This document shows positions 1 through 64,000 of a DNA stretch of 64,000 bases, piece after piece. Each line of letters opens with the position of its first letter. Position 1 is the stretch's first letter. Under the pieces are notes generated by a model, which was not told the origin of the DNA, made no database searches, and was given only the letters and a program-made list of their open reading frames with translations. This DNA comes from a virus. The position numbers and the translations under genes are program-made. The stretch lies in the IMG/VR virus record IMGVR_UViG_3300046011_002684, positions 1 through 64,000 of that record; one strand, written 5' to 3'.

Positions 1-15
1 ATCCCCTATTTCAAA

Positions 16-1146
16 TTAATCCAATCTTTTTCCTTTTCCCCAATCAATTACGACAGGGAAACGAGGAATGCCATCGGGGGTAGGAGTAAAGTAACGCAGT
101 GTAACCCAATCAGGCTTATCCTGGTTCTTCCACATATCACCAAGAGTCTGTAGATCACCACGAATACCAGCTTGGAACGTAGTAGTGTCATTCAGTTTAA
201 GAACAAGATGCTTGACACATCCTTGCCAGTTACCAAGACCTTCAAGTAACTCGACAACTTCGAACTCATCAGTAAGGAATTCTTTTCGTTTTAAAAGATC
301 CTTCGTGCGCTTGTTCGCGTACGCGGCGTCCGTTCGAATCATCTGTCCTTCATAGCCATGTTCCAGATAACCTTCATACAAGCTATCGATCGACTTAGGA
401 TCTGTAATCTGCATCGTAGGAACGATATGGATATAGTTCGTATGTGCTTTCCAACGCAATGCTTCACGCTGGCGGAAAGGCATATTGATATTATCCAAAT
501 GATACACGTCATAGACGTGGTACTGAACAAGTTCTTTTGATTTAACTAGATCTTCATCCTTCGGCTTGGTCTTACGAACAAGAGATACGATCGTATTGAA
601 GTCGTCTTTTAGTTCGTGGTTATAGAGTTCGCCATCAAGAATCATATCAGGATAATCAGCAAAGAATGACTTCAGCGATTCCCAGATATGTGGGACAGCT
701 ACAATCTCTTTACCAGACCGTGTCCACAGACCATCCTTACGAGCAATACAACGAATACCATCGAGTTTAGGTTGGCTATAGACATATCCCTTTGACCAGT
801 TAATAGGAACTTCATCGTACTTCTCTGCCAACATCGGCTTAAACTTATCGAATGTATGGATCATATCGATGTTAGAGAAATAGCCGGTATCTTCTTTCTT
901 CTTAAACTCTGCCATCATCTCAAAGAGTGCCTGGTGTTTAAGAGAAGTTTCGTTTGCACGACCTACGTTCTTTTGTTCTACAACTAGCCACTCAGATGTT
1001 ACGTGTTTGCCATCTTGTAAACCAGCAATTGACCTCCAAGCCCAACGGTCACCGTCAGTGCCAGTCTCTCCACGCCAGACACGTACTTTACCTTTCGTGT
1101 CCAGCTTGTAGAGCTTCTCGCTTGATGTAACGATATAGAAATCCAT
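16..1146 (-). CDS. ATP-dependent DNA ligase
   Basis: Motif I QPKLDGIRC, motif III ILDGELY, YHVYD, motif IV EGQMIR, LLKRK and C-terminal OB fold ending PRFP. Confidence 0.92.
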   Translation of the reverse strand: MDFYIVTSSEKLYKLDTKGKVRVWRGETGTDGDRWAWRSIAGLQDGKHVTSEWLVVEQKNVGRANETSLKHQALFEMMAEFKKKEDTGYFSNIDMIHTFDKFKPMLAEKYDEVPINWSKGYVYSQPKLDGIRCIARKDGLWTRSGKEIVAVPHIWESLKSFFADYPDMILDGELYNHELKDDFNTIVSLVRKTKPKDEDLVKSKELVQYHVYDVYHLDNINMPFRQREALRWKAHTNYIHIVPTMQITDPKSIDSLYEGYLEHGYEGQMIRTDAAYANKRTKDLLKRKEFLTDEFEVVELLEGLGNWQGCVKHLVLKLNDTTTFQAGIRGDLQTLGDMWKNQDKPDWVTLRYFTPTPDGIPRFPVVIDWGKGKRLD

Positions 1147-1362
1147 TTATTCATCCCCTGAAAAATAGTGTTTAAGAATCTCGAGATGATCGTGATACTT
1201 TGCCATTTCTTCTAGTTCTTTTTCAATAGCATCCATGATATCAGAATGTTCGCCAATCCCAACAGGATTGGCCAAGTATACCTCAATATTAATTCGATGT
1301 TTCTCAATGTGTGCTGACGCATGCCGCCGAACAGAATTCAGCATTATTGGTCGTAGATTCAT
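1147..1362 (-). CDS. hypothetical phage protein
   Basis: 71-aa ORF abutting the ligase start, downstream of an early promoter and GAGG RBS. Confidence 0.7.
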   Translation of the reverse strand: MNLRPIMLNSVRRHASAHIEKHRINIEVYLANPVGIGEHSDIMDAIEKELEEMAKYHDHLEILKHYFSGDE

Positions 1363-1387
1363 TATTTTATTCCTCCTATTACATTAT

Positions 1388-1423
1388 CAATATAAGGGAT
1401 TCGAAATGGTTTGTAAACCCCTA
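1388..1423 (-). promoter_or_regulatory. Phage early promoter, TAGGGG-TTTACA-N~17-TA(T)-rich -10; representative of about 18 copies
   Basis: Plus-strand TGTAAA(C/T)C-rich motif at 1412, 4828, 6724, 11063, 14487, 16797, 17794, 18997, 20309, 21563, 32090, 35009, 37131, 41222, 52758, 53007, 55647, 58809; each at a gene boundary upstream of minus-strand genes. Confidence 0.8.
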
Positions 1424-2080
1424 GTCCCACAAAGAGAAGTAATACTTTCCAAAAAGTCTGTGACCATTCTTGATACGTTCGTAATGAGCTTTCTTGCCTT
1501 CTTCGTCAATCTTAAACGTATGGTTCGGACCATATTCCATTCTAGAGTATTTGTCGTCTTCTTTTACAAACGTCCAATCCACTTCACCAGAATAGAATTG
1601 ATCGTCACCAGTATCTTCCTTTGCACACTGTTCAAAAGCCCAGATCATCTCGTCGAGAACCCAGTCCCAACGCTTAGAGTGGTTATCATCAATGTCCCAC
1701 TCGTCCTTTTTTGGTGGTGCAGCGGTGCTACGAAGATGCTCAGGAACATCCTCATCGTCTACATATGGTGCACCGTGCTTGTTCTCTTTCAGCTTCAATA
1801 ACAAAGGATGAACAAGCATTGCAATCGTATGATCAGCACCCCAAACATCATATCCATCAACACGGATCTTGACTTTACGCTTGGCATTGTCGAGATACTT
1901 ATTGATAGTTTTATTGTAGATAGTTTGAAGCCCACGCTCAAGTTTGTGAACAATCCTGTCCATACGAGAGAACTTGTCATCATCCATATCCCACCAAGTC
2001 TCGGCGTACTTTCTATTCATCCAGCGATCGTGGATATTAGAAATCCAACGGTAGCGGTAAGGTCCTATGTATACTTTCAT
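1421..2080 (-). CDS. hypothetical phage protein
   Basis: 219-aa ORF, ATGA overlap with upstream gene. Confidence 0.75.
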   Translation of the reverse strand: MKVYIGPYRYRWISNIHDRWMNRKYAETWWDMDDDKFSRMDRIVHKLERGLQTIYNKTINKYLDNAKRKVKIRVDGYDVWGADHTIAMLVHPLLLKLKENKHGAPYVDDEDVPEHLRSTAAPPKKDEWDIDDNHSKRWDWVLDEMIWAFEQCAKEDTGDDQFYSGEVDWTFVKEDDKYSRMEYGPNHTFKIDEEGKKAHYERIKNGHRLFGKYYFSLWD

Positions 2081-2568
2081 TCAATCACCTCGTTTGGAAA
2101 TTCATCAGTTGGCACAAACACATACTCAGGCTTTTCTGGCTGTGTCCACGGAAACTCGATAAACACTCGGCTTTCACGACCCGTATAGTAGCTCTTATAT
2201 GGTTTACCTTCGTCAATATCAGGCGACGAATACCATTCCCAGAACACTCGACCATCCATCCAGTATGGTCGACCGTCTTCACCTTTGAACACATTGCTAG
2301 AGCGTTTGTTCTGCCACATGTCTGCGCTGACTTCCGTCCACTCGTCAGATTCGCCAGTCAAAGGAGCAATAGGTTTCCACGATGCAAGCTTCTCAAACAG
2401 AGCTACTGCATACGGTGCTGACATACCGCTGTGACCTTGTTCTGAGAACACTTTCAGAAGCTCGAGTGTTCCTTCTGCAAGCCAACGGTTCGGTCCATCT
2501 TCTGGATCATTGATATCGTATCCAGCCAGTTTAAGTTCGGCTTCCGCCCATTTCAACATATTGCTCAT
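2077..2568 (-). CDS. hypothetical phage protein
   Basis: 163-aa ORF, ATGA overlaps on both sides. Confidence 0.75.
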   Translation of the reverse strand: MSNMLKWAEAELKLAGYDINDPEDGPNRWLAEGTLELLKVFSEQGHSGMSAPYAVALFEKLASWKPIAPLTGESDEWTEVSADMWQNKRSSNVFKGEDGRPYWMDGRVFWEWYSSPDIDEGKPYKSYYTGRESRVFIEFPWTQPEKPEYVFVPTDEFPNEVIE

Positions 2569-2894
2569 TCTTTAGATTCCTCATTATATGATTGCCAGGG
2601 AGTGTACCCTGTGGTGACAATTTTCGTGCCGTAATACGGTCTCATAAACGTAGGACAGTGAATATCAGCACAGACATATCCCATTACTCCTCTAAACTCC
2701 ATTCCACACTTTTGACATCTCGTTACACCAAAGTAAGGATCAATGTCATTGGGAGGATATGGAACATGAGGAGGAATTGGATTGGGTTCATCTTTCTTAA
2801 GGAGATGCTGAATGATCCAAGCAACATCACGCTTGATATCTTCAACATCAGACTGAATCTTCTCGATTGCCTTATTGCGGTCTTCTTTATTCAC
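2565..2894 (-). CDS. hypothetical protein with CxxC zinc-binding motif
   Basis: CQKCG...YVCADIHCP; translationally coupled. Confidence 0.65.
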   Translation of the reverse strand: MNKEDRNKAIEKIQSDVEDIKRDVAWIIQHLLKKDEPNPIPPHVPYPPNDIDPYFGVTRCQKCGMEFRGVMGYVCADIHCPTFMRPYYGTKIVTTGYTPWQSYNEESKE

Positions 2895-3319
2895 TTATCG
2901 TACTCCACCATCGGACAGACCTTTGACTTGTACGACTTATACTTTGCAACGAACAGAGAGTCTGGAACTTCTTTGTTTTGGTACTTACGCTTTTCAAAAT
3001 ACTCGCTAAGAAACATTCCACATGCGCCGATCGTACCAAATGCCAAAATTGCACCAACTGCGATACCTACAGTCACAAAAGTATCCCAAGGATGCTGATA
3101 GGCAACTACACCAATAACGAAAAGAAACGATAGAATACCGGCCGACATCGACGTTGCAACTACCAAACGAAACATAGTCACTCGCCAGTATGCACAGAAG
3201 TTATTGTGCTTTTGCTCCCAAGTGTCTCGCATATACCATTCGTTATTACCACGTTCATTAAAGAAGTGTTGATTCAGCTTATAGTGCCAAGAGTCACGAT
3301 TCACTTTAAACGGTTTCAT
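2891..3319 (-). CDS. hypothetical membrane protein
   Basis: Two hydrophobic segments; coupled ORF. Confidence 0.7.
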   Translation of the reverse strand: MKPFKVNRDSWHYKLNQHFFNERGNNEWYMRDTWEQKHNNFCAYWRVTMFRLVVATSMSAGILSFLFVIGVVAYQHPWDTFVTVGIAVGAILAFGTIGACGMFLSEYFEKRKYQNKEVPDSLFVAKYKSYKSKVCPMVEYDK

Positions 3320-3488
3320 TTCACACAGTTCCCACTAATATATTGCATACCACTTTCGATACATTGCTGTTTAAATTCTCGAGATTCAGCCATATCATTA
3401 ATAACAATATAACCTAGACCCCACATAAAGAAGATTGCAACAACGGCAAGCAAAATCACCGGTATCTGATCAATTAGGTCTCTCATAA

Positions 3489-3773
3489 TTACCCCCTCGG
3501 CAACTCAATCTTGCTAATCATAGCAATCATCTCATCTTTAGTCTTACGAAACACTGTTTGAGCAAACCTCATCGTGTCCTCACGATCAGTCACTTCTTCA
3601 ATCATTTTATCAAGGATTTCTTTCGTCTCAAGACCGTCTGTACCAACGACCTTGATACGCTCGATTGCAGCTTCTTTGATTCGTTTAATCTCGTTCGCAG
3701 CCTTTGTATAGTCCCGAGCAGCTTGTTCGAGCTCAAACGCGTATTGTTCAAAAGTACGTGTATCGATCATCAC
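3489..3773 (-). CDS. hypothetical coiled-coil protein
   Basis: 94-aa ORF in the minus-strand operon. Confidence 0.6.
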   Translation of the reverse strand: MMIDTRTFEQYAFELEQAARDYTKAANEIKRIKEAAIERIKVVGTDGLETKEILDKMIEEVTDREDTMRFAQTVFRKTKDEMIAMISKIELPRG

Positions 3774-4091
3774 TTAGTATCCTTTACTTTAATATTTCCA
3801 CAGTGTTCACATTGAAGAATGTAGCGATCGCACGAACCACTTGAAAAATCGCCTGTATAATTAACTCTACGTTTATCGATGATCTTCCATTTATGGATAT
3901 GACCAAAAAAGAGTAGTTGAATTAGACGGATCATTATACTAACCTATCTCCGATAGAAACTACGAGCCACATAATAACATAGAGAGTATGTTTAATCTCA
4001 GTAATCTCAGCCTTTGCTCGTATTGCAGAAATAACATGAAACATTATAAAGATATATGGGATAACAAGTAGTACGATATTAAAAATTTCCA

Positions 4092-4337
4092 TTAGTATGC
4101 ATCCTTAAAATTAACTCCACGAATGAGTATTTCGATTAGTTTATCAATCTTATTGTTCACATCATCAACATCAACCACACGAGTATAACGGATATCGTTC
4201 AGTTCGCCAAGCAGATTTGATACCTGTGCGTTATGTCTTGCGACCATCATAGGAACTTCTTGATCCGTTCCTTGCTTACGCCATTGCTTGACCTGTTCTA
4301 CAGTGACAGGAGTATGTCCAATAATACTATACATCAT
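4092..4337 (-). CDS. hypothetical protein
   Basis: 81-aa ORF with GGAG RBS. Confidence 0.6.
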   Translation of the reverse strand: MMYSIIGHTPVTVEQVKQWRKQGTDQEVPMMVARHNAQVSNLLGELNDIRYTRVVDVDDVNNKIDKLIEILIRGVNFKDAY

Positions 4338-4582
4338 TCTCCATCCTCAAAAGCTGTTAATTCTTCCAAGACAACGAAGGTATAGCTTGGAAACCAACCA
4401 TAGCGACCGTTATACGCCTTGATATATCCTTCCACAGCTGCCAAAGCTGCTTCCCGAGTATCGTAGCCTTTTGCACTGATTAGCACGTCAGTGTCGTAGT
4501 AAGGCCCAATCTCTTCATGGGCGATCTTGAGCAGGCCGTCCTCAGTCCGTTTAGCAATGTAGTAGCGAGTTTCCAGTTTCAT
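4334..4582 (-). CDS. hypothetical protein
   Basis: Start trimmed to MKLETRY, behind a GGAG RBS. Confidence 0.6.
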   Translation of the reverse strand: MKLETRYYIAKRTEDGLLKIAHEEIGPYYDTDVLISAKGYDTREAALAAVEGYIKAYNGRYGWFPSYTFVVLEELTAFEDGE

Positions 4583-4583
4583 C

Positions 4584-4778
4584 TCAGCTCTCCATGATCC
4601 ACTGTTTGAATGCCGCAAACTGCTCAGCACTCATGTGAAAAGTCTCTATCGTATATCCGTCGATAGCAACGCGCAATCCCCCATCAGGATAAGATCTATC
4701 AAAGCTGACGGATTCGCCAGGTCTGTAGGCTTCGAAGTCTTCTTTGTCTTGCCAAGTGCCTTCATGATTAGTAGGCAT
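4584..4778 (-). CDS. hypothetical protein
   Basis: GAGG RBS, downstream of the early promoter at 4828. Confidence 0.6.
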   Translation of the reverse strand: MPTNHEGTWQDKEDFEAYRPGESVSFDRSYPDGGLRVAIDGYTIETFHMSAEQFAAFKQWIMES

Positions 4779-4850
4779 GATAGGTTCCTCTCGTTGTTAT
4801 ACTCTTTATACAACAAAACACCCCGAATGTAAACCCCTATTTTCATTTTT

Positions 4851-5504
4851 TTACAATTCAACATCCACATAATCATAAATGCCAAGGCAGTGGAACAATG
4901 TACGACCACTGCGATGCTGCATAGTCTTGTGCCAATGCCCAAAGAACCAGTACTCTGGCTGATGAATCTCGTACAAAGTTTGCAGAAAGTCACCAGTACG
5001 AGTGTTGTAACGAGGGCCTTTCAGGAAACCAGTATCCCAGAACATCTGAGTGGCAATCTCATGAGGGCAGTCATGAGTAATCATGATACTAGGCTTGGTC
5101 ATCTTATAGATGTCAAGCATCTGTGCAAACTGCTCATCCGAGCACTCTTCATCGTCCCACCAGTCAACATCTTTCGTACGCTTATACCAACCAGGAGGTG
5201 CATCGGGGTTATCAATACTCCATGCACCACCGATGAACATTACATCGTTCTCTACAGTGCCGTCCTTGATCCAACCAACCATCTCTTTACACTTAGCAGG
5301 GTTGTCGTGGTTTCCACGGATAAAGCGGTGTGGTTCATCAGTATGGAGTTTATTAATACGCTCATGCCAGTAATCTGACTGACCGAAGCCAATACCAAAG
5401 TCACCGATCTGAATCGTAGGACCTTCGAACTTATCAATACCATACACCATATATTCGTTCACTTGGCCGTGGATATCACCAATCAGTCTAGTCAGTGCCA
5501 TCAT
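4851..5504 (-). CDS. calcineurin-like metallophosphoesterase
   Basis: GDIHG, GDFG, GNHD, THDCP and GHWH motifs. Confidence 0.9.
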   Translation of the reverse strand: MMALTRLIGDIHGQVNEYMVYGIDKFEGPTIQIGDFGIGFGQSDYWHERINKLHTDEPHRFIRGNHDNPAKCKEMVGWIKDGTVENDVMFIGGAWSIDNPDAPPGWYKRTKDVDWWDDEECSDEQFAQMLDIYKMTKPSIMITHDCPHEIATQMFWDTGFLKGPRYNTRTGDFLQTLYEIHQPEYWFFGHWHKTMQHRSGRTLFHCLGIYDYVDVEL

Positions 5505-5767
5505 TCACCTCTATACTTTCCAAACAAGGTTCGGAATTCTTTAGCCATTTCAAAACCTTGTTTACTACAAGCAAACCATACACCCATAAACATACCAACT
5601 GCTAGTGACAGTCTAAGGGTAAAAAAGAATGGCGGCCAAACAACGGGATGCCAAACAGCAAACGCAGTTGCTAGAAAAGCAAAGTAAACCAATGCAAAAA
5701 TCATAACAAGAGCAATTCCAGTCATAATAGCGAATGGAACCAAATACGATGTAATTTTAAGAATCAT
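5501..5767 (-). CDS. hypothetical membrane protein
   Basis: Two hydrophobic helices; coupled ORF. Confidence 0.6.
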   Translation of the reverse strand: MILKITSYLVPFAIMTGIALVMIFALVYFAFLATAFAVWHPVVWPPFFFTLRLSLAVGMFMGVWFACSKQGFEMAKEFRTLFGKYRGE

Positions 5768-5979
5768 CTTTTCCTCATTTTCTCATAAATGTTATATCCA
5801 ATTGTACCAGGCATGTAAGTAGAAAACACCCCCGCTATAAATTCAACCTCTTCTGGAATTAGATCGCCAGGAGTATATTCATCGTCCTCGACCACACGAT
5901 ATCCACGATCTTCAATTTCGTCGATCAAGTCATCGTCATCGAATTCTCTTAGACTTATTTCAATTGTTGCGTATGCCAT
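5764..5979 (-). CDS. hypothetical protein
   Basis: GAGG RBS; coupled ORF. Confidence 0.6.
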   Translation of the reverse strand: MAYATIEISLREFDDDDLIDEIEDRGYRVVEDDEYTPGDLIPEEVEFIAGVFSTYMPGTIGYNIYEKMRKR

Positions 5980-5986
5980 AATAACC

Positions 5987-6205
5987 TCAATAGATCTTTT
6001 TCACGTAATAGGTAAAGGGCTTGTCAGTACAGAAGTTGATTTCATTCCCTTCGAGAAGTTTACCTCGAAGGGAATTACTATCGATTCGTTTGATATACTT
6101 CATATGAAAGGTTCTGGGTTTAGATTTACCTTCTTCATAGATTTCTACGACATAGTAATCCTCGAAGGTTCTCTTAAACCATTCTTTCAACTTTGATAGA
6201 TTCAT
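5987..6205 (-). CDS. hypothetical protein
   Basis: ATGA overlap with upstream gene. Confidence 0.6.
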   Translation of the reverse strand: MNLSKLKEWFKRTFEDYYVVEIYEEGKSKPRTFHMKYIKRIDSNSLRGKLLEGNEINFCTDKPFTYYVKKIY

Positions 6206-6675
6206 GTGCCTCTCCCGTGTGCTACGCCATCAGCACCGTAACTAGCAGCAAACCCATGTGGCTTAAGCTTTGGTTCGATACCAGTCATACCAAGAACATA
6301 ACCGGCGGCTTCAGTAGCAGCGCAGTTCGAACCGTGCTTCGGATCGGTGTTTACGTCCAAGTGGATTTCCACTTCAAACTCGTCGATAAAGGGCGCAATC
6401 TGATTATAGAGTTCACAGACCTTCTGTACTTCGTTCATCATACGCATACGAGGACGATTTTTCTTCAGATCGTAATCGCGTTCGTGTGAAACGTTCGAGA
6501 AGATACGGCAACCAGAGTTACCATTCTTGTGAATGATAAGAACTGTTGCGAATCGCGCGTACGCGTCCGAACCCTTCATGTATCTAACAGAGTCACAGCC
6601 AAGATAGATTCTTGTGTTACTGTTGAGAGTAACAAGCAGATCTACGATATCTTCGATTTGTTTCTGGGTAAACAT
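6202..6675 (-). CDS. RNase H-like YkuK/DUF458 family protein
   Basis: IYLGCDS, RMMNEV, EIHLDVN, S and AAS-x-GAD acidic pattern. Confidence 0.75.
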   Translation of the reverse strand: MFTQKQIEDIVDLLVTLNSNTRIYLGCDSVRYMKGSDAYARFATVLIIHKNGNSGCRIFSNVSHERDYDLKKNRPRMRMMNEVQKVCELYNQIAPFIDEFEVEIHLDVNTDPKHGSNCAATEAAGYVLGMTGIEPKLKPHGFAASYGADGVAHGRGT

Positions 6676-6710
6676 CTTACATTCCTTTCCTTACCCGTTT
6701 ACTTTACCAT

Positions 6711-6736
6711 AAAAAAAGGCGGTTGTAAACCGCCTG
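6711..6736 (-). terminator. Intrinsic terminator whose loop region contains the -35 box of the next promoter
   Basis: Minus strand AGGCGGTT-TAC-AACCGCCT followed by a U run. Confidence 0.6.
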
Positions 6737-6738
6737 AA

Positions 6739-6945
6739 TCAAAATGATGAACCTTTTCTTTTTGTCCAATCATAACACTCATAGGCTCGTATCTCCCATC
6801 CTTTTTCCTTCACAAATCCATAACCTATACTTAGGTCTTCTGCACACTCTTCTATGGAATACGATACATACCCCGATGAGAAGACAATGCACATCTCCTC
6901 CCCATTCATATCTAAGGTACAAGCTAGAATCATTGCAGTTAACAT
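6739..6945 (-). CDS. hypothetical Cys-containing small protein
   Basis: 68-aa ORF coupled to upstream gene. Confidence 0.55.
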   Translation of the reverse strand: MLTAMILACTLDMNGEEMCIVFSSGYVSYSIEECAEDLSIGYGFVKEKGWEIRAYECYDWTKRKGSSF

Positions 6946-7172
6946 TAATTGCCCTCGTATATCTTACGGAGATGGGATTCGAATTCTTCGACCTTCTTTA
7001 ATCGATCAGGCCATAATATATAGTCTTTATCTGGATTCTTTTTTAGATTATTGAGTAGAGGAATCATGGCTTTATATAACTTATCAAGTCTAGATTGAAG
7101 CTCATCAACTGTTACTGCAGATAATTCATCTTCGTTTACAGCAGTAAATCCAAAGTCGAAAAGATCACTCAT
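6945..7172 (-). CDS. hypothetical T4-like phage protein
   Basis: Start trimmed to MSDLFDFGF; YILWPDR motif. Confidence 0.6.
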   Translation of the reverse strand: MSDLFDFGFTAVNEDELSAVTVDELQSRLDKLYKAMIPLLNNLKKNPDKDYILWPDRLKKVEEFESHLRKIYEGN

Positions 7173-7768
7173 TTCGCATATCCTATTACACAATATCTTT
7201 CATAGTTCGGTAGTTTCAGTGTGCCTTGGTAGAAAACATTTCTTATTCCATTCTTAACAGCCAGATCCTCGTGGTGACCGATTGTATTAATATGATCTTT
7301 TACGGTCACATAATTATTTGATGTTAAGGCGTACATAGGCCCTTCAATGGCAGTAAGATCTGTCATGTGTTCACATGAAGGATTAATAATCAAGTCATAA
7401 GATTGTGCTATCTCTGGTTTATCAAATAGTTGAGTTACGTCAAGGGTAAAACTGTTATAGTTCATTTTCATTTGATTATGAATAAAATACTGATCACGAC
7501 TATCATGAGCAGTTTGATCTAGATCAAAGAAGTCCCAAGAATCTACTTTCGCTTTATCACTCATGAGTTCGTATAATAGAACCGAATTCCAACTACCAAG
7601 AACAGCAACCTTTTTAAACTTGGTCTTAAACTTGGTAATCTCGTACACTAGCCATTTCTTACTTTTCAGTTGATTTGATCTTAGACTTTCAGATAAGGAG
7701 GTTTTTCCAGAGACGTAAGAATAATGGGCGAATCTTCCGAGAACTCTTTCTAAATCAAAATTAGCCAT
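7169..7768 (-). CDS. class I SAM-dependent methyltransferase-like protein
   Basis: VAVLGSWNS glycine loop, acidic FFDLD after strand 2, DLIINPSCEH. Confidence 0.6.
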   Translation of the reverse strand: MANFDLERVLGRFAHYSYVSGKTSLSESLRSNQLKSKKWLVYEITKFKTKFKKVAVLGSWNSVLLYELMSDKAKVDSWDFFDLDQTAHDSRDQYFIHNQMKMNYNSFTLDVTQLFDKPEIAQSYDLIINPSCEHMTDLTAIEGPMYALTSNNYVTVKDHINTIGHHEDLAVKNGIRNVFYQGTLKLPNYERYCVIGYAK

Positions 7769-7785
7769 AAACTATTCCTTAATAA

Positions 7786-7861
7786 TGGTGCCGGCACGAG
7801 GCTTCGAACCCCGGACCTGATGCTTACAAGGCAACTGCTCTACCAACTGAGCTATACCGGC
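7786..7861 (-). tRNA. tRNA-Thr(UGU)
   Basis: Cloverleaf, loop CUUGUAA, CCA encoded. Confidence 0.95.
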
Positions 7862-7894
7862 ATTGGTGATACACTAATATGTATCACCTTTTAT

Positions 7895-8785
7895 TTACTT
7901 AATACCTAAGCGAGCCAAAGTTTTTGGTCCAGCAATACCATCAGCGGTAAGACCATTGCGGGTCTGCCATTCCTTTAGTTTTGCTTCAGTAGCAGGACCA
8001 AAATCCCCATCAGCTTTTAGATTCAAAGCTGCCTGGAGTTTCTCAACGATTTTACCCTTTGAACCAATCTTAACGGTAGTTGGCTCAGCAACTTTTGCAG
8101 CAGGTGTGGCAGGAGCAGCAGCTTTTGCAGCAGGTGCAGCAGCGCTTACCTTACCACCAAGAATAGCAAGAGCTTTTTCCCAGCGCTGTTGGCGATCAGC
8201 AAGACCGATATCACCACCATTAATGATCTTAGTCATTTTGACAATGTCACCAGTGTCTGCAATTGCATTCAGCTTCTTATTGCCCCAGAACCAGCAAGCA
8301 CTTTCAATCGCACCTTTTTCGGTTGCAACATATTCAGCTGCTTCTTCTGCAGTCATACCAACAGACTTACCAAAGGCGGTATAGTTATCACGCCCAGTAA
8401 GCTGCTTTAGACCACGGCCGCGGAATCTCCAGCCGTCACCTTCTTTTACGTTACCCATCTTTGACTTACGGAATTCGTCCATATAGACATAGTTAGCGAT
8501 CTTCTCTGGGTTGCGAGCATACTCTTTTGCATCACGCTTACCAGCACCAGTACCAAAGTAACGACCAAACACTTTCAAAAGTGTTTCTTCTTTATAATTT
8601 AAATTTTCTTCAAGTGCAGTAAAGTTTGCGCTTTCGTGCGCGCACTGTGCGATGAAACCAGCAATACGGTTTGGAGTATTAATCTCGTACTTAGGAAAAA
8701 GTTCCGTCATGGCTTTATACCATGCGGAAGCATTCTTATTGCCAGGAATCATAGCTGCAAGATGTTCTTCTTTGAAAAAATCCAT
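7895..8785 (-). CDS. GH19 endolysin with C-terminal peptidoglycan-binding domain
   Basis: FIAQCAHES, FRGRGLKQLTGRDNY, INGG; Ala-rich linker; DGDFGPAT/DGIAGPKT PG-binding repeats. Confidence 0.92.
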   Translation of the reverse strand: MDFFKEEHLAAMIPGNKNASAWYKAMTELFPKYEINTPNRIAGFIAQCAHESANFTALEENLNYKEETLLKVFGRYFGTGAGKRDAKEYARNPEKIANYVYMDEFRKSKMGNVKEGDGWRFRGRGLKQLTGRDNYTAFGKSVGMTAEEAAEYVATEKGAIESACWFWGNKKLNAIADTGDIVKMTKIINGGDIGLADRQQRWEKALAILGGKVSAAAPAAKAAAPATPAAKVAEPTTVKIGSKGKIVEKLQAALNLKADGDFGPATEAKLKEWQTRNGLTADGIAGPKTLARLGIK

Positions 8786-8807
8786 ATGAGCCCCTATGAA
8801 ATATGAT

Positions 8808-8880
8808 TGGAGCGGGTGGCCAGAATCGAACTGGTCTCCTACAGCTTGGAAGGCTGGTTGGCTACCATAGCCTCACCCGC
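8808..8880 (-). tRNA. tRNA-Gly(UCC)
   Basis: Cloverleaf, loop CUUCCAA, U73, CCA. Confidence 0.92.
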
Positions 8881-8996
8881 ATAAGCGCTCGTCTCTCCGA
8901 GCTGTCACACCGATCCATAGAGCCGGAGCCAAGGACCACTTCACGCTAGTGTAACGTGGGTTAGACTCATATCATGTACTATCCACAAATTAATAA

Positions 8997-9082
8997 CTGG
9001 ATGGTCTGTGGACCTCGATGATACTATCATAACCGCTTGAACATGTAAGTTACCTTACTTGCTTGGTTGCAGTATCCATCCA
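8997..9082 (-). ncRNA. Y-like small RNA, copy 1
   Basis: Minus strand UGGAUGG-AUAC-UGCAA ... CCAUCCA-G; same terminal stem and motif as six other copies. Confidence 0.55.
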
Positions 9083-9095
9083 AATAGTATATATG

Positions 9096-9527
9096 TTAAA
9101 TTTCAGTCCAAGCTTTTACTTTATCGCAGTGAGCTTTCCAAGGTTCTGCATCATACTCATAACGCATACGCTCTCTGTTCCATTTCTTACTCAGTTTGCC
9201 AGCAGTTGGTCCGTACTTGTTTACCATCTCGCATACACGAGGAAGGACGTAAGCACGAAGCACCATAGGATCGTGGCACTTGTTCTCAATGGTCTTATAT
9301 TCTTTACCAGCAAGATAAGCACGAGCAAGGAAGGTAGCACGATTCTCGTTACGCACTTCCCAACGACGGTGAGTGCTCAAAGAACGATAAAGTGAAGCTT
9401 CTTTTTCAAATGGTTGCTGACGGTCTTTGTGCCAGTTCATTTGTCTCTTTACTTTACGCTCTTCAAAACGAATGATACGAGCTTCTTCTGAAAGGTGTTT
9501 AGATTTAATTTTAAGTTCTACAGACAT
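9096..9527 (-). CDS. basic protein of unknown function behind an amber-containing leader
   Basis: 143-aa ORF with AGGAG RBS that is complementary to the upstream uORF end. Confidence 0.8.
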   Translation of the reverse strand: MSVELKIKSKHLSEEARIIRFEERKVKRQMNWHKDRQQPFEKEASLYRSLSTHRRWEVRNENRATFLARAYLAGKEYKTIENKCHDPMVLRAYVLPRVCEMVNKYGPTAGKLSKKWNRERMRYEYDAEPWKAHCDKVKAWTEI

Positions 9528-9576
9528 TTTATTCTCCTAAATTGGTTCATTGGTTCTTCATAATGTAAGGCCCAAT

Positions 9577-9615
9577 TTAGGGCGGTCTAGTAATCTACAA
9601 GTGATATCTCTTCAT
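9577..9615 (-). promoter_or_regulatory. uORF MKRYHL-UAG-ITRPP-UAA, candidate amber-readthrough translational switch
   Basis: AAGGAG RBS 8 nt before ATG; CCUAAAUUGG at the uORF end pairs 10/10 with CCAAUUUAGG over the downstream SD. Confidence 0.7.
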
Positions 9616-9770
9616 TTGTATTTCTCCTTTATTAAAGGTTAGTTATCCGACTCCAAACATGCACTACCTGAGAAGGTTTTTATCGGTTTTACCAGCATGT
9701 TCCGTGGTTAATATAAGAATTCATGAGTTGTCTCGGTTACTCTCATGGGTTACTTATAACGTCGAATTGG

Positions 9771-9848
9771 TGGTGGCCCAAGCGGGATTCGAACCCGCGA
9801 CCGTGAGTTTTAGAGACTCGCGCTCTTACCAAGCTGAGCTATTAGGCC
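9771..9848 (-). tRNA. tRNA with CUA anticodon (amber suppressor)
   Basis: Canonical D and T arms, acceptor GGCCUAA/UUGGGCC, A73, loop CUCUAAA. Confidence 0.88.
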
Positions 9849-10115
9849 TTATTTCTCGCTACTACCAAAGAAGAAGTTAATGATAGTAGAAACCGCAGTA
9901 CCAAGCAAAAATCCTAGGATAATATTGGCAAAGTTTTCTCCCGCTGGTGGCACTGTAACGAATGTCACTGCAAAGAAATAAATGGCACTAATAATGCCCC
10001 AGAACCAAGCAAACCAATAGGTGAAGTGAACTGCCACTTTATCACCCTTTTTGACTAGTTCTGCATGTACATTCTTTAAAGACCCATCTTCGATAATTTC
10101 TTTATTTTCTTCCAT
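9849..10115 (-). CDS. small membrane protein, possible holin
   Basis: Two TM helices ending GFLLGTAVSTIINFFFGSS; about 1 kb from the endolysin. Confidence 0.5.
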   Translation of the reverse strand: MEENKEIIEDGSLKNVHAELVKKGDKVAVHFTYWFAWFWGIISAIYFFAVTFVTVPPAGENFANIILGFLLGTAVSTIINFFFGSSEK

Positions 10116-10143
10116 CTCGAACCTTCCTACTGTTTATCTATAA

Positions 10144-10208
10144 CAGGATCGTTTTGTCCGCTAAGACATCCAATACGATTTAGCGTTTTTGTTTGCTGAA
10201 CCGATCCT
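10144..10208 (-). ncRNA. Y-like small RNA, copy 2
   Basis: AGGAUCG-GUUC-AGCAA ... CGAUCCU-G with inner CGCUAA/UUAGCG stem; near-identical to 13897-13960. Confidence 0.7.
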
Positions 10209-10215
10209 AAATTTT

Positions 10216-10292
10216 TGGTCGGAGTAGAAGGATTCGAACCATCGACCTCTAGTACCCAAAACTAGCGCACTACCAAACTGTGCTATACTCCG
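10216..10292 (-). tRNA. tRNA-Pro(UGG)
   Basis: Cloverleaf, loop UUUGGGU, CCA. Confidence 0.93.
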
Positions 10293-10296
10293 ATAT

Positions 10297-10372
10297 TGGC
10301 TCCCTGACGTGGGCTCGAACCACGGACCCGATGATTAACAGTCATCTGCTCTACCAACTGAGCTATCAGGAA
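10297..10372 (-). tRNA. tRNA-Asn(GUU)
   Basis: Cloverleaf, loop CUGUUAA, G73, CCA. Confidence 0.95.
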
Positions 10373-10394
10373 ATAATCTTATTTTATATATGCG

Positions 10395-10613
10395 CTATTG
10401 AACGCGATATTCTACAATAATATCATCAATCATACCAATAGCAAGATTGACAGTTTCTTCGTCTACGTAACCCAATGCACCTTCGAGCATTCCAATCGTA
10501 ATTGCTTCTTCGATCTTTTCCCGATTTGCTTTACCATCTACCAAAGGAAGATGAAGTTCATTCAGGAGGATATCCAACGAAAGATCGGAAACGGAGACAG
10601 TTTGTACGTTCAT
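10395..10613 (-). CDS. hypothetical protein
   Basis: GAGG RBS, TAG stop. Confidence 0.6.
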   Translation of the reverse strand: MNVQTVSVSDLSLDILLNELHLPLVDGKANREKIEEAITIGMLEGALGYVDEETVNLAIGMIDDIIVEYRVQ

Positions 10614-10614
10614 A

Positions 10615-11019
10615 TTAGATCACCTCAGCGCGAAGATAGTTGATTGCATTGTCAAACATAGCTGCCATACGATAAGGCAAACCTTTACGATAGCAGATGG
10701 CACTACCACCGTACATCATATCGACGTCATCAAGTTCCAAACCCTGAACGATCCAGCGAACGGCATCTTCGCGCGAGCGAGCACCTACGTCGAGCGCGGT
10801 CGCGATTTCAAGCTCGAAAGAGTTGATAGCAGCGATCTGCTCTTGAGCTTCGCGATCCATAGTTTGAGCATGAACCTCGAGCAGATCATCCCACTCTGCC
10901 TGCTTTTCTGCGTCAGTAGCTTCGTTCCAGCACTGCCACCAGAAAGAGGTAGGACGCATGCCATAAGCTTCTTTGTGGAGGTCGGAGACGATCGTTTCAT
11001 CGAAAGTGTACATTGTCAT
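10615..11019 (-). CDS. hypothetical early phage protein
   Basis: SDLHKEAYGMRP motif; directly behind an early promoter and GAGG RBS. Confidence 0.7.
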   Translation of the reverse strand: MTMYTFDETIVSDLHKEAYGMRPTSFWWQCWNEATDAEKQAEWDDLLEVHAQTMDREAQEQIAAINSFELEIATALDVGARSREDAVRWIVQGLELDDVDMMYGGSAICYRKGLPYRMAAMFDNAINYLRAEVI

Positions 11020-11098
11020 GTTCCTCTGTTGATAAGAGTAATATAAGCTATATTACCTAGGATGTAAACCCCCTATTTTCATTTTCCTGAATTATTTT

Positions 11099-11175
11099 TG
11101 GCGGATGGAGTAGGAATCGAACCCACGACATCTTGGTCCCAAACCAAGCGCTATACCAAACTGAGCTACACCCGG
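11099..11175 (-). tRNA. tRNA-Pro(UGG) with irregular acceptor stem
   Basis: D, anticodon (UUUGGGA) and T arms intact; acceptor pairs only out of register; overlaps the radical SAM stop codon. Confidence 0.7.
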
Positions 11176-12650
11176 GAAATCTTATAATTTAATTTCTCTT
11201 CTCTATAAGATTTCCATATCTTTTCTTTTTTATATTTGACGAGCTCTCTCATCTCTTCGCCAAATCTTATATGTCTGAATTTATTTCTATCTACACCTAA
11301 ACTTAAAACTTCTGAAATTTGAACAGAGGTTCCTAAGTTATCCCTACACATATTGTTCAAACGATTAGATATTTGATAAGCTTCATCCCATGATTTTATT
11401 TCATATTTATTGTTAGTCCATTTACCAGCACCAGGTATAACACTATATCCATAAGAACTAGCTTCTTTTGTAAAGATACTGTTAAGATACTTATATGGTT
11501 CTAAGATATAAAGAGGTGTCCAATAAAAAGAATCTAGATATTCATGATCCTTATTCAGCTTAAGAAATTCCTGAAAGTATTCAGTAGTTGTTTGTTCTGT
11601 TTCACCAGGTAAACCTACGATAAAACCTGAAGATAAATGCAGATCCTTATTAAACTGTTTTACCCTATAAAGAAGATCTAAAATCTTTTCTGTAGTAAGA
11701 CCTTTGCCAATAGCTTTTCTTGACTCAGGATTAAACGTTTCAAGACCAAGTATTCCACCTATCCATCCCATATCAGACATAATTTTTACTTGATCGAAAT
11801 GAGTATTTAAGATTTCGTATCTTATATATGCAGTGAAAGTAATATCCACTCTTGATAGCTCAATAGCTTTTTTTATATTAAGTAGTTTCTCAGTACTCTC
11901 ATTCAGTGTGTCATCTGAAAAAACATAATGGTTGATACCGAATAAATCGTAGTTCCTTTTTAACTCATCCGCTAAATTTTCTACAGATCTTGTATAATCT
12001 GCTCTTTTCCTTCCAATAAGAGGGGAATAACAGAATTTACATTTAAACATACAACCACGAGATATCTCTACACTACCACCTTTAAAATATTTTAAAGGAT
12101 CATCAGGTTTCCAGATAGTAGTAAGGTTAGATGTATCTGTATATGGTAACACATTTGGAGATATTACATAATCAACGCCAGTAGAAAATTTCTCTGCTTT
12201 GTGCTTACTTGGTTTACCATCAAGGTGTTTAATATATTCTAGAAATGCTACTTCAGAATGACCATAGAAAACGATATCAATATATTTTGATTTTTGCGGA
12301 TGTTCCCCACAAAGAGTTTCATTAGGTTCTTGACTTCCAAAGACTATTTTCAAACTAGGAAAAGACGTTTTAATTTTTTTCAGTAAATCTGTACTGATAT
12401 TCTGAATTTTTTGGAATGTAACACTAAACCCAATAAATTTTAGATTCTCGTGGTAACGGTTTTTTATTAGTTGTAATATTTCTTCTTCTGTCCAAAAGTC
12501 AAACCAATCTATAATGTCGCAAGTATAACCATTTTCTTCTAGATAGGTTCTCATTCTATAAGGACCTAATTGTGGAGATTGGATATTTTCCCTTCTTGTC
12601 GCAGAAAAAGTAAATCCAGAAAAAATAATACCGTCCATAATCACCTTCAA
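11166..12650 (-). CDS. radical SAM protein with N-terminal B12-binding-like domain
   Basis: EISRGCMFKCKFC CxxxCxxC, SDDT, GLET, FIVGLPGET; N-terminal IGFSVTF; AT-rich. Confidence 0.85.
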   Translation of the reverse strand: MKVIMDGIIFSGFTFSATRRENIQSPQLGPYRMRTYLEENGYTCDIIDWFDFWTEEEILQLIKNRYHENLKFIGFSVTFQKIQNISTDLLKKIKTSFPSLKIVFGSQEPNETLCGEHPQKSKYIDIVFYGHSEVAFLEYIKHLDGKPSKHKAEKFSTGVDYVISPNVLPYTDTSNLTTIWKPDDPLKYFKGGSVEISRGCMFKCKFCYSPLIGRKRADYTRSVENLADELKRNYDLFGINHYVFSDDTLNESTEKLLNIKKAIELSRVDITFTAYIRYEILNTHFDQVKIMSDMGWIGGILGLETFNPESRKAIGKGLTTEKILDLLYRVKQFNKDLHLSSGFIVGLPGETEQTTTEYFQEFLKLNKDHEYLDSFYWTPLYILEPYKYLNSIFTKEASSYGYSVIPGAGKWTNNKYEIKSWDEAYQISNRLNNMCRDNLGTSVQISEVLSLGVDRNKFRHIRFGEEMRELVKYKKEKIWKSYREEKLNYKISRV

Positions 12651-12687
12651 TTTTATTGTTCTTTTAGATCCTGTTTCAGATCTTTAT

Positions 12688-12775
12688 TGGCGGATCGTCT
12701 GGGAATCGAACCCAGTGAACGATTGCTCGTTCTACAGATTAGCAATCTGCTGCATTACCATCCTGCCCACGATCC
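12688..12775 (-). tRNA. tRNA-Ser(GCU)
   Basis: Long variable arm, loop UUGCUAA, G73, CCA. Confidence 0.95.
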
Positions 12776-12776
12776 A

Positions 12777-13010
12777 TTAGTCTTCATCAGTTGCTTTGTA
12801 GAAGTCTTCCATCTTCTTTTCATGAATGGTCTTTTGGTCCCACCACTTACGTGGATTGCCACACACATAACAAGAGCATAGCGCAGGAGTATGAGCATAC
12901 ACTCCAACATCTGCATCAGTCAAATCACGAGCTCGATGTTTAGAGAAAAACTTCTGAACCCACTGCTTTTTCTTTAACTCTTGAAACCGGCGAAAAGCTC
13001 TATCACGCAT
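12777..13010 (-). CDS. hypothetical basic protein with CSCxxCGNPR motif
   Basis: GGAG RBS; Cys cluster. Confidence 0.7.
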   Translation of the reverse strand: MRDRAFRRFQELKKKQWVQKFFSKHRARDLTDADVGVYAHTPALCSCYVCGNPRKWWDQKTIHEKKMEDFYKATDED

Positions 13011-13032
13011 TAGACTCTCCTATACTATATAA

Positions 13033-13246
13033 CAGAATGTTTGGGGAAAGGCCAATTCAGTTTCACCTGCTTTGACCGGCACCTTGCCATACTCCCCATC
13101 AAAGATACACCCTGGTAACAGGTTTCTATCTATGCTTTTCGCCGCTAGCAGGCTATTTACCACCACGAGTGCCAAGGTTGGATGTATCTATGGTGGGGAG
13201 TACCGGAATCGAACCAGTAGTTTTGTTTTGTTGCTGTAAACATTCT
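13033..13246 (-). ncRNA. Y-like RNA, copy 3, with circularly permuted tRNA-like domain
   Basis: AGAAUGU-UUAC-AGCAA ... T arm (CUGG-UUCGAUU-CCGG), ACUCCCC-A-CCA, about 92-nt closed insert, GGGGAGU, D-like hairpin ... ACAUUCU-G. Confidence 0.7.
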
Positions 13247-13252
13247 AAATTT

Positions 13253-13329
13253 TGGTGCCCATGGAGGGACTCGAACCCCCAACATACGCGTTCTAAGCGC
13301 GCCGACTCTACCAGTTGGCCTACATGGGC
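13253..13329 (-). tRNA. tRNA-Leu(UAG), short variable arm
   Basis: Loop CUUAGAA, A73, CCA. Confidence 0.88.
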
Positions 13330-13336
13330 ATGTAGT

Positions 13337-13411
13337 TGGTGCGGAATAAAGGGATCGAACCTATGACCTTCTCCGTGTAAAGGAGTTGCTCTACCTCTGA
13401 GCTAATTCCGC
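13337..13411 (-). tRNA. tRNA-Val(UAC)
   Basis: Loop UUUACAC, CCA. Confidence 0.93.
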
Positions 13412-13631
13412 ATTATTGAATACGATGGAATAGTGAGCGACGGTAGCGACCCGTACCTCTTGCTAGTTTACGTGTTAAGACAACTAAGACTCTAACACAA
13501 CCATCGTAACTGGATAGTGTACGCCACCGCAATACATGGGTTATGCGATACCCTTGTTCTAGCCAATTAAGTAAGCATCTAGAATTACTGAATCGACACG
13601 TTGAACTCTGAATCTTTCACGTACACTAAAT

Positions 13632-13707
13632 TGGCGACCTGTACCGGGATCGAACCGGTGTTCTTCTGCGTGACAGGCAGACGTATTAACCACTTTACCA
13701 ACAGGCC
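13632..13707 (-). tRNA. tRNA-Asp(GUC)
   Basis: Loop CUGUCAC, G73, CCA. Confidence 0.95.
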
Positions 13708-13711
13708 AATT

Positions 13712-13795
13712 CTATTGCCAGGAATCTGATCCTGGACCATCACTATACCAGAGAATTGCTAATATAGCAACTACTATAACAGTACTGGTAATCAT
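13712..13795 (-). CDS. 27-aa single-pass membrane peptide MITSTVIVVAILAILWYSDGPGSDSWQ
   Basis: GGAG RBS, hydrophobic N-terminal half, TAG stop; below the ORF-track cutoff. Confidence 0.5.
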   Translation of the reverse strand: MITSTVIVVAILAILWYSDGPGSDSWQ

Positions 13796-13814
13796 TATAT
13801 GTTCTCCATTGTAT

Positions 13815-13888
13815 TGGTGGAAGTGAAGGGAATCGAACCCTCCGACAGCGATCTTGCAAGGATCACCCGTAACCCCATTACCACCCCC
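13815..13888 (-). tRNA. tRNA-Ala(UGC), non-canonical D arm
   Basis: G3:U70, A73, loop CUUGCAA, 6-bp anticodon stem. Confidence 0.82.
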
Positions 13889-13896
13889 AAATTAGA

Positions 13897-13960
13897 CAGG
13901 ATCGTTTTGTCCGCTAAGACTTTGCATATTGTTAGCGTTTTGGTTTGCTGAACCGATCCT
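13897..13960 (-). ncRNA. Y-like small RNA, copy 4
   Basis: Near-identical to 10144-10208 except the inner loop. Confidence 0.7.
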
Positions 13961-13966
13961 AAATTA

Positions 13967-14054
13967 TGGCGGAGAGTGTGAGATTCGAACTCACGGAACG
14001 TTGCCGTTCGACAGTTTTCAAGACTGCAGGCATAAACCACTCGCCCAACTCTCC
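13967..14054 (-). tRNA. tRNA-Ser(UGA)
   Basis: Long variable arm, loop CUUGAAA, G73, CCA. Confidence 0.95.
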
Positions 14055-14242
14055 ATATCTTTGCCAATCTGCACCCTCATGGCGGGTCTCCTAGCTATCT
14101 ATAACTCGTATTAAGCCCGAGGTTTCGCAATGTCTAGGACGTTGGCTTTTGTTTTAGACTGGGCTGTTTGCAGCTTTGACCTGCCGGCGATGACGGATCA
14201 GGGACACCTTCACAAGAGGTGATTACTTCTACAGTCTAAACT

Positions 14243-14320
14243 TGGTTGCGGTGGGGAGGAATCGAACCTCCGTAATCGGTTTATGAGACCGTGCTGGAAC
14301 CACCTCCAGTCTACCCCGCA
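14243..14320 (-). tRNA. tRNA-Met(CAU), initiator-like acceptor
   Basis: UGCGGGG/CC(A)CCGCA acceptor with a bulged A, loop CUCAUAA, CCA. Confidence 0.8.
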
Positions 14321-14427
14321 AAACTTCTGTTTTCAACTGCACCCCGATTGACCCTTCGCGGTAATCTCGTTACTGAGTGCTCGAGTGTGCATGTGAAAAC
14401 AGAAATTATTTCATTCTGTTTCTTCTT

Positions 14428-14443
14428 AATTGTCAAAGAGCGT
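14428..14443 (-). promoter_or_regulatory. boxA-like antitermination element
   Basis: ACGCTCTTTGACAATT just downstream of the promoter at 14487; identical 16-mer at 20034-20049. Confidence 0.7.
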
Positions 14444-14511
14444 TTGTTTGTTCTTATAGGAGTAATATAAGATATGTATCTATGATTGTAAACCCCCTAA
14501 ATGAACTTTTT

Positions 14512-14955
14512 TCATTCACACCATGATTTTTTTGCATCGCCATAGTATTCTCTAGCGTAACCTTTTTCGATCAACATAGCAGTTAAGCTATTGCCATCGA
14601 TGATTACGTCACCGAGTACACGACCACCAAACTTATCCCATTCATAGAGATTGATCTGGGTAGTCTTGGCGTTTGCAACAAGATCCTTTGTGAACTTGCT
14701 TGCAGCTGCACCTAGTTCTGCTTCCTTCTCACAGCTGGCACGTCCACCTTTTTCAGGTGTATCTACGCCCCAAACACGAACAGAAAGTTTTTTAGGCAAA
14801 GGTTCAATTAAGAATGGCGCTTCAATCTCAACAGTATCACCATCAATAATTCGAATAATCTTTAAATCGTGAATGACACCTTTCGGCTTCTTCACTTCGG
14901 CAATTGCACCAGATGCGACAAACATAAGTGCAATCGATAGTAATAATTTTTTCAT
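14512..14955 (-). CDS. thermonuclease (SNase-like) with signal peptide
   Basis: IIDGDT, VRVWGVDTPE, DKFGGRVLG; TATAAATA late promoter at 14981-14988. Confidence 0.9.
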   Translation of the reverse strand: MKKLLLSIALMFVASGAIAEVKKPKGVIHDLKIIRIIDGDTVEIEAPFLIEPLPKKLSVRVWGVDTPEKGGRASCEKEAELGAAASKFTKDLVANAKTTQINLYEWDKFGGRVLGDVIIDGNSLTAMLIEKGYAREYYGDAKKSWCE

Positions 14956-14993
14956 AGTATTCTCCTAACTAATGTTAGGTTATTTATACTAAA

Positions 14994-15092
14994 CAGGATC
15001 GCTTTCTTTGAGGGGGAATCGAACCCCCGACTTTTTCTTAGAAGGAAAATGTGCTACCATTGCACTATCAGATTTGTTGCGGCAACGATCCA
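14994..15092 (-). ncRNA. Y-like RNA, copy 5, carrying D, anticodon (UCU) and T arms
   Basis: UGGAUCG-UUGC-CGCAA ... GUGC/GCAC, UUUUC-CUUCUAA-GAAAA, GGGGG-UUCGAUU-CCCCC ... CGAUCCU-G; no acceptor stem, no CCA. Confidence 0.72.
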
Positions 15093-15103
15093 AATAGAGG
15101 AAG

Positions 15104-15121
15104 TTAGGCCCGAAGGCCTAA
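15104..15121 (-). terminator. cUUCGg hairpin after the Ro-like gene (stabiliser or weak terminator)
   Basis: UUAGGCC-UUCG-GGCCUAA. Confidence 0.55.
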
Positions 15122-15125
15122 CCAA

Positions 15126-16556
15126 TTAGTAGTTATAACGCTCGACGTTAAGAGCCTTTACCATAACATTGTATGGGGTGTAGTCCTCAAGGTCGTTCGC
15201 AAGAACGCTCTTCATGATAGCTGGGCTGAACCCAGAGATATGAGCAGTACCACGTTCGTCGAAACGAACTGGGGTGTTGCCATCTGCTTTACCATACATG
15301 GAAACGTTCCAGAAGACAATCTTCGGCACATTGTAGCCTGCATCGTTGTACTTACGCTTGATCATCTGCATAGCAGAGTCATCGTACTTAGTGCAAGAGT
15401 CAAACTGCATGTCAGATAGAATCAACAGCATCTGAGGCATGTCACTTTCTGCAACGTTACCCTTAACAGCGATCTTAAGAATCTCGTCAAAAGCAGCGTG
15501 TAGATTGGTGTTCATTTCCCAGTTGGCGCGGCTCATCTGAGTCATCTTCTGAGACAGAGTACCTTTCAGGTGTTCCATCTTAGGCTTACCAGAGAAGGTC
15601 AAGAACAGGTCCTTGAAGTCGCCGGTGTTCTTATCAGCACAGTACAGACCCAGAGAGACTGCAATGTCGATAGGAGAAAGCTGACTTCCGTAAGAGTAAC
15701 CGAGGCTACCCATAGAACCAGATACGTCGACCATAGGCATGATCTTCGCATCGCCGATGTAGTTAGGCAAAGCCTTCCACTGTTCATCAGCAACTGCTGC
15801 ATTACCCTTCACGACAGACTTAACTACGTCATATGGATAAACTGCACCGGCGTTGATCTTGACCTTAGGATCTGCACGTTCAGCAACAGGCTTTTTCAGT
15901 TCGGCAATGTAAGCAGAGTATGCTTCTTTTGCGTTACGACCGAAAGCTTTCTGGTAGCGAGCGGATGCCACGGAAGGAACGTGAGAGAAGTTGATAGCTT
16001 CCCACTCCTTAGCACACATCTTAGACTCAACAACGTTGGTCAAGCCTACGATCAGCTTACGATACTGTTTTGGAGTAAGTTCAAGGAACTTAGTCAGTTC
16101 AACAGCAACAGGACCTTTACGTGGCATCCACTTCGCGCAGAGACCGTCCTGGTTTGCTAGCGCTTCACGAATGAACGCAAACGCCTTACGACGGTTGAGA
16201 GGATCTTTGTAAGTGAACAAATCATCCCAACGGCCAAGCTCTGGAACTTTGTGCATCAGCTTACCAGCAAGAGTTGGGTCGGTGGACTCAAGCGCAGCAA
16301 GCAAGTTACGGAAGGTAGCACGTTCGCCAGCACCTCCGCGAATGTCACGAGCCCAAAGCAGCATACGGACAGTCAGATCAAGGTTCTCAGTCATAGAAGC
16401 AACGAACTGCTTGGAGATATCAGAACCCCGAGCGGAACCAATAACGCCGAACAAGTCAAGCACCTTGGACTTGGAAGTAGCATTAGCCTTCATACCGTTA
16501 GCGGTACGAGCGGGCTTAGAGTAGTTAGCATTTTTAACTGCGTTTACAAAAGACAT
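15126..16556 (-). CDS. Ro60/TROVE-like protein with C-terminal vWA domain (DUF2828-type)
   Basis: RDIRGGAGER, GRWDDL, AKWMPR, VPSVA helical region; MIDAS DVSGSM, TNL and LSDMQFD; IVFWN. Confidence 0.8.
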   Translation of the reverse strand: MSFVNAVKNANYSKPARTANGMKANATSKSKVLDLFGVIGSARGSDISKQFVASMTENLDLTVRMLLWARDIRGGAGERATFRNLLAALESTDPTLAGKLMHKVPELGRWDDLFTYKDPLNRRKAFAFIREALANQDGLCAKWMPRKGPVAVELTKFLELTPKQYRKLIVGLTNVVESKMCAKEWEAINFSHVPSVASARYQKAFGRNAKEAYSAYIAELKKPVAERADPKVKINAGAVYPYDVVKSVVKGNAAVADEQWKALPNYIGDAKIMPMVDVSGSMGSLGYSYGSQLSPIDIAVSLGLYCADKNTGDFKDLFLTFSGKPKMEHLKGTLSQKMTQMSRANWEMNTNLHAAFDEILKIAVKGNVAESDMPQMLLILSDMQFDSCTKYDDSAMQMIKRKYNDAGYNVPKIVFWNVSMYGKADGNTPVRFDERGTAHISGFSPAIMKSVLANDLEDYTPYNVMVKALNVERYNY

Positions 16557-16568
16557 AATATTTCCTTT

Positions 16569-16655
16569 CAGGTTGGGTTTACGGATTCGAACCGCTAAGT
16601 TTGTTTACAAGACAAATTGGGAACCATTCCCGGGTTTAGTTGCTGAAACCAACCT
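16569..16655 (-). ncRNA. Y-like RNA, copy 6, carrying D, anticodon (UGU) and T arms
   Basis: AGGUUGG-UUUC-AGCAA ... GGGA/UCCC, UUUGU-CUUGUAA-ACAAA, GCGG-UUCGAAU-CCGU ... CCAACCU-G; abuts the RBS of the Ro-like gene. Confidence 0.72.
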
Positions 16656-16673
16656 ATGGTTTCATAGTTTAAT

Positions 16674-16750
16674 CAGGATCGCGCCTTTCGGCTTTCCGTT
16701 TGATTACAAGTCAAATGCTCTAACGAGCTCTAAGATGCTGTAACGATCCT
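16674..16750 (-). ncRNA. Y-like RNA, copy 7, carrying D-like and anticodon (UGU) arms
   Basis: AGGAUCG-UUAC-AGCAU ... GCUC/GAGC, UUUGA-CUUGUAA-UCAAA, GCC-GAAA-GGC ... CGAUCCU-G. Confidence 0.7.
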
Positions 16751-16821
16751 ATGTTCATTGTTTCGATAGTAGTAATATAAGCTATTCAGATCGGGTTGTA
16801 AATCCCCTAAATGAATTTTTT

Positions 16822-16895
16822 TGGATGCCCGTCGAGGATTCGAACCGCGATTACTAGGGTCAGAGCCTAGCGTCCTACCGTTAGACGAACGGGCA
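16822..16895 (-). tRNA. tRNA-Gln(CUG)
   Basis: U1:A72, loop CUCUGAC, CCA. Confidence 0.93.
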
Positions 16896-16902
16896 ACGTA
16901 TT

Positions 16903-16979
16903 TGGTGTCCCTGAGAGGATTCGAACCTCCAACTTCGTGGCCCTCAACCACGAGACTCTACCAATTGGTCTACAAGGAC
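16903..16979 (-). tRNA. tRNA-Leu(GAG), short variable arm
   Basis: Loop UUGAGGG, A73, CCA. Confidence 0.88.
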
Positions 16980-16984
16980 ATATT

Positions 16985-17059
16985 TGGAGCGGAGAATGGG
17001 ATTCGAACCCACGGCCATCTCGTTGGCAACGAGAAGCTCTACCACTGAGCTACCTCCGC
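16985..17059 (-). tRNA. tRNA-Gly(GCC)
   Basis: Loop UUGCCAA, U73, CCA. Confidence 0.95.
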
Positions 17060-17064
17060 ATTAT

Positions 17065-17139
17065 TGGTACTGGATAGTGGGATCGAACCACGTCCACCTC
17101 AGTCACAGTGAGGGATGCAACCATTACACCTTATCCAGC
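17065..17139 (-). tRNA. tRNA-His(GUG), no G-1, A73
   Basis: Loop CUGUGAC, G1:U72, A73, preceded by T. Confidence 0.88.
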
Positions 17140-17146
17140 ATTATCT

Positions 17147-17222
17147 TGGTGCTCCCGGTAGGACTCTAACCTACAACCATTGGTTTCGAAGACCAGCGCT
17201 CTTACAATTGAGCTACGGAAGC
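17147..17222 (-). tRNA. tRNA-Arg(UCG)
   Basis: Loop CUUCGAA, variant T loop UUAGAGU, CCA. Confidence 0.88.
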
Positions 17223-17369
17223 GTAATTCCCGGGCCATCTCACAATTGGGACTCTTACCCCTGCATCCGAGCTAAGACTCAGACCGTGTTACCCGATACG
17301 CCGAGTAGCCCTGTGGCGTATGCAGTATTCTCATCATAGCAAATGTCGACCTTCGCTACAACGTTTTAT

Positions 17370-17442
17370 TGGCGCTCCTGGAATGAGTTGAACATTCGTA
17401 AGCAGGCTTCGTAGACCCGCCACCGGGTCCGCCGGCAGAAGC
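17370..17442 (-). tRNA. tRNA-Arg(ACG), non-canonical D arm
   Basis: Loop CUACGAA, 6-bp anticodon stem, G73, CCA. Confidence 0.75.
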
Positions 17443-17443
17443 A

Positions 17444-17749
17444 TTATGGCATATAAAGACCTTCGATTTCTGGATCAGTGATCATTTCAGGCATATCATC
17501 GATCCAAACATCGATATTGATATTGTGAACATGATGCATAAAGTGTCGCTTAGGGCGAAGACCAGTACCAAAGCAATTCTCTGCACCGATCACTCGGCCG
17601 ATCGTCATCTTTGGATCATCCATGTGCTGAGTTCCACGAGCGGATACGCAGTAGACTTTATGTCCACGGTTCAACGCTTCTTGTGCGAACCAGTTCCAGA
17701 GAAGTGGATCCTTGGTATAGGTATCATCGTAATCAATTGAGATATTCAT
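17444..17749 (-). CDS. HAD-superfamily phosphatase
   Basis: ISIDYDDT (DxDxT), VSAR, K, WIDD; GGAG RBS at the trimmed start. Confidence 0.75.
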   Translation of the reverse strand: MNISIDYDDTYTKDPLLWNWFAQEALNRGHKVYCVSARGTQHMDDPKMTIGRVIGAENCFGTGLRPKRHFMHHVHNINIDVWIDDMPEMITDPEIEGLYMP

Positions 17750-17807
17750 CTTTGTCTCCTTTACCGGATCACTATAATCTAAACTTGGCCACATGTAAAC
17801 CTCTAAA

Positions 17808-17881
17808 TGGTGCTGCTAGGAAGAATCGAACTTCCGTTTCACCCGTACCAAGGGCGTGTATTACCATTGTACTATAGCAGC
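17808..17881 (-). tRNA. tRNA-Thr(GGU)
   Basis: Loop UUGGUAC, CCA. Confidence 0.93.
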
Positions 17882-17886
17882 GTTGT

Positions 17887-17961
17887 TGGTGCCTCCACTA
17901 AGAGTCGAACTTAGACCTTCCCCATGTCACGGGATCGAGCAAACCGTTACACCATGGAGGC
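17887..17961 (-). tRNA. tRNA-Val(GAC)
   Basis: Loop GUGACAU, A73, CCA. Confidence 0.85.
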
Positions 17962-17967
17962 ATTGAT

Positions 17968-18044
17968 TGGTATCCCCAGCGGGTGTCGATCCCGCTTCTT
18001 CGCCTTGAAAGGGCGATGATCTAGCCAACGTAATCTATGGGGAC
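17968..18044 (-). tRNA. tRNA-Glu(UUC)
   Basis: Loop CUUUCAA, CCA. Confidence 0.9.
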
Positions 18045-18051
18045 GTTGTAT

Positions 18052-18143
18052 TGGTGGGAGTGTGTTGAATCGAACAACTTGCCTCTTCAGGAACGGATTT
18101 ACAGTCCGCTGCTAGCACCAGCATAGCCTTATTTGACACTCCC
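18052..18143 (-). tRNA. tRNA-Tyr(GUA) with extended acceptor-D connector
   Basis: Loop CUGUAAA, long variable arm, A73, CCA; about 7 extra nt after position 7. Confidence 0.82.
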
Positions 18144-18148
18144 AATTT

Positions 18149-18223
18149 TGGTTGTAGTGGGTGGGATTGAACCACCGACCTATCCCTTATCAGGGGATTG
18201 CTCTACCACTGAGCTACACCACA
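18149..18223 (-). tRNA. tRNA-Ile(GAU)
   Basis: Loop CUGAUAA, CCA. Confidence 0.93.
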
Positions 18224-18271
18224 AAAATTCAGCCGGAAATTCTTTTAATGTGCAGCCGGATCTGTCACAAT

Positions 18272-18347
18272 TGGTGCGGATGAAGAGAATCGAACTCCTG
18301 ACACCATGCTCTTCAGGCACGTGCTCTACCAACTGAGCTACATCCGC
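18272..18347 (-). tRNA. tRNA-Phe(GAA)
   Basis: Loop CUGAAGA, CCA. Confidence 0.95.
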
Positions 18348-18351
18348 GTAT

Positions 18352-18429
18352 TGGCTGTCCTAAGAGGACTCGAACCTCTCTCCATCCTGGTTAACAGCCA
18401 GGTGCCGTCACCTGGACGACTCTAGGACA
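18352..18429 (-). tRNA. tRNA-Asn(GUU), second copy
   Basis: Loop CUGUUAA, G73, CCA; divergent D arm. Confidence 0.88.
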
Positions 18430-18435
18430 AATATT

Positions 18436-18513
18436 TGGTGAACCGGGTGAGACTCGAACTCACGTTGTCGCGGATTAAGAGCCCGCCGCTAAAACCACCT
18501 CAGCTACCGGTCC
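18436..18513 (-). tRNA. tRNA-Lys(CUU)
   Basis: Loop CUCUUAA, CCA. Confidence 0.92.
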
Positions 18514-18515
18514 GT

Positions 18516-18605
18516 ATTACTTAGAAGATATACTGATGAGGAATCGAACCTCCCACAGTCGCGCCCTGTGCCTGGTTTGCCAGGTCAGTATATCATCAAA
18601 GTAAT
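18516..18605 (-). ncRNA. tRNA-shaped RNA with extended closing stem and no CCA
   Basis: GAUAUACUGA/UCAGUAUAUC; CCUGG-CAAA-CCAGG; CACAG-GGCGCGA-CUGUG; GAGG-UUCGAUU-CCUC. Confidence 0.6.
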
Positions 18606-18680
18606 GGTGGATCCGGTCGGACTCGAACCGACGTACTCCGATTAAAAGTCGGGTGCTAAAACCACCTCAGCTACGGATCC
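18605..18680 (-). tRNA. tRNA-Lys(UUU)
   Basis: Loop CUUUUAA, CCA. Confidence 0.93.
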
Positions 18681-18813
18681 AATCTCGAAGCGCCATTCTC
18701 TCATCACGGCGTTCCGCTTTCTTAGTCTTCCCGTGTGCGCCAGAAGGACGTTTGGAAAGATGAAGGACGAATGGGTTTCGTGCCTTCGGTAGTTCCTTAT
18801 GTTTTCGTTTCAT
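18667..18813 (-). CDS. 48-aa basic protein MKRKHKELPKARNPFVLHLSKRPSGAHGKTKKAERRDERMALRDWIRS; stop codon inside tRNA-Lys
   Basis: AAGGA RBS; open frame read manually; below the ORF-track cutoff. Confidence 0.65.
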   Translation of the reverse strand: MKRKHKELPKARNPFVLHLSKRPSGAHGKTKKAERRDERMALRDWIRS

Positions 18814-18822
18814 TTCGTTTCC

Positions 18823-18945
18823 TTAGTTAGCATATTGAGCGTTGAAAAGAGCTGCCTGATAGGTGCCACCGTAAACAACTTTGTCATCAGACAGACGACG
18901 TCCGAACCATTTGCCGCTTACGTTCCAGAAGGTCCAACCTTGCAT
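18823..18945 (-). CDS. 40-aa early protein MQGWTFWNVSGKWFGRRLSDDKVVYGGTYQAALFNAQYAN
   Basis: AAGGA RBS directly behind the early promoter at 18997. Confidence 0.6.
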   Translation of the reverse strand: MQGWTFWNVSGKWFGRRLSDDKVVYGGTYQAALFNAQYAN

Positions 18946-19033
18946 GTTCTTTCCTTTCGTTCCTTATAGTAGTAATATAAGGTATAGGTTATGGTTTGTA
19001 AACCCCCTATTTTCATTTTGTTCGAATTATTTT

Positions 19034-19105
19034 TGGTGGTGCCAGATGGACTCGAACCATCTCTTCGGGCTTATGAGACCCAAGTCGGAACCGTTCCGTG
19101 TCACC
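19034..19105 (-). tRNA. tRNA with CAU anticodon (Met or Ile2), non-canonical D arm
   Basis: Loop CUCAUAA, 6-bp anticodon stem, A73, CCA. Confidence 0.72.
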
Positions 19106-19110
19106 AATAT

Positions 19111-19192
19111 TGGAGGTGTGTGTCAGAATCGAACTGACTACTTTCGTGCTATGGATTTGCAATCCATCCCCTTACCATCCGGGCCACACACC
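19111..19192 (-). tRNA. tRNA-Cys(GCA) with long variable arm
   Basis: Loop UUGCAAA, U73, CCA, variable AC-GAAA-GU hairpin. Confidence 0.88.
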
Positions 19193-19198
19193 GTTATT

Positions 19199-19273
19199 TG
19201 GCGAAGGTGGTAGGAATCGAACCCACTACGCGCGGTTTTGGAGACCGCCGCTCTACCATTGAGCTACACCGAC
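19199..19273 (-). tRNA. tRNA-Trp(CCA)
   Basis: Loop CUCCAAA, G73; two mismatches in the acceptor stem. Confidence 0.85.
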
Positions 19274-19279
19274 ATATTT

Positions 19280-19357
19280 TGGTCTGGGTGAGAGGATTTG
19301 AACCTCCGACTTCTTGCTTCCAAGGCAAGCACTCTACGCAGACTGAGCTACACCCAG
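19280..19357 (-). tRNA. tRNA-Pro(UGG), third copy
   Basis: C1:G72, A73, loop CUUGGAA. Confidence 0.9.
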
Positions 19358-19365
19358 ATGATTAT

Positions 19366-19440
19366 TGGTTGGGAAGGGTGGATTCGAACCACCGGCCTGC
19401 TGATTCAAAGTCAGTTATTCTGCCGCTGAACTACTTCCCA
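19366..19440 (-). tRNA. tRNA-Gln(UUG)
   Basis: U1:A72, loop CUUUGAA, CCA. Confidence 0.93.
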
Positions 19441-19500
19441 ACAGTAGCAGTAATCTGCTACATATTTTACTTTATCTCTTTTATTCTCATAAATAAAATT

Positions 19501-19998
19501 ATGAAAAAGTTACTCCTATGTTTTTTGTTATGTGGAGGTTGCGCTAGTCAAGATGTTCAAGACTCTTATTCAGTAGGTACTACATTATCTACTGCCAGTG
19601 CAATGGTAGGTCTTCATGAGAAAAGGGACCGAGTTGAACTAACAAGATTGATCGGGGTTGACCCAGTACGTACTGAATGGTGCGCAGCCTTCGTGAATTC
19701 CATTTTAAATCTAAATGGCATACCTGGTTCAGAAGTTGTAAGTAGGCATCCACTTACCGCTAAGAGTTTTATCTATTGGGGTAGCTTTGCTATAACTCCT
19801 GAGTTCGGTGATGTTGTTGTATTTCCAAGAGGTAATCAAGGTTGGCAAGGACATGTGGGATTCTACATCACTACAGTAAAGCAGGATGGAATCGACCATT
19901 ATGTTATCCTTGGTGGTAACCAAGATAACCGTGTTTCATATGATCTTTATCCAGCGTCCAAAGCGATTGCTATCAGACGCTGGATAATAGATCCATAA
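19501..19998 (+). CDS. TIGR02594-type (NlpC/P60/CHAP-like) peptidoglycan hydrolase, probable lipoprotein
   Basis: WCAAFVN, GDVVVF, QGHVGFY, ILGGNQ; signal MKKLLLCFLLCGGC; CATAAATA late-promoter variant upstream. Confidence 0.85.
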   Translation: MKKLLLCFLLCGGCASQDVQDSYSVGTTLSTASAMVGLHEKRDRVELTRLIGVDPVRTEWCAAFVNSILNLNGIPGSEVVSRHPLTAKSFIYWGSFAITPEFGDVVVFPRGNQGWQGHVGFYITTVKQDGIDHYVILGGNQDNRVSYDLYPASKAIAIRRWIIDP

Positions 19999-20033
19999 TG
20001 GGGTCATCGGACGAATCCTATCCCATACAGATA

Positions 20034-20049
20034 AATTGTCAAAGAGCGT
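20034..20049 (-). promoter_or_regulatory. boxA-like antitermination element
   Basis: ACGCTCTTTGACAATT, identical to 14428-14443. Confidence 0.7.
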
Positions 20050-20081
20050 GGGAGATTGATGTAATCGCTTCGTCCCGAAAT

Positions 20082-20114
20082 AAAAAAACCCTCCAGATCT
20101 TTCGATCGGAGGGT
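20082..20114 (-). terminator. Intrinsic terminator of the candidate attenuator
   Basis: ACCCUCC-GAUC-GAAA-GAUC-U-GGAGGGU followed by a U run. Confidence 0.85.
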
Positions 20115-20138
20115 CTTGGAATTCGATGTTAACTTGCG

Positions 20139-20252
20139 TTAACCGTTTCCGTAACCCTCCATGTATCCCATAATCCATTCACCACACACATGGAGTCGAT
20201 TGCATGGGAATGCATTCGAAATCTGGCGTTGATATGTAAACGGTTTATTCAT
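20139..20252 (-). promoter_or_regulatory. 37-codon leader peptide MNKPFTYQRQISNAFPCNRLHVCGEWIMGYMEGYGNG containing an antiterminator strand
   Basis: Lies between the promoter at 20309 and the terminator; internal GGAGGGU (20154-20160) duplicates the 3' terminator strand. Confidence 0.65.
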
Positions 20253-20345
20253 GGAAGTTTGTTATTCCTAGTTGGTGTTCTATTAGTATATATCATTCTA
20301 GGTTGCTTTGTAAACCCCCAAAATGAACTTTTTTCAAAAAAGATT

Positions 20346-20421
20346 TGGTGCTCCCAGTAGGACTCGAACCTACGATCAAGACGTTATGAGCGTCCGGCTT
20401 TAGCCGCTAAGCTATAGGAGC
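20346..20421 (-). tRNA. tRNA with CAU anticodon (Ile2 or elongator Met)
   Basis: Loop CUCAUAA, CCA. Confidence 0.9.
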
Positions 20422-20424
20422 AAT

Positions 20425-20515
20425 TGGTAGAAGTGGGTGGATTCGAACCACCTCAAAGGCGCTAATCTGGCGCAAAGAGTTTATAAGACTCCTCTGACTA
20501 CCAAGTCTCACTTCC
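20425..20515 (-). tRNA. tRNA-Ile(UAU), short D arm and long variable arm
   Basis: Loop CUUAUAA, canonical T arm, A73, CCA. Confidence 0.72.
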
Positions 20516-20516
20516 A

Positions 20517-20669
20517 TTATTTGTTATTCAAGGTTTTGATTCTTTCTTTAATCCAGTTTACAACCGTTAGCCATTCTTCATCTTGATATGTAATATCTAC
20601 TGTTTCAAGATTACTGAGTGCGATCATAAGACCGTGTTGTTCAGAATAGTCTAGACTGGATTTAGCCAT
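20517..20669 (-). CDS. 50-aa hypothetical protein
   Basis: GAGG RBS; fills the gap between two tRNAs. Confidence 0.55.
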   Translation of the reverse strand: MAKSSLDYSEQHGLMIALSNLETVDITYQDEEWLTVVNWIKERIKTLNNK

Positions 20670-20684
20670 TACAACCTCTAGATT

Positions 20685-20767
20685 TGGTACGGGCACCCGG
20701 ACTCGAACCGGGATGCATTAAGCGAGAGATTTTAAGTCTCTTGTGGCTACCGTTTCACCATGCCCGC
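20685..20767 (-). tRNA. tRNA-Leu(UAA)
   Basis: Loop CUUAAAA, long variable arm, CCA. Confidence 0.93.
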
Positions 20768-20773
20768 ATAGAT

Positions 20774-20849
<76 letters not shown>

Positions 20850-20857
20850 ATTATCTC

Positions 20858-21325
20858 TTATTTGACAAAATCTACTTTATACTCTTTTCCATCGATTGTA
20901 AACATCAAAGTGGAGTGTGAGTAAATTTTTCTTGGTTCATCTATATATGTGACTTTATCGTAACAGCTTTTTTCTTCACGGTAACCAACGATCACTTGCT
21001 CGGTCTTCGGTTTGCTACCTTGATCTGCTCCAATAATACCACCTACAATAGCACCAGCAGCTGCACCATTATCTTTGTCAGTAATTGCTTTACCAGCTAC
21101 ACCACCGATGATCATACCAAGAAGCGCACCACCAGCAGCATTTCCGGAGCGGGAGCGGGTTTCATATACAGGTACTTCGATCACTTCACAGTAAAGATCG
21201 ACTACTTCCTTTGTTACATACTCAGTAACATAGTTGTCTTTTACTTTTGCGTTTACCTTCTCAGCATTAGCCGGCAAGGAAAAGCTGATCAAGATAGTCG
21301 TCGCTATAGTAAGGGTCTTCTTCAT
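20858..21325 (-). CDS. exported glycine-zipper protein
   Basis: Signal peptide; GALLGMIIGGVAG...GAAAGAIVGGIIG. Confidence 0.8.
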   Translation of the reverse strand: MKKTLTIATTILISFSLPANAEKVNAKVKDNYVTEYVTKEVVDLYCEVIEVPVYETRSRSGNAAGGALLGMIIGGVAGKAITDKDNGAAAGAIVGGIIGADQGSKPKTEQVIVGYREEKSCYDKVTYIDEPRKIYSHSTLMFTIDGKEYKVDFVK

Positions 21326-21548
21326 GGGGCATCTCCAAGCCAGTTTCGGGTGTCTTCATTTCACATGAATTGAAGTACTCTTCCCAGTACGTATTTACCA
21401 TTTTTTCTGTGGTGATATCTTCGATCGAACTGAATTTGCCAAAGGCAAACTTCATGATTTCACCTGCAACTTCCATCTCGAAGTCAGACATGATAGAGTT
21501 GGTCATAGTATTGTATCCCGTCCTTTGAATCACTCTAATATTATACAC
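21267..21548 (-). CDS. hypothetical acidic protein
   Basis: Behind the early promoter at 21563; true start probably the internal MTNS. Confidence 0.55.
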   Translation of the reverse strand: MYNIRVIQRTGYNTMTNSIMSDFEMEVAGEIMKFAFGKFSSIEDITTEKMVNTYWEEYFNSCEMKTPETGLEMPHEEDPYYSDDYLDQLFLAG

Positions 21549-21572
21549 ACGAGGTAGCGGGTTGTAAACCCC

Positions 21573-22787
21573 CTATTTCGAGAAAATATCGGTAAACTTT
21601 GAAGTGATTTCAGATATATATCCTTCGTCCGCAATAAGTGGTGCGCATAGATACAGATTTGGTATTTCTGCTAATTTTCCGCTGAGTCCAAATTTATGTT
21701 GATTTCTTGCTTGAAATTTATCTGTCAGATCCATACTCATCATAACCCCGGCTGTTCTATAGGAAAGAATTAAACCAGTCTCTAAGAAATGATTACCCAT
21801 TTCATTAAGCCATCCGTTAATCTTAGGAACATTATCAAGTATTTTATCCCTTTCATAAATCTTTTTAACTGCTTTAAGTGCCCCAATACCGCCCATATAC
21901 GGACAATAGGTGTGTCCGTATGAAAAATTATTCTTTATAATATCTTTTACTTTTTGGGTACAAACTGTTGCACCTAAAGGAGCATGCCCAGCTGTGATGC
22001 CTTTTCCTAGACATGAAATATCAGGTTGCACGCCACCCCCATGGGCTTTATGGGTGTGTATAGTTCCCATTTTACCAAATCCAGCAGAAACATCGTCGAT
22101 AATCATTAATATATCATACTCGTTACATATAGAACGAATTTTTTTCCAGAAATTTTCACTGAAAGGGGCTGTTTGGAACCAAGGAACTGGATCAAATACT
22201 ATAGCACCTATATAACGAGATTCTTTTTCTATTTGTTCTAAAAGATCGGATATTACCCTAGATTCTTCCCCCTCTCTTTCATTTAAATATCTCCAGGCGG
22301 GGCCTTTAATGAATATTGATCGTTCGCTATTCCAATATTGGTAATTTCTTATACCCATACTTTTAGTTAGATAAGAAGTGCCGTGCCATGTACCAGAAAA
22401 AGATATAATTTTCTTCTTTTCAAATTTACCTAGAGATTGCCAGTAAGAATCATTCATAGATATAGCACATTCTACTGCACCGGTGCCGGTAACAGACCAA
22501 GCTATACCAGACCAGTCTCCAGACTCACAGATCCAAGAAGAAACTTCTTCAATGCTATCAGTGGTCTGTGCCCTAGCGGTTTGACAGCGAGAAACAGAAA
22601 TTAACTCATTATAGATAGAATCTATAATTTCTTTATTACTATAACCTAAAGTAAAGGCTATAGAATGTGTATAATCTAAAAGTTTTCCGTGTTTTTCCGT
22701 ATAGAGGTAATGACCTTCGGTCTTATTAATATACGTAAATTCTTCTATACGTTTATTCAAAAACGGTAATATTGCATATTTAGACAT
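21573..22787 (-). CDS. class III PLP-dependent aminotransferase
   Basis: WHGTS, IIDDVSAGFGKMG, PDISCLGKGITAG, GHTY. Confidence 0.88.
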   Translation of the reverse strand: MSKYAILPFLNKRIEEFTYINKTEGHYLYTEKHGKLLDYTHSIAFTLGYSNKEIIDSIYNELISVSRCQTARAQTTDSIEEVSSWICESGDWSGIAWSVTGTGAVECAISMNDSYWQSLGKFEKKKIISFSGTWHGTSYLTKSMGIRNYQYWNSERSIFIKGPAWRYLNEREGEESRVISDLLEQIEKESRYIGAIVFDPVPWFQTAPFSENFWKKIRSICNEYDILMIIDDVSAGFGKMGTIHTHKAHGGGVQPDISCLGKGITAGHAPLGATVCTQKVKDIIKNNFSYGHTYCPYMGGIGALKAVKKIYERDKILDNVPKINGWLNEMGNHFLETGLILSYRTAGVMMSMDLTDKFQARNQHKFGLSGKLAEIPNLYLCAPLIADEGYISEITSKFTDIFSK

Positions 22788-22801
22788 AAAATTCCTATAT
22801 C

Positions 22802-23398
22802 TTACTTAGTAACAATCTCTACGTTTTCCGGAACCGCAAACTTAATATTATTATGGCGGTGGTGTAGAACGAACTGAGTATTCGGAAACTCTTTAAAAAG
22901 TTCCTGCCAAACAGGTCTCCAATTATTTGCGAGTCGAAGATTGTTTGTATCACCTCTATCTGACACAAGATAAAAGTCTGTACAACTTCTTAAATTAAAA
23001 TCGAACATAGAGTCGAATCCATACATATGGACTTCAGAACCTTTTAGTTTATTTGCTGCATAGTGAACAGCCATATGTCCACAATTAAAATTCGTATAGT
23101 TTTCAGCATAACTTGGTAATGTAAGATATACATCCCTTACATTATGCATCCACTTTATACGAAGATTCGGATTCATCTCAAGATATTTACTAGGTCTAAA
23201 TCCTAAAATCCAATCACCGGGAACAGTTACGCTTCCCTCGTGCATTGCTCTCATCATCTTAAAATCTACTATACAAGTGCCATATACCCCATCAACGGAG
23301 AATGGCGGTAAATTACAAGTTAGTTTCATCCCAGGAGAACCCTGCTTGTACATATGAGAATTATCACCATTGCCAATTACATGTATAACTTTAGCCAT
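22802..23398 (-). CDS. Rossmann-like putative glycosyltransferase (GT29/MAF-like)
   Basis: HVIGNG start, NCGHMAV, VHMYGFD. Confidence 0.5.
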   Translation of the reverse strand: MAKVIHVIGNGDNSHMYKQGSPGMKLTCNLPPFSVDGVYGTCIVDFKMMRAMHEGSVTVPGDWILGFRPSKYLEMNPNLRIKWMHNVRDVYLTLPSYAENYTNFNCGHMAVHYAANKLKGSEVHMYGFDSMFDFNLRSCTDFYLVSDRGDTNNLRLANNWRPVWQELFKEFPNTQFVLHHRHNNIKFAVPENVEIVTK

Positions 23399-24029
23399 TC
23401 ATAAGTTTCCTAATATGATCTTTACCTTTCTGACCGGTCCAATGATATACGAGTGGATCGGCTGGGACTGTTTTATCTATGTGTTGAATACGGAGGACGT
23501 TATACTTGTTTGGTAGATCCTCTATGAACGTCATTCTTTTTAGAGGATTGTCCATCATCATATGCAAAACTTCTTGGTCACCTTGCACCGGTTGCGTAGC
23601 ACAAGATAGTTCCCAGTCAGTTAAAACGCTTGGAACACCGTGGTAAGCAACTACCCCAGAGTTATGCCATTTCTCTCCGCGCCTTTGTGTCCACGGCTTA
23701 TCTACTGCCATGGACAATTTGTTTGGTTGAATATAATCGAATATCTTAGAGATATTACCCAGTATCTCGCAATCAGTATCTAGCCAGCACACATTCTCTG
23801 CGTATTCTGCAGCGATCCTCATAGCTTTGGGCTTCTTAAACCACCCGTGCTCGTGCCCGCGTACGCTCTTGCGAATATCGGAAAACTGACTGCTTGTCAT
23901 ACCGAAATCCATAATCATAAGAGGTATGTCATTATGCTTCGTCAGATTATCAACGAACCATGGAAGCATCCATTCACTAGATGCATCGCACCCTGTAATA
24001 AACAGTTTAGATAATTTTGTATTTGCCAT
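23391..24029 (-). CDS. GT-A fold glycosyltransferase
   Basis: WLDTD DxD, NSGV, GDQ, HWTG. Confidence 0.75.
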   Translation of the reverse strand: MANTKLSKLFITGCDASSEWMLPWFVDNLTKHNDIPLMIMDFGMTSSQFSDIRKSVRGHEHGWFKKPKAMRIAAEYAENVCWLDTDCEILGNISKIFDYIQPNKLSMAVDKPWTQRRGEKWHNSGVVAYHGVPSVLTDWELSCATQPVQGDQEVLHMMMDNPLKRMTFIEDLPNKYNVLRIQHIDKTVPADPLVYHWTGQKGKDHIRKLMNG

Positions 24030-24657
24030 TATAATTATGCTTCGCTAAGCATCCCTCAGTTTTCTGAATAGTAGTAAAAGAATCATGAGCTTCTGCAGGC
24101 CATGGATAGTATTCTTCCATCCATGGGAAGTTCTTTAAGTTCATGAACACATCTGTAGGTCCAGCAACGGTCTTAGCTTTTTCCATAAGAGCTTTTGCTC
24201 CAGATGGTTTAATCATATAGGCGTGTGCACCTGGCATATAAGGCTTAGAGGTTAATGGATTCACACCGAGTAATACTGGTGTATTAAATTTCCCATAACT
24301 CGGTTTACCAATATTCATTACATGAGAAAATGAACTAAACATCGGTATATTATCTTTCAATATAGCATCATGCTCGAAGATAGTATATGGAACATCGTCG
24401 CCTTCACACAATTTCCATAGTGTATAATGGGACAAGAATGCTGCTACACAATTTTCAAGCCGAGAATACTTCTCTTGAAACCCGTCAACTGGTATACCCC
24501 AGTCCTTTGCCATTCTCAGTGGATTATCTGCGGGTGTAACAGCAGCAAAAATCTCAACGTCTAAGCCAAACTTTTTACCAGATTCAATACATCTATTTGC
24601 AACACGACAAGACTCGTCATTATCCATTATTGTTATTACATAAGCTTTCATAATCAC
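24007..24657 (-). CDS. GT25-family glycosyltransferase
   Basis: AYVI, FAAV, LSHYTLW, IFEHDA, GAHAYMI. Confidence 0.8.
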   Translation of the reverse strand: MIMKAYVITIMDNDESCRVANRCIESGKKFGLDVEIFAAVTPADNPLRMAKDWGIPVDGFQEKYSRLENCVAAFLSHYTLWKLCEGDDVPYTIFEHDAILKDNIPMFSSFSHVMNIGKPSYGKFNTPVLLGVNPLTSKPYMPGAHAYMIKPSGAKALMEKAKTVAGPTDVFMNLKNFPWMEEYYPWPAEAHDSFTTIQKTEGCLAKHNYNGKYKII

Positions 24658-25508
24658 TCCGATGTAGTAGATTTCATTCCAGTAACTTTAGTATAATAAG
24701 GATATGCAACTTGTAATTTTCCGGGCATGAGCTGCTTACACATTATCGCATCATTTGGCCATAAACCATTCTCTGCAGTTAAAGCGATCAGCGCTGCAGC
24801 ACCTTCTGGTTTTAATATGTATGCTGAATTTCCAGCCAGCCCTTGCGGAATCATTTGGTTGTCGATCCACGGGGTTTCCATAACATCCACAATAGGATAT
24901 TTTTTTAACTTGTCCCATCGGTCAGAATATTTTTTCCTTACGACCTCATCGAACTTAGACGCTCTTCTAGTCGCCCCCATTGGGTTATTTAACCCAATAA
25001 TATGTCCAGTAAATTTTCCCTGAAGTTTACTGTAATCAAATTCTTTAATAAAGACTGCATCATGTTCTAAGACCATAATCGGTTCATCTATCTGATAGCA
25101 GTGTAACCAAAGTGAATAATGACTTAGTGTACAAGCAATTCTTTTCCTTATATCCTTCGTTGGATAGAAAGAAAGTTGTAACCCGGTTCTTAGATCATAA
25201 CGATTCTCAGATTCTTTTGTAGGATATGTCCAACTGATATTCGGAACCGCCGATTTCCCGAATAGTTGATTATGAGTTTCGTCTAGGGTGTCGGGAGTGA
25301 CAGCTGGGAATATGAATGGCTGTATCTTTGACTTCGTTAAGTTGATCGACTGAATGACTTTTCTTGAAGCAACAGTAGAATCGTGATTGTTTACCATCGA
25401 TATCACATAGGCTTTCATTCTATATTTCGTCCTTTCAGTCACAGTTTCTAGAGTAGGGGGTTCAGTCTGAAACGGCATCCACTCTTTTATAACTTCTAAT
25501 TTATTCAT
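24654..25508 (-). CDS. GT25-family glycosyltransferase
   Basis: AYVIS, ACTLSHYSLW, VLEHDA, NSAYIL. Confidence 0.8.
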   Translation of the reverse strand: MNKLEVIKEWMPFQTEPPTLETVTERTKYRMKAYVISMVNNHDSTVASRKVIQSINLTKSKIQPFIFPAVTPDTLDETHNQLFGKSAVPNISWTYPTKESENRYDLRTGLQLSFYPTKDIRKRIACTLSHYSLWLHCYQIDEPIMVLEHDAVFIKEFDYSKLQGKFTGHIIGLNNPMGATRRASKFDEVVRKKYSDRWDKLKKYPIVDVMETPWIDNQMIPQGLAGNSAYILKPEGAAALIALTAENGLWPNDAIMCKQLMPGKLQVAYPYYTKVTGMKSTTSE

Positions 25509-26158
25509 TTCTTTATAAGCATAATTGTACTATCAGGGATGTACTCTCTTGAAGTTTTACTAGGGGTCCAATCCGTCTTCATCCTAACATCATAGAGTTG
25601 ATGTTTGTATGGTGAAATTTCTGCTAAAAATTTATTATAAGCTGTCGGATTTAACTTATCAGCTGCACTAATAACCCATGGATGATTATAATCCGAAAAG
25701 TCCATAATATTAAATGGCCAAACATCTTCGACAAAATATTTGCCGCCTTCTTTTAGAAACTGAATCAGATGCTTGAATGTTAGTCTATTTGCTTCTGGCC
25801 AATGTGCACCATCATCAATAATAAGGTCGAATTGAACGCCAGGCCAAGTTTCTTCCACTAGTTTTATAATGGACGGATCTAATGAATCACCCTTTAACCA
25901 TTTCACCCGTTCTTCTTTTAGAATTTCAATCTCTTCGACAGGAACTCGAGAAAAGACATCAATACCATAAATGGTTGCATTCGGAAAATATTCATGAAAT
26001 GCTGCCGTACTAGCGCCTTTAAAGACACCGATCTCTAGGATATTAATCTTCTCATTTCGAATAGGTTCAAAGTGTTGCTCATACACATGATGATAAAAAT
26101 GTTTTTTCGAACCTTTGTCGGTCTTATGCTCATCGAAAATGGTAAGAAGTTCGCTCAT
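25505..26158 (-). CDS. class I SAM-dependent (sugar) O-methyltransferase
   Basis: TDK..H.Y, ILEIGV, GID, DLIIDDGAH, YFVED. Confidence 0.8.
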   Translation of the reverse strand: MSELLTIFDEHKTDKGSKKHFYHHVYEQHFEPIRNEKINILEIGVFKGASTAAFHEYFPNATIYGIDVFSRVPVEEIEILKEERVKWLKGDSLDPSIIKLVEETWPGVQFDLIIDDGAHWPEANRLTFKHLIQFLKEGGKYFVEDVWPFNIMDFSDYNHPWVISAADKLNPTAYNKFLAEISPYKHQLYDVRMKTDWTPSKTSREYIPDSTIMLIKK

Positions 26159-26844
26159 TTAATAATTTCCCATATGTTTTTCGTCGGGCCTGTATCAAAG
26201 TCATAGCCAAACATATCTATATCAGATTTATACCAGTCGGCTACTATTGCTATTGTGTTGTCGTCGTACAGATCTTTATACGATCCTTCGTTCATTCCTG
26301 TGATGTTTCTTGCTTGTGGTGGTGTATCCAAATCAAAGTAATCGCAGATATCCTTATCAAAATTTTCAAATGATAGTATATCACATCTTAAATTTCCGTC
26401 TAGATCAGTCACATGATCCACCGCGGGATACCAACCGCGAATGGCCCGGTGCCACATGTAATCTACATTCCCCCATTTATATCTCTCATCCAGGAAAGCC
26501 TCAAATGAACTTACATCTGCATAAGTTGGCGGGGATTTATATTCTACTTCAATGATCTTCTTTGCAAAAAGATATCGAGAAACAACTCTATCCCATGGGT
26601 TTCTTACTACCGCGAACGATTTATATTTATTTGTAATGTCAGGATTTAAATCCCTCCACCTTGCATGCTCAAACCCATGATGATCGCCTAGAAATTCCAT
26701 TTTCTTTCTTACTGTATCAGAATACTCTTTCGATTTATGAATCTCTGGACCAGTTGGAATAATTAGATTCTGTAAGATTGGATTCAATCGGATCGTAGTT
26801 CCAGCATTCTTTGGAATGTGAATAAAGATTTTCTTATCAGACAT
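26155..26844 (-). CDS. sulfotransferase family 2 protein
   Basis: FIHIPKNAGT (5'-PSB), VRNPWDRVVS (3'-PB). Confidence 0.85.
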   Translation of the reverse strand: MSDKKIFIHIPKNAGTTIRLNPILQNLIIPTGPEIHKSKEYSDTVRKKMEFLGDHHGFEHARWRDLNPDITNKYKSFAVVRNPWDRVVSRYLFAKKIIEVEYKSPPTYADVSSFEAFLDERYKWGNVDYMWHRAIRGWYPAVDHVTDLDGNLRCDILSFENFDKDICDYFDLDTPPQARNITGMNEGSYKDLYDDNTIAIVADWYKSDIDMFGYDFDTGPTKNIWEIIK

Positions 26845-27613
26845 TCTTGATTAGTTCCTGAATATTCTCCCCACCCATAGGAAGTTTATCTTTTAAGAAG
26901 AAATGCACGAAGTGACATTCTTGAATTCTAGTGTTTGCGGTGTAAAGACCGTTCCACTTCCAATCCATATTCTTTATACTCATCTTCTCTTTCCGAATCC
27001 AATAGTTTAACAGAGTCTGATCTGTAGACCATTTCCATGGACCAATACCATCAATGAAAGCTTTAAACTCAGGTCTTCTTAGGAACTGTAACGGAGTTTC
27101 ACCTTTCAGATATTTGTACACGGACTTATTCATTACAATAACTCCCATGTTCATAAACTCCCCGCCTTTGTCGTCCCATTTCCAATCGACGTCCCTGATA
27201 GAACCATATTGCATCTTAGAATAGTTAATGATCTTCTGAACATACTGATCCGAGAGTGGCATCTCTCTTTCTACCACAGCACCAAAATCATAATTCCCAG
27301 GTAGATCATCAAATATATTAGCAGCATTATCACGAATATAAACATCCGCATCGATAATAGCCACTTGATCATAGCTTTTAAGATACGCAAACGCATTCTC
27401 CTTTTCATAGATTGGCAGGAACCCACCATACTTTTCATAACTTTCTTTACTTCTATTCGTTAGAAAAATGTCTGGTTTTATCATAAGAATAGGTGTATCT
27501 TGGCGAATATAATCAGCCCCGATAGTTTTCGCATACTGTTTAACACTAGCAGTACAAAGATCATATAACTTAGATCTTTTACCGGTATAAACTTGATATA
27601 TTAATTTTTTCAA
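26837..27613 (-). CDS. GT-A fold glycosyltransferase
   Basis: IIDAD, NMGV, TDQTLLN, FVHF. Confidence 0.75.
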   Translation of the reverse strand: MKKLIYQVYTGKRSKLYDLCTASVKQYAKTIGADYIRQDTPILMIKPDIFLTNRSKESYEKYGGFLPIYEKENAFAYLKSYDQVAIIDADVYIRDNAANIFDDLPGNYDFGAVVEREMPLSDQYVQKIINYSKMQYGSIRDVDWKWDDKGGEFMNMGVIVMNKSVYKYLKGETPLQFLRRPEFKAFIDGIGPWKWSTDQTLLNYWIRKEKMSIKNMDWKWNGLYTANTRIQECHFVHFFLKDKLPMGGENIQELIKNV

Positions 27614-28227
27614 TTTCTTTCACCAATTCTTTCTTTATTGGTACCAACTTGGCTATGAATAAAATGTCTTGCAAAGATATTATTCTTAATCCAGTCTTTT
27701 TCCAATACACCGTAAGGATACCAGGGTTCTTTCGAATGAATAAAACCGTCTACTGGAACAATTACCTCTTGTGTTAAAATATCATTTAACATACTATTTG
27801 CGCGTTCTGGTTTTATATAATATCCAACGGCGGCTAAAGAATGATTTCTTGTAGAGCACGCAAAACTAAAAAGAGGAAATTTAGTTATAGATTTAGATAT
27901 CTTTTTAGTTAATATACAATCATGCTCTATAATAATACTTGGCTGACCACTTTCAATAATTCTTTTCCACGCCTCAGTATGGGAATACCAAATAGCCTTT
28001 TCAGTAGCATTCCAACGGCGTTTTCTTTTACTACTATAGATTCTATTCTCTGCAAAATTTAAATAATTAGATTCTGGTATGGTATCTGGTAATGTTGCTT
28101 CGTGGTGGATAAGATTACTATAACCTCTTTTTAAAAAAGACTCATCAGCAATTTTTCTATAAAATTGCGAAATTTCGTTGTTTGATATAGAAATAACATA
28201 GATGGGTATATTCTTATCGATAGTCAT
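27610..28227 (-). CDS. GT25-like glycosyltransferase
   Basis: IYVIS, WYSHTEAW, IIEHDC. Confidence 0.7.
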   Translation of the reverse strand: MTIDKNIPIYVISISNNEISQFYRKIADESFLKRGYSNLIHHEATLPDTIPESNYLNFAENRIYSSKRKRRWNATEKAIWYSHTEAWKRIIESGQPSIIIEHDCILTKKISKSITKFPLFSFACSTRNHSLAAVGYYIKPERANSMLNDILTQEVIVPVDGFIHSKEPWYPYGVLEKDWIKNNIFARHFIHSQVGTNKERIGERN

Positions 28228-29173
28228 TTAAACTAAACTCCGTACCATGCATTTTATAATTCTCTCTACCGTGGTTAGAGTAAACTAGAACTTCGGGATC
28301 GTCAATTAAGAAATCGCATCCCTTACAGAAATCCGGATAGTCGCCAGTTTCATGTTGTCTACGAAGGGTATTGTAAGCTTCCCCATACCAGATTTCTTCC
28401 AGTCTCTGATCACTCATGTGACCTAGAACAGCTTCATCATCCCTACCCAATACTTGACAGCATGGGTGGACAGCTCCTCTGCTATCGCCGAGACCACCTG
28501 CGCGAATAACAACATCAGGGCTAAAAGGACGACCACAAGTCTTAATGGCACCATCACGGCCATAGTCAGGCTTATAAACACCAGACCAATTATGCATCTT
28601 CCAAATCTCAGTTTTAACACCAGCTGAATTAACGATTTTAAGATACTCATCTCTTTCGTAATCGACTCGATTATTATCAAGAATGAGGTGATAGGTTGCA
28701 ACAGTGCACGACGAATTCGTTTTGGTAACATATTCTTGCATCTCATGTAGATTTTTTACAACAGGGTTAAAGAATGGGCTGTTCATCCATTCTCTATAGG
28801 TTTCTTCGTTATAACCAACAATGCTAAATCTGAAGAAGTCACAACCAGCGTCAACGACTTCTTTCATGAAGTCGCCTTTCATTCTCTGACCATTTGAGAA
28901 CATAAAGGCCTTTGCACCATACTTCTTTACAATAGAAACGTATTCAGCAAGGTTGCGATTCAAAGTTACTTCACCAGAACCATCCAGATTTACCACACGT
29001 AATCCAGCCTCAGCACACTGGGCAACATAATCTTCGAATTCATCAAGTGGCATTTTCTTCAGCCAGTTTTTTCCACGAGCGCCGTGCGTACCATCTGGAA
29101 AAGTTTGTGGACACATTTTGCATGTGTAATTGCATCCACCATTAATCTCAATAACCGCTCTATCAATCTTCAC
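28214..29173 (-). CDS. radical SAM / SPASM(Twitch)-domain protein
   Basis: CNYTCKMC; C-terminal C...PCC...CKGC. Confidence 0.88.
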   Translation of the reverse strand: MKIDRAVIEINGGCNYTCKMCPQTFPDGTHGARGKNWLKKMPLDEFEDYVAQCAEAGLRVVNLDGSGEVTLNRNLAEYVSIVKKYGAKAFMFSNGQRMKGDFMKEVVDAGCDFFRFSIVGYNEETYREWMNSPFFNPVVKNLHEMQEYVTKTNSSCTVATYHLILDNNRVDYERDEYLKIVNSAGVKTEIWKMHNWSGVYKPDYGRDGAIKTCGRPFSPDVVIRAGGLGDSRGAVHPCCQVLGRDDEAVLGHMSDQRLEEIWYGEAYNTLRRQHETGDYPDFCKGCDFLIDDPEVLVYSNHGRENYKMHGTEFSLNDYR

Positions 29174-30027
29174 TTATGAATTCCTCTTAATCTTTTCTTC
29201 TGTAGATTAGCAAACTCTGTAGCTCTTTCAATTCTTCTTTCAAAGTTATGGAAATAATTTAGGGAGTGTGTATCTGCTTTTCTTACTTTATATATTAAGG
29301 CGTCTGGGGTATGATAATTGGTAATTAAGTCCTTAGTAAGAACTATAGTAGGCTTACCCATATTCTTAGCAACATAGTGCCACATCCCTTCATAACATAG
29401 ACAAGCTTCGGCAGTTCTGATATGATAAAACACTTCTGAGATAGGCGTTCTATAATCTATTTCTGTTACACTATAACCTTGCATCTCTATAATATCAATT
29501 ACTTTATTCCATTGATTACGATCAAAGGGTCTTTTAAATGGTCTCGGTTCTTGAGCGTTATTTACTTGTGTCCAGATTACTACTTTTTTCTTTATAGGAT
29601 TGGCATCCATCTTTCGAAAATACCAATCATTATATCTCATCCTAGATCTTTTCTGGATATCGCCGTCTAGTTTAAGCATCCTACTATATCCAAAAAATCG
29701 ATTATGATGGAGAGCAAGATTATCTGAATTAAAAACGTGTTGTATATTAACGTCTGTATCTTTCTTAGCATAAAAGTTGTTTATATAATGGAATCGTTCT
29801 AAAATAGTTTCCGGATCCTCAAAATGATATAAGAAATCTTCATCATGGTACCAATGTAAAACTAGATTTATTTTTTTCTGCGCATAAAAAGATCTATAAT
29901 AAGCTACATTTAAAATGCACATTAGATCACCGATTCCCGGCGTCATTTTAGCTTCTATTACAGAAGAAAAATTTATACGAGGAACAAATGGAAGATACTT
30001 TTTAAAATATTCTTCATTAATAGGCAT
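29170..30027 (-). CDS. hypothetical protein, possible GT-B glycosyltransferase
   Basis: PGIGD near the N-terminus and YEGMWHYVA resemble GT9-like motifs. Confidence 0.45.
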   Translation of the reverse strand: MPINEEYFKKYLPFVPRINFSSVIEAKMTPGIGDLMCILNVAYYRSFYAQKKINLVLHWYHDEDFLYHFEDPETILERFHYINNFYAKKDTDVNIQHVFNSDNLALHHNRFFGYSRMLKLDGDIQKRSRMRYNDWYFRKMDANPIKKKVVIWTQVNNAQEPRPFKRPFDRNQWNKVIDIIEMQGYSVTEIDYRTPISEVFYHIRTAEACLCYEGMWHYVAKNMGKPTIVLTKDLITNYHTPDALIYKVRKADTHSLNYFHNFERRIERATEFANLQKKRLRGIHK

Positions 30028-30622
30028 ACGTTTCCATATCTAAAAACATTATAATACCAGGTGTGGTATTTTCTTTATGGGTAATCACATAAAACCAATA
30101 CTTAGGAAAGAGAGATTTATTAAACAAACCATATTCTTTTATAGCTTGCCTTACCCCTGGTAGTTCTACATTATCAAATAATATGTATCTTGGTTTTATT
30201 TCGAAAGTTTTTTTAATATCTTTTACTACAGATTCATAGGAATGGTTACCATCAATAAAGACCAGATCGGGGGTTTCTACTTCGGTTTTAGGTAAAGTAC
30301 TAGGAATAAAAGTAAATCTATCTCCATATCTTTCTTTAATGGGGATATGGGAAATCTCTGAGAATTTTCCTGGGTCTAGACTAGTAACCTTAGCTTCTGG
30401 GAAATGCTCAAGTAAACAGACTGTAGAGTGTCCAGCGAACATTCCCACCTCTATAATATTCGTAACATTCTTTGTAAGAGAGCTTACTTCTTCCCACATG
30501 GTTCGAACATCTAAAAGGCTAGGATCTAGATATCCCCACCCTTGCCCGTTAAATTTTTCACCTTTCTTTTCTGGTTCTGGTCTTACAAGGAAAGATGTAT
30601 CAATTTGTTTTAGCATTTTCAC
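30017..30622 (-). CDS. class I SAM-dependent methyltransferase
   Basis: IIEVGMFAGHS, DLVFIDGNHSY, ILFDN. Confidence 0.82.
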   Translation of the reverse strand: MKMLKQIDTSFLVRPEPEKKGEKFNGQGWGYLDPSLLDVRTMWEEVSSLTKNVTNIIEVGMFAGHSTVCLLEHFPEAKVTSLDPGKFSEISHIPIKERYGDRFTFIPSTLPKTEVETPDLVFIDGNHSYESVVKDIKKTFEIKPRYILFDNVELPGVRQAIKEYGLFNKSLFPKYWFYVITHKENTTPGIIMFLDMETYAY

Positions 30623-31274
30623 CCCAATAATTTTTAGTAGCTGATGTATCGAAAGAAAAACCCCAGCGGTCTATGTCTTTCTGAAACCACTTTTCTACTC
30701 TGTCTCTTTGTTCATTCGTATAGTAAGATTTATAATCTACTTTTTTGGTGGTATTGACCATCTCCAATCGGATACTCTTACCCAGATATCTATTTAAATC
30801 ATAATTAAGATATTCGTACCTTAAAACATCAACTTTTAATCCTAGCCACTTTTCCTGACACGCCCATTGGTCATATGGATGATTACAGAAGAAATTTAAA
30901 TCCTCTATATAACTATCCATACGATCTAGGAATTCATCCCAGAATAGAAAGTCTTGGAAATAGCTTGTTCCTATAGAAGACTTCATCCTTTCAGAGAAAG
31001 TGTAATTATATAATGAAACCAATCTTGACCAAGGATTTCTTACTACAGAGAAAATCTTATCATAAGACTGTATTATATTACTATCCATATAACTATATGG
31101 TATGTGCTTAGCGAAGCTATTATACCAAGGGAATTTAACATATTGGGATTTGTTAAATTCCTTTAGAATGCTTTTATCCATATGATCCCAAGTTGCTTTC
31201 GCCATAGGTAAAGACCGGAGGATGCTAGTTCCTCCGGTCTTAGGTATATGAATAAACAATATATTGTTAGACAT
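30600..31274 (-). CDS. sulfotransferase family 2 protein
   Basis: FIHIPKTGGTS, VRNPWSRLVS. Confidence 0.85.
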   Translation of the reverse strand: MSNNILFIHIPKTGGTSILRSLPMAKATWDHMDKSILKEFNKSQYVKFPWYNSFAKHIPYSYMDSNIIQSYDKIFSVVRNPWSRLVSLYNYTFSERMKSSIGTSYFQDFLFWDEFLDRMDSYIEDLNFFCNHPYDQWACQEKWLGLKVDVLRYEYLNYDLNRYLGKSIRLEMVNTTKKVDYKSYYTNEQRDRVEKWFQKDIDRWGFSFDTSATKNYWGENAKTN

Positions 31275-31485
31275 TCGCTAGGATGGATCTCGCAAGATCC
31301 TGTGACTCTTCATAGCCCGAGCGAAAACGATTACCAGTAGCACCATTGTCGATATACCACTGAAGGTTATCTACAACTCCGGCCTTACGCTTATCATCCA
31401 TTTTATAGTCTCGAACAATCTCTTCCCACTGAAAGCGAAGGTCAAGAAGTTCAAAGACGTTTACTTTAGCCTGTGACATATTCAT
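31267..31485 (-). CDS. hypothetical protein
   Basis: Overlapping ORF in operon. Confidence 0.6.
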   Translation of the reverse strand: MNMSQAKVNVFELLDLRFQWEEIVRDYKMDDKRKAGVVDNLQWYIDNGATGNRFRSGYEESQDLARSILANV

Positions 31486-32038
31486 AAACGTCCTTCCAGT
31501 TTCTCATCATAGGAAAAGTATTAGGGGTATTCATATTGAAGCCGTGTTCAATTAGAATAGAATTCAATCCAAGATCACGACCAAGTACGGCATTCTCTAC
31601 CTTATCTTCGATCCAGATATCACCAGAGTTCTCGTAAGGAAGCAATGCTTCATCCTTATCTGCACCAGTATCAAGGAAGACGAACTTCTCGAATACGGTA
31701 GAACCAAACAGCTTATTCAGGTTCTGAATACGCAGTTGTTGAGCAGTAGGTTCGAGCGAGAGCGAAGTAATGACGTGGAACACTACGCCATGTTTGCGGT
31801 GGAGCTTATCCACATAGTGCATAGCATCACGGAGGGGAGGAAGGAAACCAATCGCGGAGCTCTCGTTGAAGTGTTTCACGAGACGCTGTTTCTCTTCTTT
31901 GCTGATGCCATATCGATCACCTACATCGTAGTATTCCCACGAGTCTGGTTTTTCTACATACCCATGACGTTGCATCCAGACATTAAAGGCATATTCCCAG
32001 TTCAGTAGAACACCATCACAGTCAGTTAGAATTCTCAT
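31466..32038 (-). CDS. HAD-family nucleotidase (T4 30.2-like)
   Basis: ILTDCDGVL, VITS, K, WIED. Confidence 0.78.
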   Translation of the reverse strand: MRILTDCDGVLLNWEYAFNVWMQRHGYVEKPDSWEYYDVGDRYGISKEEKQRLVKHFNESSAIGFLPPLRDAMHYVDKLHRKHGVVFHVITSLSLEPTAQQLRIQNLNKLFGSTVFEKFVFLDTGADKDEALLPYENSGDIWIEDKVENAVLGRDLGLNSILIEHGFNMNTPNTFPMMRNWKDVYEYVTG

Positions 32039-32103
32039 AACGATTCCTTTCGTTGGTTACATTAGCACTATAACCCATTCACTTTCAAATGTAAATCCCC
32101 TAT

Positions 32104-32292
32104 TTAAGAAACAGAGTTATCTTCCTCAACGTCATCTGGCAAAATCCAGTTGATCTTCGTCCCCTTGTAACGGTGTACATCCTTATGTTCTTCTGTCATT
32201 CGGATCTTCTTCTTGAAATCACTCCCGAGAGTCTTCGATTTGTTACGACCGTTCTTTTTGTTACGCGGGTCGAAGCGAGTATACTTAGCCAT
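32104..32292 (-). CDS. hypothetical basic protein
   Basis: MAKYTRFDPRNKK; AAGG RBS. Confidence 0.6.
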   Translation of the reverse strand: MAKYTRFDPRNKKNGRNKSKTLGSDFKKKIRMTEEHKDVHRYKGTKINWILPDDVEEDNSVS

Positions 32293-32293
32293 T

Positions 32294-32875
32294 TTACCTT
32301 TCCATTTTTGTTTTAGTGCAAACGAAGACCAGTCTATGGCCTTTTTCTATTTTCGAAACCCCGTGAACTGTTTTTTCATTCCAGACAATAGAGTCCCCAG
32401 GATTTTTTAGAAATTTAGTAATTAATCGTTCCCGAATATTTTCTTTCTTATTGGGATTTTTGTAATCAGGTTCTATAGAATCCCCAGCAATTACAATAAT
32501 ACCCCCAATTATATCCTCAGATTGATCAATCAATATAACATTAGTATATTGATTTTTCCCTACACTAATATCGACATTTTCAGTATGTAATCCCGAAAAT
32601 GATCCGAGAGGATAATATTTCATCCAAGATTTATCTAGGATATATTCCGGATCTTGGGGGTAAGTTTTTTCATTTAGATAATGAAAAAGTTCTTTATGAT
32701 TCTCCCAAAAAGATCCTTTTTTTATCGTTCCAAGATATTTTTCGTAATTCTGTTTACCTCTATTAGGATGAAAATCTTTTTTATGATCATAGAATTCTTT
32801 TCTCAAGATTTCTATTAATCTGTTATCCTCGATCTTATATGTAAATCCTGGTTCCATATTAGCCTTTAATACCAA
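32294..32875 (-). CDS. 2OG-Fe(II) oxygenase-like protein
   Basis: LHTE (HxE), GG, HGV...GHRLV. Confidence 0.65.
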   Translation of the reverse strand: MVLKANMEPGFTYKIEDNRLIEILRKEFYDHKKDFHPNRGKQNYEKYLGTIKKGSFWENHKELFHYLNEKTYPQDPEYILDKSWMKYYPLGSFSGLHTENVDISVGKNQYTNVILIDQSEDIIGGIIVIAGDSIEPDYKNPNKKENIRERLITKFLKNPGDSIVWNEKTVHGVSKIEKGHRLVFVCTKTKMER

Positions 32876-33551
32876 GCATCTCTTTCGTCATAATATAATC
32901 CCGAACAAAGTCAGATCTTACGATATCTTTCCAAGTGAACTCAATAGTCTCGAATTGGTTCAATTGTGTCACAATGTTCATGAATTGTAAAATCCCTTTT
33001 TTATCATTCTCTTTTGTAAAGTCAGACTGATAATAATCACCACACATAATGAACTTACATTGGTGACCAACACGGGTAATGACAGAATCAAGTTCGTGGA
33101 AACTTAGGTTCTGCATTTCATCTACAACGATGATGGCATTGTTCCATGTATTACCCCGGATGAATGAGGTAGACTCGAACCGAGCTTTATTCTGATTCTT
33201 TAATTTAGACCAGGCTTCGCCATCACCAAAGATTTCAGTGCAGAGACCGACGTATGGAGATTCATAGGCAAGTTTCTTTTCTGCTTCATCTCCAGGAAGA
33301 AATCCAATGTCGCGCGTGGGCACGATCGAGCGAATGACAATGAGTTCGTCAAACTCTGTTTCTTTATCCAGTACTTTTTCAAGAGCAAGACGTAATCCAA
33401 GGTAAGTCTTACCAGTACCAGCAGAACCATTCAATACAAGATTGTAGCCATCTTTCCAGGCTTCTCTTGCGTTCATTTGGTTCTGGGTTTTAGGTTCGAA
33501 AGAGCGGAGATTTTCTAGTTTAATAGTATTAGAGGTATAAGACCTAGACAT
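32859..33551 (-). CDS. phoH: PhoH-family ATPase
   Basis: GSAGTGKT, GFLPGD, FIRG, VDEMQN, TRVG, CGD, IVRS. Confidence 0.93.
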   Translation of the reverse strand: MSRSYTSNTIKLENLRSFEPKTQNQMNAREAWKDGYNLVLNGSAGTGKTYLGLRLALEKVLDKETEFDELIVIRSIVPTRDIGFLPGDEAEKKLAYESPYVGLCTEIFGDGEAWSKLKNQNKARFESTSFIRGNTWNNAIIVVDEMQNLSFHELDSVITRVGHQCKFIMCGDYYQSDFTKENDKKGILQFMNIVTQLNQFETIEFTWKDIVRSDFVRDYIMTKEMLGIKG

Positions 33552-33783
33552 TAATGGTATTGCCCTTTCCTGAGCCTTTTTTAATTTTATTTTTTAGAAG
33601 ATCTTTAAATCCATCGGGAACTTTCATATCAGAATTTCCCATTCGACCGCTGATGATCTTAAGTGGCTTAAGCACTTGTTGGAGATTTGAATCCTCTTCT
33701 AGTGTGGACTTCAATTCATCCCAACTGCAAACTACATCCCATTCCTCTTCGGTCTGTAGATTTTTCAAAGTGTATACTGGCAT
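33544..33783 (-). CDS. hypothetical T4-like phage protein (MPxY type)
   Basis: MPVYTL...DGFKDLL. Confidence 0.6.
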   Translation of the reverse strand: MPVYTLKNLQTEEEWDVVCSWDELKSTLEEDSNLQQVLKPLKIISGRMGNSDMKVPDGFKDLLKNKIKKGSGKGNTINV

Positions 33784-33797
33784 GTATTTCCTACGTG

Positions 33798-34394
33798 TTA
33801 TTTTACCCAAGCACCAATCCGGCCGTGTATCTCCGGATCATGAATATATCTATATCCATCTTTCGAAAGGTCTGGACTGTTTAAACTAAACACTGGGATG
33901 TATTCTTTTATATCCGCTTGGAAATCTGGATTCCATCTCAGATGAACTTCGATTAACTTGTCACCAATATATTCACAGTTAATTTCTTTGTAGTTAACTG
34001 CAATGCCAGAGAGTCTATATGGTAGTGGAATCTTATCGTCCACCTTCACCCACTTATCCCAGCGAGTGAAGGTGTCGTTACTTTTAAACCCTTCAACAGC
34101 TAATACCTGACTTCCACAATAGTAGTCTACAGAGAGATGACGTCCTTCGAAGAACTCGCACCAGAAATAGCCATGAGGAAGATGATCTGTGCTACCATCT
34201 AACCATTTCTTTTCTGCTCCGAGACCAAGACCTTTCATATTGACACAAGGCCGGACAATATACCAACCGGGCTTAGGAACATCTATTCCTACTGGTCCAC
34301 ATACGTATCCTCTCATCTTTGATAGAATAAGTTTATCTAAAACCCACATATCATAAGGTGATACGATGTTCCATGCGTCTTCTTCTGTTCTCAT
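33798..34394 (-). CDS. hypothetical protein, possible ATP-grasp-like fold
   Basis: YIVRP, GLGLGA, CEFFEG, LIEVHLR. Confidence 0.5.
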   Translation of the reverse strand: MRTEEDAWNIVSPYDMWVLDKLILSKMRGYVCGPVGIDVPKPGWYIVRPCVNMKGLGLGAEKKWLDGSTDHLPHGYFWCEFFEGRHLSVDYYCGSQVLAVEGFKSNDTFTRWDKWVKVDDKIPLPYRLSGIAVNYKEINCEYIGDKLIEVHLRWNPDFQADIKEYIPVFSLNSPDLSKDGYRYIHDPEIHGRIGAWVK

Positions 34395-34948
34395 GCTACC
34401 TTTTGAAACCATTCTGGAATATCTCTCTTCGTCCAATCCATGGAGAAGCGATCTTGTTTTGTTTGATAGAATGCACGATACGAACCAACCGGATCGTGCG
34501 GATTAATACACTCTGGTGCTGCACCCATAGCAAGCTTGAACGGAGTAAGATAATGCACAGGAATATTACGCGGAGGCGTACGAAGTGCATCCTTAAGATC
34601 TACCCAAGACTTATGCTGTTTGCCATAACGATATTCAAACTCCTCAGCAAGTGCTTGGAAGTGCACATAATGCCAAGTATAATTATTATTAGATTCCATA
34701 GTCCACACAGTACAAGGATGACCGACATGAACTGCATTATATAGTACTGCATCACGTTCGTCCGGTAGTACCCACCCTTTAACCATAGTCTTACCAGACT
34801 TAGATGGAATCTTCGTAAGCTTACCATCTAGTACACGGTGTGCAGTAGATAGCATCTGTGCTGACTCTAGAACCATTTTTACTACATGTTTGTCGCACTG
34901 GAGTTGTGCTGCTTTTACAGGGTCTTTATCGAGAATAAAGATATTCAT
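34391..34948 (-). CDS. pyrimidine-dimer DNA glycosylase (DenV-like)
   Basis: MNIFILD.DP, DKHVVKMVLESAQML, HPCTVW, YRAFY. Confidence 0.8.
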   Translation of the reverse strand: MNIFILDKDPVKAAQLQCDKHVVKMVLESAQMLSTAHRVLDGKLTKIPSKSGKTMVKGWVLPDERDAVLYNAVHVGHPCTVWTMESNNNYTWHYVHFQALAEEFEYRYGKQHKSWVDLKDALRTPPRNIPVHYLTPFKLAMGAAPECINPHDPVGSYRAFYQTKQDRFSMDWTKRDIPEWFQKVA

Positions 34949-35017
34949 GGTGTGTATTCTATCCCGTCCTATTAATCACTTTAATATTATATCAGCGGAC
35001 TATGGATCTGTAAACCC

Positions 35018-35344
35018 CTAAAATTGCAAACCAACAACAACCCCGTATCTTTTTTCATTATTATCCGTTTCTTGAACCGGAGCTATGAAGAAGTAGTTTT
35101 TCCTCAGTCTTACCATAGGTAACACCTCTGCATCCGAATATCCTGTTACTGCACCCATTTCTAGCTCATATCCATTACCCAATCCAAATGTCTTGGAAAG
35201 ATAACCTGATACTTTTGTTTCACTATTTATGTAAGCTCCAATTGCCCATTTGCTTTCTTCTAGCTCGACGTATGGATGTATCGCGTTATAATCACCTTCT
35301 AGAAACAGGTGCAGGGTCAATGCTAACCCTGCACCTAAATCCAT
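35018..35344 (-). CDS. small exported beta-strand protein
   Basis: Hydrophobic N-terminus, GAVTGY, terminal F. Confidence 0.55.
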   Translation of the reverse strand: MDLGAGLALTLHLFLEGDYNAIHPYVELEESKWAIGAYINSETKVSGYLSKTFGLGNGYELEMGAVTGYSDAEVLPMVRLRKNYFFIAPVQETDNNEKRYGVVVGLQF

Positions 35345-35345
35345 A

Positions 35346-35555
35346 TTACCCTGCCTTTACTATTGATTCTTCGATTTCAGCTATGTGGTCGTCTAGATAT
35401 GCTTTTTTAGTTAATACTTTGTGCATTCGATCCGTTCTCCCTTGTTTTAAGTATCTATCTGCATACCAGCCCAATTGTCTTGAATCTTTTTTTAAACGCT
35501 CGATAGTTGCTGAAACCATGTGTAGTTCTCCTAAAGAAAAAGGTGCATCGTCCAA
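35346..35555 (-). CDS. hypothetical protein
   Basis: 69-aa ORF with TTG start and AAGG RBS. Confidence 0.5.
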   Translation of the reverse strand: MDDAPFSLGELHMVSATIERLKKDSRQLGWYADRYLKQGRTDRMHKVLTKKAYLDDHIAEIEESIVKAG

Positions 35556-35599
35556 AGACGTGCACCTTTTTGATTACTGTTATGTTTTTCTATCTAACT

Positions 35600-36019
35600 T
35601 CATAATAGACCTGGAAATGCTTCCCTCACTATTTCTGGTGTTAGGTCTTTTACTGGTAGGTGCTTGTTAATCATTGCACATACCAATTCCGCATCCTTTG
35701 GATGAATCGATTCAACAATTCCAAGGAATACCTTTTCGCGTTTAAAGCCCTGCATCTGACTGCCAGGTCCACCTTTTACGCAATATTTGAAATCTACATT
35801 CTTTCTAAGAAGAGTCGATGGAGCACTATGTGCTTCGCATGCAGTATATGGAACTTCACCTTTTGGAAGTAGCCATTCAATCCTAGGATCAAGTGCACCT
35901 TTTAGTAGATCCTTTAATGCCCATGACTCATTTTGTTTTAGTACTTTAATTTTTTCTTCGTGGGTACTTGCTTTTTCAAATTTATCAAATACTTCATGAA
36001 TGTCTAATTGTCTTACCAT
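35600..36019 (-). CDS. conserved T4-like phage protein
   Basis: WLLPKGEVPY...KREKVF...IHPKDAEL...EAFPGLL; adjacent to rnh. Confidence 0.7.
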   Translation of the reverse strand: MVRQLDIHEVFDKFEKASTHEEKIKVLKQNESWALKDLLKGALDPRIEWLLPKGEVPYTACEAHSAPSTLLRKNVDFKYCVKGGPGSQMQGFKREKVFLGIVESIHPKDAELVCAMINKHLPVKDLTPEIVREAFPGLL

Positions 36020-36020
36020 A

Positions 36021-36872
36021 TTAAAAAAATTCCTCTACTACTTCAACCAGGAGGCGGCATTGCTTGGAAATAAGATAGGGTAGAACCTTATTACGGGCAG
36101 GAACCTTCTGCGTTACAAATTTATTTATGATTTCTTGTTTCACAGAATCGGGACATTCAGACTCTTCTGTAAGAACAATCATCTTTTTATTACGGATATA
36201 ATTGCGGTAGACCTGCTCACCGAGTGCTTTCGGATCTTCGAGCAAAGCCGCTTTCTTCTTAGCAGACAGTGTATTCTGACGCTTACCTTCCACGAGGAAC
36301 GTATCATCGTCAGAAAGAACGTTTGGCACACCGTCACCAGAACAACCACCAAGGATCTGTTCTGCTTGATACAAGCGGGGGTTTGGGTCCTTGACGAACT
36401 TCTTAGTGACTGGGGAGAACTGCTGTACGTTATCATACTTCTGCAGTTGGATAAAGTCATGATCTGACGAGACGATCATAACCTTTTCATAGTTACCAAA
36501 TTCTTGAGTCCACTTAGCAATCTCTGCAATGGAATCGTCTGCCTCGCATCCCCATTGGTGAATAACCTTCCAAGGCATATTCTCTTTAATCTCATCGAGA
36601 ACAGTAGTGATGTTCTTAAATGCCAGATCCCAATCGATCTTAGACTCATCACGATTTTGTTTACGTTTACCTTTGTACTCAGGATAAACTTCTTTACGCC
36701 AATTACCACCAGCATCGGCGACAATAACCATTTCACCATAGTCTTTAAACTTCTGGCGATACATTCGTACAGAGTTTAGGATAATGTGACGGATAAGGTT
36801 CACATCATCATATTTGGCTTGACCCATTACGATTGGTGCAATGGCAATGCCGGAGAAGTCAAGTAAAATCAT
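36021..36872 (-). CDS. rnh: T4-type RNase H (5'-3' exonuclease)
   Basis: ILLDFS, WRK..P.YK, EADDSI, IVSSDHDFIQL, GDGVPN. Confidence 0.9.
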   Translation of the reverse strand: MILLDFSGIAIAPIVMGQAKYDDVNLIRHIILNSVRMYRQKFKDYGEMVIVADAGGNWRKEVYPEYKGKRKQNRDESKIDWDLAFKNITTVLDEIKENMPWKVIHQWGCEADDSIAEIAKWTQEFGNYEKVMIVSSDHDFIQLQKYDNVQQFSPVTKKFVKDPNPRLYQAEQILGGCSGDGVPNVLSDDDTFLVEGKRQNTLSAKKKAALLEDPKALGEQVYRNYIRNKKMIVLTEESECPDSVKQEIINKFVTQKVPARNKVLPYLISKQCRLLVEVVEEFF

Positions 36873-37084
36873 CAGTTAATCCATTTCTCAGCTATAGTGT
36901 ATGTATGTTTACATTTGCCATGCATCTTCATGCCCCAGCAATCGCAGCTTAGCCCTTTGTCGGTAAATTCAATGGTATAGACATTTCCCTTACTGCCAGG
37001 GATTTCCCATCGGCTACCGTTGGCCCAGTGGGAAATGAAGTTAATTTCTTCGGGTTTGTGGAAACGGGGGCTAAACTTGCGCAT
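36872..37084 (-). CDS. SWIM zinc-finger protein
   Basis: GSKGNVY...CDC.G.....CKH. Confidence 0.8.
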   Translation of the reverse strand: MRKFSPRFHKPEEINFISHWANGSRWEIPGSKGNVYTIEFTDKGLSCDCWGMKMHGKCKHTYTIAEKWIN

Positions 37085-37146
37085 GGCTATCTCCTATTCG
37101 TAATATGAATATATGCTATCCAGCGCTGTTTGTAAATCCCCTATTT

Positions 37147-37362
37147 CTATTTTTTAGAATTGTTTATTCGGTTTGCCTGTCGAGTTGCCCAAGCTGCTTC
37201 GAAGCCAATATCGTGAACGCCAGCTTCATGGTTTCCCCACAGGCGTTCCATATAAGAATGATAAGTCTTCTCCACGTCCTTCTCAGACCAAGATTCTGGT
37301 ATGAGCATCCCCTTTACAATCCAGTAAAATCTATTTGCTTCTTTTACCTGGTAGTCTGTCAT
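37147..37362 (-). CDS. hypothetical protein
   Basis: Overlapping ORF. Confidence 0.6.
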   Translation of the reverse strand: MTDYQVKEANRFYWIVKGMLIPESWSEKDVEKTYHSYMERLWGNHEAGVHDIGFEAAWATRQANRINNSKK

Positions 37363-37775
37363 TTTAGACTTTGGACATGGCTTCTATGGACTCTACAGTT
37401 GATGATGCCATTATAGTAACGATCATCTAACAGAACGTTTCTAGCGAACTGTTCTTTTGCCTCGAGGAATCCCATCTCGCCCTTTGATCGACAGAAGTAT
37501 AATATCTCGCGATGGAAGTTCTGTTCCCCGTGTTCGACAAGTAGCTGTTTAACAAGATCACTGGATCCGTAATAGTTTCTCCAATCGGACTCGACAACAC
37601 TTCTGCGCTTTCTGGTCTTACCTTTAAGCGGGGGTAATGTCTTTCTTGACCAGAATATCTTTTTTCCAACATACATCTTGTTGTTAGATTTATCCGTAAT
37701 GACATAGACAAATCCTACTAATTCTTTTAGATCTTCTTCAGTTGGCTCATAAGCCTCGTTTTTATAATACCACAT
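37359..37775 (-). CDS. GIY-YIG family nuclease
   Basis: GFVYVI...YVGKK, YYGSS, F.REIL, YYN. Confidence 0.82.
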   Translation of the reverse strand: MWYYKNEAYEPTEEDLKELVGFVYVITDKSNNKMYVGKKIFWSRKTLPPLKGKTRKRRSVVESDWRNYYGSSDLVKQLLVEHGEQNFHREILYFCRSKGEMGFLEAKEQFARNVLLDDRYYNGIINCRVHRSHVQSLK

Positions 37776-37812
37776 AACGTCTAATATATAACTCGTATTG
37801 TTGCTTTACGAC

Positions 37813-38352
37813 TTATATATGAGTCGAAACAAAGTCATAGGATTCTAAGAAAGAAATACTTAAAAGTACTCTATACGTATCTGCAAAGTTAGCTCCACCA
37901 TGTGGGTTTTGGGTGTTTATTAGTGCAGGCTGTCTAAGATTATAGAAATCATATTTTTCCGGCTCATAATAATATAATCTTTTACTTTTAGGTAGGCTCG
38001 TGCATTCTTCTCTTGCGGTGTAAATAAGACTAGAATTGAAATCTACTTGTATGGGTATATTAAAAGCGCAACCTCTTTTTCCATCTACGTGTGGAGGACC
38101 TAAACCCACTTTCGGATAATTTCTAATATACAATATTTCATGATAAGGGATAGGGAATTTTATTAAATCATATAGAGGATGATTAGCATTTAATCTCCAG
38201 AGATGATGATAACCATCGTCTTCTTCATATCTAAATTTAGATTCGTCTTTTAAATTTAATTCATCTTTTTCCCAATAATCAATTATTGTTTTATGTAAAT
38301 TAGGATTAATGGGAACAATTTTATACTGTGTCGTCACTATCTTCTTCTTCAT
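37813..38352 (-). CDS. cupin/2OG-oxygenase-like protein
   Basis: PHVD, AFNIPI, INTQNPH, RVLLSI. Confidence 0.55.
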   Translation of the reverse strand: MKKKIVTTQYKIVPINPNLHKTIIDYWEKDELNLKDESKFRYEEDDGYHHLWRLNANHPLYDLIKFPIPYHEILYIRNYPKVGLGPPHVDGKRGCAFNIPIQVDFNSSLIYTAREECTSLPKSKRLYYYEPEKYDFYNLRQPALINTQNPHGGANFADTYRVLLSISFLESYDFVSTHI

Positions 38353-38482
38353 CTACTAATGAGGTGTATGATTCGTAACCACACATCGGGCAATGATAGG
38401 GTTCTTTTCTACTATTGATCACTGTGACTCGGGTTTCCAAGCCACAGTGATCGCACTCTAACAAGTACTCAGCTAATCTCAA
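38321..38482 (-). CDS. 53-aa zinc-ribbon protein
   Basis: CDHC...CPMCG with acidic tail; TTG start right after the nrdA stop. Confidence 0.6.
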   Translation of the reverse strand: MRLAEYLLECDHCGLETRVTVINSRKEPYHCPMCGYESYTSLVDEEEDSDDTV

Positions 38483-40126
38483 TTAAGCCTCGCAGGACAC
38501 GCATGTCATGATATCACGAACAAGCTCTTGTGCTGGGTTTGAGGAACGTTGGTAATAGAATGTTTTCACTCCGAGTCTCCATCCTTCGATAATTAATGCG
38601 TTAACATCTTTTGCCGGAGCATCTGGTGGAATCATGAGATTTAAGCTCTGGCTCTGATCTATATATGATTGTCGAGCAGCAGCTTGTTGGACAACATTCA
38701 ACGGAGAGATTTCAGAGAAGGTCTTGAATACATCTCTTTCCTTCTGTGTAAGGAAATTAAGATGCTGTACTGAACCTTTGCGCATAAGGATAGAATCCCA
38801 TGTCTCGTCATCGTTCTTACCATGTGCTTCAAGTACTTCTACAAGGTAAGGATTCTTGTAGGTAAATACGCCCTTAGCAAGATCTTTTACGAAGTAATTC
38901 GATGCAAGAGGTTCAATAGACGGCGAGACCTGACCAAGAATAAAACTGCTACTAGTTGTAGGAGCGATAGCACAACGAGTGAGATTACGAATTCCATATC
39001 CGAGTAGTCCTTCTGGTTCACCATAGATTTCTGCCATTTCTTTCGATGCAGCAAGTGACCGTTCATCGATGAACTTGCTAATCTCTTCAGTAAGTTCAAG
39101 CGCTTCAAATGATTCGAATGGAATCATCTTGAGCTGTAGCAACGAATGCCAACCGAGCTGGCCAATACCAAGTGCCCGCCAATGTTTAGCAAATTTGTAT
39201 GCAGTTTCCATGAACTTGATGTTCTTGGTCTTACGGATATACTCCTCCATAACTGCATCAAGGAAGTAAGTCATAATCTCAACTGCATCAGTCTCTTTCC
39301 ACTCGTCCCAGGTAACTAGGTTCATAGAGGAAAGGTTACAGACAAACGTCCAGTCTTTGCTTGATGGTAGTGCAATCTCAGAGCAAAGATTCGACGCATA
39401 GATTGGATAGTTATGATCCTTTAGCACCTTCGGCTTATTGTTGTTCACCGTGTCGGTAAAGAACAGGTAAGGATAACCAGTTTCTTTACGCTTACGAAGA
39501 ACCTTAGCCCAGACTTCGCGCTTTGCTTTATCACCGGTAATCATGCTCTCCATCCACTCGTCGGTAATAGTAACACCGATAGAGATGTTCTGGATAGTAG
39601 CTCCTGGTTCACGAATCTCTAGGAATTCATTAATATCAGGATGATCGATATTGAGATAAGCAGCAAATGCGCCTCGTCGTACTGATCCCTGACTAATAAC
39701 ATCAGTGCCAGTATCATAGAGCCGAAGATAATGAATAGGTCCATCTGCTTTGCCGCCGCCTCGAATAGAGCTTCCGCGCGGGCGAAGGTCACCGAAGTAA
39801 CCAGAAGTCCCAGCACCAAGCTTCGTTTGCATACCAACTTCAGCAGTCTTTTGCAGGATCTGCTCAATAGAATCTTCTACATATACACCATTACAGGAGA
39901 TAGGTAGACCACGATCTACACCAAAGTTTGACCAGACTGGTGACGACAGGCTATAGTAACCTGCAATCATGTACTTGTAAAACTTCTTAGCAAAGCCTGG
40001 TTTATTTAAAATCTTTTCTGCAGCCTGTGCAATCTCTTCGATACGGTCTTCAGCAGACATACCCTCTTGCAAATAACCTCGAGACAAGAATAGTCTCGAA
40101 TCTTCGTTTAGCCAATCAAATGCCAT
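38483..40126 (-). CDS. nrdA: class I ribonucleotide reductase, alpha subunit (no ATP cone)
   Basis: PISC, RRGA, SNLCSEI, CNLSS, APT, DQSQS, KTFYY, terminal CVSC. Confidence 0.95.
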   Translation of the reverse strand: MAFDWLNEDSRLFLSRGYLQEGMSAEDRIEEIAQAAEKILNKPGFAKKFYKYMIAGYYSLSSPVWSNFGVDRGLPISCNGVYVEDSIEQILQKTAEVGMQTKLGAGTSGYFGDLRPRGSSIRGGGKADGPIHYLRLYDTGTDVISQGSVRRGAFAAYLNIDHPDINEFLEIREPGATIQNISIGVTITDEWMESMITGDKAKREVWAKVLRKRKETGYPYLFFTDTVNNNKPKVLKDHNYPIYASNLCSEIALPSSKDWTFVCNLSSMNLVTWDEWKETDAVEIMTYFLDAVMEEYIRKTKNIKFMETAYKFAKHWRALGIGQLGWHSLLQLKMIPFESFEALELTEEISKFIDERSLAASKEMAEIYGEPEGLLGYGIRNLTRCAIAPTTSSSFILGQVSPSIEPLASNYFVKDLAKGVFTYKNPYLVEVLEAHGKNDDETWDSILMRKGSVQHLNFLTQKERDVFKTFSEISPLNVVQQAAARQSYIDQSQSLNLMIPPDAPAKDVNALIIEGWRLGVKTFYYQRSSNPAQELVRDIMTCVSCEA

Positions 40127-40138
40127 TATATACTCCTA

Positions 40139-41107
40139 TTAAAATAAATCATCTGCTGAAATTCCTTGACCACGGGCGTAATCTACCGGACGGCCATGGA
40201 AAAAGTCAACCATATTTGAACCATAAAGTCCTTCATCAAACCATTTTGTTAGCTTAATTAATTCTTTATCATAAGTTACATTGTGTGCAAATCCAATTTG
40301 CTCTAGACTATCTACCATACGCTTTTTAATGAATTCAATAAGAATCTCACTGGAAAGACCCAGCTCTTCATAGTCACCCATGATCCAACGGATAACATCT
40401 GATTCGTATCCGATAGCTGCTTCAATCTCTTCTGCAATACGTGCTTCAAGTTCTGCATCAAACAGTTCAGGATATTCCTGACGCATTGTGTTAATCAGTT
40501 TAATACCACACTGTGCATGAAGCATCTCTTCGTTGCGAGTGTACTTCACTTGCTGTGCAGTGTCTTTTAGAATAGCTTTATTCTTATTCATATGTAAAAT
40601 AATATAGAATTGGGAGAAGAGTGAAACATTCTCCACAAACAAAGTAAACAGAGTAATAGCGTAAATATACTGCTTTCTGTCGTCTTTGTAAACCTTCTTG
40701 CTGTACTTACGGAGATATTCTACACGGCCAGCAATAATAGGATTTTCTAGATTGCGTTCAAAGATATCGGTTAGACCAAGAACATCAAGAAGCTTTTCAT
40801 ATGCCATGTTGTGAATAACTTCAGAGTTACCCATTGCATAGCCAAGATCACGAATAGATGGATGCGGTAGATTATCCCCAAGATTTGCCCAAAAGGTTTT
40901 AACGGCTACCTCGATCTGACCAATAGCCGAAAGCGCGCGCACGAGCACTTCGCGCTCGAGAGGGGTCATTTCGCTTTTAAACTGGGAGTAGTCAGAGGTA
41001 AAGTTAAATTCTTCAGGCGTCCAAAATCCGCTCCAGATAGCATCGATGAATTCTTTGGTCCAGGGATAAAGATCTGGTTTTCTTGATATTTGTTCTTGAA
41101 ATAACAT
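40139..41107 (-). CDS. nrdB: class I ribonucleotide reductase, beta subunit
   Basis: FWTPEE, EVIHNMAY, EEMLH, DFF...VDY. Confidence 0.93.
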   Translation of the reverse strand: MLFQEQISRKPDLYPWTKEFIDAIWSGFWTPEEFNFTSDYSQFKSEMTPLEREVLVRALSAIGQIEVAVKTFWANLGDNLPHPSIRDLGYAMGNSEVIHNMAYEKLLDVLGLTDIFERNLENPIIAGRVEYLRKYSKKVYKDDRKQYIYAITLFTLFVENVSLFSQFYIILHMNKNKAILKDTAQQVKYTRNEEMLHAQCGIKLINTMRQEYPELFDAELEARIAEEIEAAIGYESDVIRWIMGDYEELGLSSEILIEFIKKRMVDSLEQIGFAHNVTYDKELIKLTKWFDEGLYGSNMVDFFHGRPVDYARGQGISADDLF

Positions 41108-41276
41108 TTAACTCTCCGCATGCGAACAACACAAGCCTACTGTCCCGTGGACCAGGCTTTATTGTTCTAGGTTATTGTGATGGTTTCTTAGTAATGATAT
41201 TATATATGAAATACCGAAGCTTGTAAACCACTATATGTAGTATTATCGTAATAATTTTTTACTACATATGTAAAAT

Positions 41277-41660
41277 TTACTGGGTATTTTCTACGGTCTC
41301 TGGTTCGCCCTGTATCGCCTTTTCATAGTAGGCAATGATCTGCTTTTGTTGGAGAACGTATCTTCTTAGCTCAGCCATGCCTACTGAAAGGTTCTCATAT
41401 CCCTTTGGGGTAATAGCCATGAAGGCAACTGATCCACCAGCTGCTTCAATCTTCTTCAGGGACTCTTCCAGATTGTCCCTGTTCACCACGAACCATTCCA
41501 CTGCAGGGAAGTCTACGGGGCTAGGTGCTTGCTGAAGCATGATGTTCTGCTTCACATATTCTTTTTGTACAACGACTTCTTTGTCTGGGATTTTAAATTG
41601 GCCGCAACTACTCAGTAACAGGAGCGACAGGAATAGGATCGACAGGTGCAGTAGTTTCAT
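41277..41660 (-). CDS. o-spanin (Rz1-like) lipoprotein
   Basis: Lipobox LSSC; overlaps the 3' end of the i-spanin; YENLS...YYE. Confidence 0.72.
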   Translation of the reverse strand: MKLLHLSILFLSLLLLSSCGQFKIPDKEVVVQKEYVKQNIMLQQAPSPVDFPAVEWFVVNRDNLEESLKKIEAAGGSVAFMAITPKGYENLSVGMAELRRYVLQQKQIIAYYEKAIQGEPETVENTQ

Positions 41661-42021
41661 TCTTTAATTCCTCTCTGAGTCTATTAACAGCTCGATTAAT
41701 ACGTGCTTCTAGGTCAGCCGCATTTACCATTGCTTCCTTATTCAGGTCAATCTCACTGAATCTTTTTCTCAGTCTATTTAGGTTGCTTTCGGCCTGTTGT
41801 AGGGCAACAGTAAGCTCTTTATTTAATTTTGCTGTTCTTGCAGCATCAGCTTCCATGGAGTTAATAGTATTCTCCATAGTCTCTGCGGCTATCTGTAGCT
41901 TTGTATTATTCTCACGGAGTAATGCAATTGTAGCTTGGGTGCTATTATAATAGGCATAAGCACTATACACTACTGTACCAAATGTAGCTACAATAAACAG
42001 TAAAAGATATACTCTAATCAT
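41608..42021 (-). CDS. i-spanin (Rz-like)
   Basis: N-terminal TM followed by a long coiled coil. Confidence 0.72.
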   Translation of the reverse strand: MIRVYLLLFIVATFGTVVYSAYAYYNSTQATIALLRENNTKLQIAAETMENTINSMEADAARTAKLNKELTVALQQAESNLNRLRKRFSEIDLNKEAMVNAADLEARINRAVNRLREELKNETTAPVDPIPVAPVTE

Positions 42022-42214
42022 TTTCTTCCATATACTTTCTAAATCGTTTTAGAAGAATTGGTTGTTTCTTTTTTCTTTTGTCAACAGCAACACGAGGACC
42101 CATATTCTTTGTGTCCTGTGGAATACCTGCATCGGCTGTTGTCATCATCTCATCAACTTGATTGCATTCACCGCAGCAATCTGGGGTTCCGCAGTTAGTA
42201 TGTTTTTCTTTCAT
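42014..42214 (-). CDS. hypothetical protein with CGTPDCCGEC motif
   Basis: Coupled ORF. Confidence 0.6.
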   Translation of the reverse strand: MKEKHTNCGTPDCCGECNQVDEMMTTADAGIPQDTKNMGPRVAVDKRKKKQPILLKRFRKYMEEND

Positions 42215-42801
42215 CTGAGTAACTCCAGAGAGGTAACGTAAATCTTCTGTCTCGATCTTATATGAATCGCTTCGTAAATATTTATACCAAACATCTGTCC
42301 AACTGGCATCGCATCGTCTTCAATACGAATCTTATCATGTGGAATCATATCCACAGCTTCTGACACTTTTTCATATCTTAATTTATATACGCCAGGACTA
42401 AGCTGGCCATTCGATAGAACAAACCAGTTACTTTCCTCGATCAAGAAATCTGTAGAATCAATCCCTATTTGGGATAATCCTTTTAAAATTCTTTTCTCGG
42501 AGACTGAGTATTTTTCTTTGATAAGATATAATGCAGCTGCATAAGAGGCTAATGTGCTACCACCACCAGGAACCTTTGCCATGAGTCTTTTTATATTAAA
42601 AACTAAACGGTGGAACGGTGTATAGTAGTCTCTGTAGTTGTCACGCGCCTCAATCGTATTCATGGAATAGTCTCTATTGCGCTTTCCGTCTTTGTCGATA
42701 ATACCGACTTCATATGCTTTTGTCTTGTCAAATGGGGTGACGAGTAAAGTGAGGAATCTGAATGTATAGACTAAATCGCCTGCTTGTTTGATTAATCCCA
42801 T
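42211..42801 (-). CDS. conserved T4-like phage protein
   Basis: FRFLTLLVTPF..T.AY..GIIDKDGK, FHRLVFNIKR. Confidence 0.7.
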   Translation of the reverse strand: MGLIKQAGDLVYTFRFLTLLVTPFDKTKAYEVGIIDKDGKRNRDYSMNTIEARDNYRDYYTPFHRLVFNIKRLMAKVPGGGSTLASYAAALYLIKEKYSVSEKRILKGLSQIGIDSTDFLIEESNWFVLSNGQLSPGVYKLRYEKVSEAVDMIPHDKIRIEDDAMPVGQMFGINIYEAIHIRSRQKIYVTSLELLR

Positions 42802-43166
42802 TATATCCTCTTTAATTTTTCAATGACGTCTGGATCAGATTCTATTTCTTTTAGCTGATTCGGGCGAACATGATTTAAATATTCTAAGAAAGGCTTTATT
42901 ACCTTCCAGTGTTTAGGTTCTAATCTTAAGCCTAATAGACGTAAGGCTGCATAGTTACCAAATACATTAAAAATTACGATTGTATGATTTAGTATCAAGC
43001 GTTCGGATAGAATACCTGTTTCGATATATCTATTCACCAAACGCTTGATATATTTAAACCGCTTTAGATCATCATAAAATTCTTCAGGATCAATTTTACC
43101 CTTTGGAGAGTAATAGTGTTTCGCTGCAAATTTTACTAGATCTTCTTCTAGTAAATCATCATCCAT
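42801..43166 (-). CDS. conserved T4-like phage protein
   Basis: EEFYDDLKRFKYIKRL, ERLILNH. Confidence 0.7.
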   Translation of the reverse strand: MDDDLLEEDLVKFAAKHYYSPKGKIDPEEFYDDLKRFKYIKRLVNRYIETGILSERLILNHTIVIFNVFGNYAALRLLGLRLEPKHWKVIKPFLEYLNHVRPNQLKEIESDPDVIEKLKRI

Positions 43167-43174
43167 GAATTATC

Positions 43175-44518
43175 TTATGCGTCCTTGAAGCCGTCGTCTT
43201 CTTTCTTTGAAGCTCTTGCGGTAATGTCAAGTGGTTTATTAATAATATTCTTATCACCCTTAAGCGCATCGCCATGACGAGCTGGAGCTTTCTTACCAGA
43301 TGCACGAATAGCATCGAAGCTTTTCTTATCAACTAATGGCTCATTTACATAGTCGGGCATAGGAGTCGTACGAGCAAGCTCTTTCTTTGCACTCGGAGAA
43401 AGACCTTCACCGCGTGGAGAAGCTACACCTGGACGACCGCTGATTGATGCAGTTGCTGCTTCAGTTTGTACTGATTCTTTCTTCATATCCCAAGGAGCTT
43501 TTGCTAGGCTGACTTTATCCTTAGGCTTAGCCTTAGCAGAACCAAGAGCAGCTTTAATCTCTTTTGGTGTTAGCTTCTTTTCATCAAGATCTGCTTCTTC
43601 TTTTGTAAGTCTATCGGTAGCTTTAGCAATACCCGACATACGATTACCCATTCTTTTTCTAGCACGATCGGTTTCAGAATCGTTCTTATTCGCTAATACT
43701 GCTGCAGTATTTCCGATTTGGTTAGTAGAAGCTTTCTTCACGTATGAACCAAGAGTTGATTTCTTGAGTTCGTCGAGTTCTTCAACTTCTTCCTTAGTTA
43801 GCTTATCAACTGCTTTAGCAATACCCATATCTCTTTTATAGGATTTTTGGAGATTTGACATGCTTGCATCTTTTTCGGCACCACGCTTATACTCTCTACC
43901 CGCTAGATTGCGTGAGGCTTTCTTTACATATGAACCAAGAGTCTTCTTTGAAAGTTCGTCGAGTTCTTCAACTTCTTCAACTTCTTCTTTCGCAAGTTTA
44001 CTAGTTGCTGTAGAAATACCAATCTGTCTTCCTAGGGCTTTCATGTAATTCTTACCACTATCTTTATCTCGAACGTCACCTGCTCTATAAGCCTTAGTAA
44101 CAGCATCACCAGCAGCTTTCTTTACATATGAGCCAAGAGTCTTCTTTGAAAGTTCATCGAGTTCTTCGACTTCTTCTTTCTGAACATCCTTCTTATCTTT
44201 CATTACATACTGGGTAGGCTTGCGCTTTTTTGTAGCAGGATAAAGCTTGCCATCTTTCATTCCTTTTAGGAAAGAATCTAGCTTTGATTCAGAGGATTCA
44301 GAGGTAACAACTTCTTTTGTTGTGTCCTTTGATGATTTACCTTTAATAGCAGCTGAAACCGCCTTACGACGATTATGAAGATATTTGTCTGACTTATCAA
44401 CATCTCCATCGTTATCGATATCAGCATCAGCCTTGCCAACTGGATCTAGTTTCTTCTTGGCCGCTTCTTGTACTTCTTTCCAAGCCAGCGCCATTCTTTT
44501 AATGTCTTCTGTTTTCAT
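43175..44518 (-). CDS. putative internal head protein with repeats
   Basis: Three EEVEELDEL.K.TLGSYVKKA repeats; DIDNDGDVD EF-hand-like loop. Confidence 0.7.
   Translation of the reverse strand: MKTEDIKRMALAWKEVQEAAKKKLDPVGKADADIDNDGDVDKSDKYLHNRRKAVSAAIKGKSSKDTTKEVVTSESSESKLDSFLKGMKDGKLYPATKKRKPTQYVMKDKKDVQKEEVEELDELSKKTLGSYVKKAAGDAVTKAYRAGDVRDKDSGKNYMKALGRQIGISTATSKLAKEEVEEVEELDELSKKTLGSYVKKASRNLAGREYKRGAEKDASMSNLQKSYKRDMGIAKAVDKLTKEEVEELDELKKSTLGSYVKKASTNQIGNTAAVLANKNDSETDRARKRMGNRMSGIAKATDRLTKEEADLDEKKLTPKEIKAALGSAKAKPKDKVSLAKAPWDMKKESVQTEAATASISGRPGVASPRGEGLSPSAKKELARTTPMPDYVNEPLVDKKSFDAIRASGKKAPARHGDALKGDKNIINKPLDITARASKKEDDGFKDA
43730..44180 (-). repeat. Three coding repeats (EEVEELDELSKKTLGSYVKKA); fourth copy near 45378-45440 in another gene
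   Basis: Shared DNA GC(T)TTCTTTACATATGA(A/G)CCAAGAGTCTTCTTTGAAAGTTC in three copies, more diverged in the fourth. Confidence 0.85.
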
Positions 44519-44528
44519 TTCTTTACCC

Positions 44529-44801
44529 TTACATTAGTATGTTTGTGGCGATGGCGCCTGACATTGCAATAATTGCTATCCAAAATAGCTTATTAATTGT
44601 ATTTACCGTTGTTGCATTCTGCATTACGAGCTTTTCTAATTCGTCTAGTTTCTCGGAGAATCTATTCATACGATCGTATTGAGAAGAATATTTCTGCTCC
44701 ATAGAGATTAACTTCTCTTCTGCACGAGCAATTGTAATCATAGCATCGGAGAGTTTATCAATCTTAGCTTCGATGCGATCTAATCTTGGATCTTCTGACA
44801 T
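44529..44801 (-). CDS. coiled-coil protein with C-terminal TM
   Basis: RLDRIEAKIDKL...LFWIAIIAM. Confidence 0.65.
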   Translation of the reverse strand: MSEDPRLDRIEAKIDKLSDAMITIARAEEKLISMEQKYSSQYDRMNRFSEKLDELEKLVMQNATTVNTINKLFWIAIIAMSGAIATNILM

Positions 44802-44806
44802 ATTCT

Positions 44807-45118
44807 TTACCACTTTACTTTGTCTGCCCAATAGGCAGCAGACATTTTACCTTTAGCAATATTCTTAGCATGACGTGCTTTGAATGACTTGCGACGAGCT
44901 TTCTGACGATCTGATTCGCCTTCTTTAGGTGCACCAGCAGTAGTAACACCAGCTTGGCCAAAGCGAATAGTCTTAACCTTATCGCCTTCTTTTGCAACAA
45001 CGATATGACTTTTGGTAGGGTGACTAGGTGTGCCTTTTGGTTTATTATAACCTTCAACTCCCGCAGCTTTTAGGCGGGAGTCTTTTTCTTCGTTAATAAA
45101 ATCTCTAAACTTAATCAT
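44807..45118 (-). CDS. basic putative internal head protein
   Basis: MIKFRDFINEE N-terminus; IRFGQ, RRKSFKARH, SAAYWA. Confidence 0.7.
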   Translation of the reverse strand: MIKFRDFINEEKDSRLKAAGVEGYNKPKGTPSHPTKSHIVVAKEGDKVKTIRFGQAGVTTAGAPKEGESDRQKARRKSFKARHAKNIAKGKMSAAYWADKVKW

Positions 45119-46145
45119 TTTTGATTACTTTTTTATCGACTTTAATCATACGGATACCAACTTTGCCATCGGGACGAACGTACTTTTCTGGCTTTCTATC
45201 AGCGGATTGTACCGCTTCTTCTTTCGTAAGCTTATCAACAGCCTTATTAATGTTGTCTCTGCGATTCGCTCTCTTCATAAGAAGTTTATTATTGTGCTTG
45301 ACTGGATCTGCAACGCCACGTGGATCAACATATCTGTTACGAGTAACTTCTGCTTCACGGTTGCCCAGATCGTCTTTGGCTTTCTTTACATATGAACCAA
45401 GAGTCTTCTTTGAAAGTTCTTCAATTGGTTCAACTTCTTCAGTAGCGCGAACTCTCGGTTCACCAGCGATACCAGGGTATGCTTTCTTGCCAGCAAGATT
45501 CACTCCAGGTCTACGCTTCATGACTTGCTTTACGCTTAATTCACCTGTGTTGGTTTTGTCAGCAACTTTGCGGATATAACGACGAGCAAGGTCACGTGAG
45601 ATTTCATCGAGCTCTTCGGTTTCTTCTTTCATCTTAACTTTATAACCAGCATACTGCTTATCTGTCATACGCTTGGCTTGTGACTTATCTTTATCATCTT
45701 TATTGCGATCAGCTTTTTCTTTATCCATACGAATCTTCTGTAATGGAGAAATAGTAACCGATTCTTCCATCGATTCATCTTCATCATCTTCATCACTATC
45801 TTCTGCATCAAGGTAATCACGTACAGAACGAATGTAGTCTGTTGCTTTAGTAACTTTGTTTTGTACCCACTCAGGAAGATTATCATCATCCCCGACCATC
45901 TTCATAAGTTTTTCATTTGCAGAACAAATCTGACGAAGCTGATTCTTCATCATATCGCCTTCTTTGTCATACTCATTTGGATCTTTTGCTTCAGCAACCT
46001 TTTTCGCCTGCCAAGTAGCAATAGCCATTTTCTTTTTCATGTCCATGCCAGGATTCTCACGCTCCATTGCTTTCGCAATCTCTTCGCGCTTCTTCTTTTC
46101 TGCAGGAGTAAGGGTTTTCTCTCTCAGATCTTTAAAGTTTTTCAT
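45111..46145 (-). CDS. putative internal head protein
   Basis: MKNFKDLRE N-terminus; LPEWVQNKVT; ELDEI/EELSKKTLGSY repeats. Confidence 0.7.
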   Translation of the reverse strand: MKNFKDLREKTLTPAEKKKREEIAKAMERENPGMDMKKKMAIATWQAKKVAEAKDPNEYDKEGDMMKNQLRQICSANEKLMKMVGDDDNLPEWVQNKVTKATDYIRSVRDYLDAEDSDEDDEDESMEESVTISPLQKIRMDKEKADRNKDDKDKSQAKRMTDKQYAGYKVKMKEETEELDEISRDLARRYIRKVADKTNTGELSVKQVMKRRPGVNLAGKKAYPGIAGEPRVRATEEVEPIEELSKKTLGSYVKKAKDDLGNREAEVTRNRYVDPRGVADPVKHNNKLLMKRANRRDNINKAVDKLTKEEAVQSADRKPEKYVRPDGKVGIRMIKVDKKVIKND

Positions 46146-46402
46146 TTTTTAATATTTCCTTTTTGCTTAGCCCAAAGATCTGGGTCGCCTTTAACTCTTG
46201 TTCTGCCGCCGGTAATAAAGCTATTGACTCTAGCCATGCCCCATTGCTGTGGAGTAGTACCAGGCTTATGACCAACCTTCCAAGCAGCTACACCACGCTT
46301 ATATACCTGCTTTAAAATACTCAAGCTAAACCCACTTTGCTTTGCTTTATTTGCAAGACCCGTGTCTGCTTCCTCTGCGAGATAAGATTTGAAAGTAATC
46401 AT
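46142..46402 (-). CDS. basic putative internal head protein
   Basis: MITFKSYLAEE; VYKRGVAAW...QQWGMARVNSF. Confidence 0.7.
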   Translation of the reverse strand: MITFKSYLAEEADTGLANKAKQSGFSLSILKQVYKRGVAAWKVGHKPGTTPQQWGMARVNSFITGGRTRVKGDPDLWAKQKGNIKK

Positions 46403-47793
46403 TTGTCCCCATACATCTGTTTAAATCTTAGGGTATACTGGCTTGGCTTCGTACCCTTTTTACGAGCTTCTTTATCACCTGGTGCATCTTTATATAGATC
46501 TGGATTACCATGGTCATCACGCTTTGACATCTTCTTGAAGTGTGCGTCACGTGCTGCCTTGGTAGATTTTGATTTGATACCAATCTGGAATGTAGCTGGC
46601 TGAGACCCTTTACGATCATCAATGTCTTTATCTTGTGCTACATCAATCTTTTCTTGTACACAATTTGGAACCATCTTACCGTTCTTCATCTTGGTACCGA
46701 CTTGTTTATATCCCGGCCAGCAAGGATTCTCTTCTGGCAGATCAAGAGTCTTAGGATATCCTTCTTGACCAGGCTTCAGTTTAGGCTTACCTGAAGCTCT
46801 TCTCTTACGAATGTTATCCCAGATATTCGGTCTATCAGTTCCTTCGCCCGGAGTCATCATCTTTGCTTTCTTAGTGGATTCTGGTGTACCCCAATCAGGC
46901 TTATCGGCGTACATGCTTTTGCCCTCTTCTAGTCTCACGGAAAAAGAAGCAACCTCATACTCTGGGTATTTCTCTTCTACCTTCTCCACTGCATCAAGCC
47001 ACTTACGGTATTCATTCGCCTTTGATTCGACAATAACGTAGTTTGTACCAAGGCGCTTTACTTTACCAATCTCACCGTTCTCTTTAATGACGACTTCGTC
47101 ACCAACTTCGAAGAGTTTACCATCAACATAAGATTCACGGATCTCTGATACAGGATCAAGCTGGACGTGCTTACGATAGTCTGTAGCTTCCTTTAGTCCC
47201 ATACCCTTACGAACAGCATTAAAAAGCGCCTTCGAATCTGAATTCGAAAACGCCTTCGGAAGACCCTGCACAAATGTAGTAAAGTCGTTCTCTGATGCAG
47301 CTGCACGCATCTTGGATGCGCTCATACCTTCTACACCTTCTGCATCAGGATCGCGCTCGCCCGCGGACGCGACTTTGATATCCATGAAGTTATAGAAGCC
47401 ATGACGGGCTTTTTTGCCGTTGTAGTTATTCAGAAGAGCATCAAATTCTCTTACACGGTCAGATCCGACAACCATTACGATTCTCCGGAAGCCTTCGTCA
47501 TAGAGTGAAACTGCTACATCGATTGCTGTCTTAATATTGTTGTTCATAAGAACGTTGCGTGCATGTCGTGGAAACATCTTACGGACGAACTTAATCTTAT
47601 CCTTATACTCTAAAGGATTCTTCTTATTATCAGAAGACTGTGACAGATATAGTCTATATGGATTCTTACCAGCAGTAGAAGCAAGTTTATCTAACAGCTT
47701 CTCATGACCAATCGTCGGCGGATTCATTCTCCCGAAGGAGAAGAAAACCGTCTTTTCTTCTTCAACTAAATACTGCTTAAACGATCCAATCAT
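46399..47793 (-). CDS. cytidylyltransferase-like (HxGH-type) protein with modular C-terminus
   Basis: FGRMNPPTIGH, KNPL, VVGSDR, MSASKMR; CWPGY...KMVPNCV module. Confidence 0.8.
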   Translation of the reverse strand: MIGSFKQYLVEEEKTVFFSFGRMNPPTIGHEKLLDKLASTAGKNPYRLYLSQSSDNKKNPLEYKDKIKFVRKMFPRHARNVLMNNNIKTAIDVAVSLYDEGFRRIVMVVGSDRVREFDALLNNYNGKKARHGFYNFMDIKVASAGERDPDAEGVEGMSASKMRAAASENDFTTFVQGLPKAFSNSDSKALFNAVRKGMGLKEATDYRKHVQLDPVSEIRESYVDGKLFEVGDEVVIKENGEIGKVKRLGTNYVIVESKANEYRKWLDAVEKVEEKYPEYEVASFSVRLEEGKSMYADKPDWGTPESTKKAKMMTPGEGTDRPNIWDNIRKRRASGKPKLKPGQEGYPKTLDLPEENPCWPGYKQVGTKMKNGKMVPNCVQEKIDVAQDKDIDDRKGSQPATFQIGIKSKSTKAARDAHFKKMSKRDDHGNPDLYKDAPGDKEARKKGTKPSQYTLRFKQMYGDK

Positions 47794-48260
47794 TCTTCGG
47801 CCTTTGGATTCTTTCTTTCCATTTCCTTCTTGCGAACGTCTTTAATCATCTTGACTGCAAGACGTTCGATTCTGTTCTTAAAGGAAGGTCTACTAAGGCG
47901 AGTTTCAATCTCGGATTTTCTTACTGGGGTAAGTTCATCTCTTGGGATGTTTTTTACTATTTTATTATAGATTGCTTTATAAGCTGCACGGCGTGCTCTT
48001 TTCTCTAGAGTTTCTTTGCTAGCAAATCTACGGGCAGCTCTACGCTTACCCATCTGGATTTTTGCTTTATTACGGCGAATATCTCTGGATTTCTTAAGAC
48101 GGGTAGCAATCGAAAGCGCTTCATCTACTTCCGTCTCTTCCCCGATCGGTCCACCTTCACCAACCCCAATGGTACGCTTGCGGCGGTAAGCTCTATAGTT
48201 AACGAGTTCATCTTCTCCTGGAAGATACTCGACAGTCATCATATCTTTAAATCTTAGCAT
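47790..48260 (-). CDS. basic putative internal head protein
   Basis: MLRFKDMMTVE; VDEAL followed by an Arg/Lys-rich region. Confidence 0.65.
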   Translation of the reverse strand: MLRFKDMMTVEYLPGEDELVNYRAYRRKRTIGVGEGGPIGEETEVDEALSIATRLKKSRDIRRNKAKIQMGKRRAARRFASKETLEKRARRAAYKAIYNKIVKNIPRDELTPVRKSEIETRLSRPSFKNRIERLAVKMIKDVRKKEMERKNPKAEE

Positions 48261-49490
48261 TTATCTTCTTCCCGGTTTATCCCATCCCTTTAACGTATCT
48301 GGTGAGAAGTTGTTGAATGAAAATTCCATTCGATCAACGATCTTCACCGCATCACCACCAAGCTTATCTATAGCCACATAACCCTCTGGACCTGTAGTCT
48401 TAAATCCGTTACGAGTCTTAACAAAATGTTTAGTTTTAGATAATTTATTAAGTATATTTATGAGTTTTAATTTCGCTAGAACGATCATTTTCTGTAAATC
48501 GAATATCAATTTCAGTGATTTTTTATTCTCATTTGAAAAAAATCTTAGGATTTCGTCACGCTTTTTGACTTGGGCTGCCTTACCTTTTTCGGTCGTGCGG
48601 CTTTCGATTTCTTTCTGGTAGCGGGCTTTGATCCATCTGACGAGACCGTTGGTGTGGGCTGCGGTGTCTGTAATGATGGTTCCGGCTCGGACAAAGGTAT
48701 TGTTGTAGGTTTCGATGAGGACTGCAAGCTCTCTGTTGGCTTCGAGTTCTCGTAATGTATTCCCAGCAATTTGGTTAAAGATTTTACCAGCTTCTGAAAG
48801 ATATTCATTGACCATCTCCGTTTCTTGTGAAGTCATTGTTAAATTCGTCAAGTCACGGAGCATAGCATCCTGCGACCAAATGTTCTTGGATTTCTTAAAC
48901 TTACTTATATCTACCCCATACGAGGCGCGCATAGATTCAAATGTGTTACCGGTGTAAGAGGTATGCCAGACAATACCAATCTTTGCAGATCTAACGTTCT
49001 TTGCAGCATCTGAATTTGCAGGGACAGCATATACAATTGTATTTGGATGGAAGGTAACATATTGTTCTCCGTCTATGGTCTCTGTAGACAAATCACCGGG
49101 TCCGAAGAGGAAATCTCCCTGTACCACGCCGGTAATTCCCAGTTCTGGCAAGTACTTGAGTGCCAGTTTGAGTTTATCTGCAAGATCACCAGAAGTATCA
49201 GCATCGACGTCAGCTGAAGATTTGTAGACTTTAGGGTTCTTGTTGAAAATGCCCTTCTTGGCAACGAAAAATTTATTATCACTCGGATCAATACCAGCAA
49301 AAATAGCAGGAGCACCATCCCACTTAACACTGACGTTTCCCGCATGCGTTCCTTTCAACATATCACGAAGAGATCTGAGAGCAAGGATTGCCTCTCTTGC
49401 ACCTTTCACCCCACCGTATATGACACGATCTTCGACGTGTGTCATGTGGGTATTCTTTTGTTCTGTTATAAATCCTGAGAAGTTTTCCAT
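48261..49490 (-). CDS. phage protein with covalent nucleotidyltransferase (ligase-like) motifs
   Basis: SVKWDG (KxDG), VQGDF, PEGYV, VKIVDR. Confidence 0.6.
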   Translation of the reverse strand: MENFSGFITEQKNTHMTHVEDRVIYGGVKGAREAILALRSLRDMLKGTHAGNVSVKWDGAPAIFAGIDPSDNKFFVAKKGIFNKNPKVYKSSADVDADTSGDLADKLKLALKYLPELGITGVVQGDFLFGPGDLSTETIDGEQYVTFHPNTIVYAVPANSDAAKNVRSAKIGIVWHTSYTGNTFESMRASYGVDISKFKKSKNIWSQDAMLRDLTNLTMTSQETEMVNEYLSEAGKIFNQIAGNTLRELEANRELAVLIETYNNTFVRAGTIITDTAAHTNGLVRWIKARYQKEIESRTTEKGKAAQVKKRDEILRFFSNENKKSLKLIFDLQKMIVLAKLKLINILNKLSKTKHFVKTRNGFKTTGPEGYVAIDKLGGDAVKIVDRMEFSFNNFSPDTLKGWDKPGRR

Positions 49491-50794
49491 TATAAGCTGT
49501 GCTCCTGCCAGGTCAGTGATACAACAGCATCATCGTTGTTTGTTGTAGGAGTAATTGCGATAGTGAATATTTTACCAGCACTATCATTATCAATAACTCC
49601 TCTAGTTAATTGGGCAGAGTGGTTAAACACGTCATCGAGATTTATACTGTTTACAGTTGATTGACCTTTGAATATGCCTTCGAATATAATTTCACCGCCA
49701 CCCATCGAATCGGCTGAAAGATCGTACTGGACAGAGGTTTCCGAATCTTGTGACACCCAGGAGGCATTCTTCAATGAAGTTACGTCCCTGATTACATAAT
49801 ACTTATAGGCTGTAGCCTGTATTCCATAAAAATCTATCAAGGCGGGTATTACAATTGCGTCCGTTCTATTCGGCTTCAATCTGATAGAAATCATTGGATT
49901 TAATTTATTATTCGTAAGGTTCTTACCTGTAATTGGATTTGAAGCACTTCTTGTTAGATTCTGTAAGTTATAACCACCTTCCGATATAACGGTTGAACAG
50001 ATTTGTTTCAAAGTGCTAGAACTACCTGTAGCTGCAGTGTTTGTAATCTCATATCTGCATGGGAGCGAAGCCGTTGTAATATATGTTCCTGTAATGTTAT
50101 TTGCATGATGAAATATATGTACTACAACAAACTGCCCGTTGATAACAAAGCCAGAGCGAACAGATCCTACCCCAAGCCATTCTAGATCTACCCAGAATAT
50201 ATGGGATTTAGTTATATCTAAAATTATGCCACTAGGACCAGTTCCATCTAACCTATCTATATTCCATGATGACCGAGCTATTCTAGTATTATCCACGGAA
50301 CCACTTACGGAAGATCTTAAGACCATATAGATTGAAGAACCATCTAATTCTAGATATACACCGTTCTTCTTTCCAAAGTAACCTACACGCTGGCGCAGGT
50401 TTTCTTTTGGTGTATTAAAGGTAAAAGTATTCATAGAGATTATACTTTTACCAGGCTGATATGGGAATGCTCGGTTCGTTTCTCGAATAACCTCATCACC
50501 ACTAGCTGAACCAATTGTCATATCAACTAGGCCTTGGTTTGCATTAAAAGCAGCGGATGCTGTTCCTGTCAACTTCTGTTCCCATTTTTTAGTGTTGTCG
50601 GCAAATCGGAAAGAACTATCGAAAAGAGTGTGCGGAGAAGCCGTACGAAGACGACCGAAGGCATCTGCTGAAGTATTAAGATTCCCTTTCTCGACGTAGA
50701 TTGTGGGTCCAGCCAGGCCGGCCGTCATAACTACTTCATATATAGCATCATTGTTGCCTAGAAGTCTATTTCTTAAAGTACTGTATTGAGCCAT
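49490..50794 (-). CDS. beta-rich putative virion structural protein
   Basis: DAFGRLR, YQPGKS, WLGVG; late-gene context. Confidence 0.6.
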   Translation of the reverse strand: MAQYSTLRNRLLGNNDAIYEVVMTAGLAGPTIYVEKGNLNTSADAFGRLRTASPHTLFDSSFRFADNTKKWEQKLTGTASAAFNANQGLVDMTIGSASGDEVIRETNRAFPYQPGKSIISMNTFTFNTPKENLRQRVGYFGKKNGVYLELDGSSIYMVLRSSVSGSVDNTRIARSSWNIDRLDGTGPSGIILDITKSHIFWVDLEWLGVGSVRSGFVINGQFVVVHIFHHANNITGTYITTASLPCRYEITNTAATGSSSTLKQICSTVISEGGYNLQNLTRSASNPITGKNLTNNKLNPMISIRLKPNRTDAIVIPALIDFYGIQATAYKYYVIRDVTSLKNASWVSQDSETSVQYDLSADSMGGGEIIFEGIFKGQSTVNSINLDDVFNHSAQLTRGVIDNDSAGKIFTIAITPTTNNDDAVVSLTWQEHSL

Positions 50795-51564
50795 TATAAA
50801 ATCCTTTCAAATGGATTCTTTTTCGTTGTACCAGGTTTTAGGGAATACGGGCTCTTTTCCATTTTCTCAATTTTTACTTCGGGCTGAACCTCATAAAATC
50901 TACTACGTGTACTGATTCTCATTTTAAATTCACCACTACCAGATACTTGCGGTACATCGTTAGGTACACCTAAAGGATTCTTTTTACCTATCATATAAAA
51001 ATCATCACCGGCTTGCATATAATAAGCCGGTTCAGCTTTACCTTTGAGATAATGATTAGTAACCAATTCACCCATATCAACACCTGGAAGTTTTAGGATA
51101 TATCTGTTACGAGTATTGAAAAAATCTTTCATTTTATCTAGAGGTACCGCCTTCGGATCCTTTAAACCACCAAGGGTGGTAGGAATTTTAATATCTTTCA
51201 TTCCAGTAAATTTCTCAAGATCAGCAATAAATCTTTTCGCGTCTTTAGAGTTGTTCAAGGTATCTACACAGAATTGCTTTAAAGGGGAAAGCTTACCATC
51301 AGCATCAGGCGATGCATCCCACTTTTTACCATCGAAGAAAACACGAGTATTACCGAGGTTATCGGTATGATTCATTTTAACTTCTAACCATATAGCTTTT
51401 GAGAAAGGTACTCTACCTTTAGGATAAATTACGACATCAGAGTATTTTGAACTAACCTTTGGTCTTTCGGCATCAATTCCTAGAGATTTGATGTAATTAG
51501 CCACGTCTATCTCATACTGGTCTGCTGCGCTCATCTCTACAAGATATCCTTTAAAAGTTCTCAT
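50794..51564 (-). CDS. putative PD-(D/E)xK nuclease-like internal protein
   Basis: MRTFKGYLVE; E...SDV...WLEVK; TATAAATA at 51592-51599. Confidence 0.5.
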   Translation of the reverse strand: MRTFKGYLVEMSAADQYEIDVANYIKSLGIDAERPKVSSKYSDVVIYPKGRVPFSKAIWLEVKMNHTDNLGNTRVFFDGKKWDASPDADGKLSPLKQFCVDTLNNSKDAKRFIADLEKFTGMKDIKIPTTLGGLKDPKAVPLDKMKDFFNTRNRYILKLPGVDMGELVTNHYLKGKAEPAYYMQAGDDFYMIGKKNPLGVPNDVPQVSGSGEFKMRISTRSRFYEVQPEVKIEKMEKSPYSLKPGTTKKNPFERIL

Positions 51565-51591
51565 GTCTGCCCCATGCGATAATGTTTCTTG

Positions 51592-51599
51592 TATTTATA
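51592..51599 (-). promoter_or_regulatory. T4-type late promoter TATAAATA (also at 14981 and 52233)
   Basis: Exact gp55 consensus upstream of virion-associated genes. Confidence 0.7.
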
Positions 51600-51612
51600 T
51601 AAAAAATGTCAC

Positions 51613-51643
51613 AAAAAAAGAGGGAAGTAAATCCCCTCTTTTT
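51613..51643. terminator. Intrinsic terminator, possibly bidirectional
   Basis: A-run GAGGG...CCCTC T-run. Confidence 0.65.
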
Positions 51644-51661
51644 AAGTTTTGTAATAGAATA

Positions 51662-52180
51662 TTAGCTACCAGGTTTATCCTGATATTTAGTGCCTTTATA
51701 CTTATCTTCACCGGATCTTTTGGTGTAAGTAGTTTTAGCCATAGTCTTCTTAGTCATATGACGCTCTGGATTAGCTCCAGAGGTATTATAAACGTCATCA
51801 GCGTGGCCACCCTGTGGACGACGAGCATCTCTTTTACCAGTTGCCTCTTTGTCTTTAAAGTATCCTGAACGAGCGGCAGATCCACTGGCTTTTCCAGCCG
51901 CATAGGCTTTACTTTGACCTGGGTTATTTTTATTGTAACTAATAGCTGTTGCAGCTCGCCCCTTGGATGCATCGGCAGCGTTACGTCCAGCACGGAATGC
52001 CTTTTTCAACACTGATTTACGATCTGTTCCAGAACCTTTAATCGAGGCTTCTTCTAGTTCGCTAAACCATTGTTCAAAATCTTCGTCCAGCTCTTCGGTG
52101 TCTTCTGAAACATAATGGACTTTTTGGGCTGCTTCCCAAATTTTAGAAGCAGAATTTCTAATCTCTTCGAAATTTCTCAT
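51662..52180 (-). CDS. putative internal head protein
   Basis: Start trimmed to MRNFEEIR (GAGG RBS, late promoter); acidic ELDE/ELEE prosegment then a basic domain. Confidence 0.7.
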   Translation of the reverse strand: MRNFEEIRNSASKIWEAAQKVHYVSEDTEELDEDFEQWFSELEEASIKGSGTDRKSVLKKAFRAGRNAADASKGRAATAISYNKNNPGQSKAYAAGKASGSAARSGYFKDKEATGKRDARRPQGGHADDVYNTSGANPERHMTKKTMAKTTYTKRSGEDKYKGTKYQDKPGS

Positions 52181-52250
52181 ATTTTCCTCATTAACGTTAA
52201 TGTTAGGCTTATAATTGGTTTGGTACCAAATGTATTTATATAAAAAAAAT

Positions 52251-52499
52251 TTAGTAAGAATAGATGTAGACGTCAGCAGTGTCTGAAAACTTAAGAGGCA
52301 AAGACTGGTTATAACGATACAGACCCATACGGTGGCCACGTCCCTGAAGCTTGACGTACATCGGTTTAGGACCAAAAGCGCGATCTTTGTTGGCTTCTTT
52401 TACCAACTTTCGGATGCCTTTCACAAGGCTCATATCTTCTTGGTCAGCAAGATTGACGGTGCCGATGTAGGAAGCGGTGCGGTTTTCTTTGATGATCAT
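52251..52499 (-). CDS. hypothetical early protein
   Basis: GGAGG RBS. Confidence 0.65.
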   Translation of the reverse strand: MIIKENRTASYIGTVNLADQEDMSLVKGIRKLVKEANKDRAFGPKPMYVKLQGRGHRMGLYRYNQSLPLKFSDTADVYIYSY

Positions 52500-52514
52500 T
52501 TCGATATCCTCCGA

Positions 52515-52709
52515 TTAGACTTTAGCGAGTTGAGCGTTGACCGAACGTTCGAAGGCATGTCCAATGACAATACCCATAATTTCGGTCAATTTATCCAGAT
52601 CAATCATACCGTTTGCGTACATTTCACTTGCCGCAGTAGCAAGTTGATCAAGTTCTTCGTTAGTCATCGTGCGGATAGCAGCGTGGATTTCTTGCATCGA
52701 GTTAAACAT
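52515..52709 (-). CDS. hypothetical early protein
   Basis: AGGAG RBS, behind an early promoter. Confidence 0.65.
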   Translation of the reverse strand: MFNSMQEIHAAIRTMTNEELDQLATAASEMYANGMIDLDKLTEIMGIVIGHAFERSVNAQLAKV

Positions 52710-52777
52710 CTGGTATCTCCTTCGTTGTAAGATTAATATAAGGTATTAATCCACAAATGTAAACCACCTATTTCAAA

Positions 52778-52960
52778 TTATCCGAAAATATTTTCCCTAA
52801 TTTGTTCAATGGATTCTTCTGATCCAGATACGGTAATCTCGGGATTACCCCCACCAGGACCAAAAGTGATCCAGGATTCGAGTTTTAGATCGAACCGATC
52901 AAGGAGGGAAAGAAAGTCCTGGATCGGGCAGTCCCATGCGATATCGAAAGTGTGGGTCAT
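52778..52960 (-). CDS. hypothetical early protein
   Basis: AGGAG RBS; GPGGGNP motif. Confidence 0.65.
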   Translation of the reverse strand: MTHTFDIAWDCPIQDFLSLLDRFDLKLESWITFGPGGGNPEITVSGSEESIEQIRENIFG

Positions 52961-53041
52961 AGTGATTCTCCTTTTGTAGGATCACTATACAAAAAAATAG
53001 GGGACTTGTAAATCCCCTATTTTCATTTTTTTAGAAAAAAA

Positions 53042-54001
53042 TTATAGACCTGATGCTTCTTCCTGGGTCTTTGCAAGTTCAGGATCTGGGACTAGTCCAT
53101 ACTGTGCTAGTGCACCATTTGGTCCTGCCATATCGTCGCTTAAGAAGAATTCTACGTACTCTTTCAGTCCTGGAATAACACCGATATGTGCATTCTTAAC
53201 GTAGAAGTAAAGTGGACGGCTGATTGGATAGTCACCACTTGAGATGGTTTCTACGCTTGGTGCTACACCACTAACAGTAGCAACTTCTAACTTGTCAGTG
53301 TTGTTCTGATAGAAACTAAGGCCAAACACGCCAAGTGCAGTTTTATTGGCATCGAGACGAGCAAGTGTCTCTGTATAGTCGCCGTCGATATCTACAGAGG
53401 CACCATCAGTACGAACCTTGACACATGCTTTTTTCTGGTCATCGTCTAGCTTCTCAACACCAAGTGCTTCCTTGCATCCTGCTTCCATAACCTTCACATC
53501 GAACACTTCGCGTGTACCGTGCTTGGTTCCTGGGATGTAGGCAAGAATCTCAACTTCTGGTAGAGCAGGATCTATGTCACTCCAGAGTTTAGCAGTGCTG
53601 CTTTCGTGTAGTGCAGTATAGAGCTGGAGAACATTTAGATCCTTGATATTCAATTGGCCGATGTTTGATGCGAATACGATACCATCATAGCCGAAACGTA
53701 CTTCGGTGATTTTACCGATAGCAGCTTCACACTTCGCCCATTCTTCATCTTTCATCTTAGAAGAACTATTGGCGATGTCTACAGTGTTTTCACCAGTTCC
53801 TTCACAGAGTTTTTTACGGCCGGCTCCAGAGCCACCGCCTTCAACAACTGGTGAAGGGAATTCGAAGTTTTCGCCAAAGGCTTCTGCAACAATAGTTGCG
53901 TAAGGTAGAACAGTAGAAGATCCAGTTACCTGAATTTGGTCACGGGCATGTGCAGTGGTTGTCATAGTTACGGCAAGAATTGCAGTGAATAGTGCTTTCA
54001 T
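53042..54001 (-). CDS. pstS: phosphate ABC transporter substrate-binding protein
   Basis: Signal peptide, TGSSTV, GGGSGAG, ANSS, GYDGI, HGTREVF, YPISRPLYFY. Confidence 0.92.
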   Translation of the reverse strand: MKALFTAILAVTMTTTAHARDQIQVTGSSTVLPYATIVAEAFGENFEFPSPVVEGGGSGAGRKKLCEGTGENTVDIANSSSKMKDEEWAKCEAAIGKITEVRFGYDGIVFASNIGQLNIKDLNVLQLYTALHESSTAKLWSDIDPALPEVEILAYIPGTKHGTREVFDVKVMEAGCKEALGVEKLDDDQKKACVKVRTDGASVDIDGDYTETLARLDANKTALGVFGLSFYQNNTDKLEVATVSGVAPSVETISSGDYPISRPLYFYVKNAHIGVIPGLKEYVEFFLSDDMAGPNGALAQYGLVPDPELAKTQEEASGL

Positions 54002-54082
54002 AAACGTCTCCGTTGCGATTGATTGTTTGAGTACTTATAGTATGGCACCCACAACTACCGCAACGGTGACGCTATGTTTTCA

Positions 54083-54313
54083 TCATACACCCAAAATTCT
54101 ACCAATATCTTCCTTGAGACCCTTTTGCGGATTACGAGTAAGATGCTCGTGTACTTGTTCAAAGTAGAATGCTGCATCTTCTGCACCGTGCTTATTCAGT
54201 GCATGAGCTGCAGCTTCAAAGAAGTCAATGACTTCATAGAGTGACACACGACCATCAGTGCCAAGTGCAGCACGATGAGTCTTACCGGCGCGCTGATTCA
54301 TTCCAACCTCCAT
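54083..54313 (-). CDS. hypothetical protein
   Basis: ORF in operon. Confidence 0.55.
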   Translation of the reverse strand: MEVGMNQRAGKTHRAALGTDGRVSLYEVIDFFEAAAHALNKHGAEDAAFYFEQVHEHLTRNPQKGLKEDIGRILGV

Positions 54314-54467
54314 CTTTTAGTTTTTCTTTAAAGCTTGTGAATTCCTGCTTGGTAAGATTCAGGGTCTTACCAGGGACTTTGTCATCTTTATATTCTTGAA
54401 CATAGTAACCATACGTACCCAAAGATACGCGGTACGTATGGTCGAACTTTTCGTGCTTGAACTTCAT
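54282..54467 (-). CDS. hypothetical protein
   Basis: Start trimmed to MKFKHEK. Confidence 0.55.
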   Translation of the reverse strand: MKFKHEKFDHTYRVSLGTYGYYVQEYKDDKVPGKTLNLTKQEFTSFKEKLKDGGWNESARR

Positions 54468-54481
54468 GTTAGTATCCCTGA

Positions 54482-55435
54482 TTAGGCAGCGAGCGCAAAC
54501 TCGACTGCCTTTTCTGCTGCTTTGATCTTGCGCAGCTGGTTCTGACCGAACCACTGGCTGTGCAAGCGGTTATCTGCGTTACGACCCTGAAGGTGATCGG
54601 TAACGAAGGTAACCGAGTTGAACGCTTGCCACCAAGTGCCTTCAGCGTATTCTGCACCCGGCTGGGTTTCCAGAACGTCCAGCGACTGAAGAGCCATACG
54701 AGAGATGGTGTCTTTAGTAACCTCTTTCTGCTTATCCTGACCAGAGGTAAGCGGGAAGACTTCGTTGTAGTACTGGAGCAGAGACTCAACCGAGAAACGC
54801 TTGGAACCAAGGAACTGAGCCATCTCTTTGTACTTGGCGAATTTCTCGTGGGCAATACCAAGAGTGGTTTTTACCGAGTCAGCGTCGAAAGCGGTACGGT
54901 GACCGACTTTCACCGCACGATCAGCTTGGCTATTCAAAGCGAAGGTGAGCGTGTTGTTGCAGACGACACGGATAGGAGTAAAGCGAACGTCAATGGACTT
55001 ACCGTAGACGTGGGGGTTGCTGAAGAGGAAGTAGGAATCAACCTGGTCACCACCGAACAGATCAAACGATTCTTTCACCTTTGCAAGTGCCCAGACATAC
55101 TGACCACCTTTGAGCGAACCAGCGGTGTGCATTTCCATATCACCAGCGAGAACATACTCGTTGAAGAACTCGAACGCTTGTTCGTTCTGGAGCGGGTGCC
55201 AGTTTTCACCCACGTTGGTCAGGATCTTGCCATCAGTCTCGCGCACGAGCGATTTCTGACCAGTCTTAACTTTCTTACCATTGAACTCGATAAAGGATTC
55301 GACCTCGTGAACCTTCCAGTCGACGCCAGCTTTCTGCATCATCTGAACAGGGGTGAGGTCGTTGCTGACCTCGGTACCAAGACCGTGCCAGGGAAGTTCA
55401 CCAGCGTAAGCCATCGTTTCAACCATATGTGCCAT
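54482..55435 (-). CDS. DUF932/DUF945-type phage protein
   Basis: MAH..ETMAY...PWHGLG, LQNEQAF, TAGSL, TPIRVVCNNTL. Confidence 0.85.
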   Translation of the reverse strand: MAHMVETMAYAGELPWHGLGTEVSNDLTPVQMMQKAGVDWKVHEVESFIEFNGKKVKTGQKSLVRETDGKILTNVGENWHPLQNEQAFEFFNEYVLAGDMEMHTAGSLKGGQYVWALAKVKESFDLFGGDQVDSYFLFSNPHVYGKSIDVRFTPIRVVCNNTLTFALNSQADRAVKVGHRTAFDADSVKTTLGIAHEKFAKYKEMAQFLGSKRFSVESLLQYYNEVFPLTSGQDKQKEVTKDTISRMALQSLDVLETQPGAEYAEGTWWQAFNSVTFVTDHLQGRNADNRLHSQWFGQNQLRKIKAAEKAVEFALAA

Positions 55436-55657
55436 GATATATTCTCCTATTGGGGTTTGATTAGAGACGACCGAAAGACTTGATAGCATCGCCATCAATG
55501 AGCTCTTTTTGAGCTTGGACGAGGGCGATTGCTTTTTCTTTTGCCGAGGTAATGATGATGTAGCCTTTAGCGGTAGTAGCGATCCAGTCTTTCGTCATCG
55601 GGTATCTCCTTGTTGATAGTAGTAATATAAGGCTTTTGATTTGAAATGTAAACCCCC

Positions 55658-56512
55658 TTATTCAGTTTTTTTGAAAAAAATATTCTGCTCTTTTTCTCTA
55701 TCGTCAAGGTCATACACGGATCTGTACTTGTTGTTAGCTCGAATAACTTCGCCCAATACGCTTAGAGTTTCATTGCCCCATTCATCATAGCCAAAGTTCC
55801 AGATTGCATTCGTGTCCTTAGGAAAACAGCTTCCGCCAAATCCCTTCTTACCATCAAACCCCGGAACCTTCGTATGGGAATGTCCGATCCGATCGTCATT
55901 AGCGATAGCAGTAGCGATAACATTGTATCGTGCACCTACGGACTCGACAAGATCTTTCCATTGGTTGAACCATACCACCTTTGTAGCAAGGAATGAGTTA
56001 ATCCCATACTTTACAAAACTGGCTTCGGCAGGTGTCATATAGTGAACGGGGGCTGGATTACAATTTGAATTGAACTTGTAAAGCTTATACACCTTCTTGG
56101 TATAGCTCGGATCCCCACCGAGAATATGGAATTTTGGATTCAGGAATTCATCAAAGGCATTCCGCTCAGTAAGGAATTCAGGGTTATACACAAACCTCTT
56201 ATGATCGCATAGCTCCTGGATAAGATCTGGAGTAACAGTAGATTTAATAATAACTATACCAGAGTCAATCTTTCTTAGTTGGGCAACTACTTCCCAAATG
56301 GATCGGGCATCTATATTACCGGTTTCTTCCATAGGTGTAGACACGCAGACAAATGTATAATCCGGCTGAAATCTTTCTAGATCGTCCATATTCGCATGAC
56401 CTTTATATGGGTCTACGATTAGGATATCGTTCGAGTTATTTCGAAATCCGAATTCGACGGCCTTACCTACGAATCCATAACCAATAATAGCAATCTTTGC
56501 GGGTCTATTCAT
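55658..56512 (-). CDS. UDP-glucose/GDP-mannose dehydrogenase family protein (short form)
   Basis: IIGYGFVG, IKSTV, NPEFL, KY..NSFLA, GFGGSCFPKD. Confidence 0.88.
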   Translation of the reverse strand: MNRPAKIAIIGYGFVGKAVEFGFRNNSNDILIVDPYKGHANMDDLERFQPDYTFVCVSTPMEETGNIDARSIWEVVAQLRKIDSGIVIIKSTVTPDLIQELCDHKRFVYNPEFLTERNAFDEFLNPKFHILGGDPSYTKKVYKLYKFNSNCNPAPVHYMTPAEASFVKYGINSFLATKVVWFNQWKDLVESVGARYNVIATAIANDDRIGHSHTKVPGFDGKKGFGGSCFPKDTNAIWNFGYDEWGNETLSVLGEVIRANNKYRSVYDLDDREKEQNIFFKKTE

Positions 56513-56864
56513 TTAAGAATTCCTTACACTCATCTAGTTTTTGACGAATAAATTTATGATCATTCACCTGTCGGTTGAGAGGTGAAGGGTGGGGTAAAGT
56601 AAAATGGGAAATATTAATATCTGTTAGATATTTCGAGACTGTTGGCCCCCATGCAACTACTTTATCATGTCCAGAAATAGAACTACACAAGAAGTCGTAA
56701 TCTACGTTCTTCTTATCCCAGTGTGGATCTGATGACAGATTTGTAAATGCTACTTTATCTATCCCAAGATAGTCTAGCCACTCTCGGAATCTAGATACAG
56801 CACCACCTTTTCTAGGCACTGACAGCTTGGTTGGGTTTAACCCGATGACAATCACATTTCTCAT
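56505..56864 (-). CDS. uracil-DNA-glycosylase-superfamily-like protein
   Basis: VIGLNP, VVAWG, LPHPSPLN. Confidence 0.6.
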   Translation of the reverse strand: MRNVIVIGLNPTKLSVPRKGGAVSRFREWLDYLGIDKVAFTNLSSDPHWDKKNVDYDFLCSSISGHDKVVAWGPTVSKYLTDINISHFTLPHPSPLNRQVNDHKFIRQKLDECKEFLNE

Positions 56865-56883
56865 AATAACATCTTAACAAAGA

Positions 56884-57534
56884 TTAAAGAAGTAGTAAAT
56901 CTTTATTCTTCAAATCATCGAAATGAAATCCCAGGATAGCACTACGGCGGATAGTTTCCCCATTCACCACTCTATGATTCCACCCGGTGTTAATGAACCA
57001 AATCTCTCCCGGATTCATCTTCAACTGATGCACACCTTCTTTATCTCTGAACTCGAGAACAGAATCATTTCGATTTAAACAGATTTGTGCTCTACATATA
57101 ACACTTGTATCTGCATCGATATGCCAGTTGAGTTCGTGATCCCCTTTCATCTCGCTCATTCGAAAACGATATACGTTATGAAACAGTTGATCTAAGACCG
57201 GTTTAGTGTATCTTAGATTATATGACGAATCCCATTTAGTATAGAGATATTCATTTACATCATCAGAAGAATCTTCGATTCTTTTCTGTAGAAGGATCTG
57301 ACGATATTTATTTGCCACATGAAATACTTCTTCATAGTTGCAGTTTTGACTAATACCATAATTATCGCCACCGATATCATTACCACTATAAGTGTCAAGG
57401 ATGTAATTTAACTCATCAACAACATTAGAAGATACCATCCCTATCTTTTCAAAGGTCTTCAACTTATCTCTTTTAGGACCAGTACCTCCCACTCTAGTTC
57501 GTTTGCTTTTCACTATCAAACATTTTTCAGCCAT
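56884..57534 (-). CDS. Asp/Asn beta-hydroxylase-like 2OG-Fe(II) oxygenase
   Basis: WHID, GEIWFINTGWNHRVVNG, R. Confidence 0.7.
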   Translation of the reverse strand: MAEKCLIVKSKRTRVGGTGPKRDKLKTFEKIGMVSSNVVDELNYILDTYSGNDIGGDNYGISQNCNYEEVFHVANKYRQILLQKRIEDSSDDVNEYLYTKWDSSYNLRYTKPVLDQLFHNVYRFRMSEMKGDHELNWHIDADTSVICRAQICLNRNDSVLEFRDKEGVHQLKMNPGEIWFINTGWNHRVVNGETIRRSAILGFHFDDLKNKDLLLL

Positions 57535-58111
57535 ATCTACGTTTCCATTCTTCAATAGTAATTTCTGGTAACTGTGGTTTTTTACCATTATATATTATAT
57601 TTTGCCAGCAATCTTTTCCGAAATCGCTTTTACAAGTAAGCATCATATCATCAGCCAAATGCCATGGGGTTTGGGTTCTATATTCTAATTTAACCCCAAA
57701 ATATTTTATCGCTTGTCTTCGTGAAAGAGATTGCATAGAGATAAAAGCTGTTTCATAACCTTTAATATATTCTAACTGATAGGGAAGGATTCTCATTGTC
57801 GGACTAAGAAATGTATCAGTCTTTGGATTTGTGAATCTTCGGTAATCTCTGTAAATATAAGTTCTAGTCAAAACTCTATAACAGTCATTATAGTATTTTT
57901 GAACTGTAGAAAATGCCACCGGTTTATCCCCATCAAAGAGGAAAAACCATTCTGGATAATTTAAAAATGTGTCTGGAAGAATGCTAAACCATTCAATGTT
58001 TCTTTTATCATATAGATTATTTTCTCCACCTATTCTTTTTAGTTCATTCTTGAAATTATCTATGCCATATTCTCTCAGAGTTATGACTTTTTGATCAATC
58101 GTATAAACCAT
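57527..58111 (-). CDS. possible GNAT-fold acyltransferase
   Basis: FFLFDGDKPVAFS...RVLTRTYIYRDYRR resembles GNAT beta3/beta4-motif A; start uncertain. Confidence 0.4.
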   Translation of the reverse strand: MVYTIDQKVITLREYGIDNFKNELKRIGGENNLYDKRNIEWFSILPDTFLNYPEWFFLFDGDKPVAFSTVQKYYNDCYRVLTRTYIYRDYRRFTNPKTDTFLSPTMRILPYQLEYIKGYETAFISMQSLSRRQAIKYFGVKLEYRTQTPWHLADDMMLTCKSDFGKDCWQNIIYNGKKPQLPEITIEEWKRRYG

Positions 58112-58722
58112 GCTGCCGGATCCCATTCATACCATTTCTTGCCAATCTGCCAATCTCTAGGCCGATCATGATGATTTGCATGCCAACCTTCACCACCGGT
58201 AAAGATGTTAACGAATGCAGAGTTTCTTACCTTTTCACCAGAGTGACAGATAGTATTCAGTAGTCCAAACCCCAGATATCCCCAGAACATAGGAAGACCG
58301 ATAAAAACTAGCCACCAAGGGCCGGGAAGTATTATCGCCCCTCCGACAACAGTTACCATTCTGATTGTATTATGGTGTTTATAGAACCACATGACTCTCG
58401 GATTCTTCAACAGATCTACTACATGTCTATGCTTAATAGCAGGTACTTTAAATGTAGAGGTAAGAATCTTCCAAACTGGTTGGTGCTTTGGGGAGTGAGG
58501 GTCTTTTGGTGTATCAGAATAATTATGATGTAACCGATGTACACCAACCCATCCTAAAACAGGACCTGCACCAGACAGTGGGCCTAAGATTAAAACGAGA
58601 TATTCATACCAAACGCCTGCTTCAAAAGCTCTATGAGAAAAATATCTATGATATCCAGCAGATATTACTATAGAAGATAGGATCAACCACCAGATAAAAC
58701 TATAGATCAGAATTTCAATCAT
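58081..58722 (-). CDS. membrane fatty-acid desaturase (delta-9 type)
   Basis: His boxes HRYFSH, HRLHH, HANHH; DPHSP; GEGWH. Confidence 0.9.
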   Translation of the reverse strand: MIEILIYSFIWWLILSSIVISAGYHRYFSHRAFEAGVWYEYLVLILGPLSGAGPVLGWVGVHRLHHNYSDTPKDPHSPKHQPVWKILTSTFKVPAIKHRHVVDLLKNPRVMWFYKHHNTIRMVTVVGGAIILPGPWWLVFIGLPMFWGYLGFGLLNTICHSGEKVRNSAFVNIFTGGEGWHANHHDRPRDWQIGKKWYEWDPAAWFIRLIKKS

Positions 58723-58818
58723 ACTAAATTATCTCTTTAATTAATGTCGCTGCATAATATCTATCCCCGCCTAAGATACTCTTATATTATACCTAGGCGG
58801 GAAAGATCTGTAAATCCC

Positions 58819-59265
58819 CTATTTTGCGAGAGGATTATCTAGTGCTTCTTGCAGAGCTTGTTTCATATCTTTCTCAAGAGTCCTCATAGTATCACGAACA
58901 TCCTTTTCGGTTTCCCGATTTAGATTTTCCATGATGCGAAGGCGATCATCGATGTCACGCTGAGTCTCTTTTACTCTGCGTGATGCATCTTCTGATACAC
59001 CTTCTACTCTTAGAATATCCTTACGAAGATCATCTTTGATGTCTCTGGTATAGTCGATTGCGTCTTCTAGTTTCTGCAGCTGCAGTTCATTTGCCGCTTG
59101 TATTGCAGTAATATCGATATTCTGGATAATCTCCTTCATATCCATATAGTCTTTATAAAACTCAAAGCCGCCCCAGAGAGCACCGCCAGCGGTAGATAGT
59201 GCGGTAAGGATGATCATCATCTTACCGCCTCGAAATGTCATGCCAGCGAATTCAAACTCTGCCAT
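58819..59265 (-). CDS. membrane-anchored coiled-coil protein
   Basis: N-terminal TM then heptad-rich region. Confidence 0.65.
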   Translation of the reverse strand: MAEFEFAGMTFRGGKMMIILTALSTAGGALWGGFEFYKDYMDMKEIIQNIDITAIQAANELQLQKLEDAIDYTRDIKDDLRKDILRVEGVSEDASRRVKETQRDIDDRLRIMENLNRETEKDVRDTMRTLEKDMKQALQEALDNPLAK

Positions 59266-59273
59266 TTATTCAC

Positions 59274-59672
59274 TCACTCTTCTGAATCGCTTTTACCTTT
59301 AAGGTAAGCCTGTGCACCAAAGAAGGCAGCAACTAAACCAGCGATAGCTACGAAGTAAGTCGGAGCAATATCACCAATGATCTGTGCAGCACCTTCAATT
59401 GCAAAGAAACTTGTTACCAAGATAAGGACCGGGTAAAGAAGCATACCCCAAAGAGCAAACCATGCCATTTGGCGGATCTGGTCTTCTTTCTTATCTTCAT
59501 TCTCGAGCATTCTTTTCTTATGTTCGAAATCCGAAACTTCTCTTGCTCTTGCCATCTCATCATCAGTGATGATACCATCACCATCTGTATCGAGGAAATT
59601 ATATGCCGAGTCTTTTTCTAAAGCCTTTGCTTCTACTTTTGGTGTTCTTGTTCTAGGCGTTCTTGCAGCCAT
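59274..59672 (-). CDS. EF-hand-like loop plus two TM helices, possible holin
   Basis: DTDGDGIITDDE; two C-terminal TMs. Confidence 0.6.
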   Translation of the reverse strand: MAARTPRTRTPKVEAKALEKDSAYNFLDTDGDGIITDDEMARAREVSDFEHKKRMLENEDKKEDQIRQMAWFALWGMLLYPVLILVTSFFAIEGAAQIIGDIAPTYFVAIAGLVAAFFGAQAYLKGKSDSEE

Positions 59673-59723
59673 TATCTTCTCCTATAGTTGTATTATACCA
59701 TAAAGCAGATCAAGGCAGCATAA

Positions 59724-60107
59724 TTAGTTTTCAAATTGCAGTTCACGAAGTTGCTGAAGCTCTTGTTCTAGCTTCTGGACTTCAAGTTGTTTCTTTCTTA
59801 GTTCCAGTTCATAAAGCTTGTTACAATCAATTCTGGACTTTACTCTTTTACCAAGCGGTATAACGATTCTACTATACACACCCACGTCACCGATTTGATT
59901 ACCCATATCCTTATCGATAATACCGGTAACACCAAACTCTAACTGAGTGGCAGATCCAATCGCATTTGAGCAATCTAAATCCCCCGCTCGAAACTGGTCC
60001 GACTGATAATTCATAGAGGACCCAGGAATAGCTAAGTTCAGGGAAGAACTTGTATCAGCTAATGCAGGTAATCCCATCAAAATGAATAAAACAGCATAAT
60101 ATTTCAT
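59724..60107 (-). CDS. exported protein
   Basis: Signal peptide; two Cys; C-terminal coiled coil. Confidence 0.65.
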   Translation of the reverse strand: MKYYAVLFILMGLPALADTSSSLNLAIPGSSMNYQSDQFRAGDLDCSNAIGSATQLEFGVTGIIDKDMGNQIGDVGVYSRIVIPLGKRVKSRIDCNKLYELELRKKQLEVQKLEQELQQLRELQFEN

Positions 60108-60113
60108 TTCGCC

Positions 60114-60494
60114 TCACTTTTTTATTTTTGAGCAAATCTTCGATGATATACCCGAAGCCCCTATATTTTCTTTTACTAGTTTCGATAATGTACAGATATA
60201 AACTACACTATCCTTATCTTTATCCCTAATATATACATCAAACGTTTTTGTTTCAAGATAACCTACCCTTAAAACTCTTTCAGGTGTTGCGAACTTAATT
60301 GGTTCCCATTCACCAGAAAAAACACCAATCTCGTAATGCTCTGCATCATTTCTTCTATTATATAACGAAAGAGTGGTTACCATTATACCATCTACATACG
60401 ACGGATCTAATTTTGGATACGTCGGGATCATCTCGTGTGCGCTACCGATAGATGGCAGCGCACACATTAGAGTTACACATAACAACCTTTTCAT
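60114..60494 (-). CDS. exported Ig-like/chaperone-like protein
   Basis: Signal peptide; beta-rich; YICT...ICS. Confidence 0.6.
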   Translation of the reverse strand: MKRLLCVTLMCALPSIGSAHEMIPTYPKLDPSYVDGIMVTTLSLYNRRNDAEHYEIGVFSGEWEPIKFATPERVLRVGYLETKTFDVYIRDKDKDSVVYICTLSKLVKENIGASGISSKICSKIKK

Positions 60495-60495
60495 C

Positions 60496-60996
60496 TTATT
60501 TAGCGATGCATTCGGCTGTTACGAGAGCGGTATAGTTACCACCAGGTAGCGGCTTATTGTAACCATATGCAGCTTCCGAAGTAACTTTGAACCAAACAGT
60601 TCCAGCTTCTGTTAAATTGAATTCAACCACGTTATCGTATTCTACTTTATTTGTTTCATAAGCTGACATAGCTGGAGCAGTTACTTCTGCTACTTCTACA
60701 TCGCCTGACCAGTTTACAACGTCGGATAGACTTGGACTTGTCGAGAAGCTATTTGGCCAAGTAACTTTTGCCAGATAAGAATCTGCAAGTGCAACATCAT
60801 AACGGATCTTAGGCATTACACCACCGTCTGCTGGTACAGTACTGAGTACGTCTGGGGTTGGCTGACCATATACACCACGTACATCGGTGTATATAGAGCA
60901 TTTTGATTCGACTCTACCGTTGATCGGTGTTTCTATAGCAACAGCGGAGGTTGCAATAGCCGAAAAACCGAGAGCCACTAAAGTCTTCTTGAACAT
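60496..60996 (-). CDS. exported fimbrial-subunit-like protein
   Basis: Signal peptide; I.G.V...C near the N-terminus; PGGNYTALVTAEC C-terminus. Confidence 0.55.
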   Translation of the reverse strand: MFKKTLVALGFSAIATSAVAIETPINGRVESKCSIYTDVRGVYGQPTPDVLSTVPADGGVMPKIRYDVALADSYLAKVTWPNSFSTSPSLSDVVNWSGDVEVAEVTAPAMSAYETNKVEYDNVVEFNLTEAGTVWFKVTSEAAYGYNKPLPGGNYTALVTAECIAK

Positions 60997-61011
60997 TTTA
61001 GTCCCCTTGTT

Positions 61012-61905
61012 TTAATTTCCATCATATTGCAACCTAACCATATCATTATGGGTTTGATCAGAGGCTAGGCTTCTCAATAAGCTTGTGTTATCAGGGATTT
61101 CACTATCTTCTAATGTTAACGTCTCTTCGTAAGTGCCACCCTGAATAACAACACTATAGTATGAATCTAATTTAGGAAGAGCTGCAAGGGCTTTTAACAT
61201 CGCTTCTTGCTGGGCAACATCGGCAATCTCTTCGGCCGCACCACTGATTGATAGAGCAGCTTCGATATCCAATTCCTCTTCTGACTCTTCTTCTTCCTTT
61301 ATTTCTTTCTTTTCTACTTCTTCTCCTAGCGGATATTCTCTTTCTAACTGGGCTTGAACCCATTCGTTATAATACGGATCGTTTATATTCTCTCTATTCA
61401 ATAATCCATTATCTAACAAGTATTTATATAATGCATCTAAATAACCTGGACAGGCTGGGTCAGTAATCGGGTTATAACAAGTGTCGTACTTGTAATTATA
61501 GATCACTGTTACGTTACTTAGTGTCCCATCCCCGTCTACCCCAATCTCACCGTTCCCGAGCGCCTCGCGCGGGATCGGTAGCACTGGATCATATCTAACC
61601 ATTGTGTTACCGGGTAATCCATCCCACACATCATTCGATTCATAAGAATACCCTTCACCAAGTGCATTCTCGTTACGAACATATACTGTAGCATCTGAGT
61701 TCGGATCTTTCTGAATCGTATAGCGGCGAAGAACACCATTCACAGCTAATCCAGCTTGTAGGGGAAGAACATCACCCATATTCCAGGTGTACCCATTAAC
61801 TGTAGCGTTACCGGTTTGACCTACAATAACCTCAGAGGAGGAGTAAGAGGCCCAACAGAGCGCCGATACCAAGACCACCTTTGGCAGTACTCTTGTCGTC
61901 TTCAT
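61012..61905 (-). CDS. exported acidic protein
   Basis: CYNPITDPACPGY motif; Glu-rich region. Confidence 0.65.
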   Translation of the reverse strand: MKTTRVLPKVVLVSALCWASYSSSEVIVGQTGNATVNGYTWNMGDVLPLQAGLAVNGVLRRYTIQKDPNSDATVYVRNENALGEGYSYESNDVWDGLPGNTMVRYDPVLPIPREALGNGEIGVDGDGTLSNVTVIYNYKYDTCYNPITDPACPGYLDALYKYLLDNGLLNRENINDPYYNEWVQAQLEREYPLGEEVEKKEIKEEEESEEELDIEAALSISGAAEEIADVAQQEAMLKALAALPKLDSYYSVVIQGGTYEETLTLEDSEIPDNTSLLRSLASDQTHNDMVRLQYDGN

Positions 61906-62410
61906 CCATATTCTTCCATCTGCTGCGGAGACCGTTCCCCTTGGGTTTATTTTCTTCCTCCATCGTCCAAGCTGCTTTTGCTTCTTCCCCGATCATACCA
62001 TCATAAGGACAAGGGGTTCCAGCGTTCATCATAGCTTCGAACACACCAGGATCTTGGCACATAGTTGAAACTGCAGCAACTTTCATACCCATGTCATATA
62101 GCGTCTTAGCATTTTTTAAACGCTCACAGTTAACATCTCTGACAGTCTTACCTGCAGAGAGACCGAGGATTTGGGTTTGAACTGCACCAGCTACACCAAC
62201 CGTACAACTATCAGTAGTAGAACTATTAATCGTTGGTGCAACCGCAGTAGATGGTGGGGAATATACTGTGGTGGTAGAATTAGAATCTACTGTGGAATCA
62301 GTTTCGGATCTGGTACAAATATAACCTTCAGGACAAGTCGTAGAAGATTCTTGCGCTGAAACTGATCCAGCAAATAAGCATAAAGTTATAACTAATAATT
62401 TTCTAAACAT
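61832..62410 (-). CDS. exported protein with C-terminal membrane anchor
   Basis: Signal peptide; NCERLK, AGTPCP; GIGALLGLLLLL tail. Confidence 0.7.
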   Translation of the reverse strand: MFRKLLVITLCLFAGSVSAQESSTTCPEGYICTRSETDSTVDSNSTTTVYSPPSTAVAPTINSSTTDSCTVGVAGAVQTQILGLSAGKTVRDVNCERLKNAKTLYDMGMKVAAVSTMCQDPGVFEAMMNAGTPCPYDGMIGEEAKAAWTMEEENKPKGNGLRSRWKNMDEDDKSTAKGGLGIGALLGLLLLL

Positions 62411-62486
62411 TCTATTATCCTTACAATTCGGTCATAATAAAAAGTTCAGTCGCATCGGGTTTATTTATGTATATATCTTTCTACAT

Positions 62487-62522
62487 AAAAAAAGGGAAGC
62501 AAAAAGCTTCCCTTTTCTTTTT
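62487..62522. terminator. Intrinsic terminator
   Basis: A-run GGGAAGC-AAAAA-GCTTCCC T-run. Confidence 0.7.
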
Positions 62523-62538
62523 CTTATTTCAGATAAGA

Positions 62539-62868
62539 TTAGAATTCGAAACGAACACCAACCTGAGCATCTTCATAAGCCATATCTGCGTCTGCCTGAA
62601 CAGCACCGAAGACGTGGACAGCATTGCTTAGACCATAAGCAGCTTCAACACTTACGCCATCGAAGGTAAGACCGTCGGTGTTAGCGGTAGCATAGAGACG
62701 TGGTGCAACGGAAAAATCGCCGAATGCAAGATCAGGACCCGCTTCAAGTGCAACTGCTTCATTCTCTACTGAATAAGCAGCTTCACCGGAAACGCCGAGA
62801 TAAGGGTTAGCGAAAGCTGAAGTGGCGAGGGTTGCAGCAGCTACAGTAGAAAGAAGAAATTTCATCAT
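62539..62868 (-). CDS. small outer-membrane beta-barrel-like protein
   Basis: Signal peptide ...SAFA, alternating beta strands, terminal GVRFEF. Confidence 0.7.
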   Translation of the reverse strand: MMKFLLSTVAAATLATSAFANPYLGVSGEAAYSVENEAVALEAGPDLAFGDFSVAPRLYATANTDGLTFDGVSVEAAYGLSNAVHVFGAVQADADMAYEDAQVGVRFEF

Positions 62869-62896
62869 TTTATATTTCCTTTGAGATTAGAGTTAA

Positions 62897-63235
62897 GTGG
62901 TCCGTTCTGTTTCTAGGTGGAACCATACCCAAAGTACTTAAGCAGCTAGTGCGTAAGCCTTAGGAGCAAAGTTATCGTTTGCATTTGTAGGTTTGGCTGA
63001 ATAACGTAGGCCAACACGGTAATCTCCACATCTTTTCAACACCTGTCGATCCTATTTCGAGCCCATCAGAAACATGCTAAGTTTACGACCATTACGCCAA
63101 GACCGGTGGGGTACCAAGCCTGTTGAGAACCTATATTAGGTAGTCACTTTATCCTGCATCCCTTAGCATGTTTGTGGTGGACCCGCTGGGTACTGCCCCC
63201 AGGTCCAGAATGTCTATCGTCTGCTTCAACGATTA
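62897..63235 (-). ncRNA. ssrA: two-piece (circularly permuted) tmRNA; tag ANDNFAPKAYALAA
   Basis: T arm GGGGGCAGUACCC, CGGGUCC-A-CCA ending 63175; 110-nt stem-closed intervening segment; GGGCUCGAAAUAGGAUCGAC from 63064 (G3:U70); tag ORF 62938-62982; outer ends approximate. Confidence 0.92.
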
Positions 63236-63356
63236 CAGATACTATTTAACCATATCTACTAGTGATTGTACATATCTAATTCCTATATTCCGGTCTGACG
63301 TGATAATTATGATACGCCCGTCAGAGTCGTAGAATATATGCCTATAGTTTTCGTAT

Positions 63357-63887
63357 CTATGAGAGTAGGTCATTTACCAGATCTTTATAATCACCGAAAG
63401 TCAAGTAATCATAAAGATCGTCAACGTTGCGCCATAGCTGTTCGAGTGTACCATTGTTGTCAATGATGAAGTCAGCCATCCAAGGTTCGAGCGACATACT
63501 CGACTTGGGTTCAGTTTCAAGATAGTCGGAGCGGTCTACCCAAATAACATAGTCGACTAGACCATTGTTACGGATAGCGTGGAACTCACGCTTATTGCGC
63601 AAGCCACAGTAGATATCAGAGACTTCGAAGATTTCACGGCCGATCCGGGCAAGATCATCTTTGCAATAACCTGCAATAAGATCATACCATTCAGAGCGGT
63701 GATTCGATCTATCAGCGAAGCATTCGTCTACAGACTTGTATCCGTAGACGTCTTTGAGTGCGGGATATACTACGTTCTCTGCACAGTGCATGCTAGACGA
63801 TTTAAAGCTAAGACCATGATGTTTACAAAGATACTCTGCAACAGTATCTTTGCCGTGTCGACCATGACCGATAATCAGTAATTTCAT
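63357..63887 (-). CDS. deoxynucleoside monophosphate kinase
   Basis: IGHGRHGKDT P-loop, GLRNKREF, ADFIIDNNG. Confidence 0.78.
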   Translation of the reverse strand: MKLLIIGHGRHGKDTVAEYLCKHHGLSFKSSSMHCAENVVYPALKDVYGYKSVDECFADRSNHRSEWYDLIAGYCKDDLARIGREIFEVSDIYCGLRNKREFHAIRNNGLVDYVIWVDRSDYLETEPKSSMSLEPWMADFIIDNNGTLEQLWRNVDDLYDYLTFGDYKDLVNDLLS

Positions 63888-64000
63888 TATAAATCCTTTG
63901 GCTTATAAAAGATATGGCCGTCGATAGAAGCAATCTTTTCCATGCTCTTTGCCCAATATGGTTTGATATCATCAGAGTGGTAGAACAACGCACCTTCGGT
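63887..64000 (-). CDS. SleB/Hydrolase_2 cell-wall hydrolase, C-terminal fragment (runs off the window)
   Basis: TEGALFYHSDDIKPYWAKSMEKIASIDGHIFYK. Confidence 0.8.
   Translation of the reverse strand, partial: TEGALFYHSDDIKPYWAKSMEKIASIDGHIFYKPKDL

Follow-up and report, generated by a model that had tools for sequence, protein, structure and literature searches.

Anatomy of the cassette

The DNA analysed here, referred to as the window, is a stretch of 64,000 nucleotides from a virus (positions 1 to 64,000 of the IMG/VR record IMGVR_UViG_3300046011_002684). On its minus strand lie, in this order, a tRNA with the anticodon CUA, a short leader open reading frame (ORF) that carries an in-frame UAG, and the gene for a basic protein of 143 amino acids (aa), the Shine-Dalgarno (SD) sequence of which is in part complementary to the end of the leader. 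The cassette sits within a tRNA array. Its features, listed 5′ to 3′ with the source of each assignment in brackets, are as follows:

9771-9848, minus strand: suppressor tRNA, anticodon CUA (ARAGORN; Rfam tRNA, 66.1 bits)
9640-9770, minus strand: structured spacer from tRNA to leader, closed by a terminal helix (minimum free energy (MFE) fold)
9624-9629, minus strand: leader SD AAGGAG, followed by 8 nt and the AUG (sequence)
9577-9615, minus strand: leader ORF ATG AAG AGA TAT CAC TTG TAG ATT ACT AGA CCG CCC TAA (sequence; same architecture in relatives)
9595-9597, minus strand: sensor stop UAG, next base A (column invariant or nearly so in alignment A2)
9580-9585, minus strand: Pro-Pro codons CCG CCC, putative ribosome pause site, directly 5′ of the UAA at 9577-9579 (sequence; relatives)
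9572-9581, minus strand: 5′ arm of the masking stem, CCTAAATTGG, starting 16 nt from the first base of UAG and overlapping Pro-UAA
9547-9561, minus strand: mini-ORF AUG-AAG-AAC-CAA-UGA in the hairpin loop, a possible re-initiation relay (sequence)
9536-9545, minus strand: 3′ arm of the masking stem, CCAATTTAGG (sequence, MFE fold, duplex tests)
9534-9538, minus strand: SD AGGAG of the 143-aa gene (sequence)
9096-9527, minus strand: candidate gated gene, 143-aa basic protein with the N-terminus MSVELKIKSKHL (ORF)

The leader starts at an AUG (9613-9615) placed 155 nt from the tRNA and reads M-K-R-Y-H-L-UAG-I-T-R-P-P-UAA, 12 residues in all. CCTAAATTGG is the exact reverse complement of CCAATTTAGG, giving a 10/10 stem the 3′ arm of which covers the AGG of AGGAG. 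The anatomy as first drawn up from the sequence (a CUA tRNA, the 155-nt distance, AAGGAG, an upstream ORF with UAG and Pro-Pro-UAA, and a 10/10 stem over the SD) proved exact to the base. The spacer at 9640-9770 is conserved in close relatives, judged by eye from sequence similarity in leaders L001, L010, L012 and L016. AUG-AAR mini-ORFs akin to that at 9547-9561 were likewise seen by eye in L032, L040, L042, L077 and L099 and are not general.

The suppressor tRNA and the genetic code of the record

The tRNA scores well above the Rfam tRNA cut-off of 29 bits and folds, according to ARAGORN, into a canonical cloverleaf with a 7-nt anticodon loop (CUCUAAA), an A as discriminator and an encoded CCA. 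The label ‘Pyl’ that ARAGORN assigns to it derives from the anticodon alone. With a canonical fold and an anticodon complementary to a stop codon, the molecule has the properties of a nonsense-suppressor tRNA. Among the 32 other tRNAs of the record no close paralogue was found, the best identity being 72%.

The record has a length of 90 kb and a completeness of about 51% (CheckV). Reading TAG as sense (code 15) gains no long ORFs in this roughly half-complete record, as 22 ORFs of at least 300 aa are obtained under either that code or the standard one, and the phage was not classed with those that have recoded a stop codon. Extension of TAG-terminated genes by read-through was also considered; each of the three long in-frame continuations that were found begins with an ATG of its own and is a separate small gene, one being glutaredoxin-like. 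Because the record uses the standard code, the leader is the suppressor’s only evident client here, although the half that is missing may contain further UAG clients. In a record that is otherwise read in the standard code, we regard control of the 143-aa gene as a main task of the tRNA.

Leaders compared across relatives

Relatives of the cassette were collected as 71 distinct leaders, which comprise that of the window, those of viral contigs, of three cultured phages and of two loci in metagenome-assembled genomes (MAGs). In 69 of them a sensor stop is followed by Pro-Pro in the read-through frame, on or next to a stem that masks the SD; the sensor is UAG in 62, UGA in one, and in six the four-base sequence UGAA with Pro-Pro in the +1 frame. 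L057 has an amber leader that lacks Pro-Pro, and in L023 the protein is encoded without a leader. All 65 suppressor-type tRNAs located at most 1500 nt upstream fit the sensor of their leader, with no mismatches: 61 CUA tRNAs accompany UAG, one UCA tRNA accompanies UGA, and three UUCA tRNAs with eight-base anticodon loops accompany UGAA. The CUA set is made up of 53 plain ARAGORN calls, four with odd loops and four recognized by pattern, three of the latter also being Rfam matches. A matching tRNA was not within reach in four of the 69 (L063, L131-133, L134 and phage NCTB), and the whole record of phage NCTB yielded no tRNA by Rfam. The preliminary description had proposed that homologues be checked for the leader and a linked suppressor tRNA, and these counts support its reading.

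Sensor and anticodon also change together over short evolutionary distances: the gated proteins of L086 and L121-123 are 96-98% identical, yet the former has tRNA(UCA) with a UGA leader and the latter tRNA(CUA) with a UAG leader. In the UGAA relatives L028, L118 and L135 the tRNAs have 8-nt anticodon loops (CU-UUCA-AN), with which they would decode a four-base codon and move the ribosome into the +1 frame.

What is retained in the leaders is their coding layout, that is the SD, the start, the in-frame stop, the frame, Pro-Pro and the second stop, while the peptide before the sensor stop varies freely. All 53 parsed leaders have an SD-like site ahead of their start codon. Amber suppression is favoured by a purine after the stop, and the base at this position is a purine in 49 of the 53 (A in 32, G in 17, C in four, U in none). 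The proteins of L002-L007 are 70% identical to that of the window, and about 64 nt of their leaders match the window’s leader exactly, as judged by eye. The cassette is also present in a complete phage genome of 73.6 kb, in which one other tRNA was found. The bare motif TAG-x(2-6)-Pro-Pro-stop is expected by chance, with two occurrences seen in the 90-kb record against 1.16 expected (64 of 200 Markov simulations reach two), and within the window alone the fold is weak evidence; the significance of the arrangement therefore rests on its conservation across relatives.

At the nucleotide level, a megablast search of positions 8800-10400 against phage records returned a single 80-nt tRNA match. 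ORFs within or before the leaders of L063, L065 and L102 had no match in Pfam or PHROGs. Contigs from four metatranscriptome runs hold pieces of relatives, among them the 346-nt contig X17, which spans 9458-9629 and includes the leader and the 5′ part of the gene; as contigs in RNA libraries do not prove transcription, they are a weak hint at most.

A matched tRNA and sensor could also serve to report on the host. Here the tRNA would be constant, and the variable would be host RF1 (RF2 for UGA and UGAA) or the charging or integrity of the tRNA, with inputs such as amino-acid supply or a host anticodon nuclease, so that the leader would report the host’s translational state rather than the arrival of the tRNA. 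By construction the leader gauges how tRNA and release factor compete, and a loop closed upon itself by tRNA, leader and gene needs a signal from outside. The module is self-contained, as illustrated by the 73.6-kb genome. The use of a stop codon as a release-factor gauge has a precedent in the prfB frameshift site. The sequences do not separate this possibility from licensing of the gene by the tRNA itself, and the close physical linkage of tRNA and leader is explained equally well by co-inheritance of a matched pair; we consider a host-state sensor less likely than not.

The masking stem

The 10/10 stem is present in the MFE fold, the z-score of which is −2.18 (3 of 200 shuffles fold as well), a modest support when taken alone. 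In each of the 53 parsed leaders the 5′ arm pairs with half or more of the SD core, and in 30 with the whole of it. Without exception, the 3′ arm lies over the SD or the start codon. Measured from the sensor stop, the 5′ arm begins at a distance of 13-25 nt, one leader being an outlier at 58 nt; it begins within −5 to +5 nt of the point where Pro-Pro ends.

Covariation of the two arms was assessed from duplex energies. Duplexes between cognate 5′ arms and SD windows average −12.7 kcal/mol, compared to −7.3 kcal/mol for non-cognate combinations (n = 53). Among 23 dissimilar representatives the cognate mean is −13.2 against −7.33 ± 0.45 kcal/mol, and none of 20,000 derangements was as low. RNAalifold applied to the MAFFT alignment A2 of 31 leaders gave no consensus pairs, since arms from different lineages do not fall in the same columns, so that the evidence for covariation rests on the per-sequence duplex test.

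A ribosome covers about 12 nt downstream of its position, and this footprint of +12 nt was used to model the cost of opening the SD. For the window the predicted cost falls from 4.9 kcal/mol when a ribosome stands at UAG to 1.9 kcal/mol when it stands at Pro-Pro; over all modelled leaders the corresponding values are 6.85 at the sensor stop and 1.25 kcal/mol at Pro-Pro, with a drop in 53 of 53. The locus has the parts of a leader attenuator: an SD and start of its own, a hairpin that masks the SD of the next gene, and a candidate stall site placed so that a ribosome there would cover the 5′ arm.

These data also bear on whether the hairpin and spacer serve the processing or stability of the tRNA-array transcript, as the other structured spacers between its tRNAs would, with the small ORF being incidental. 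The position of the cassette in a tRNA array and the 130-nt structured spacer before the leader would suit such an element. It would not account for a coding logic that is conserved while the peptide before the stop drifts, for a sensor that tracks the tRNA anticodon, including the +1 frame for UGAA, or for a 3′ arm that is invariably placed on the SD or start codon, and it is the explanation to which we give the least credence.

The Pro-Pro motif

In E. coli, termination after a C-terminal Pro-Pro is slow. The read-through frame contains Pro-Pro in 69 of 71 leaders, and its surroundings fall into two sorts. A stop codon lies within one codon of Pro-Pro in 41 of 41 leaders that lack an R-x-P-P motif, and the nine leaders that have no stop after Pro-Pro all carry RSPP, RGPP or RDPP. 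R-[SGDA]-P-P occurs in 12 of the 53 parsed leaders (RAPP in one and RGPP in three), and further RGPP, RAPP and RSPP motifs are found in the UGAA group. RAPP and RGPP are reported to be validated arrest motifs, RDPP and RSPP to be partially permissive (PMC12992588).

The leader of the window reads I-T-R-P-P-stop and has no RAPP-like core, that is neither R-[A/G]-P-P nor RAPG or RAGP. Its context also differs from that of the RAPP-like leaders, in that it is 12 residues long and the gene downstream encodes an unannotated phage protein, with no Sec or YidC component. The preliminary description had counted ‘RPP’ among the established slow motifs; the T-R-P-P-stop of the window lies outside the validated R-x-P-P arrest class.

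Pro-Pro might be no pause site at all. Read-through ribosomes could melt the hairpin in passing or re-initiate, in plain translational coupling of the kind seen in RNA phages, and the prolines could be a by-product of CCN-CCN sequences that resemble an anti-SD. CCUCCU and CCACCU do resemble the anti-SD of 16S rRNA, the read-through frame enters the gene in frame in L045 and L046 and crosses the SD in L048-L053, and the mini-ORF at 9547-9561 could relay re-initiation. Against this, Pro-Pro persists in leaders such as L038, L067 and L090, in which the 5′ arm begins only beyond the stop and contains no proline codons. It is kept in nearly every leader, and if pausing is required, one expects just the division that is seen, with R-x-P-P motifs going without a stop and other x-P-P motifs followed by one. 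Coupling without a pause is therefore judged improbable.

The pause could also act in the opposite direction, with read-through to Pro-Pro-stop leading to A-site mRNA cleavage and tmRNA tagging, so that the message is destroyed and expression of the gene goes down. C-terminal prolines are reportedly inducers of SsrA tagging at termination in E. coli, as in the title of Hayes et al. 2002, and tmRNA is encoded by the phage itself: ARAGORN found a permuted tmRNA in this phage and another in cyanophage BUCT-ZZ01 near its cassette. A scan with RF00023 placed none of 34 related records over the cut-off and returned sub-threshold tRNA-like pieces only. A negative switch is difficult to reconcile with an SD that all 53 leaders mask at rest and that a ribosome at Pro-Pro would free; the gene would be off in both states and thus useless, yet the protein family is strongly conserved. 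This outcome appears very improbable.

Proposed mechanism

Taken together, the sequences suggest that translation of the 143-aa protein is probably licensed by read-through of the leader stop by the suppressor tRNA, with a ribosome paused at Pro-Pro-stop unmasking the SD. The module would consist of a suppressor tRNA, a leader that senses its decoding activity, and one gated gene. When RF1 releases the ribosome at UAG, translation of the leader would end with about 16 nt left before the 5′ arm, the hairpin would stay closed and the gene would remain untranslated. When tRNA(CUA) is expressed, processed and charged, and outcompetes RF1, the ribosome would proceed for five codons and pause with Pro-Pro in the peptidyl-transferase center and UAA in the A site. 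The paused ribosome would occupy the 5′ arm, leaving the SD free for a second ribosome that initiates on the 143-aa gene. Output from the gene would, as a consequence of gating by read-through, rise in proportion to how active the suppressor tRNA is relative to the release factor. The same logic is predicted for relatives in which UGA is paired with a tRNA(UCA), and for those in which UGAA is read, with a +1 shift, by a tRNA(UUCA) with an eight-base loop. Where an R-x-P-P motif would arrest by itself, it is not followed by a stop.

That release at UAG leaves the SD masked and read-through opens it had already been proposed in the preliminary description, and the reading gains support from the architecture common to 69 of 71 leaders, the joint change of sensor and anticodon, the covariation of the arms and the footprint model. 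A wider interpretation is that tRNA, leader and gene constitute a mobile and self-contained switch that responds to the decoding state: a tRNA would have become the dedicated trans-acting regulator of a single gene, the arrangement would have been re-tuned in nature to UAG, UGA or UGAA, with natural quadruplet decoding as a regulatory device, and the protein would be a new factor that acts on the translation apparatus once phage decoding works. Such a switch would account for the suppressor tRNAs found in many standard-code phages. We regard this interpretation as plausible without quite favouring it.

Relation to known systems

In the literature searched, no description of a leader switch gated by a suppressor tRNA was found; tRNA tables of recoding papers might list such tRNAs. 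ermC/ErmCL and cat are leader-peptide translational attenuators, and they share with the present leaders a short upstream ORF with an SD, a hairpin over the next SD, and a stalled ribosome on the 5′ arm. Their trigger is a ribosome-bound antibiotic, whereas here the stall site would be reached only by read-through of a stop by a dedicated phage tRNA. The programmed +1 frameshift of prfB (RF2) at an in-frame UGA, and tnaC, are similar in that a stop codon gauges the efficiency of termination. In prfB the output is a frameshift in the same ORF and the sensed factor is its own product, while in the cassette a separate tRNA would compete and the output would be the unmasking of another gene’s SD.

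The leaders of ApdA, ApdP, ApcA and SecM (RAGP) resemble those described here in that a C-terminal x-Pro-Pro in a small upstream ORF is described as stalling the ribosome and so controlling the gene that follows (PMC12992588, PMC10951233, PMC7897499). Compared to the RAPP and RGPP arrest peptides, the present leaders are short (7-20 codons), lack an export signal, are not located upstream of Sec or YidC, and have the motif placed behind a stop codon.

Phage-encoded suppressor tRNAs as post-transcriptional switches are known from recoded phages, where the suppressor tRNA is described as switching on late and lysis genes (bioRxiv 10.1101/2021.08.26.457843). Those phages have stops inside many structural and lysis genes; the present record has the standard code and one evident client, a leader of non-coding size that would act through RNA structure. 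The same preprint notes standard-code phages with suppressor tRNAs, and the word ‘leader’ is absent from the text searched. For the UGAA relatives L028, L118 and L135 the closest parallels are the laboratory +1 frameshift suppressors sufD and sufJ and the engineered quadruplet tRNAs, or qtRNAs (PMC9094753, PMC8481270). The UGAA tRNAs differ from these in being natural, conserved, and each paired with a cis-acting target; the window’s own tRNA has a 7-nt loop.

If the mechanism is true, it would provide a testable job, that of a gene regulator, for the unexplained suppressor tRNAs of standard-code phages, and it would add a new input to ribosome-stalling leader switches, namely read-through of a stop or four-base codon by a dedicated tRNA. 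It would also be nature’s equivalent of the amber-gated circuits that have been engineered, and it would supply dozens of orthogonal pairs of tRNA and leader, natural UGAA decoders among them.

The candidate gated protein

The 143-aa protein has 864 homologues and belongs to a family found only in phages, with 2968 clusters at 50% identity (E ≤ 1e-3). The N-terminus of the family is invariant at M1-S2-x-E-L-K-x-K-x-K. Comparison of the protein and 33 relatives with Pfam, PHROGs, NCBIfam and a PDB sequence profile gave nothing credible, the best weak matches being thioredoxin (E 0.39), ParE_like in one member (E 0.071) and one PHROG (E 0.0089). The ESM Atlas held no usable match, and no model for the 143-aa protein or P0040. 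One longer protein of 333 aa that joins the family to PF00867 is probably a run-on of gene calls. T4 Trna.2 and Trna.3, encoded beside the T4 tRNA cluster, were rejected as relatives (profile-comparison probabilities of 3% and 0.1%). Pth2 was considered as a part of the cassette; it is absent from this record and over the cut-off in 5 of 34 related records, and is therefore placed outside the cassette of this lineage.

The preliminary description had suggested that the protein may act on termination or on the suppressor tRNA in a feedback loop. The occurrence of the same family behind UAG, UGA and UGAA sensors argues against a role specific to RF1. Our guess, which we hold to be possible but doubtful, is that the protein binds nucleic acid or the ribosome and takes part in the take-over of translation, being produced only after the phage’s decoding machinery has come into operation. 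The reading, if true, would make the decoding state a determinant of expression for a phage protein family of very large size, with about 3000 clusters at the 50% identity level, through an arrangement found at some 70 distinct phage loci. Two cultured phages with tractable hosts that carry the cassette, Synechococcus phage BUCT-ZZ01 (host S. elongatus PCC 7942) and Bacteriophage DSS3_MAL1, make it directly testable.

Organization of the suppressor tRNA, leader and putatively gated gene

Every gene in the window, together with all 33 tRNAs and a permuted tmRNA, is carried on the minus strand; the window takes in positions 1 to 64,000 of a viral record that is 90,207 bp long and about 51% complete (CheckV). 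The preliminary description noted a tRNA with a CUA anticodon followed by a short leader ORF with its own Shine-Dalgarno (SD) sequence and a gene for a 143-aa protein (the gated gene), and on reading the minus strand all of its elements were found in place:

9771-9848 (-), suppressor tRNA, anticodon CUA (ARAGORN; Rfam tRNA model, 66.1 bits)
9640-9770 (-), structured spacer of 130 nt from tRNA(CUA) to leader (by folding)
9624-9629 (-), leader SD, AAGGAG (by sequence)
9615-9577 (-), leader ORF, ATG AAG AGA TAT CAC TTG TAG ATT ACT AGA CCG CCC TAA (by sequence)
9581-9572 (-), 5′ arm of the masking stem, CCTAAATTGG, pairing 10/10 with CCAATTTAGG at 9545-9536
9538-9534 (-), SD of the gated gene, AGGAG (by sequence)
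9527-9096 (-), gated gene, 143 aa (ORF call)

This arrangement had been interpreted as a switch in which read-through of the in-frame leader stop (the sensor) lets the ribosome pause at the Pro-Pro codons on the 5′ arm, freeing the SD of the gated gene. Comparative evidence across 71 leaders supports this interpretation, and suppressor-tRNA read-through probably gates the 143-aa gene.

The tRNA folds as a canonical cloverleaf in which the loop, CUCUAAA, is 7 nt long, the discriminator is A and CCA is encoded; its ARAGORN label, ‘Pyl’, reflects the anticodon only, and no close paralogue occurs among the other tRNAs of the record (top identity 72%). The spacer folds into a unit with a closing terminal helix (UUCGAC...GUCGGA) that resembles the stem-closed inter-tRNA elements of the same genome and is recognisably kept in the homologous loci L001, L010/L040, L012/L042 and L016/L064. 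The hairpin loop holds a five-codon mini-ORF (AUG AAG AAC CAA UGA, 9547-9561, minus strand) that ends 1 nt short of the 3′ arm and may be a re-initiation relay; loop mini-ORFs of the AUG-AAR type also occur in the closest leader types (L032, L040, L042, L077, L099) and are absent from other lineages.

The window sequence by itself does not put the design beyond chance. The minimum free energy fold of the leader includes the masking stem (z-score -2.18), and 3 of 200 shuffled sequences fold equally well. The record has two occurrences of the pattern TAG-x(2-6)-Pro-Pro-stop, where Markov simulations of the same length predict 1.16; the sole occurrence outside the leader (14077-14097) lies directly against a tRNA-Ser gene and appears to be fortuitous.

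Distribution and leader architecture

Homologues of the 143-aa protein number 864 in a metagenome protein collection, none with a name, and a profile search returned 2968 clusters at 50% identity (E ≤ 1e-3). Viral contigs were scanned twice, with 30 and 80 loci found, and twice more starting from divergent members, with 5 and 19. A species-genome collection (185,579 genomes) yielded two loci only, both in MAG contigs and both matching the design, and a cultured-phage collection yielded three records, Synechococcus phage BUCT-ZZ01, Bacteriophage DSS3_MAL1 and Phage NCTB. The gated protein is essentially limited to phage contigs. Removal of duplicate upstream regions, and of loci whose upstream part was shorter than 100 nt, left 71 distinct leaders, and the arrangement of sensor stop and Pro-Pro, which the preliminary description proposed to look for in homologues, is present in 69 of them.

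Leader classes among the 71 distinct leaders
UAG then Pro-Pro: 62 of 71
UGA then Pro-Pro: 1 of 71
UGAA then Pro-Pro in the +1 frame: 6 of 71
Without the design: 2 of 71

A parser was set to look for an SD-like site and a start codon, with a stop no more than 13 codons on and Pro-Pro after it in the read-through frame; it accepted 53 of the initial 59 leaders. Ahead of the stop the peptide shows free sequence variation, and its length is between one codon (AUG-UAG or UUG-UAG) and ten; the architecture is kept while sequence diverges. Among the rejected leaders, L063 and L065 have M-S-UAG or M-S-L-UAG followed by an in-frame ORF of 81-83 codons that ends Pro-Pro-UAA on the 5′ arm, L102 has a 61-codon ORF that stops at the sensor UAG and is followed by K-V-F-K-P-P-UAA, L028 is a four-base (UGAA) case, and L057 is an amber leader without Pro-Pro that adjoins a degenerate tRNA. 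In L023 the protein directly follows a tRNA-Val, with neither leader nor suppressor tRNA in 3.6 kb. The pattern is followed by BUCT-ZZ01 (tRNA(CUA), then MGGDAS-UAG-INLKPP-UAA) and by DSS3_MAL1 (a tRNA annotated ‘tRNA-Pyl’, then MKS-UAG-IRPPP-UGA).

The inserted ORF (L063, 1195-1446; L065, 1177-1437), also present in L130, has no family match and may be a real small protein produced solely by read-through. In L045 and L046 the read-through frame stays open, in frame, into the gated gene, so that suppression would yield an N-terminally extended fusion protein; their 147-aa proteins are called as 161-aa forms by gene callers.

Matching of tRNA and sensor stop

A linked suppressor tRNA had likewise been proposed as a check at homologous loci, and one lies within 1500 nt upstream of 65 of the 69 leaders with the design, fitting the sensor in 65/65. 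CUA is found with UAG in 61 cases (53 plain ARAGORN calls, four unusual CCCUAA-type loops and four found by pattern, three of the latter also being Rfam matches), UCA with UGA in one (L086), and a tRNA with the eight-base loop CU-UUCA-AN with UGAA in three (L028, L118, L135). Eight-base-loop tRNAs occur in three lineages, L028-30, L118/119 and L135/136, and none was found in three others that have a UGAA leader (L131-134 and phage NCTB).

In UGAA leaders the zero frame ends at UGA, and the arrest motif is reached only by four-base reading.

Motifs of the UGAA leaders
L028: CRGPP-stop
L118: CRAPP
L135: NNRGPP
L131: PIRSPP
L134: LIQKPP-stop
NCTB (LT598654): CNRGPP

The gated proteins of L086 and L121-123 are 96-98% identical, whereas L086 combines tRNA(UCA) with a UGA leader and L121-123 combine tRNA(CUA) with a UAG leader; tRNA and sensor have therefore been exchanged together. 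The leaders of L086/L120 and L121-L123 are otherwise homologous, each sensor stop matching its own tRNA. Against strict coupling of tRNA and leader count the missing tRNAs: no matching tRNA lies near L063, L131-133 or L134, and the entire record of phage NCTB (LT598654) contains no tRNA.

The predicted masking stem

At least half of the SD core lies under the 3′ arm in 53/53 leaders, and the full core in 30; in L028 the arm covers the start codon. Arm sequences diverge between lineages yet remain complementary. Duplexes between cognate 5′ arms and SD windows have a mean of -12.7 kcal/mol, compared with -7.3 (sd 2.7) when the partners are non-cognate (n = 53). In a set of 23 representatives picked so that their 3′ arms are dissimilar, the cognate mean is -13.2 and that of derangements -7.33 ± 0.45; not one derangement in 20,000 reaches so low a value, and the cognate arm ranks first in 14/23. 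An RNAalifold consensus from 31 MAFFT-aligned leaders contained zero predicted pairs, because the stems lie in different registers. Covariation of the arms rests on the per-sequence duplex test, and the consensus-fold negative stands.

Ribosome position, predicted stalling and read-through context

The 5′ arm starts 13-25 nt past the first base of the sensor stop (median 21; window 16; one outlier at 58), and its offset from the end of Pro-Pro is -5 to +5 nt. The footprint model assumes a ribosome that reaches 12 nt past the first A-site base. The modelled cost of opening the SD averages 6.85 kcal/mol with the ribosome at the sensor stop (window 4.9) and 1.25 kcal/mol at Pro-Pro (window 1.9), a drop seen in 53/53 modelled leaders. 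Amber suppression prefers a purine after the stop, and the base at this position (A 32, G 17, C 4, U 0; n = 53) fits that preference.

Leaders without R-x-P-P have a stop at most one codon from Pro-Pro (41/41), and this class, including T-R-P-P-UAA of the window, would rely on slow termination after a C-terminal proline, which Hayes et al. are said to have described in 2002. Leaders without a stop after Pro-Pro carry RSPP, RGPP or RDPP in 9/9 cases; as these nine represent about three lineages, the split between motif and stop is suggestive, not a clean statistic. By its motifs, the no-stop class matches a published arrest class, in which RAPP and RGPP give robust arrest and RDPP/RSPP are reported to be partially permissive (PMC12992588).

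The proposed switch belongs with ribosome-stalling leader control, of which it is a new form in that its input is a dedicated tRNA. Full-text literature searches turned up no account of a naturally occurring leader gated by a suppressor tRNA. In a phage recoding preprint the word ‘leader’ is absent (bioRxiv 10.1101/2021.08.26.457843), and a theta-ribozyme paper on viral suppressor tRNAs, by its abstract, deals with tRNA processing (PMC10879173).

Genetic code of the phage

The record has 22 ORFs of 300 aa or more whether TAG is taken as stop or as sense. Three TAG-terminated genes precede long open in-frame stretches, and these stretches are separate small genes with their own ATGs. There being no TAG-extended ORFs, the leader is the only evident client of the suppressor in the available 90 kb; the absent half of the genome could hold further UAG clients. 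The three TAG ends lie at 21573-21575 in the window and at 64709-64711 and 84515-84517 in the genome (minus strand), the next gene following after 0-20 codons. One of the three small genes is glutaredoxin-like, and an active amber suppressor would fuse all three to the genes before them.

The gated protein and neighbouring RNA genes

The gated protein is basic, with an almost invariant N-terminus (M1, S2, E4, L5, K6, K8, K10, L12) and the conserved motifs H-R-x-W-D-V-R-N-E-N-R-A-T-F-L-A-R-A-Y and M-V-x-K-Y-G. Synonymous differences between distant members show that the N-terminal conservation acts at the protein level. No explanatory match was found in Pfam, PHROGs, NCBIfam, PDB sequences or the ESM Atlas. 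The same family stands behind UAG, UGA and UGAA sensors, which makes an RF1-specific function unlikely. Downstream content is variable, mostly further tRNAs, and in this lineage the module therefore consists of the tRNA, the leader and this one gene. Pieces of the region or of close relatives are present in RNA-library contigs of four studies, one record joining the leader to the 5′ part of the gene; this is a weak hint of expression.

The record, which is half complete, has 33 tRNAs, none of them tRNA-Tyr. ARAGORN reports a 91-nt tRNA-Ile(UAU) at 20425-20515 (-) and two 77-nt ‘Leu’ tRNAs at 13253-13329 and 16903-16979 (-), with anticodons UAG and GAG, whose length leaves no room for the long variable arm expected in bacterial tRNA-Leu. 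The tmRNA, of the permuted two-piece type, lies at 62847-63270 (-); one is also encoded by cyanophage BUCT-ZZ01 (L111, 3385-3803), about 0.5 kb downstream of its cassette.

What the first reader, a model, noticed from the sequence alone, without database searches (positions are those of the whole stretch)
20034..20320. Candidate pan-codon attenuator gating tRNA genes
Seen, in order on the minus strand: early promoter (TTTACA at 20309), a 37-codon ORF using 19 of 20 amino acids (no Asp) and 28 different codons, a terminator ACCCUCC...GGAGGGU-U-run, then boxA and the tRNA genes from 19440 down. The leader carries a second GGAGGGU (20154-20160) four codons before its stop, able to capture ACCCUCC. 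Established: in amino-acid attenuators, stalling in the leader frees the antiterminator. Inference: instead of a run of one codon this leader samples almost every tRNA, so loss of nearly any host tRNA (starvation or anticodon nuclease) would stall the ribosome upstream, allow antitermination and induce the phage tRNAs. Caveats: the AGGA lies about 13 nt from the ATG, and further promoters at 18997, 17794 and 16797 lie downstream of this gate.
Basis: partly seen in the sequence, partly recalled or inferred. Interest (0 to 1): 0.85.

Follow-up and report, generated by a model that had tools for sequence, protein, structure and literature searches.

The report
All-amino-acid leader attenuator before phage tRNAs
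An uncultured phage and its distant relatives keep a tiny translated test gene that uses nearly every amino acid, wired to a switchable transcription stop at the head of their tRNA genes, so it probably tunes tRNA synthesis to how well ribosomes are translating.

Summary
On the minus strand lie a promoter, a 37-codon ORF (19 of 20 amino acids), a second GGAGGGT four codons before the stop, a strong terminator and a boxA-type leader.

The module recurs in 45 IMG/VR loci as 24 distinct sequences, always upstream of same-strand tRNA genes.
- **Translated, not a protein:** the ORF stays open while the peptide evolves almost neutrally.
- **Switch:** the best partner of the terminator's 5' arm lies in the last codons in 24 of 24 and tracks its own terminator (swap test P=5e-5). 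A fixed-column covariation test was not significant.
- **Amino-acid coverage:** it exceeds even random draws from a uniform 20-letter alphabet, and only in the ORF frame.

Best reading (0.6): a ribosome-mediated attenuator with a "census" leader. Which stalls trigger readthrough is unresolved, and there is no expression evidence. Five literature searches found no published account. The scan's own unchecked notes report similar modules on other phage DNA.

The parts
20285..20314 (-). Sigma-70-like promoter: TTTACA (20314-20309), 18-nt spacer, TATACT (20290-20285). The transcript start is expected near 20278.
   Evidence: 10 of 12 matches; sequence. By my reading, most homologous modules also have a promoter-like pair of hexamers at the same place.
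20253..20269 (-). Translation-initiation region: AGGA (20269-20266), then a 13-nt spacer ending in CTTCC (20257-20253). CTTCC can pair with the AGGA or with segment 2, so it is a candidate segment 1.
   Evidence: My reading: AGGA-like motif roughly 9-14 nt before the ATG in most modules. Full-length folds pair segment 2 with this spacer in 14 of 24. Swap test TIR x segment 2: P=0.004 for 22 sequences, 0.012 for 16 representatives.
20139..20252 (-). Leader ORF of 37 codons plus TAA: 19 of 20 amino acids, 28 distinct codons.
   Evidence: ORF open in 22 of 22 distinct homologues, against 2 of 44 alternative frames. Neutral-like substitution pattern. Frame-specific amino-acid coverage. No Pfam or PHROG family.
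20186..20195 (-). Window-specific candidate segment 1 inside the ORF (codons 20-23). It forms a hairpin of about 10 bp with 20166-20155, which overlaps segment 2.
   Evidence: MFE of the full leader, -63.2 kcal/mol.
20154..20160 (-). Segment 2: GGAGGGT, a copy of the terminator's 3' arm, complementary to ACCCTCC (20114-20108). This is the 5' strand of the antiterminator.
   Evidence: Best duplex partner of the terminator's 5' arm, -15.8 kcal/mol, shuffle P=0.004. The 2:3 helix forms in the fold of the nascent RNA. Same position in 24 of 24 homologues.
20128..20143 (-). Small hairpin GTTAAC-GCAA-GTTAAC with the TAA stop codon in its 5' arm. It is enclosed by the antiterminator helix.
   Evidence: -5.6 kcal/mol, z=-2.2. 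All three stop-codon bases are paired in a local hairpin in 15 of 24 homologues.
20082..20115 (-). Intrinsic terminator: 5' arm 20115-20104, loop GAAA 20103-20100, 3' arm 20099-20087, seven T's 20088-20082.
   Evidence: -18.9 kcal/mol. Family covariation: 89.6% of cells paired, 35 cells changed on both sides, 0 of 500 shuffles as high.
20032..20073 (-). Conserved 42-nt leader with a boxA-like core (20048-20036). It starts 8 nt after the T-run, and no promoter was found in between.
   Evidence: 87-91% identical in loci whose CHAP protein is only about 50% identical. Pattern scan: 24 stretches, 19 of them leaders by my reading. nhmmer found it within 300 nt behind the terminator in 18 of 24 modules. 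No minus-strand promoter is listed between 20285 and 20042.
19501..19998 (+). Convergent CHAP-domain lipoprotein gene, lying between the boxA leader and the next tRNAs. Readthrough transcripts would be antisense to it.
   Evidence: In relatives the same gene sits at other places relative to the module.
19034..19440 (-). First tRNA block behind the gate: Gln(UUG), Pro(UGG), Trp(CCA), Cys(GCA) and a CAU tRNA. It ends before the next promoter at 19002-18974.
   Evidence: No promoter scoring 9 of 12 or better is listed on the minus strand between 20015 and 19002, apart from the TTGACA that overlaps boxA.

Best explanation
This is a ribosome-mediated (leader-peptide) transcription attenuator at the head of the phage's tRNA island. 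A promoter drives a roughly 200-nt leader RNA that carries a 37-codon ORF. The last codons contain a copy (segment 2) of the terminator's 3' arm. If a ribosome translates smoothly to the stop codon it covers segment 2, the terminator hairpin forms and transcription ends at the T-run. If the ribosome is held up earlier, segment 2 pairs with the terminator's 5' arm and encloses the small stop-codon hairpin. The terminator then cannot form, and RNA polymerase runs on into the boxA-type leader and the tRNA genes. The boxA-type leader is inferred to recruit host rrn-type antitermination factors. The ORF is selected to contain nearly every amino acid once, rather than a run of one codon. The gate is therefore inferred to report general decoding capacity, meaning a shortage of almost any charged tRNA, and to feed back on phage tRNA supply. 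Shown by sequence analysis: the conserved anatomy, ORF maintenance, frame-specific amino-acid coverage, conserved alternative pairing and synteny with tRNA genes. Inferred: that translation controls termination, its polarity, which codons are sensing-competent, the boxA function and the biological trigger.
For: (1) An nhmmer profile of 10 seed modules found the module in 45 loci, which are 24 distinct sequences. Among 16 clade representatives the median peptide identity is 30%. (2) All 24 have an ORF of 20-40 codons and a terminator of -15.6 to -25.7 kcal/mol. By my reading most also have promoter-like hexamers and an AGGA-like motif roughly 9-14 nt before the ATG. (3) The ORF is open in 22 of 22 distinct sequences, while only 2 of 44 alternative frames are open, giving about 0.11 expected per leader. 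(4) In 11 close pairs, 74 differing codons are nonsynonymous and 18 synonymous, with nucleotide differences of 42/43/39 at codon positions 1/2/3. The frame is kept, not the peptide. (5) The best complement of the terminator's 5' arm ends 3-13 nt before the end of the stop codon in 24 of 24, with shuffle P<=0.05 in 16 of 24. The 2:3 helix forms in 22 of 24 folds of the RNA lacking the 3' arm. (6) Alignment-free swap test: each segment 2 fits its own terminator arm better than other modules' arms. The residual is -2.04 kcal/mol for 22 sequences (0 of 20,000 permutations as low) and -2.30 for 16 representatives (P=5e-5). Controls using the ORF middle or upstream DNA are not significant. (7) Amino-acid coverage: all 24 leaders lie above the null mean, and 5 contain all 20 amino acids in 34-40 residues. 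The 16 representatives sum to 289 distinct residues. The nulls give 239.1+-6.8 for windows of real proteins, 246.2 for random draws from the leaders' own composition, 256.9+-5.5 for a perfectly uniform alphabet and 249.1 for residues reshuffled among leaders; none of 20,000 simulations reached 289 in any of the four. The two other frames of the same DNA give 242 and 240. (8) Same-strand tRNA genes lie within 1.5 kb in 24 of 24, and a tRNA starts 8-12 nt after the terminator in 9 of 24. (9) In the window, constrained folds behave as the model requires. With a ribosome at the stop the 5' arm is free; with a ribosome stalled at codon 10 and RNA made up to the loop, 2:3 forms.
Against: There is no expression, 3'-end or ribosome-occupancy evidence. 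The metatranscriptome contigs laid on the region came mostly from relatives' tRNA genes. The fixed-column covariation test for 2:3 is not significant: 74.2% paired against 72.3% in shuffles, 120 of 500 shuffles as high, and a register slid by one does about as well. The AGGA lies 13 nt from the ATG, longer than the 4-9 nt usual in this window, so initiation may be weak. In the window the full-length MFE has a 1:2 hairpin inside the ORF. With the complete RNA and a ribosome blocked at codon 10, the fold still forms 1:2 plus the terminator, so not every codon need be able to trigger readthrough. In most relatives, by my reading, a promoter lies between the terminator (or the first one to three tRNAs) and the boxA leader, so much tRNA transcription may bypass the gate. 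In the window the readthrough RNA must cross 500 nt antisense to a CHAP gene before the first tRNA. Leader composition is not flat: Met and Cys are enriched 3.1-fold and Asp is at 0.34.
Confidence: 0.6

Rival explanations
1. It is an attenuator, but a selective one. The leader mainly senses the few tRNAs encoded directly behind it (CAU tRNA, Cys, Trp, Tyr, Gln), and the broad amino-acid coverage is secondary.
For: Met and Cys are 3.1-fold enriched, and Trp, Tyr and Gln 1.3-1.4-fold. These are the five amino acids whose tRNA genes most often lie within 500 nt behind the terminator. Spearman rho is 0.76, P=9e-5, with 68 of 711 leader residues matched against 29.1 expected. Leaders followed by a given tRNA carry more of that residue for Met, Trp, Tyr, Gln, Pro and Thr; the single module with tRNA-Thr within 500 nt has 7 Thr.
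Against: Composition alone cannot give the observed coverage: 289 observed against 246.2 for random draws from the leaders' own composition. Cys and Phe show no module-by-module association. Rarity of an amino acid could drive both variables. There are no tandem regulatory codons.
Confidence: 0.15
2. It is a stand-alone short transcript with its own terminator, either a small RNA or a micro-protein gene. It has no regulatory readthrough, and the internal copy of the terminator arm serves RNA stability or another fold.
For: A promoter plus a strong terminator gives a discrete RNA of about 200 nt. Many relatives, by my reading, have a separate promoter for what follows. The column-wise covariation for 2:3 is not significant.
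Against: The peptide evolves neutrally and matches no Pfam or PHROG family, which argues against a functional protein. The ORF is nevertheless kept open, and its frame alone shows extreme amino-acid coverage, which argues against a pure non-coding RNA. Rfam gave no match in 20034-20320 at E<=1. In the window and in L079 the scans found no promoter between the T-run and the boxA leader, and I saw none in L003, L094 or L148.
Confidence: 0.12
3. It is a general coupling or ribosome-availability sensor. The signal would be host translation shut-off, ribosome-targeting toxins or antibiotics, not tRNA shortage, by analogy with antibiotic-sensing leader peptides.
For: There is no codon run. Segment 2 pairs with the initiation region in 14 of 24 full-length folds (swap P=0.004 and 0.012), so ribosome loading itself could be read out.
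Against: This does not explain why each amino acid should appear at least once, nor the fixed position in front of tRNA genes.
Confidence: 0.08
4. In this window the hairpin is chiefly a two-way terminator that shields the convergent CHAP gene from the tRNA-strand transcripts and ends the CHAP transcript.
For: The CHAP gene stops at 19998, 84 nt from the hairpin, on the opposite strand.
Against: The module is conserved in relatives where the CHAP gene lies elsewhere or upstream and divergent. On the plus strand the hairpin is not followed by a T-run.
Confidence: 0.04

Closest known systems
Leader-peptide attenuators of amino-acid biosynthesis operons (trp, his, leu, phe; the multivalent thr and ilv leaders) of Proteobacteria (textbook knowledge, recalled)
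   Same: A short translated ORF in the 5' leader; a terminator (3:4) and a mutually exclusive antiterminator (2:3); the stop codon placed so that a terminating ribosome masks segment 2; a candidate 1:2 hairpin in the window.
   Different: There is no run of regulatory codons; nearly all 20 amino acids appear instead. The genes behind it are tRNA genes and a boxA leader, not biosynthetic enzymes. It is phage-encoded. In many relatives segment 1 appears to be the initiation region rather than an internal ORF segment. There is no Rfam match.
Antibiotic-sensing leader peptides that control resistance genes by ribosome stalling (erm and cat leaders; vmlR, paper PMC9226507 seen as a search listing and abstract start only)
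   Same: Ribosome stalling in a short leader ORF without an amino-acid codon run switches alternative RNA structures.
   Different: Those sense a drug bound to the ribosome through a specific nascent peptide. Here the peptide sequence is not conserved, while amino-acid coverage is.
rrn-type boxA antitermination (NusB/S10 loading site). The motif as quoted in the scan's note e1-6114504 is 'GCUCUUUAACA-like'; the mechanism is recalled.
   Same: The leader behind the terminator has a core that differs from that quoted motif at one position. It is strongly conserved and precedes long untranslated RNA genes.
   Different: It is on a phage, directly behind an attenuator. Factor binding was not tested, and the similarity was not tested against a bacterial rrn leader with a tool.
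Cryptic long tRNA operon of Anabaena induced under translational stress (PMC8421152) and its repressor TrcR (PMC10272220); both seen only as search listing and abstract start
   Same: An accessory tRNA array whose expression is tied to impaired translation.
   Different: By the 2023 title, control is by a protein repressor (TrcR), not by a leader peptide and terminator. It is bacterial, on a megaplasmid, not phage.
The scan's own earlier notes on other phage genomes (e1-6051197, e1-5618024, e1-4038560 and others; AI notes)
   Same: A leader ORF plus a terminator/antiterminator in front of phage tRNA arrays. One note describes a leader with all 20 amino acids; others describe leaders that mirror the downstream tRNAs.
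   Different: They concern different DNA. By the sequence look-up, no look-alike of this module occurs outside this genome. I did not examine those loci.

Membership tests
Ribosome-mediated leader-peptide transcription attenuators | Short ORF with a start codon and ribosome-binding site in the 5' leader, maintained by selection | tested here: met
   37 codons in the window. Open in 22 of 22 homologues against 2 of 44 alternative frames. AGGA is present, but at 13 nt it is further from the ATG than usual.
Ribosome-mediated leader-peptide transcription attenuators | Intrinsic terminator between the leader ORF and the downstream genes | tested here: met
   -18.9 kcal/mol plus seven T's. Covariation: 0 of 500 shuffles as high.
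Ribosome-mediated leader-peptide transcription attenuators | Antiterminator helix mutually exclusive with the terminator | tested here: met
   Complement of the 5' arm found in 24 of 24. It forms in 22 of 24 folds without the 3' arm. Swap test P=5e-5 with null controls. The fixed-column covariation test was not significant.
Ribosome-mediated leader-peptide transcription attenuators | Stop codon placed so that a terminating ribosome masks segment 2 but not the terminator | tested here: met
   Segment 2 ends 3-13 nt before the end of the stop codon in 24 of 24. The terminator's 5' arm starts 21-35 nt after the stop in the 17 modules printed.
Ribosome-mediated leader-peptide transcription attenuators | Segment 1 (anti-antiterminator or pause hairpin) that a stalled ribosome can mask | tested here: inconclusive
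   The window has a 10-bp 1:2 hairpin inside the ORF. In relatives segment 2 pairs with the initiation region in 14 of 24 folds. Swap P=0.004 and 0.012.
Ribosome-mediated leader-peptide transcription attenuators | Run or cluster of codons for the regulating amino acid | tested here: not met
   There is no run. The window leader has 19 of 20 amino acids, and the family has more coverage than uniform sampling gives.
Ribosome-mediated leader-peptide transcription attenuators | Readthrough depends on leader translation and on charged tRNA supply | not testable with these tools
   Needs reporters, Term-seq or ribosome profiling. The RNA contigs were uninformative.
Rfam leader and riboswitch families (Trp, His, Leu and Thr leaders; T-box) | Match to a curated covariance model | tested here: not met
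   cmscan of 16000-22000 at E<=1 found only tRNA-type and chance matches, none in 20034-20320.
rrn-type boxA antitermination site | boxA consensus in the transcribed leader before untranslated RNA genes | tested here: inconclusive
   The core at 20048-20036 differs at one position from the motif quoted in note e1-6114504. It is conserved in relatives. It was not compared with a bacterial rrn leader by any tool.
rrn-type boxA antitermination site | Binding of NusB/S10 and processive antitermination | not testable with these tools
   Biochemical.

The most novel reading that the evidence does not exclude
The leader is a deliberate census of the genetic code. Each amino acid is placed at least once in a translated test frame, so that loss of any one host tRNA stalls the ribosome. 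Such loss could come from starvation, an anticodon-nuclease defence or a codon-usage mismatch. The stall opens the gate into a boxA-protected array of phage tRNAs, and the new tRNAs then close the gate again. This would be a self-correcting counter-defence circuit for decoding capacity.
Probability: 0.4. Interest if true: 0.9.

Novelty: new variant of a known kind. Interest (0 to 1): 0.8.

Why it matters
Phage tRNA genes are usually discussed as constitutive helpers for codon usage, or as spares against tRNA-cleaving defences. How their expression is controlled is largely unknown. A conserved leader-peptide switch at the head of tRNA arrays would mean that phages measure decoding capacity and adjust tRNA supply. 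It would extend classical attenuation from amino-acid genes to tRNA genes. It would also replace the codon run with an all-amino-acid test frame. The statistical signature, coverage above uniform sampling in one frame only, gives sequence-only evidence that a tiny ORF is translated, and it could be used to find such sensors elsewhere. The model makes sharp predictions, for example that the window's leader, which lacks Asp, should be blind to Asp limitation. My five literature searches found no published account.

Tried and rejected
- **Cultured-phage records:** blastn ('distant' mode) of the window region found only tRNA matches. Two relatives' modules found nothing. No isolate or host can be named.
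- **Genome-contig scan:** I took these for chance matches and did not examine them.
- **Second leader pattern:** it added only 3 new loci.
- **Rfam:** no family matched the leader.
- **Pfam and PHROGs:** no family matched the 37-aa peptide.
- **Simple terminator scan:** it does not list this terminator in the window or in L079, I think because of the bulge. I relied on RNAfold instead.
- **Fixed-register covariation of the antiterminator:** on the MAFFT alignment A1 it is not above the shuffles. I then used an alignment-free swap test with controls.
- **Stop-hairpin test:** my first test was badly coded (3 of 24). It was redone by local folding: the hairpins are weak and their z-scores modest.
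- **Sequencing runs:** 16 runs hold small shares of the stretch, 0.05-0.23. Contigs of four metatranscriptomes were laid on it. They cover mainly tRNA genes and come largely from relatives. They say nothing on expression, ends or habitat, and parts without cover are not evidence.
- **Drift simulation:** it shows that relatives keep more amino-acid types than random substitution predicts. Single comparisons are weak (P from 0.000 to 0.70), so I do not lean on it.
- **Functional micro-protein:** considered and rejected because substitutions look neutral.
- **Chance ORF:** considered and rejected.
- **Other gates in the window:** only one nhmmer match to the module was found in the window.
Full report
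**What is there.** The window is part of a 90-kb IMG/VR virus record estimated at 51% complete. It carries 33 tRNA genes and a tmRNA, all on the minus strand.

On the minus strand the region reads in this order:
- promoter TTTACA (20314-20309), 18-nt spacer, TATACT (20290-20285);
- AGGA (20269-20266);
- ATG at 20252, opening a 37-codon ORF that ends with TAA at 20141-20139;
- GGAGGGT at 20160-20154;
- a small hairpin, GTTAAC-GCAA-GTTAAC, that holds the stop codon;
- a terminator with arms 20115-20104 and 20099-20087, seven T's, -18.9 kcal/mol;
- only 8 nt later, a 42-nt conserved leader (20073-20032) with a boxA-like core.

Any readthrough RNA therefore runs antisense through it before reaching tRNA-Gln, Pro, Trp, Cys and a CAU tRNA (19440-19034). 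The next promoter is at 19002. Between 20285 and 19002 the scan lists no minus-strand promoter except a TTGACA that is part of the boxA core.

**Relatives.** No cultured phage record matches the region beyond tRNAs, and Rfam has no family for it.
- Loci fetched through the CHAP protein showed that distant contigs, with CHAP only about 50% identical, keep the terminator and boxA-leader stretch at 87-91% identity. They also keep the whole arrangement.
- Scans of viral contigs with leader patterns, followed by an nhmmer profile built from ten seed modules, gave the module in 45 loci, which are 24 distinct sequences.
- I chose 16 clade representatives. Their median pairwise peptide identity is 30% and the maximum is 56%.

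**The ORF is kept, the peptide is not.**
- All 24 modules have an ATG-started ORF of 20-40 codons.
- Over the same spans the other two frames are open in only 2 of 44 cases, with 93 stops in 1,466 codons. An open frame is therefore expected in about 11% of leaders by chance.
- In 11 comparisons of close relatives, 74 differing codons are nonsynonymous and 18 synonymous. Nucleotide differences fall evenly on codon positions, 42/43/39. These pairs overlap and are not independent.
- The conserved GGAGGG is read in different frames in different relatives (my reading).
- Neither Pfam nor PHROGs knows the peptide.

This is the pattern of a frame whose translation matters and whose product does not.

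**The switch.**
- The terminator is well supported by covariation: 89.6% of cells paired, 35 cells changed on both sides, 0 of 500 shuffles as high.
- The strongest partner of the terminator's 5' arm anywhere upstream lies in the last codons of the ORF in 24 of 24 modules. It ends 3-13 nt before the end of the stop codon. Shuffle P is <=0.05 in 16 of 24 and 0.07-0.14 in the other 8.
- When the RNA is folded without the 3' arm, this 2:3 helix forms in 22 of 24; L033 and L104 are the exceptions.
- A column-by-column count on the MAFFT alignment does not beat the shuffles: 74.2% against 72.3%, with 120 of 500 as high. The G-run and C-run content makes that control weak, and the register drifts.
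- An alignment-free swap test is clear. After removing row and column effects, each segment 2 binds its own arm better than other modules' arms. The residual is -2.04 kcal/mol for 22 sequences (0 of 20,000 permutations as low) and -2.30 for 16 representatives (P=5e-5). The terminator itself, as positive control, gives -3.9 and -4.1.
- Three negative controls give nothing: ORF middle against the arm, upstream DNA against the arm, and ORF middle against segment 2.
- A candidate segment 1 is less certain. In the window a 10-bp hairpin forms between codons 20-23 and segment 2. In 14 of 24 full-length folds segment 2 pairs with the spacer just before the ATG, with swap P=0.004 and 0.012.
- Constrained folds of the window RNA behave as the classical model needs. 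A ribosome at the stop leaves the 5' arm free. A ribosome stalled at codon 10, with RNA made up to the loop, gives the antiterminator. With the complete RNA, however, the same stall still allows 1:2 plus the terminator.

**Amino-acid coverage.**
- The window's 19 of 20 has P=0.031 against windows of long ORFs. All 24 leaders lie above the null mean, and five contain all 20 amino acids in 34-40 residues.
- Summed over the 16 representatives there are 289 distinct residues. The nulls give 239.1+-6.8 for windows of real proteins (z=7.4), 246.2+-5.7 for random draws from the leaders' own pooled composition, 249.1+-5.1 for residues reshuffled among the leaders, and 256.9+-5.5 for a perfectly uniform alphabet. 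None of 20,000 simulations reached 289 in any of the four.
- The other two frames of the same DNA give 242 and 240, below the uniform expectation. The ORF frame is the highest in 16 of 16.
- Distinct codons are also in excess, 406 against 369+-7.8.

Composition therefore cannot explain the coverage. Within a leader, repeats are avoided, and only in the frame that would be translated. The caveat is that the representatives are homologous. The neutral-like divergence and a drift simulation argue against simple inheritance, but independence is not strict.

**What is gated.**
- Same-strand tRNA genes lie within 1.5 kb behind the terminator in 24 of 24 modules.
- A tRNA starts 8-12 nt after the terminator in 9 of 24: Cys six times, a CAU tRNA three times.
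- The boxA-type leader is found within 300 nt in 18 of 24.
- By my reading, a promoter follows the terminator or the first tRNAs in most relatives. In the window, L003, L079, L094 and L148 none is seen before the boxA leader; the scan tool confirmed this only for the window and L079.

The gate is thus the only visible entry to the boxA leader in this phage, but probably an additive input in many relatives.

Leader composition also mirrors the nearest tRNAs. Met and Cys are 3.1-fold enriched, and Trp, Tyr and Gln 1.3-1.4-fold. These are the five whose tRNA genes most often lie within 500 nt (rho=0.76, P=9e-5). The scan's earlier notes on other phages suggested this test.

**Reading.** The best-supported explanation is a ribosome-mediated attenuator whose leader has been shaped to sample almost every amino acid. 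The boxA leader behind it probably protects the untranslated RNA from premature termination. That boxA step rests on recalled knowledge of rrn operons and on the motif quoted, and was not tested here. The polarity (smooth translation terminates, stalling reads through) follows from the geometry. It is inferred, not shown. Which codons can trigger, whether the trigger is starvation, a defence nuclease or codon mismatch, and whether the terminated leader RNA has a role of its own are all open.

**Literature and earlier notes.** Five searches found no account of leader-peptide control of phage tRNA genes, or of an all-amino-acid leader. The nearest items are the Anabaena stress-induced tRNA operon and its repressor (PMC8421152, PMC10272220), which I saw only as search listing and abstract start. 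Supplements were closed. The scan's own unchecked notes describe like modules on other phage genomes, one with all 20 amino acids. No look-alike of this sequence was indexed outside this genome.

**Verdict.** It is a new variant of a known kind. Interest is 0.8.

Noticed in passing
window 19501-19998 (+): The only plus-strand gene in this stretch is a CHAP-domain lipoprotein with a lipobox-like N-terminus. It is convergent with the tRNA strand and sits inside what in relatives is the boxA-leader / Y-like RNA region. In relatives the same gene lies at other positions relative to the module, which suggests a mobile insertion.
   Followed up: partly
relatives L083, L086, L090, L092, L093, L104 (output); window 14428-14443: Behind the boxA leader, relatives carry a long stem made of a conserved 15-mer and its complement. 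The window is said to have a second copy of the boxA element at 14428, preceded by a promoter and with no leader-ORF module.
   Followed up: no
L111, L134, L110, L135 (output), directly after the terminator: These loci have tRNA-like sequences with a CAU anticodon loop that ARAGORN did not call in the downstream scan.
   Followed up: no
window 19192 joined to 20078 in a contig of run X5; 20076 joined to 20143 in a contig of run X2: Metatranscriptome contigs of relatives join tRNA-Cys directly to the end of the terminator, skipping the boxA leader, the CHAP gene and three tRNAs. In another run the terminator stretch is replaced. Gene order behind the gate is therefore fluid among close relatives.
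   Followed up: no
window 20265-20253 and the same place in relatives: The AGGA-like motif before the leader's ATG can pair with a pyrimidine-rich motif just before the ATG, forming a small hairpin. The same motif can pair with segment 2. This may set a deliberately weak or switchable initiation.
   Followed up: partly
window 20517-20696 (-): A 59-aa ORF lies between tRNA-Leu and tRNA-Ile, upstream of the module's promoter. It has no convincing family match (Pfam E=0.09; PHROG E=0.087).
   Followed up: no
L090, L161, L092, L135 (output): The gene upstream of the module's promoter ends with the same conserved stretch in several distant relatives. The module therefore has a conserved left neighbour in part of the family.
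   Followed up: no
window 9771-9848 and 62847-63270 (-): ARAGORN calls a tRNA with a CUA anticodon, labelled Pyl and so a possible amber suppressor, and a permuted tmRNA with tag peptide ANDNFAPKAYALAA.
   Followed up: no
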